Shown here: positions 1 through 20,000 of the stretch, in pieces
Position numbering within the stretch: the stretch's first letter is position 1
How the letters are laid out: the number at the start of each line of letters is the position of its first letter
IMG/VR virus record: IMGVR_UViG_3300032401_000004
DNA length: 20,000 nt
Reading direction: 5' to 3' (one strand)
Source of the DNA: an uncultured virus (IMG/VR IMGVR_UViG_3300032401_000004)
Lineage: Duplodnaviria; Heunggongvirae; Uroviricota; Caudoviricetes
Notes under the pieces: generated by a model
Told to the model about the DNA's origin: nothing
Database searches by the model: none
The model's input: only the letters and a program-made list of their open reading frames with translations
Program-made: the position numbers and the translations under genes

Positions 1-1
1 A

Positions 2-403
2 CTGTCGTGGTGGCGTATGATCCACGACAACCCCGACCTGAACGAGCACAAACCGTTCTGGCGCTATGTGCGTGAGCACGGGGACACCTTCGAGAAGTTC
101 TTGATCAACTGCACCGCAGAGGTGCCCGACGACGGCACCACCAAGAGCGCGGTGCGTAACCAGATCGACTACTTCACCAACGAGCGCGGCTACCCTCTCG
201 TGCGCTTCATCGGCCGCTTCGAGCAGTTGCAAGAAGACCTAGACCGCGTAGCGCACCTTGCGCATCTGCCCCCCGGCGCATTGGAGCCGCAAAACACGGC
301 GAGCGTTCGCTGCGACTACCGAGAGCACTACACGCCCAAGTTACGCCAGTTGGTAGCCGACAGGTTCGCCAGGGACATCGCTGCGTTCGGCTACACGTTC
401 TGA
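2..403 (+). CDS. Sulfotransferase family 2 protein, 5'-truncated by the window edge
   Basis: Frame is open from the window start (LSWWRM.., resembling the end of the RLVSxY 3'-PAPS motif). Contains FIGRFEQLQEDL and a C-terminal DYREHYTPKLRQLVADRFARDIAAFGYTF, typical of Sulfotransfer_2 proteins. Confidence 0.8.
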   Translation: MSWWRMIHDNPDLNEHKPFWRYVREHGDTFEKFLINCTAEVPDDGTTKSAVRNQIDYFTNERGYPLVRFIGRFEQLQEDLDRVAHLAHLPPGALEPQNTASVRCDYREHYTPKLRQLVADRFARDIAAFGYTF

Positions 404-407
404 AAGG

Positions 408-440
408 CAAACGCCCCGCCGAGCAAGCTCGACGGGGCGT
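408..440 (-). terminator. Intrinsic terminator hairpin between convergent genes
   Basis: ACGCCCCG-C-CGAGC-AA-GCTCG-A-CGGGGCGT at 411-440. On the minus strand the mismatch becomes a U-G pair and the stem runs into TTTGCCTTT. Confidence 0.7.
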
Positions 441-463
441 CCCAACTGCCTACAGCGAGAGGC

Positions 464-1237
464 TCAGACCTCAGAAGGCTCGTCGTTGAGCATGAAGAGC
501 GCCATGTACGTGACGGTCTTGCCGGGCGTGGTGATGGCTGCGCGCAGCGCCATCTTGACCGACTGCCCTGCGCCGAGCGCAGGGAGGGGGATCTGGTTGA
601 AGTTGCCAGCCGTGACCGGCCAACCCTTGAGCACGAGCTGATCCGTCACACCGTCGTTGACGTAAACGTCCACGAGGTTCGCCGCCGTGTCGTAGTTGGC
701 GACGAAGCCGGGGGCGTCACCGCCCAGAAGGCCGCCTGCGCTCTTGCCGGGCGGCAGAGCCAGCACCGTCTGCAGCGTGGTGCTCAAGATCGCACGGACG
801 CTCTGCACGCCGTACAGGTCGGCGTAACCGGCCTGGATGAACGCGCCACCGACGTAGCCGACGCCCGTTGTGCGGGTGATGAGCTGTTCACCAGGAGCGA
901 GCGTGATGGGGTCGCTCGTCGGCGAGTCGCTGCCGATCTTGGTCTCGTTGCCGGGCACCGCCGTCGCTGCCGCAACTGCGATGTTCGTGACGCTGATCTC
1001 GTTGCCGAGCGCGTCCTTGATGAGCAGCTCGACGTCGATGCCCGCCAACGCCACGAGCGAGGTGTTGAACACCTCGCGAGCGCCGACGAAACGCACACCT
1101 TCGTCAGGTCCAGAAAAGAGCAACTGATCGCCGAGCACCAGCGGGAGCGTCTTGCCGGTCGCCGTGAGCGAGCGAGGGATGTACGTGGGGATGAGGCCGA
1201 TGTTCGCACCGGCACGTTGTTGCAATGGGAGGTTCAT
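464..1237 (-). CDS. Hypothetical beta-rich protein, 257 aa, possibly virion structural
   Basis: Long ORF with AAGGA RBS, its own promoter and terminator. Rich in Gly/Ala/Thr/Val with few charges; two loosely similar halves (ITLAPGEQLI / PALGAGQSVK). Confidence 0.7.
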   Translation of the reverse strand: MNLPLQQRAGANIGLIPTYIPRSLTATGKTLPLVLGDQLLFSGPDEGVRFVGAREVFNTSLVALAGIDVELLIKDALGNEISVTNIAVAAATAVPGNETKIGSDSPTSDPITLAPGEQLITRTTGVGYVGGAFIQAGYADLYGVQSVRAILSTTLQTVLALPPGKSAGGLLGGDAPGFVANYDTAANLVDVYVNDGVTDQLVLKGWPVTAGNFNQIPLPALGAGQSVKMALRAAITTPGKTVTYMALFMLNDEPSEV

Positions 1238-1305
1238 GAATCAGATCCTTGTGTATGGGGTACAGGCCCGAAAGTGAGCAACTGGGCGAAAACCCAGAGA
1301 GCCGC

Positions 1306-1334
1306 AGAATAGCCCCCACCCTAAACCCCTGCAA
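1306..1334 (-). promoter_or_regulatory. Sigma70-type promoter for the 257 aa gene
   Basis: TTGCAG (1334-1329), 17-nt spacer, TATTCT (1311-1306). Confidence 0.6.
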
Positions 1335-1340
1335 CCCTCC

Positions 1341-3806
1341 TCAGTTCGGCTCGTTCTTCTGCTGGATGGCTCGCTGCAGCACGGCTTTGGGCGACGACTC
1401 TATGCGCTCCTTGGGATTTTTGATGCGCAGGCCCGCAAAGAACCGCTCGCCGTGCACCTTCTTGGGCGCAAACTGTTTTTCGAGCGCGGCGTAGAACCGC
1501 TTGCGCTCGTGGAACGTGCGGGTCTTGTACTCGGTGCAGTACTCCTCATATGCGGCCCAGACGGTGGACCGGGCCTCATAGGCCTCGGTGTCAAGCACAC
1601 ACCAGCGTTCCACAAAGTCGCGCAGAGGGTCTTGCTCGTGCCGGTACAACGTGTTGGCCACGATGATCTCGCGCGGCATCACCAGGCGCTCCTTGCGCCA
1701 CATCCGCGCTTCTTTCGCCAGGCGCGCCCAGATGCCTGGGGCCTCTTGCAACAGCCTACGCGGCAGATCTCGGTCTGGCTTGTCCTTGAACGAGGCGTTG
1801 CACTCGATGACACACAGACGACGCCAGATGCCCTCGTCGGTACCACGCACATGCGGCAAGTGGTTGATGGCGAGCCAGAGCGCGAACTCTGGCTTGTAGC
1901 TCCACTCGTCCTGGTAGAGCTTGCGGCCGGTGATGGTGTCGCTGCCGGTCAGCTCTTTGATTAGGCTCTCTGCGAAGCCTCGGCCTTCATCAACTTCCTG
2001 GCAGCCGACCAAGCGAACGCTGGCCAAAGACATGCGCCAGGTCTCGTGCTTGCTACTGCCCTTGGTGGAAAGTAAGTTCTCACTGTTGGCTGCCATCGCG
2101 TAGCCGGTGGGCCCCTGGCCGAAGATCTCCAGGAGCAGGTTCAGGAACGTGCTCTTGCCGTTCGCGCCGTCGCCATGCAGCAGGAACATCTTCTGCTCGT
2201 CCGTCACGCCGCAAGCAGAGTAGCCCATCGCACGCCACAGAAACTGGATCATGCGTTCGTTGCCTTGCATGAAGTCTTTCATGAACATGTCGAAGCGTGG
2301 GCACTCAGCCTTGGGGTCGAAGTCGTACGGCACCATGCGCGTGATGAAATCTTCACGCTTGGCTGGGCCGAACTCACCCGTCGAGAGGTTCAGCGTGCCG
2401 TTCTTGAAGTTGACCAGCCACGGATTCTTGTTGAAGGCGCGGAAGTCGGTGATGATCTTTGGCTTGTGTGTCGCGATGCCCACCGCGTGCAGCTCGCGGG
2501 CTTGAGTCTCGCTCTTGAGTGCGAAGCTGTAGACGTCCTCAAGGCGCTTGCGCAGTTCTTCGTACTTGAACTCAGACTGCACTCTGACGGTGTCACTGGT
2601 GTTCGCGTCGCCGAGCGTCGAGTTGTACAGTTCCTTGGCGGCGAGGTACTCGGCTTCATGTGCCTTGGTCTCTTTAGGGATTGCCCTGATGACCTCGAAC
2701 ATGCGCTCGCGCACCACCTCGTTGCCCGCTTCTTGGTTCCAGAACTTGCCGTTCCAACCGAGCCACGTCTTCCACGACGGCTCCCAGCGGATGTCCGTGT
2801 GATAAGTGTCGATCAATCTTTCGGCAAGCCCAAACTCAGTGAGCGGCCGAGATGGTATTTCGTTGACGACCGGAGGATACCAAGGAGTGTCTGAGCCATC
2901 GTCGATGGCCTTCTCAATCTGCTCTATCGCTTTCTCACGCCACACCGGCACCATGTCCGCGTCTTCGCCGACAGCTTTTCTGTAGCGACGCTCCAGTGCG
3001 AAGAGCACCGAGTTGCGCAAGCGCGACGCCGACATGATGTGCGGCACACCCCGCGCGATGCCGAACACGCGGTGCACCTTCAGGTCGTAGATGGGGCCAG
3101 GCACCGGCCTCTCTTCTATCTCTTTGATCAAGTGGTCGAGCCGCGCGTTCCACAAGTCACGCAGGCCGTCGCCGATGGGCGCTCGCTCCTCTTCGGGCAA
3201 GACCTCGTCGTAGTTCTCAATGGTCGCTTCGCTGAAGCCCTCTGGCATTGCAAGCGAGAGAACGCCGTCTACGTCGAGCGCTGGACCGTCTTGTCCCTCA
3301 TGCTTGAAGTGCGTGATGACGCCGCCCGGCACGTAATACATGTGGCAGGGGTCAGAGCACTTCTTGTCTGCTGTGCCAAGCGCTTGGAAGTACGAGATCA
3401 TCCTCGGAAAGAACTTTGCCCACTCCGTCACGTTCACAGGCCTGCTCAGCTTCACGAACGCGCGATGCTTGTGCTGACCGTCTGGGTTATGGCTGAAGCT
3501 GGTGTGGATGTAGTGGCCATACTTTTTGACGATGTTGAGCGTTTGCGCTTGCTCTTCAGGGCTGCCGCTGTCGAGGTCGAGCACACCCATGTGCACGGCG
3601 ATGACGTTGTGAGCAACGCGGCGCACGATGGGCCCTTGGATGAACTCCGCTGGGATGATCAGCGGCAGCTCATCCTTCTTTTCAGCGGGGATGAACGTCG
3701 TAGGGTCGAGGTTGCTCGCCACGAATGTAGCGAAGTCGGGCTCGACTTCTTGGTAGTCGATGAAGCCTGAATGAGCGACGAATCGGCAGCCAGCCCAGAC
3801 GAGCAT
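1341..3806 (-). CDS. Primase-helicase: AEP/PrimPol-like N-terminus, D5_N domain and SF3 helicase (P4/D5 family)
   Basis: N-terminal VLDLD and HTSFSH motifs; LAERL..WLGWNGKFW and NFKNGTLNL (D5_N); Walker A GDGANGKST; IKELTGSDTITGRKLY; NHLP..DEGIWRRL. Confidence 0.92.
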   Translation of the reverse strand: MLVWAGCRFVAHSGFIDYQEVEPDFATFVASNLDPTTFIPAEKKDELPLIIPAEFIQGPIVRRVAHNVIAVHMGVLDLDSGSPEEQAQTLNIVKKYGHYIHTSFSHNPDGQHKHRAFVKLSRPVNVTEWAKFFPRMISYFQALGTADKKCSDPCHMYYVPGGVITHFKHEGQDGPALDVDGVLSLAMPEGFSEATIENYDEVLPEEERAPIGDGLRDLWNARLDHLIKEIEERPVPGPIYDLKVHRVFGIARGVPHIMSASRLRNSVLFALERRYRKAVGEDADMVPVWREKAIEQIEKAIDDGSDTPWYPPVVNEIPSRPLTEFGLAERLIDTYHTDIRWEPSWKTWLGWNGKFWNQEAGNEVVRERMFEVIRAIPKETKAHEAEYLAAKELYNSTLGDANTSDTVRVQSEFKYEELRKRLEDVYSFALKSETQARELHAVGIATHKPKIITDFRAFNKNPWLVNFKNGTLNLSTGEFGPAKREDFITRMVPYDFDPKAECPRFDMFMKDFMQGNERMIQFLWRAMGYSACGVTDEQKMFLLHGDGANGKSTFLNLLLEIFGQGPTGYAMAANSENLLSTKGSSKHETWRMSLASVRLVGCQEVDEGRGFAESLIKELTGSDTITGRKLYQDEWSYKPEFALWLAINHLPHVRGTDEGIWRRLCVIECNASFKDKPDRDLPRRLLQEAPGIWARLAKEARMWRKERLVMPREIIVANTLYRHEQDPLRDFVERWCVLDTEAYEARSTVWAAYEEYCTEYKTRTFHERKRFYAALEKQFAPKKVHGERFFAGLRIKNPKERIESSPKAVLQRAIQQKNEPN

Positions 3807-3832
3807 GCAACGTACCCCCTACAAGGAAGAGC

Positions 3833-3862
3833 AGGAGTACGCCCGCTTGAAAAAAGCGTCAA
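3833..3862 (-). promoter_or_regulatory. Candidate promoter for the primase-helicase
   Basis: TTGACG (3862-3857), 17 nt, TACTCC (imperfect -10). Overlapped by the inverted repeat CTTGA-N8-TCAAG at 3846-3863. Confidence 0.4.
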
Positions 3863-3883
3863 GAAAGATCGCGTGTAGGTGCT

Positions 3884-3970
3884 GCTCTTGTGGAAGGTCG
3901 GGGCAGGGCGCTACCAGCTGTAGGGGGGACCTCAGTTACGGTGTCCCCGCCCCGACGTAGCCACGATAGC
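3884..3970 (+). other. 87-nt rod-like hairpin (candidate ncRNA or origin element)
   Basis: Nested stems 3884-3893/3961-3970, 3897-3904/3949-3956, 3906-3912/3940-3946 and 3916-3924/3930-3937, with five G-U pairs. Confidence 0.55.
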
Positions 3971-3993
3971 TTGAGAGATCGCCCACGGCAAGC

Positions 3994-4022
3994 TTGACTG
4001 TGCAACTACGCAAGTGCATAGT
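3994..4022 (+). promoter_or_regulatory. Sigma70-type promoter for the rightward replication cluster
   Basis: TTGACT (3994-3999), 17 nt, CATAGT (4017-4022), followed by an AGGGG RBS and ATG at 4043. Confidence 0.6.
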
Positions 4023-4042
4023 CGCGCTCTTGTAGGGGCCCA

Positions 4043-5281
4043 ATGATTGACGCAGCGTTTCGTGATGCGCATCGCATCAGCCCGTCTCAAGTCGAGACGG
4101 GGCGACTTTGTTTACGCAAGTGGGGCTTGGAAAAGCTCGACCGCGTCCCCAAGACTGAGAACAAGTACGCTTCGCGGGGCACCGACTGCCACAGCATGCT
4201 TGAAGTTTGGCAGCGCGACGGCAAAGGGATTGATCTCACAACAGACACCGGCAAGATCGTGTCGTCGGGTCTCAAGTTTCTGCCGCAGCCGGGCACGCAC
4301 ATCGTCGAGCACAACTTCGTGTTCCGCACGGAGCACGCGACGTACCACGGCAAGATGGATCTGCGCGGGCCGTTCGCGTCGCCGTTGCAAGTCATCTGGG
4401 ATCACAAGACCACGTCGAGCTTCAAGTGGCTCAAGCCTCCCGAGATCTTGCGCCGCGACCCACAGGCCAACATCTATGCCTCGGCGACCATCGCCGAGAG
4501 CAAAGCCACTGGCACCTTGGTGGAGCGAGTAGAACAGAACTGGGTCTACTACCTGGCGGATCCCGCGAAGCCCAAGAGCCGCAAGGTGCAACTGCACGTG
4601 CTGCTGGAGGCCAACGCACGTAAGCCTGTGCGCGACCCGAAGCTCGTGAAGCCTGAGCACTTCGGCATCATGTACTTGCCTGAGTTGCAAGATCGTTTCG
4701 GTGAAATAGAAGAGACCGCAGTTCAACTTCTGAGCCTGTACCACGACAAACCCAAAGCGATGGAACTCCCGTACAACGCAGCTGCATGCTCCGCGTACGG
4801 GGGTTGCCCTTACAAAAACAACCCCTGCAAACTGACGATGAGCGAGAGGATAATCAGCATGGAAGCACAAGCCGAGAAGATGTCACTGGCCGACAAGATG
4901 CGCGCGAAACTGGGCATGGGCGGGCCCACCGCGCCCGCCGACAAACCCGCTGCGAGCGAGGAGCCCAAGCGCGAGACCGCGCCAGCCGCAAAGCCCGAAG
5001 CGAAAGCAACGCGCATGGATCCGGCCACTGGAGCACCCAGGGTGAATCCGCCGGAACAAAGCAAAGGTGTGGACCCCGACGCCCCGGCCACGACCAAAGC
5101 GGTGCAGCCCGGTGCCACAGGTGTCTCGGCGGCGTTCGGCCGCACTGAGATCGCCACGCACATGGCGCAGGGCCTTGTCGCGGCGCGCGTGTACTCGCCC
5201 GACGACAACCGCTACCCCGTCAAGGTCGCAGCAGAGGCCGTGCAGCTTGCGGACGCGCTGCTCGCAGCGCTGGCCAAGTGA
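4043..5281 (+). CDS. PD-(D/E)XK Cas4/RecB-like exonuclease with Fe-S cysteines and a 140 aa C-terminal extension
   Basis: ISPSQ..CLRKW, RGTDCH, GKMDL, IWDHKT, QxxxY and CSAYGGCPYKNNPC. The 1+3 Cys arrangement matches Cas4/AddB. Confidence 0.85.
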   Translation: MIDAAFRDAHRISPSQVETGRLCLRKWGLEKLDRVPKTENKYASRGTDCHSMLEVWQRDGKGIDLTTDTGKIVSSGLKFLPQPGTHIVEHNFVFRTEHATYHGKMDLRGPFASPLQVIWDHKTTSSFKWLKPPEILRRDPQANIYASATIAESKATGTLVERVEQNWVYYLADPAKPKSRKVQLHVLLEANARKPVRDPKLVKPEHFGIMYLPELQDRFGEIEETAVQLLSLYHDKPKAMELPYNAAACSAYGGCPYKNNPCKLTMSERIISMEAQAEKMSLADKMRAKLGMGGPTAPADKPAASEEPKRETAPAAKPEAKATRMDPATGAPRVNPPEQSKGVDPDAPATTKAVQPGATGVSAAFGRTEIATHMAQGLVAARVYSPDDNRYPVKVAAEAVQLADALLAALAK

Positions 5282-5490
5282 AGGGCTTGGGCACGCTCCT
5301 GGGGCTGGTGCAGGGCCTCAAGCTCGGCACCGTGCAGTCGCTCGACACGATGAGCGATGAGCACGTGAGCAAGATCCTGTACGAAGCGGTCAAGCGCATA
5401 ACTGCGAGCCTGGAGCTGCCTGCAGCGCGGCAGAAGCGTCTGCTAGGGCTGCTCAAGGGCGTGGTGGCCCGCGTCTTCGAGGAGCTGTGA
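5278..5490 (+). CDS. Hypothetical protein, 70 aa
   Basis: GTGA overlaps with the neighbours on both sides (translational coupling). Confidence 0.65.
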   Translation: MKGLGTLLGLVQGLKLGTVQSLDTMSDEHVSKILYEAVKRITASLELPAARQKRLLGLLKGVVARVFEEL

Positions 5491-5702
5491 CTACCATGGA
5501 CTTGCTCTGGCAGGTTGTGCTGCTAGGGATGATCATCCTCATGGTCGGCTACACGTACTTTCGTTTCCGCAACGAGTGCGTGTGCGGCCACGAGGAAGAC
5601 GAACACATCGGGGAACTGCAAACCCCCGAGGGTGACAAGCTCTCGGGTGTTTGTATGGGCGAGGATCTACGCTGCGCGTGCGGCAGGTATAGGAGGCTGT
5701 GA
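5487..5702 (+). CDS. Small protein with an N-terminal TM helix and a Cys/His metal-binding motif
   Basis: LLWQVVLLGMIILMVGYTYF followed by CVCGH-x4-H...C...CAC; GAGGAG RBS. Confidence 0.7.
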   Translation: MTTMDLLWQVVLLGMIILMVGYTYFRFRNECVCGHEEDEHIGELQTPEGDKLSGVCMGEDLRCACGRYRRL

Positions 5703-6064
5703 TGTTGGACGAACCGCAGGTGCGTCAAGAATCCGAAGACCTGGCCAAGAAGCTCGGACCCGCATGGTCTGCGTTTCAATCTCGGCAGCCAAGCACGATC
5801 GCCGTCATCGCGGATCTTGGAGAAGGTTATCAAGTGCTGGTGTCTGTAACACCCCACGAGGTCAGCACCTGCGTGCGCCAGGAAGTGCCGCAGCAGTTCA
5901 AGAGCGGCATGATCAACGTGCGTGAGTACCTGACCCCTTTCACGCCAATCCTGTATCACCCTAAAGAGGTCGAAGAGATCGAGGTGGCCGTTCGCAAAGC
6001 CCTGCAGGTACAGCTAGGCTATGCAGATCGTGCGTGCGCCGCATTGCGGAGGATCGCCACATGA
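5699..6064 (+). CDS. Hypothetical protein, 121 aa
   Basis: AGGAGG RBS; overlapping start/stop with both neighbours. Confidence 0.7.
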   Translation: MMLDEPQVRQESEDLAKKLGPAWSAFQSRQPSTIAVIADLGEGYQVLVSVTPHEVSTCVRQEVPQQFKSGMINVREYLTPFTPILYHPKEVEEIEVAVRKALQVQLGYADRACAALRRIAT

Positions 6065-6360
6065 AAGTTTTCGAAGTTGAGAAGCTTGACCCGATACCAT
6101 GGTCGAACCGCTACAAACACTGCGAGACAGGCGAAGAGATCAGCCACGCAGACTTTGTTCGTGAGTGTAAAAAGCGCGGCATCAAGCGCCGCAAGTTGCG
6201 CTACGCCCGCGCTTTGAGCGCCGCACGTTCGGTTAAGGTAGAGCGCGACGAGCAGCTCCGCCGCGTGTGTCAGCTATTAGACATCGCTGGTTGGGGGCAC
6301 GAAGCAGCTCCGTGGGGTGACGTGATTGCGTGGTTCAAGGGCAAGGTCGAAGGCGCATGA
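6061..6360 (+). CDS. Hypothetical basic protein, 99 aa
   Basis: GGAGG RBS before ATG 6061; ATGA overlap with the previous stop. Confidence 0.7.
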   Translation: MKVFEVEKLDPIPWSNRYKHCETGEEISHADFVRECKKRGIKRRKLRYARALSAARSVKVERDEQLRRVCQLLDIAGWGHEAAPWGDVIAWFKGKVEGA

Positions 6361-6563
6361 TCCAGGTGTTGATGCAGTTGTCGATGGCTGCGCCAGGCAT
6401 AATCCTGCTTGCGTTCAGTGCAGCTGTCGGCGGCTGGAATCCAACCGTCTTTATCGCCGTGGCGCTATACGGGGTTTACATGTTAGGCCGGATTCAAGCT
6501 GCTGAAAGCCTGTTGCGTGAAGCCCGCGAGGCTCAAGAGCGAGAAGAGCACGACGAACCATGA
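6357..6563 (+). CDS. Small two-TM membrane protein, 68 aa
   Basis: ATGA overlaps at both ends; two hydrophobic segments followed by a charged tail. Confidence 0.6.
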   Translation: MIQVLMQLSMAAPGIILLAFSAAVGGWNPTVFIAVALYGVYMLGRIQAAESLLREAREAQEREEHDEP

Positions 6564-8335
6564 CGCTCGGTACGAACGCAGCCGCTAAGATGTCCAAGGC
6601 CTTCAAGCGCATGGCGCGACAAGAAGTACCCGCAACCGACGAGCTGCACCGCATCCTGGATCTCCCGCGTCGCGTGTGGGAGCAGGATCCGAACCTCGAT
6701 GCGTTCGTCGAGATGGCGACGCGCTACCTAAAAACGCCGACCGGCGCGCAAAAGCTGTTTCCGATTCAAGCCGTAGCGTTGCGTGAGCTGCACGACCTAG
6801 GCGGGCTCTACGGCCCCATACCCGTGGGCGAAGGAAAAACTATTTTGAGCTTTCTTGCACCTGTGGTGCTCGAAGCCGAGCGCCCGCTGCTCGTGGTGCC
6901 AGCGAAACTTCGCGACAAGACCATCCGAGAGTTTGCAGGTCTCGCGCAACACTGGAAGAGCCACTCAGGTTTGCAGATAGTCAGCTACGAGAAACTCTCA
7001 CGCGAGGGGGGCACGGAGCTGCTGCAGCAGTACCGCCCCGACCTACTCATTTTTGACGAGTGTCACCGCCTCAAGAACACGGGCGCAGCAGTTACGCGCA
7101 AGGTTGCTGCGTGGATGAAGACGTTCCCAGAAACCAAAGTGCTGAACCTCACCGGCACCAGCGTGAAGAGAAGCGTCCTGGACTTCGCGCACACGCTGCG
7201 ATGGTCGCTGCCCAACTGCTACCCGCTGCCCCGCAGCCCAGAAGAGCTGGAGGTATGGGCAGCAGCCGTGGATGAGATCAAACACTACGAAAAGCGCACG
7301 CCCGCCAACCCAGGTGCGCTGCTCAAGCTCTGCAATCCTGTCGAGCGCAACGAAGGCCGAGCCGGGATACGCGGAGCAGTGCGCCGCCGCATTCAAGAAA
7401 CTCCAGGCGTGATCTCGTGTGAATCTAAGATGATGGACGTCTCGCTCAACATCCAGCTCGTGCTGGAGGAGAGCTACAACCAGCGCATCCGAGATCTCGC
7501 CACGAAGCTGCACGAGGGCACACTACCTAACGGCGACGTCTACTTCGAAGAAGGCAAGGAAGGCGTACAAGCTCTGCAGAAAAAATGGAGCATCATGCGG
7601 CAGCTGACGAGCGGCTTCTGGTACGACTGGGATCCTCGGCCGCCTGCCGACTGGCTCGCGATGCGATCATCGTGGCGCAAGTCCGTGCGCAGCATCCTGG
7701 AACAGCACATCCCAGGCCTTGAATCCGAAGCACTCGTGTCCAAAGCGGCAGCAAGTGGCAAGATCAATGAGCACTTCCAGACGCTGTACGAAGAGTGGAA
7801 AGCCGTGCGCGGCTTGCACAAGTGGGACGTCGTGCCGGTGTGGGAGGACGACGTCATCATCGAGCGCGTGGCGAAGTGGACCAAACACCACAAAGGGCTC
7901 ATCTGGGTGAGCGAGGTGGGCCTCGGCGAGCGCTTGGAGAAAGATCTCGGGCTGCCGTACTTTCACGAAAAAGGCAAGGACCGCATCGGTAGGTACGTCG
8001 AGAGTATTGACCCCAAGCACGGATCGATTGTCGTCAGCGTGCAGGCCAACGGCGAAGGTCGAAACCTGCAAGTGTGGAACGACAACCTCGTCATCAGCCC
8101 GCCGCCTACAGGCACGGTCTGGGAGCAGCTGCTCGGGCGCACACACCGAACAGGGCAAGAAGCTGACGAGGTCTGGGTCGAAGTGGTGGTCGGCTGCTCT
8201 ACCGAGTGGGAGTGCTGGCGTCAAGCCATGCGGGATTCAAAGTTCGCGGCAGAGATCGACGGCCGCAAGCGGATGACCGTGGCGACCATCGATCAGACGT
8301 TCTCGATTCCGTCGTCAGACGGTGGACTTTGGTGA
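6560..8335 (+). CDS. Superfamily 2 (SNF2-like) helicase
   Basis: Q motif LFPIQ, Walker A GEGKT, LLVVP, DECH, LTGT, GEGRNLQ and QLLGRTHRTGQ. Confidence 0.9.
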   Translation: MTLGTNAAAKMSKAFKRMARQEVPATDELHRILDLPRRVWEQDPNLDAFVEMATRYLKTPTGAQKLFPIQAVALRELHDLGGLYGPIPVGEGKTILSFLAPVVLEAERPLLVVPAKLRDKTIREFAGLAQHWKSHSGLQIVSYEKLSREGGTELLQQYRPDLLIFDECHRLKNTGAAVTRKVAAWMKTFPETKVLNLTGTSVKRSVLDFAHTLRWSLPNCYPLPRSPEELEVWAAAVDEIKHYEKRTPANPGALLKLCNPVERNEGRAGIRGAVRRRIQETPGVISCESKMMDVSLNIQLVLEESYNQRIRDLATKLHEGTLPNGDVYFEEGKEGVQALQKKWSIMRQLTSGFWYDWDPRPPADWLAMRSSWRKSVRSILEQHIPGLESEALVSKAAASGKINEHFQTLYEEWKAVRGLHKWDVVPVWEDDVIIERVAKWTKHHKGLIWVSEVGLGERLEKDLGLPYFHEKGKDRIGRYVESIDPKHGSIVVSVQANGEGRNLQVWNDNLVISPPPTGTVWEQLLGRTHRTGQEADEVWVEVVVGCSTEWECWRQAMRDSKFAAEIDGRKRMTVATIDQTFSIPSSDGGLW

Positions 8336-8351
8336 CGGTCTTGTGTACGTT
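8323..8351 (+). promoter_or_regulatory. Candidate sigma70-type promoter
   Basis: TGGACT (8323-8328), 17 nt, TACGTT (8346-8351). The predicted start at about 8358 coincides with the base of a stem. Confidence 0.5.
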
Positions 8352-8358
8352 TGCGCAA

Positions 8359-8438
8359 GTGTTGGGGCGGCTGTGGCGTGCAGGGGGATCCTGCAACCTC
8401 GTTGGTCGTGCTCCGAGTCTGCATCACCGCCTCAACAC
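8359..8438 (+). other. Structured leader or candidate ncRNA upstream of the SSB-like gene
   Basis: 12-bp stem 8359-8370/8427-8438 enclosing hairpins 8379-8395 and 8398-8417. Confidence 0.5.
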
Positions 8439-8490
8439 CTTAAACAAAAACAGCCAATGGTTATAGACAACTGCAACAGGAGACAGACAC

Positions 8491-8979
8491 ATGGGTAAGT
8501 ATGACAAGATCGTAGACGCGAAGGTCACCAAGACAGGGCAGTACTTCAAGCCGGGGAAGTACCATGTGAGGCTTGTGGCAGTGAAAGACGTGGAGTCTCA
8601 ACTCAACAAGAGTTTCACCATCATCGAGTGCGTGGTGTTGTCGAGCAACAACCCCGAAGTCCCGGTGGGTGCGGATCGCTCGCAGGTGATCGACATGGGG
8701 AACATCATGGGCTTCCCCAACCTCAAGGCCTTCATGGCGGCCGTGAGCGGTGTGGATCCTACGTTGGACTCCGTCAACGACGACATCGAGAAGTACTGGC
8801 AGACTCAGCACCCGCAGCGTGCGTTCACGTCGTTCCCGCAGATCGTCGAGAACTTCGTGGTGCGCGACAACTTGCTCCAAGACGTCGAGATGGACTTGGA
8901 GTGTATCGAGATCACGACCAAGGCAGGCGAGCCGTTCACCAAGCACGTCTGGGGCATCCGCGACGTCAACGCGAGCTAG
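8491..8979 (+). CDS. Putative phage single-stranded DNA-binding protein (DUF669-like)
   Basis: Strong CAGGAG RBS; FKPGKYHVRLVAVK pattern; located in the exonuclease-helicase-polymerase module. The function is an inference. Confidence 0.55.
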   Translation: MGKYDKIVDAKVTKTGQYFKPGKYHVRLVAVKDVESQLNKSFTIIECVVLSSNNPEVPVGADRSQVIDMGNIMGFPNLKAFMAAVSGVDPTLDSVNDDIEKYWQTQHPQRAFTSFPQIVENFVVRDNLLQDVEMDLECIEITTKAGEPFTKHVWGIRDVNAS

Positions 8980-8981
8980 TT

Positions 8982-9056
8982 CCACATCGGCCGACCATCA
9001 GCCCCTACAGCTGCGGCGATGAGAACCGTGTGGCTCCCGAGCGGAACAATCGGGGG
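8982..9056 (+). other. Tandem hairpins upstream of the HNH gene
   Basis: Stems 8982-8990/9026-9033 and 8996-9003/9015-9021 with loop CCTACAGCTGC; second hairpin 9034-9040/9050-9056. Confidence 0.5.
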
Positions 9057-9075
9057 CAATCCTAAAGGTCTGAGC

Positions 9076-9462
9076 ATGCCCAGCAACAACGGCGGTGATT
9101 GGATTCGGATAGCCAAGCGCATGGCGATCTACGTGCGCGACGGCTTCGACTGCATCTGGTGTCGCCTTGTGTTCCCCACGGACGAGCTGGGCTACAAGCT
9201 GACGCTCGACCACATCCACTTCGAGGGCGGGAACGAGCCCCACAACCTCGTCACCTGTTGCATCCGTTGCAACAGCTCTAGGCAGCGCACACCGCTGCCG
9301 CAGTGGCTGGACATACTCGAAGAGAGGTATGGAGAGGCACAAGAGAAGATTGCGCACCGCGTGCTCGTTGCCCTTGGCACGCAGATTGATATGCACGAAG
9401 GCCGAAGACTCGCGCAGGAGCGCAGACCTCGGCTGAAGCCTGAACCTATTGCTGCGGAGTGA
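9076..9462 (+). CDS. HNH endonuclease (McrA-like, two CxxC), 128 aa
   Basis: RxAIYVRDGFDCIWC, LTLDHI, GGN..HNLVTCCIRCN. The AAAGG RBS favours ATG 9076 over 9019. Confidence 0.9.
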   Translation: MPSNNGGDWIRIAKRMAIYVRDGFDCIWCRLVFPTDELGYKLTLDHIHFEGGNEPHNLVTCCIRCNSSRQRTPLPQWLDILEERYGEAQEKIAHRVLVALGTQIDMHEGRRLAQERRPRLKPEPIAAE

Positions 9463-10157
9463 ACGTGGAAGCAACCAACCTGGCTGTGAAACAACGCGAG
9501 CCATCTCAGGTCGCCAAGGCGCTGCAAGAGCGGCTGCTGGAGATCTTGAGCAAACCTATCAACGTCGGCTCGCTCGTCGAGTTGCAGAAGACCGCCATAC
9601 TCGCGCGCAGACTCTTGGAGCTGGAGCAGCCAAAAGAGAAGCTGCTCAAGCGTCTCAACGTGGGCGGCTTCTCGGGGTTGAACCCTGGCTACATCGCGGG
9701 CATGAACTTCGACTCCGAGCTAGACAACCAGGACTTTGATGGCAACAGCAGCGGCGCAATGAGTGAGGTCATGTCGCCTTCGCCAGGCTCCGAGACCTTC
9801 GGTGCTGCTGTCATCCGCGAGCTGATCCCGGCGCTCAAAGCGCAAGCTGCAGGTCAGGGACGTGGGCGCATTCATCTATCCGACTTGATGGAAGCCGTCA
9901 CCATGGCGCGCAACAATGGCAACACCGCGCTCGTGGCGAAGATCGAAGCCAAGATCGACAAGATGCTTTCTGAAGAGCTGGAGGATGACGAGTTCGCCGC
10001 CGTTCCGCCGCAAGCGCACTACGTCAAGATTCCGAAGCTCTGTGATCACGAAGGCTGTGAGAACTTGGCGGCCGTCAGTGGCAGCGGGATCCCGCTGACC
10101 ATCTGCATGGCGCACTACGACGCCATGGCGGTAGGCCCCGAAGGAGCAAACGTATGA
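9459..10157 (+). CDS. Hypothetical protein with a C-terminal CCCH-type motif
   Basis: 232 aa ORF coupled at both ends; CDHEGC...CMAH. The start is uncertain. Confidence 0.7.
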   Translation: MNVEATNLAVKQREPSQVAKALQERLLEILSKPINVGSLVELQKTAILARRLLELEQPKEKLLKRLNVGGFSGLNPGYIAGMNFDSELDNQDFDGNSSGAMSEVMSPSPGSETFGAAVIRELIPALKAQAAGQGRGRIHLSDLMEAVTMARNNGNTALVAKIEAKIDKMLSEELEDDEFAAVPPQAHYVKIPKLCDHEGCENLAAVSGSGIPLTICMAHYDAMAVGPEGANV

Positions 10158-11014
10158 AGTGGTACATCCCTAGCTGGAACGGTGACCTGCGTCTGGTCCC
10201 CGACGACACCGACAAGGAGAAGACGCTCCTGCACATCGAGAAGCCTACCGAGCGCGAGAAAGAGACGCTCGCGCGCATGGGCAACGTGTTTATAGAGCAA
10301 GGCTGGCTTAAAGAGCTGACGCTCTCGAAGAAGCTGTTCCGTGGCATCAAGCCCGTCGTCATCAACGCGCCGCTGGAGAAGGTCGGACCCGTGGTCTCGG
10401 CGCTCATGCGTCCTGGCCCGGCCGTACTCACCGGCATCTTGCTCAAGGACGGCGAGATGATCACGCACAGCGGCTCGGCCGTCGAGCTATCGCAGACCAT
10501 CGAGCGCGTGCAGGCCGAGGTCATCACGCAACCTGAGAAGAAACCCAAAGCGGCCGTCACGGTAAAGCGGCACACGCCGTGTTGCCCTCAGTGCATACCC
10601 GGCAGCATCGAGCCAGCCCGCGAAGTGCTCTTGACGTTCTTGAACGAGGAGGAGCACGAGAGCTGGGCCAAGGACCGCACGATTGTCGTGACCGGAGGCA
10701 TGTCGGGCCACAAGTTTCTGCTCGCGCATCGCCACACCGAGATCGCGAGGCGCGTGGGCCGCATCTGCTACGACCTCGACAGCGACTGCGTCATCCACTT
10801 CCACGACTGGACGGTGCCGCCGGAAGAAGAAGTGCTCGCTGCCAAGCTCATCTTGGAACATCGCGAGCCTTGGCTGAACAACGAGGCCACGCACTTCGGC
10901 GGCGGGCAGAGGTACAAGAATCCGTTCGGGGGCGTGGGAGATGGCATCGCGGATGCGGCGTTCACGCAGGGCATGGGGGAGTTCTTCAACATCATGGCGC
11001 AGGGGTTAAAGTAG
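10154..11014 (+). CDS. Hypothetical two-domain protein, 286 aa
   Basis: AAGGAG RBS and ATGA overlap; central CCPQC; C-terminal domain with several His/Asp/Cys residues. Confidence 0.8.
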   Translation: MKWYIPSWNGDLRLVPDDTDKEKTLLHIEKPTEREKETLARMGNVFIEQGWLKELTLSKKLFRGIKPVVINAPLEKVGPVVSALMRPGPAVLTGILLKDGEMITHSGSAVELSQTIERVQAEVITQPEKKPKAAVTVKRHTPCCPQCIPGSIEPAREVLLTFLNEEEHESWAKDRTIVVTGGMSGHKFLLAHRHTEIARRVGRICYDLDSDCVIHFHDWTVPPEEEVLAAKLILEHREPWLNNEATHFGGGQRYKNPFGGVGDGIADAAFTQGMGEFFNIMAQGLK

Positions 11015-11018
11015 GTCG

Positions 11019-11273
11019 ATGCGCAAACGCAAGCAGACACTCGTTGAACTGGATGCCGAGCTTCTAGCTATCGGCATAAACTGCGCCAACAACATCGAGT
11101 TTTATGGGTTGAAGCTTGGGCAGATCGTCCACGTTCGCAGCAAAGGCTACACAGGCCCAGCGAAGCTCACAGGTACACCGCCGCAAGGCGCAGGCATCTA
11201 CGCCGTGACTCCGCAAGGTAACAAGCTTTGGATTGACGGTGAAGACATCTCGGAGGCAACAGAACCATCATGA
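11019..11273 (+). CDS. Hypothetical protein, 84 aa (SH3/KOW-like pattern)
   Basis: Fills the gap in the cluster; LKLGQIVHVR..G motif. Confidence 0.6.
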   Translation: MRKRKQTLVELDAELLAIGINCANNIEFYGLKLGQIVHVRSKGYTGPAKLTGTPPQGAGIYAVTPQGNKLWIDGEDISEATEPS

Positions 11274-11608
11274 AGGTCATCTATATCGCCGGGCCCTTCA
11301 GAGGTCCGCATGCCTGGGCCATCGAGAACAACATCCGTCGCGCCGAAGAGGCTGGCTTCGAAGTGGCCAAGCTCGGCGCGATGCCGCTCATACCCCATAC
11401 CAATACGCGCTACTTCCACGGCGCGCTGCCAGATCAGTTCTGGCTCGATGGCACGCTCGCGCTCATGTACAAGTGCGACGCCGCGTATTTCATCGCAGGC
11501 TGGGAGAAATCCAGCGGCGCTCATGAAGAGCACGCGCAGTGCATCGCGCGTGGCATCCCGGTCTTCTACGATCTGATCAACCTCGAAGAGTGGTTGAAAA
11601 CTCAATGA
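11270..11608 (+). CDS. DUF4406 / nucleoside 2-deoxyribosyltransferase-like protein
   Basis: IYIAGPFRG, KCDAAYFIAGWEKSSGAHEE, GIPVFY. Confidence 0.85.
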   Translation: MKVIYIAGPFRGPHAWAIENNIRRAEEAGFEVAKLGAMPLIPHTNTRYFHGALPDQFWLDGTLALMYKCDAAYFIAGWEKSSGAHEEHAQCIARGIPVFYDLINLEEWLKTQ

Positions 11609-13833
11609 GTTCAGCTGTCGGCTTCGACTGCGAGACGTGGCTCATCCGGCCAGGGCAACTTGCCCCGCCGATGGTGTGCCTATCTCTCGCATGTCGAGAC
11701 GGCGTCTGGCTCTACCACGTCAACGAACACCTCTCGCCTGCGCCCGTGCCGCTGTATGCCAGCACGAGCGCCAAACCGCCCGCGCTCACCGCCAAAGAAG
11801 CTTTTCGCTGGCTGCTCAAGCAGGAGACCGCCTACGGCCTGAACGTCGCCTACGACGTGGCAGTGTGCTTGGCTGAGTGGCCGGATCTCTTCGAAGAGGT
11901 CTTCGAGGCGTATGAAGACGGCCGCATCATAGAAGTCGAGCTGTGTCAGAAGCTCATCGACAACGCCAACGGCAAGCTCAAGACGATGCAGGTGCTCTAT
12001 GGCTACTCGCTGGCGGGCCTTGAGAGACGCTTGCTGCGCCGGGACCGCAGCGCGCAGAAAGAAGGCGAGAAGATCTGGCGCTTGCGTTACCGCGAGCTGT
12101 ACGACGTGCCGCTGCTCCGGTGGCCGAGTGAGGCTGTGGAGTACGCCATCGAAGACGCCATCGGCGCTCGCGACATTGGAGACTTCCAGTGGAACTCCGA
12201 CGAGCGCAGGTACATGAAGGACGCGCCTGCGCAGACGCGCTCAGCGTTAACGCTGCAGCTGATGATGTGCTGGGGCGCGATGACGTCCTCGGAGAAGATC
12301 GAGAAGCTCTACGAGCACGCCAAGTTGAAGTACTGGGAGCTGTCGGACCAACTGGCAGATCCGGATGTGGCGCTCGTGCGCGGCTTCGACGAGATCAAGC
12401 GCAACATGCGCTGGAAGAAAGACACGCATGCTGCCAAGCTGCGCATGCTCACGGTGTGCCGTGAGAACAAGCTGTCCATCAAGTTGACCGACACAGGCTA
12501 CAAGAAGTACCTGAAGATTCTGCAAGAGCAAGGTGTCGAGGACGAGCGCGACATCACGCCCGAGGCCGTCTTCTCCGAAGAGGATCTGCTCAAGTACACG
12601 TCCATCGACGAAGATGCGTGTAGTCAGACGGGCGACGAAACGCTCATGGCGTTTACGCTGCGATCACAGCTGCACACCGTGCTCAACACGCACGTCGAAG
12701 ACTTGCGCAAGGGCACCACCACGCCGATCCAGCCGCGCTACACCACGATGGTGGACTCAGGCCGCACGGCCTGCAGCAAGAGCCGCTCGGACGACGGCAA
12801 GCGCGTCAAGAGCCCCACCAACGGCTTTCAGTTTCAGAACCCCAAAAGAGCCTATATGTGGATCCCGCCCGGCGAGAAGAAGCCGGTGCCGCTGTTCCCG
12901 CCAGGCATCGGTATCCGGGAGTGCTTCATCTCACGTGAGGGCAGGCTCTACGGAGACAACGACTTCTCGGGCTTAGAGCTGTGCACGGGCGCGCAGGCGT
13001 GCATTGATCTCGTGGGCTACTCGCTGCTCGGGGATTCGCTCAACTCTGGCAAAGACCCGCACTTGGACTTCGGCGCGACGCTCATGGGCATCTCATACGC
13101 CGATGCGCTGGCGCGCAAGCACGACAAGGACGTGAAGCACCACCGCCAGATCAGTAAGGTGGCAAACTTCGGGCTGCCGGGCGGCCTCGGCGTGAGGGGT
13201 TTGATAGGGTACGCGCACGGCTACGGCATCAGGCTCGACGAAGAGGGTGCCAAGAAGCTGAAGAAAGACTGGTTCGACAAATACCCGGAGTGGCGCGACT
13301 ACTTCTACTGGGTGCGCAAGCAACTGGAGCTAGATCTCGAAGAGATCAACAGTGACAACGAGCACAACTTCAAGGTCAACATGCGCGGGCAGTTTGAGCA
13401 ACTGCGCGTAGGTCGTTTTCGAGGCCGTTGCAAGTTCACAGCCGCGTGCAACACTTTCTTCCAAGGTTTAGGCGCGGATGTAGCTAAGCGCGCCCTGTGG
13501 GGTGTCACCAAGCGCTGCTACATGCGCGTGCCGGGCTCCGTTCTCTACGGCGCACGCCCTGTCGGCTTCATTCACGACGAGATCTTGGCCGAGCTGTTCG
13601 CTGAGATAGCCCACGAGCAGGCCTTCGAGATGGCCAAGGTCATGTGCGACGAGGGCAACACGCTCTTGCCTGACGTGCCGGTGAAGTGCGTGCCCGCGCT
13701 GTCGAAGTACTGGTGCAAAGAAGCCGAGGCGGTGTTCGACAAGAACGGCCGCTTGCAGCCTTGGGATCTGGCGCGCGAAGGCCGCTGGGATGTGTACTTT
13801 GATCAACACGCGGAGGTGAAGGTTAAATGGTAG
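11605..13833 (+). CDS. polA: Phage family A DNA polymerase with 3'-5' exonuclease, 742 aa
   Basis: ExoI FDCET, ExoII NVAYD, ExoIII YAIED; SGR; motif A DFSGLEL; motif B RQISKVANFG; motif C IHDEI. ATG 11605 overlaps the upstream stop. Confidence 0.95.
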   Translation: MSSAVGFDCETWLIRPGQLAPPMVCLSLACRDGVWLYHVNEHLSPAPVPLYASTSAKPPALTAKEAFRWLLKQETAYGLNVAYDVAVCLAEWPDLFEEVFEAYEDGRIIEVELCQKLIDNANGKLKTMQVLYGYSLAGLERRLLRRDRSAQKEGEKIWRLRYRELYDVPLLRWPSEAVEYAIEDAIGARDIGDFQWNSDERRYMKDAPAQTRSALTLQLMMCWGAMTSSEKIEKLYEHAKLKYWELSDQLADPDVALVRGFDEIKRNMRWKKDTHAAKLRMLTVCRENKLSIKLTDTGYKKYLKILQEQGVEDERDITPEAVFSEEDLLKYTSIDEDACSQTGDETLMAFTLRSQLHTVLNTHVEDLRKGTTTPIQPRYTTMVDSGRTACSKSRSDDGKRVKSPTNGFQFQNPKRAYMWIPPGEKKPVPLFPPGIGIRECFISREGRLYGDNDFSGLELCTGAQACIDLVGYSLLGDSLNSGKDPHLDFGATLMGISYADALARKHDKDVKHHRQISKVANFGLPGGLGVRGLIGYAHGYGIRLDEEGAKKLKKDWFDKYPEWRDYFYWVRKQLELDLEEINSDNEHNFKVNMRGQFEQLRVGRFRGRCKFTAACNTFFQGLGADVAKRALWGVTKRCYMRVPGSVLYGARPVGFIHDEILAELFAEIAHEQAFEMAKVMCDEGNTLLPDVPVKCVPALSKYWCKEAEAVFDKNGRLQPWDLAREGRWDVYFDQHAEVKVKW

Positions 13834-14282
13834 TCACAAACAAACAGGTCTACGAAGCGGCGCTGTCGTTGATCGACTCCGAGATGCAGAAGCTCAAGCA
13901 GGCCACAGGTGCTGGTGCTGAGTTTCAAGCCGTCACCTACAAAGAGAACTGCAGTCGCTTGGAGCTTCTGGAAACCGTGAAGGGCTCGCTCGAATGGTGG
14001 AAGGACATGCCGCCCACGATCATGCTGCATAAGGACAACGGCTGGAGCTTTTTGGGCTGGACCGTCGGAGAGCCCATCCTCGAACAGCTTCAAGGTGATC
14101 GCGTTCGCATGGTGCTCGACGTCACGGGCGGCGCGGCCAGTGAGCTGCGCTCGAAGTTCCAGCTGGCGCTCGTGCCCGCTGCGCTCGATGCCACCGAGGC
14201 CATCGTGCGCGCCACGCATGCGCTCGCGGGTGCGGCCATCGAGATGACGCACGTTCTCAAGAAGATGACGGAGAAGTCGTGA
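13827..14282 (+). CDS. Hypothetical protein, 151 aa
   Basis: RBS GGAGGTGAAGG; overlaps both neighbours. Confidence 0.7.
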   Translation: MVVTNKQVYEAALSLIDSEMQKLKQATGAGAEFQAVTYKENCSRLELLETVKGSLEWWKDMPPTIMLHKDNGWSFLGWTVGEPILEQLQGDRVRMVLDVTGGAASELRSKFQLALVPAALDATEAIVRATHALAGAAIEMTHVLKKMTEKS

Positions 14283-14713
14283 TGTCTATCTTCGAAACTC
14301 TAGAAGACTCGGGGGTGCTCGCGAAGCTGGACCTCACCGCGCCAGCCGCGCCTGACATCCTTCTCATCTGCACGGAGCTGGCCGAGTTTCTCATCGCCAA
14401 AAACGCGGCCTATGGTGACAGCGCGCTCAAGCCGATGCGCGTCATGTCGAAGGCTGATCCGGCCGAGCAGATCCGCGTGCGCATGGACGACAAACTCTCG
14501 CGGCTGGTGAAAGGCCAAGCAGCAGGCGAAGATCCCATCAAGGATCTCGTGGGCTACTGGGTGCTCTTGCAGGTGCTGGAGCGCCGAGAGACAGCGCTGC
14601 AGGAGCAACCGCTCGGACCTTACGTTCCGTATCTGCACGACGAGCTGTGTTCACGTTGCAAGAAGTACGCGCACCAACACCCTAACGCAGTCCATGACGT
14701 GTTCCAAAGATGA
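14279..14713 (+). CDS. DUF1599 / Nmad1 (MazG-like) nucleotide-modification-associated protein
   Basis: KNAAYGDS, RVRMDDKLSRL, EDPIKDLVGYWVL. Confidence 0.8.
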   Translation: MMSIFETLEDSGVLAKLDLTAPAAPDILLICTELAEFLIAKNAAYGDSALKPMRVMSKADPAEQIRVRMDDKLSRLVKGQAAGEDPIKDLVGYWVLLQVLERRETALQEQPLGPYVPYLHDELCSRCKKYAHQHPNAVHDVFQR

Positions 14714-14723
14714 AAGCCGGATA

Positions 14724-15584
14724 ATGACCACCGCCATCCTATTCAACCTTAAGAAGCGAACCACCGACAAGACGTGCTGCGAGGCCAACCGCTGCATGGA
14801 GCGAATGCACGACACCGTGCTCGGCGACCTGTGGGCGCGCGAAGAGGTCGCCCTCTGCGCCAAGCATATCGCGCAAGCCGCAACCTTCGCCGATCAAAAC
14901 CCAGACTACTCGCCGGTCGTTGGGACGCCCGCATTGATGGCCCTCATGAAGGCTCCGGTGGATGGCGTGCTCTTACCTCCGACGTGGGGGGAGCGCGTCA
15001 CGGCCATCATCGCGCAAGTTGTGGGGGATCAAGCGGTTGCCGAGCTGATGCTCAAAGAGGCCGAGAGGCTGAGCATCGAGAGCCACGCCGACATGGAGAA
15101 GGCCGCAGACCTTGTGCGCGACGTCAAGACGATGCGCGACGACATCGAGACCTGGGAGAAAGAAGTCACGCGCCCCGTCAACGCTGTCGCCAAGCGCATC
15201 CGGGAGCTATTAGCCCCCGCCAAGCTGCTCTGGACGTATGCCGAAACAGAGCTGCGCGGCAAGCTCGCCAAAGCTGCTTTGCTGGAACACGACCGCAACC
15301 AGCAGCTCATGCAGGAGGCAGCACGCACGCACGCCGAGGGCGGGGACGTTACGCCCGTGATGGGGCAGCTGACCACTTCCACAGACCTGGACGGCGTGAG
15401 CATCAAGATCGTCTGGAAGGCCACCATCCAGGACGTCACCCTGATGCCCGACGAGTACGTGATCCGTCTGCCTGACAACAAGAAACTCAAGGAGTACGCC
15501 GCAAGCTTCGAGGGCGCAGAACCAACAGCAGTACCCGGCGTGATCTTTGAGCGTGACGCCACAACCCGTGTGAGAGGAAACTAG
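14724..15584 (+). CDS. Coiled-coil phage protein (Gp157/Gam-like) with an N-terminal Cys/His motif
   Basis: Long amphipathic helices, then WKATIQDVTLMPDEY..D..K and VPGV. Alternative start at 14694. The family assignment is tentative. Confidence 0.55.
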   Translation: MTTAILFNLKKRTTDKTCCEANRCMERMHDTVLGDLWAREEVALCAKHIAQAATFADQNPDYSPVVGTPALMALMKAPVDGVLLPPTWGERVTAIIAQVVGDQAVAELMLKEAERLSIESHADMEKAADLVRDVKTMRDDIETWEKEVTRPVNAVAKRIRELLAPAKLLWTYAETELRGKLAKAALLEHDRNQQLMQEAARTHAEGGDVTPVMGQLTTSTDLDGVSIKIVWKATIQDVTLMPDEYVIRLPDNKKLKEYAASFEGAEPTAVPGVIFERDATTRVRGN

Positions 15585-15586
15585 AG

Positions 15587-16405
15587 ATGCAACAACTCAG
15601 ACCCCAAACACCGACGCTGCGCGGACGCGACGTCGAGCGCTGGCAGACGTTCCTCATCGGCCGAGGTTACGCGCTCCAGGCCACCGCCGTTTACGACGCA
15701 GCCACCATCACCGCGACCAAGAAGTACCAACGTGGCAACACCTTGATAGCCGACGGCGTCGTCGGCAACAGCACGCTGAACGCGGCGACATCCGAAGGCT
15801 TCGCGCTCTTCGCCGTCGAGGAGGACAGCAAAAACAAGTATAGTCAGTACTGGCCGCCGCGCCCGACCAACCTTGCGGTGCTCACGGACGCACAGCGCAA
15901 GAAGATGTTCGGTGAGTTCAAGTACACGGCCAAGCCCACGAAGAGTAACCCCGAGGCCATCGTCATCGATCCGAAGTGGGTGGAGGACAACATCGTCGTC
16001 GTGAGTGCTGCCGAGTTCGAGCCCAACACACACGCGCACTTGGGCGAGATCTGCATCCACAAGCTCGCTGCGGACCCGCTGCGGGCGCTCTTTGCTGCGT
16101 GGCAGAAGCAGGGCCTGCTCGGGTACATCGTGTCCTGGGACGGCAGCTTCGTGCCTCGGTTCAAGCGCGGGCGCGCCGCGCAGCAGGATCTCTCGAACCA
16201 CAGCTGGGGCACGGCTTTCGACATCAATGCGAACGAAAACCCCCTGGGTGCCATCCCGGCCCTGTACGGGAGCGACGGCTGCGTGCGGGAGATGGTGCAG
16301 GCCGCGAACAAGCTAGGGTTCTACTGGGGCGGGCATTACAGCGGCCGTCTAGATGGCATGCACTTCGAGCTGGTCAGGCCGCTTATGGCCCATCCTCTGA
16401 CTTGA
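15587..16405 (+). CDS. Endolysin: peptidoglycan-binding domain plus M15 Zn peptidase
   Basis: DVERWQTFL..YQ..L.ADGVVG..T (PG_binding_1); SNHSWGTAFDIN (SxHxxGxAxD); WGG..DGMHFE. Confidence 0.9.
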   Translation: MQQLRPQTPTLRGRDVERWQTFLIGRGYALQATAVYDAATITATKKYQRGNTLIADGVVGNSTLNAATSEGFALFAVEEDSKNKYSQYWPPRPTNLAVLTDAQRKKMFGEFKYTAKPTKSNPEAIVIDPKWVEDNIVVVSAAEFEPNTHAHLGEICIHKLAADPLRALFAAWQKQGLLGYIVSWDGSFVPRFKRGRAAQQDLSNHSWGTAFDINANENPLGAIPALYGSDGCVREMVQAANKLGFYWGGHYSGRLDGMHFELVRPLMAHPLT

Positions 16406-16434
16406 GCGAGTGTGCTACCTTGGGGACGGCCCGC

Positions 16435-16629
16435 ATGAGCACCAAAACAGACGTCAAGAGGATCCTTAAGCGCTTGCAGGTCAAGGGCTTCAAGGTCAAG
16501 CGCACGAAGTCTTCGCACGTCTGCGTGACGACCCCGCAGGGCCCGGTCTTCTGTTCATCAACCCCTTCTGACCATCGAGCGATTCAGAACATCCTGTCGA
16601 TGCTCAAGCGAAAAGGCGTGGACCTATGA
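16435..16629 (+). CDS. HicA-like toxin/RNase, 64 aa
   Basis: Basic protein, GFKVKRTKSSH..V..STPSD.R..N. The start is reassigned from the long ORF 15976-16629. An extended -10 TGcTACCTT lies at 16413-16421. Confidence 0.7.
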   Translation: MSTKTDVKRILKRLQVKGFKVKRTKSSHVCVTTPQGPVFCSSTPSDHRAIQNILSMLKRKGVDL

Positions 16630-16994
16630 ACACCTCACGCAGACAGTTCTTGCAGCTCTTCAGCGCGGCCGTGGCGGCTGCTGCGGTGCTGCCGAAGTCC
16701 ACGTTGTGGATGCCCGACGAGGAGGAGCCTCGCGTGCGTCGCTACTGGCAGGTGGGCGACGTGCGACACAGCGGCTACTTCCCTGCGGTGCAGAAGCCAG
16801 GGGGGATGGTGCCTATGCCCGGTGAGCCGGGGTTATTCATGGACGCAGCCACCGGGCAGGTGCTCAACATCCGGGACTTCAAAGAGAGCGACAAGTGGGA
16901 TACGATCGTGATCCAGGCGGGCAACGTCCGCCCCAACACAGCGTTCTCGTTCTTTGCGGACATTCAAGCGAAGAACCAAGTTCTCGCGTACTAA
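16626..16994 (+). CDS. Protein with a twin-arginine (Tat) signal-like N-terminus, 122 aa
   Basis: SRRQFL followed by hydrophobic FSAAVAAAAVL; ATGA overlap. Confidence 0.7.
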   Translation: MNTSRRQFLQLFSAAVAAAAVLPKSTLWMPDEEEPRVRRYWQVGDVRHSGYFPAVQKPGGMVPMPGEPGLFMDAATGQVLNIRDFKESDKWDTIVIQAGNVRPNTAFSFFADIQAKNQVLAY

Positions 16995-17002
16995 GGTGCA
17001 GC

Positions 17003-17218
17003 ATGGATAAGAAAAAGAAGATCCCCGCGTGCGCTGCCAAGCAGCTCTTGAAGGCAAGAGGCATCGACTTCAAGAAGGACTACTTCGCGCTGCGCGGCAG
17101 CGAAGTGGAGATCGTGCTCGATGTGGCGAAGGCCGCAGGCTACCGCAAGAGCAAGAGCGCGCCGGGCAGCAAGGCTCGCATGTGCTATGAGTACCTGGAC
17201 CGCAAGCGCGGCTGCTAA
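17003..17218 (+). CDS. Small basic hypothetical protein, 71 aa
   Basis: AAGGTG RBS before ATG 17003; Lys/Arg-rich. Confidence 0.7.
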   Translation: MDKKKKIPACAAKQLLKARGIDFKKDYFALRGSEVEIVLDVAKAAGYRKSKSAPGSKARMCYEYLDRKRGC

Positions 17219-17793
17219 CGCCACGACACCCACGTGACCTCAGGCTTGTCAGGCAGCGTGGACTGCCTGCGCACGGCTTCGAGGGCCACGTAGTCGTACG
17301 CGGGCGTGAACTTCGTCGTCAGCCCCATCGGCCCCAGGAACTTCGGCCGGTTCTTGAAGTACGCGATGCGCGTCAACGCCACGCTGCTCCAGCACACCTC
17401 GAAGCGTTCGCCGCCGTGCAGTGCACTGGTGCGAACCAATGCGCACACCCGAGGAGCCCAGTGCAGCGCCCGCTCGATGAACGTGCCCTCGCCTGCGTCG
17501 TTGTAGGGTGGGTTGCTAACTGCAACGTCCGCGACGTGGCGCTCAGGCGCAGGCAGCGCCAGGAAGTCGCCGCAGACCACCGTGGCGTCCGGCCGCCAGT
17601 AGCGCAGCTCTGCAGCGCGCTCGGGGTCCAGCTCGAACGCAAGTACGCCGCTACGCCCGAGCGGGATGAGTGCGCCCTCCCCCGCTGCAGGCTCCAGCAC
17701 GACGTCGCCAGGTGACACGCGGGACCACTGCCAGAACGCGGCAGCCACGCTCGGCGGCGTGAGCCACTGAGATAGACTCTCCTGGAGGTCCAT
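17215..17793 (-). CDS. Amino (N6-adenine type) DNA methyltransferase, minimal 192 aa
   Basis: Motif I VLEPAAGEGAL, FELD, GDFL, motif IV NPPY. Confidence 0.88.
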   Translation of the reverse strand: MDLQESLSQWLTPPSVAAAFWQWSRVSPGDVVLEPAAGEGALIPLGRSGVLAFELDPERAAELRYWRPDATVVCGDFLALPAPERHVADVAVSNPPYNDAGEGTFIERALHWAPRVCALVRTSALHGGERFEVCWSSVALTRIAYFKNRPKFLGPMGLTTKFTPAYDYVALEAVRRQSTLPDKPEVTWVSWR

Positions 17794-17800
17794 AGGGCCT

Positions 17801-18013
17801 CTACGTCTGCGGTTCGGAGATCATCCTCAAGAGTTTGTCAGCTTTCACCGGACCCCACTCGCAGATTCTCAGCAGGTGCCCCGCACGGGGCTCGGTGCCT
17901 GCCTCCCAGCGGCTGATCGTCGGAGAAGACAGCTGAAGTTGCTCGGCGGCTTGCGTCTGCGTGAGGTTTCTCTTTTCGCGCGTGGCGCGAAACCAAAGAG
18001 CGAAGGCTTCCAT
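17801..18013 (-). CDS. XRE-family HTH transcriptional regulator, 70 aa
   Basis: REKRNLTQTQAAEQLQLSSPTISRWEAG..P. The start is reassigned to ATG 18013 from the promoter position and domain boundary. Confidence 0.9.
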   Translation of the reverse strand: MEAFALWFRATREKRNLTQTQAAEQLQLSSPTISRWEAGTEPRAGHLLRICEWGPVKADKLLRMISEPQT

Positions 18014-18020
18014 GTGCGCG

Positions 18021-18063
18021 ACTGTATCAATACGCTTGCGAAAGCGCAATACTTGGGTATCCT
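18021..18063. promoter_or_regulatory. Overlapping divergent promoters with operator-like repeats
   Basis: Minus strand: TTGCGC (18049-18044)-17-TACAGT (18026-18021). Plus strand: TTGCGA (18036-18041)-16-TATCCT (18058-18063). Confidence 0.65.
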
Positions 18064-18070
18064 GGGGCGG

Positions 18071-18364
18071 ATGGACAACCCCGCCGATCCGCCTACTCCC
18101 CCCGCCAACGGCTCCGAGGACCAAAAAAAGCAACTTCTACGCAACGTCCACACCCTCCTGCAGGAGCTGATCGGCTTCACGCAGGACATCGACACCCCGA
18201 CATTGCTGCTCGCTGCCGAGTCCCTCATCGCTTTCAGGGCCGCCAAAGACACCATGTCGTTGCAAGAGTTGATGAACAACTTGCTTTCGAACATGCCCCA
18301 GATGTACGCCATCGCCCTGGAGGCTCAGGAAGAGCAAGAGCCTTTAGTCGTCCTCAAAGCCTGA
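18071..18364 (+). CDS. Hypothetical helical protein, 97 aa
   Basis: Start placed at ATG 18071 to avoid overlap with the XRE gene and promoters. Confidence 0.65.
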   Translation: MDNPADPPTPPANGSEDQKKQLLRNVHTLLQELIGFTQDIDTPTLLLAAESLIAFRAAKDTMSLQELMNNLLSNMPQMYAIALEAQEEQEPLVVLKA

Positions 18365-18375
18365 AGAGGTACAAC

Positions 18376-18582
18376 ATGAATGCCAATATCGCTGTCCAGA
18401 TGAAGATCCGCATTCACGAACTGGCGGAAAACCAACTGCTGATCCTGAGTGAGAGTGACCGTGAGTTTGTCATGGGCCTCGCACTGCTGCTGGAGATGGA
18501 CGAAGGCATCGACATCCAGCACGCGCAGCGCGTCGGTAAAATCTACGACGAGGTCTTGAGTTACTCTTTCAACAACGGTTGA
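18376..18582 (+). CDS. Hypothetical protein, 68 aa
   Basis: GAGGT RBS; LSESDREFV motif. Confidence 0.65.
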   Translation: MNANIAVQMKIRIHELAENQLLILSESDREFVMGLALLLEMDEGIDIQHAQRVGKIYDEVLSYSFNNG

Positions 18583-18690
18583 GAAAGTTTTCTCTTGAAA
18601 CTGTTTTCGTTTGCGCATATGAATAGCTGACGGCGGCCCAACGTCCCCTGGACACCTGGCCTGTGTTGGGCCTGCAAGGAGTCACGTTTC

Positions 18691-19554
18691 ATGGCTAAGT
18701 CAGCTCTCGAAGGCACCAGGCTTAATGCGTTCGGCATGGATCCGAATGATCTGACGATCATCGGGCTCGACACCAAGGACGGTCCCGAGCACCCGCTCTA
18801 TGACCCGCGCGTGCTCGCACCCCTCGAAGAGTCGATGGTGTTGTCGATCATGACACACGGCGTGCTGGAGCCCGTGAAGGTCCGCAAGGACGGAAAGAAC
18901 GTGGAGGTCGTCTTCGGCCGACGCCGCGTCATGCACGCCCGTGAGGCCAATAAACGCCTCAAGAAGCAAGGTGACGAGCCCATCCATGTGGCCTGCATGC
19001 TGGAGCGCAGCAAAGACGTGATGGGCGTGGCCATCACGGAGAACGAGATCCGCAAGGACGACCTGCTCTCGGCCAAGGCTGAGAAGTTGGTGCGCTACTT
19101 GGCCACTGGCAAGAGCGAAGAAGACGCCGCCGTCGCGTTCGGCGTGACGATGCAGTCCATCCGCAACTGGCTCAAGATCTCGGAGCTGGACACCTCGGTC
19201 GTCAAGGCCATCGACAAGGGGCAGATCAAAGCCTCGGCAGCGTGGAACCTCGCAGGGCTCGCCCGCGAGGAACAGAAACAAGAGCTGGAAAAGCTGCTTT
19301 CCGAGGCGGGTGGTGGGCGCATCACGGCCAAGAAGACCAAGGCCGCCGCCAAGAAGAAGGACGACGGCGAAGAGAGCTACGCGCCTGGCAAGCGCATCAT
19401 CAACAAGGTGCTCAAGCTCAACAAGGCTTCAGGCGGCACGCTTCCGTCGGACTTCGTGCGCGGCGTGCTCTGGGTGTTCGGCGAGACCAACCCGAGCCTT
19501 GTCAAGGGACTGACCGGCTTCATCAAGGAAGCCAGCGGCGAGACCGAAGAGTAA
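18691..19554 (+). CDS. ParB/Srx N-terminal domain protein with an HTH
   Basis: SIMTHGVLEPVKV, VVFGRRR (GxRR), ITENEIRKD, HTH-like AAVAFGVTMQSIRNWL; AAGGAG RBS. Confidence 0.85.
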   Translation: MAKSALEGTRLNAFGMDPNDLTIIGLDTKDGPEHPLYDPRVLAPLEESMVLSIMTHGVLEPVKVRKDGKNVEVVFGRRRVMHAREANKRLKKQGDEPIHVACMLERSKDVMGVAITENEIRKDDLLSAKAEKLVRYLATGKSEEDAAVAFGVTMQSIRNWLKISELDTSVVKAIDKGQIKASAAWNLAGLAREEQKQELEKLLSEAGGGRITAKKTKAAAKKKDDGEESYAPGKRIINKVLKLNKASGGTLPSDFVRGVLWVFGETNPSLVKGLTGFIKEASGETEE

Positions 19555-19590
19555 CGAAGACCCAACATACCAACGTATTAGAAGGACAAC

Positions 19591-19881
19591 ATGAAGATCC
19601 AGCCCCTGCACGACAACGTCATCGTCTCCCCCAACGCCGCTGCCACTCAGACGGCGGGCGGTCTCTACATTCCCGACAACGCGGCCGAGAAGGTCACGCA
19701 GGGCAAGGTGCTCGCCGTGGGCCCTGGCCGCACGCTCGACAACGGCACGGTGAAAGCCTTGGCTGTGAGGGTCGGGGACGAAGTGCTCTACGGTAAATAC
19801 ACAGGCACCGAGTTGGAACTGGGCGGCGAGAAGACGCTCGTGCTCTGCGAGAGTGACATCCTCGGCATCGTGAAAAGCTGA
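19591..19881 (+). CDS. groES: Co-chaperonin GroES
   Basis: PLHDNVIV, mobile loop TAGGLYIPD, GKVLAVGPG, VGDEVLYGKYTGTE, ESDILG. Confidence 0.97.
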   Translation: MKIQPLHDNVIVSPNAAATQTAGGLYIPDNAAEKVTQGKVLAVGPGRTLDNGTVKALAVRVGDEVLYGKYTGTELELGGEKTLVLCESDILGIVKS

Positions 19882-20000
19882 TGGCCCACAACGAAGAACA
19901 CCTCGACGTGTCCTCGATTCAAGTCGAGATTCTGTTCCGGTACATGTACGCCATGATGCGCGTGACCCCCGAGAACCTGCCGCACGCGGTGTTCAAGATC
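19881..20000 (+). CDS. Hypothetical protein, 3'-truncated (MAHNEEHLDVSS...)
   Basis: TGATG overlap with the groES stop; open to the window end; not GroEL-like. Confidence 0.55.
   Translation, partial: MAHNEEHLDVSSIQVEILFRYMYAMMRVTPENLPHAVFKI

Follow-up and report, generated by a model that had tools for sequence, protein, structure and literature searches.

The SSB-like gene of an uncultured tailed phage very probably ends in an H-type RNA pseudoknot, an uncatalogued fold that recurs widely in phage DNA, and a hairpin directly before it exposes an antisense loop that plausibly, if on thin sampling, pairs with the leader of the exonuclease gene of the same replication module. We propose, at slightly less than even confidence, that the two form a two-module 3′ end of the SSB mRNA (8980–9065).

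The phage replication module around the element

The DNA analysed, hereafter the window, is a 20,000-nt stretch of IMG/VR record IMGVR_UViG_3300032401_000004. Pfam and PHROG searches identify it as a GC-rich phage replication module in which, besides the genes of Table 1, a SNF2-like helicase, a family A polymerase, an endolysin, ParB and GroES are encoded; the phage-encoded GroES (Cpn10; 19591–19881) adjoins ParB, and a short unlisted ORF 3′ of the endolysin (16438–16630, from the ATG at 16438) is HicA-like by eye. Near-identical DNA is listed in sediment metagenomes only (15 sediment DNA runs), and contigs from four of these 15 runs added no informative coverage or variants in the element or in the exonuclease leader. 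No close cultured relative of the phage was found and the primase as sole query recovered no relative in IMG/VR; an exonuclease alignment yielded 147 loci for comparison.

ORF 8491–8979 has no Pfam or PHROG match. Its AlphaFold2 model (pLDDT 84.6) contains an OB domain, for which Foldseek returns PrgE of pCF10 as best match (E 1e-5) followed by bacterial SSBs (E 0.03–0.1); on these weak structural matches to SSBs, we call the predicted product SSB-like. The initial annotation had placed the element with the HNH gene, but it comes after the SSB gene in each of the five genomes that have both, and the HNH gene is found upstream of SSB in L063 and is missing there in L061 and L067 (L numbers denote comparison loci). 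An upstream ATG at 9019, considered as HNH start, was ruled out, as homologues align from 9076. The SSB leaders of L061, L063, L067, L069 and L076, like window positions 8440–8490, consist of unstructured CAA-repeats before the SSB SD; such leaders recall SSB translational autoregulation.

Table 1 Features of the window discussed in the text
Feature	Position	Strand	Basis
D5-type primase-helicase gene	1341–3806	−	Pfam D5_N, DUF5906, Pox_D5; PHROG DNA primase
G-rich SD of primase gene; matches loop in window genome only	3816–3824	−	
Putative leftward primase promoter (TTGAC 3862–3858, conserved TACGC)	3836–3863	−	9 of 10 aligned intergenic regions
NrdR-box-like DNA site inside 87-nt hairpin	3911–3926	+	Consensus from part of PMC4009431
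Rightward sigma-70-like promoter	3994–4022	+	Promoter scan; conserved columns in 10 relatives
Palindromic TRCGnnnnYGCA in exonuclease promoter	4007–4018	+	Conserved in relatives
Proposed loop target: 5′ start of the predicted transcript of the exonuclease operon, with SD-like GUAGGGG 4 nt upstream of AUG	4030–4039	+	
PD-(D/E)XK exonuclease gene, divergent from primase	4043–5281	+	Pfam PDDEXK_1; PHROG exonuclease
Second TRCGnnnnYGCA, upstream of SSB; possible internal promoter/operator	8346–8357	+	Window, L141, L061, L063, L067
SSB-like OB-fold gene; RNA element is its 3′ end	8491–8979	+	AlphaFold2, Foldseek
5′ hairpin; apical loop CCCUACA at 9003–9009, candidate antisense seed	8985–9021	+	Constrained fold
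H-type pseudoknot	9026–9057	+	87 IMG/VR stretches, covariation, model match in window
Tail after P2; 2 U only, weak terminator tail at best	9058–9065	+	Sequence, family tail statistics
HNH endonuclease gene, incidental neighbour	9076–9462	+	Pfam HNH_5 below cut-off; PHROG HNH families

Two crossing helices covary across copies of the motif

The pseudoknot, 32 nt in total, consists of helix P1 (9026–9029 with 9041–9044) and helix P2 (9033–9040 with 9050–9057), with GUG as loop 1 and AACAA as loop 3 in the window. It occupies the 3′ half of the interval and was overlooked in the earlier reading. The fold drawn there for the 75-nt stretch gains no stability over shuffled sequences (z −1.17), since bases of its outer stem are also needed by the pseudoknot. 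Close relatives L141, L061, L063 and L067 have CGU-GUKG-C..CCGA-GCG..UCGG after the SSB stop, and a fixed-core pattern occurs in 87 IMG/VR stretches, which show no tblastn match to the window's replication core except two weak ones.

Positions that the pattern leaves free carry the evidence for the fold. Of 74 distinct copies, 70 retain the first free pair by which P1 is lengthened (shuffle mean 31.4) and 55 the second (shuffle 32.3), a third giving no signal (24 against 24.1), and these extending pairs occur in four Watson–Crick types. With outer P2 left free, its pairs are kept in 50, 47 and 48 of 67 distinct stretches (shuffles 37.6, 26.3 and 37.2; 80 of 96 stretches examined, chance hits kept, the best-pairing TCG taken for each hit), and variants include GCUAC/GUAGC and GCAAC/GUUGC; with loop 1 left free, GUGG, GUGC or GUUG is found in 31 of 44 distinct hits, 14 GUGC hits coming from three related contigs. 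Covariation in the alignment is 0.206 compared to 0.056, a value that is partly circular (68 rows from 101 pairing-filtered hits), and the shuffles in general ignore the relatedness of copies. An invariant U-G pair and many G-U pairs are in keeping with a family that acts as RNA on the sense strand. The motif thus has the two crossing, covarying helices of an H-type pseudoknot, and it is on this covariation that we regard 9026–9057 as very likely to be a real RNA fold.

Rfam 15 holds no family for the window or for 8940–9120, and in motif loci (sets of 13, 7 within those 13, and 12) it detects only tRNA and sub-threshold chance hits, with no ribozyme or riboswitch match. Model searches found neither a second copy in the window nor a diverged one in L069, L076, L077, L079 or 13 other loci. 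A loose pattern gave 17 hits in 301 genomes of one phylum, about as many as the reversed control, so that there is no sign of a chromosomal element in these genomes. A Mycobacterium prophage record has a blastn match on the strand opposite a CDS, and the cultured Synechococcus phage MinM1 (ON981384.1, ~24755–24791; L386, 1470–1540) carries a perfect copy within a CDS annotated as hypothetical, where a hairpin with an anti-SD-like CUUCUCCC loop comes before the motif. Likenesses to an HDV-like ribozyme, a CRISPR-repeat mimic, a tRNA D-arm and DUF805 were discarded, given that Rfam offers no support for them and the extra helices are not conserved. Literal motif searches of the literature retrieved no paper and the tables of Fremin 2023 (PMC10690425) contain no match; the motif may already be an unnamed candidate in the alignments of that study or in the supplement of Weinberg 2017 (PMC5737381). 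Separately, a GUGC-loop variant with P1 extended to ~10 bp is repeated at least nine times between small genes as a cassette array, a second hairpin and then a conserved leader, CGTAATCACAG, coming after each copy (L249, L250, L262–L265 (one contig), L257, L285, L286, L274, L275).

An exposed loop complementary to the exonuclease leader

Three complementarities had been proposed for the 5′ half of the interval, and all are present at the coordinates first given, which we rechecked: CCCCTACAGCTG at 9002–9013 is the reverse complement of 3915–3926, at the apex of an 87-nt hairpin; GCCCCTACA at 9001–9009 is complementary to 4031–4039, the exonuclease RBS; and the primase leader has TGTAGGGG at 3823–3816 (minus strand). 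An exact 12-nt inverted match is ordinary in the window, which contains 50 such 12-mer pairs, ~32 of them independent. The fourfold repeat of TGTAGGGG, present in exactly four copies with both strands counted and all four intergenic, is unusual (p ~0.02), any 8-mer reaching at least four copies in 16 of 1000 dinucleotide shuffles of the 1188 intergenic nt. The matches are real, but with differing causes.

As the pseudoknot takes bases of the outer stem drawn earlier, hairpin 8985–9021 shows CCCUACA in its loop. With the pseudoknot bases blocked, these seven of the 12 matching nt form an exposed C-rich loop in the hairpin alone (P open 0.99), whereas in an unconstrained, pseudoknot-free fold they are open with P only 0.06. 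The conserved promoter 3994–4022 would place the target right at the 5′ end of the exonuclease transcript, where it is open with P 0.21 and could form a 10-bp helix with the loop.

The case for this pairing comes from relatives, L141 and L061 standing to the window as natural compensatory alleles. GCCCCUACA faces UGUAGGGGC in the window (core CCCCUAC/GUAGGGG), GCUCCUACG faces UGUAGGAGU in L141 (core CUCCUAC/GUAGGAG) and GCUCUCCUAC faces GUAGGAGAGC in L061 (core CUCUCCUAC/GUAGGAGAG), so that in these two closest relatives GGGG/CCCC is exchanged for GGAG/CUCC and a 2-nt insertion appears on both sides; CCUAC is kept in both, though the rest of the hairpin differs. Each compensated 7-mer occurs once in the 6.9 kb of L061 and twice in the 21 kb of L141, and the window contains neither version. 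L077 and L079, one lineage without the pseudoknot, show a weaker pairing of ACCUCCUU with GAGGAGGU.

Tests of specificity are mixed. Shuffling the element gives p values of 0/600 in the window, 0.022 in L141, 0.008 in L061 and 0.09–0.12 in L077/L079. The seed rank of the exonuclease leader among locus bins is 9/2666 in the window, 76/2856 in L141, 28/917 in L061 and 11/2845 in L077, favouring this leader in four of eight lineages; whole-molecule cofolding ranks it poorly in the window (465/5623) and L141 (2619/6029) and clearly favours it in L061 and L063 only. The pairing is absent in four of the eight lineages: L069 and L076 carry a GUAGG leader without the antisense, and in L063 and L067 the exonuclease start seems to be 8–9 nt after the −10 box, without an SD. 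The best seed match of L063 falls in a small ORF, 30–39 nt ahead of the helicase start, and was left out of the RBS count. Permuting cognate and non-cognate leaders over the eight lineages gives p 0.048, 0.023 and 0.10 on three measures with the window, and 0.21, 0.11 and 0.17 without it. Target searches for the window loop covered its 20 kb, and extra scans for clade members found no new close relative carrying both parts.

Anti-SD loops match any SD to some degree. The pseudoknot might mark the SSB 3′ end beside a loop that is generically anti-SD-like or partnerless, with the exonuclease match unused, a possibility that we consider rather improbable. It would suit the family as a whole, in which exposed anti-SD-like 4-mers precede the motif in 33 of 61 dereplicated loci (shuffles 15–26; reverse strand 14), yet cognate RBS matches are not enriched in these 61 loci (22 against 25.0 expected at 8 nt; 13 against 7.8 at 9 nt, p 0.10; crude gene calls, flanks of at most 10 kb each side), and it would also suit the permutation results without the window and the solitary leaders of L069 and L076. 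What it does not explain is that the pairing runs past the SD into GUA/UAC, and that two separate compensations (A/G with U/C, and the insertion on both sides) occur in a hairpin that has otherwise diverged. The idea of a trans-acting anti-SD RNA is supported in part for the exonuclease leader, where the pairing shows compensating changes in L141 and L061 and recurs in a third lineage, albeit in few genomes; it is not supported for the primase or the 87-nt hairpin. With compensation visible across three genomes, we put the chances that the exonuclease pairing is functional as evenly balanced; the transcript, its pairing in vivo and the repression are presumed.

The pseudoknot as a candidate 3′-end signal

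In 51 of 67 copies, a long ORF of the same strand ends no more than 120 nt before the motif, compared to 17 for the other strand. Among 55 upstream ORFs scanned, 36 have no PHROG hit and seven of the 19 with hits encode major capsid protein, SSB or RecT. Genes downstream of the motif vary, whereas in the window's clade the upstream gene is constant. Each copy in L265 lies just after a stop codon and before the leader of the next gene, and copies in L179 and L230 lie 6–8 nt before tRNA genes. The 8 nt after P2 contain on average 2.8 T, versus 1.4–1.6 nearby; at least four T are found there in 30 of 101 copies, near-duplicates included, versus 1 of 101 further downstream, and at least five in only 11 of 101. 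The two T of the window fall short of the U tract of at least five that, with a GC-rich hairpin, makes an intrinsic terminator, and a terminator scan of the window does not list the site. The slot after SSB holds 16 canonical terminators (shuffles 0–8), five pseudoknots and neither in 55 of 76 distinct relatives, one short row having been dropped. Position and tail composition make a leaky terminator or a 3′-protective cap the likeliest role of the pseudoknot, and to such a 3′-end role we give roughly even odds.

It seems unlikely that the pseudoknot instead serves the downstream cistron, whether as a roadblock to 5′-to-3′ decay of the xrRNA type, a processing signal protecting the RNA that lies 3′ of a cleavage, or a catalytic or ligand-binding fold. 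Such a function would account for a constraint on loop 1 that exceeds the needs of a terminator and for the copies before tRNA genes, and passages of one report describe viral xrRNAs as able to block bacterial RNase J1 (PMC5760640); it sits poorly with the U-rich tail, the exchange with canonical terminators after SSB, the constancy of the upstream rather than the downstream gene, and the lack of a Rfam ribozyme or riboswitch match.

The primase match, the 87-nt hairpin and sites in the DNA

The initial annotation envisaged a single trans-acting RNA by which primase and exonuclease are both repressed, the 87-nt hairpin serving as its decoy or partner. The three matches do rank 1, 9 and 26 among 2666 bins in the window and the L076 loop has an 8-nt match to its own primase SD, but this full scheme is very improbable. 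The primase pairing is not conserved (p 0.09–0.43 on permuting cognate and non-cognate leaders), primase leaders being G-rich in most relatives yet not tracking the loop, and the site is mostly closed (P open 0.0004). The 87-nt hairpin (3884–3970) has a significant fold (z −3.7 on the plus and −4.0 on the minus strand), but its sequence is not conserved, its box diverges independently of the loop in relatives, and eight of the 12 matching bases are paired in the best fold (octamer P open 0.0000). Since it lies between the −35 boxes of two outward-facing promoters (3858–3862 and 3994–3999), it should be part of neither predicted transcript. The best 90-nt segment reaches z ≤ −2.5 in eight of 13 intergenic regions, a selection-biased count, and our guess is that the region is an origin or operator.

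Site 3911–3926 matches the NrdR consensus at seven of ten positions, as does 9002–9017, and its counterparts in five of 12 relatives match at 10, 10, 9, 9 and 9; the summed best score is 106, against a mean of 91 and a maximum of 98 in 500 shuffles. Single NrdR-box-like sites between the divergent primase and exonuclease promoters are also located at L141 9886, L075 2021, L061 1637, L062 267 and L064 1184. NrdR boxes are described, in the relevant part of PMC2892513, as tandem at ~31–32 bp; second-best sites here score at most 8 and do not have that spacing. A single NrdR-like box, if true, would link the replication genes of the phage to the way its host senses dNTPs. We propose that the primase and 87-nt-hairpin matches are by-products of, respectively, a G-rich SD and an NrdR-box-like half-site.

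A different DNA element, TRCGnnnnYGCA, is likely to be an operator or phage-specific promoter element; in addition to the copies of Table 1, it has a half-site at 3838–3842 and occurs at 11020 and 18048 (minus). Its presence upstream of SSB suggests that this gene can also be transcribed on its own. A 58-aa ORF over that copy (8322–8498) may be spurious. That one and the same protein-binding site in the DNA accounts for TGTAGGGG is the least credible reading despite its four exact intergenic copies and the two NrdR-box matches at seven of ten positions, as each of the four places has changed on its own in relatives (TGTAGTGG or TGTTGGGG at the central one, GTAGGAG at the exonuclease, GGGGG/GGGGAG at the primase, CTCCTAC in the element) and the DNA element truly common to the module is TRCGnnnnYGCA.

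Two further observations concern this intergenic region. GTAGGGG occurs at the central box and the exonuclease leader 112 nt apart both in the window (3920/4032) and in an otherwise diverged lineage (L068 2178/2290, L069 2797/2909, L070 5968/6080), the spacing being 77–81 nt in other relatives. L067 has, at ~7435–7700 between primase and exonuclease of a phage contig, a CRISPR-like array whose repeat contains GCATCAAGGGATCGGAAGCCCTTCAAACATTCCGAG.

A proposed two-module 3′ end

We therefore return to the two-module reading. In the first module, P1 would form first and present the P2 strand, and P2, closing beside the U-rich tail, would act as a leaky terminator past which some transcription reads on; the knotted 3′ end would resist 3′-to-5′ trimming, so that the SSB message or its 3′ fragment stays abundant. 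In the second, lineage-specific module, the open hairpin loop would pair with the exonuclease-operon mRNA over its first ~10 nt and cover its SD, so that an accumulating SSB transcript or 3′-UTR fragment would turn exonuclease translation down. More broadly, though we think this improbable, the pseudoknot might be a widespread phage scaffold that caps 3′-UTR-derived small RNAs in place of a terminator, with the hairpin as a swappable anti-SD seed, here feeding back from the SSB message onto the gene that opens the replication operon, and perhaps acting elsewhere on other phage or host mRNAs.

A compact, strongly covarying fold that is absent from Rfam recurs after capsid, SSB and RecT genes, and a cultured phage, MinM1, also carries it. 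Should it terminate transcription or protect RNA ends as a pseudoknot, it would represent a type of phage transcript-end signal that has gone unrecognised and that escapes terminator finders; if the pairing of the loop is true, this is a rare phage replication module that tunes itself via a 3′-end RNA.

Comparison with known systems

Intrinsic terminators place a GC-rich helix of 7–8 bp beside a U-rich tail after a highly expressed gene, an arrangement that the element shares, and relatives carry them in the same slot after SSB; unlike theirs, its helix forms one half of a pseudoknot whose loop bases are conserved, and its tail is weak. Comparable regulators are found among 3′-UTR-derived sRNAs, and RsaE and RNAIII are, alongside 6C, C-rich-loop anti-SD sRNAs. 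As portrayed in parts of PMC6486639, 6C of Mycobacterium is similar in that a C-rich hairpin loop pairs with a G-rich replication-gene leader, plausibly without a chaperone. Unlike such sRNAs, to which it has no sequence-family match, the window element is phage-encoded, has one loop, resides in an mRNA 3′ end and carries a pseudoknot instead of a terminator hairpin.

Other pseudoknots are related by context or shape. Parts of the STAXI description (RF01728; PMC2864571) depict a pseudoknot of mobile DNA that lies close to SSB and further DNA-handling genes, in two to three tandem repeats with UUCG loops in Enterobacteriales; the present motif is usually single, as it is in the window, and has no RF01728 or other Rfam match. 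The T4 gene 32 leader pseudoknot (PMC10690425) is likewise H-type and tied to a phage SSB gene, but is located 5′ of the gene and serves autoregulation, whereas the window motif is 3′ of SSB, and its copies elsewhere come after genes for capsid, RecT and others. Exoribonuclease-resistant RNAs of RNA viruses share, in what passages of PMC5760640 present, a small pseudoknotted fold after the coding region; the window motif is a simple two-helix knot in DNA phages, with putative resistance. A review of phage sRNAs (PMC12197685), searched by term, makes no mention of pseudoknots. At the DNA level, 3911–3926 and its homologues fit the 16-bp pseudo-palindrome given in part of PMC4009431 for the NrdR box, but in contrast to the NrdR regulon the site stands alone instead of in tandem and matches only seven of ten positions, and the window shows no nrd gene. 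The element belongs to none of the catalogued families tested; by this analysis, it would work in the manner of 6C-type sRNAs, 3′-UTR regulators and terminators.
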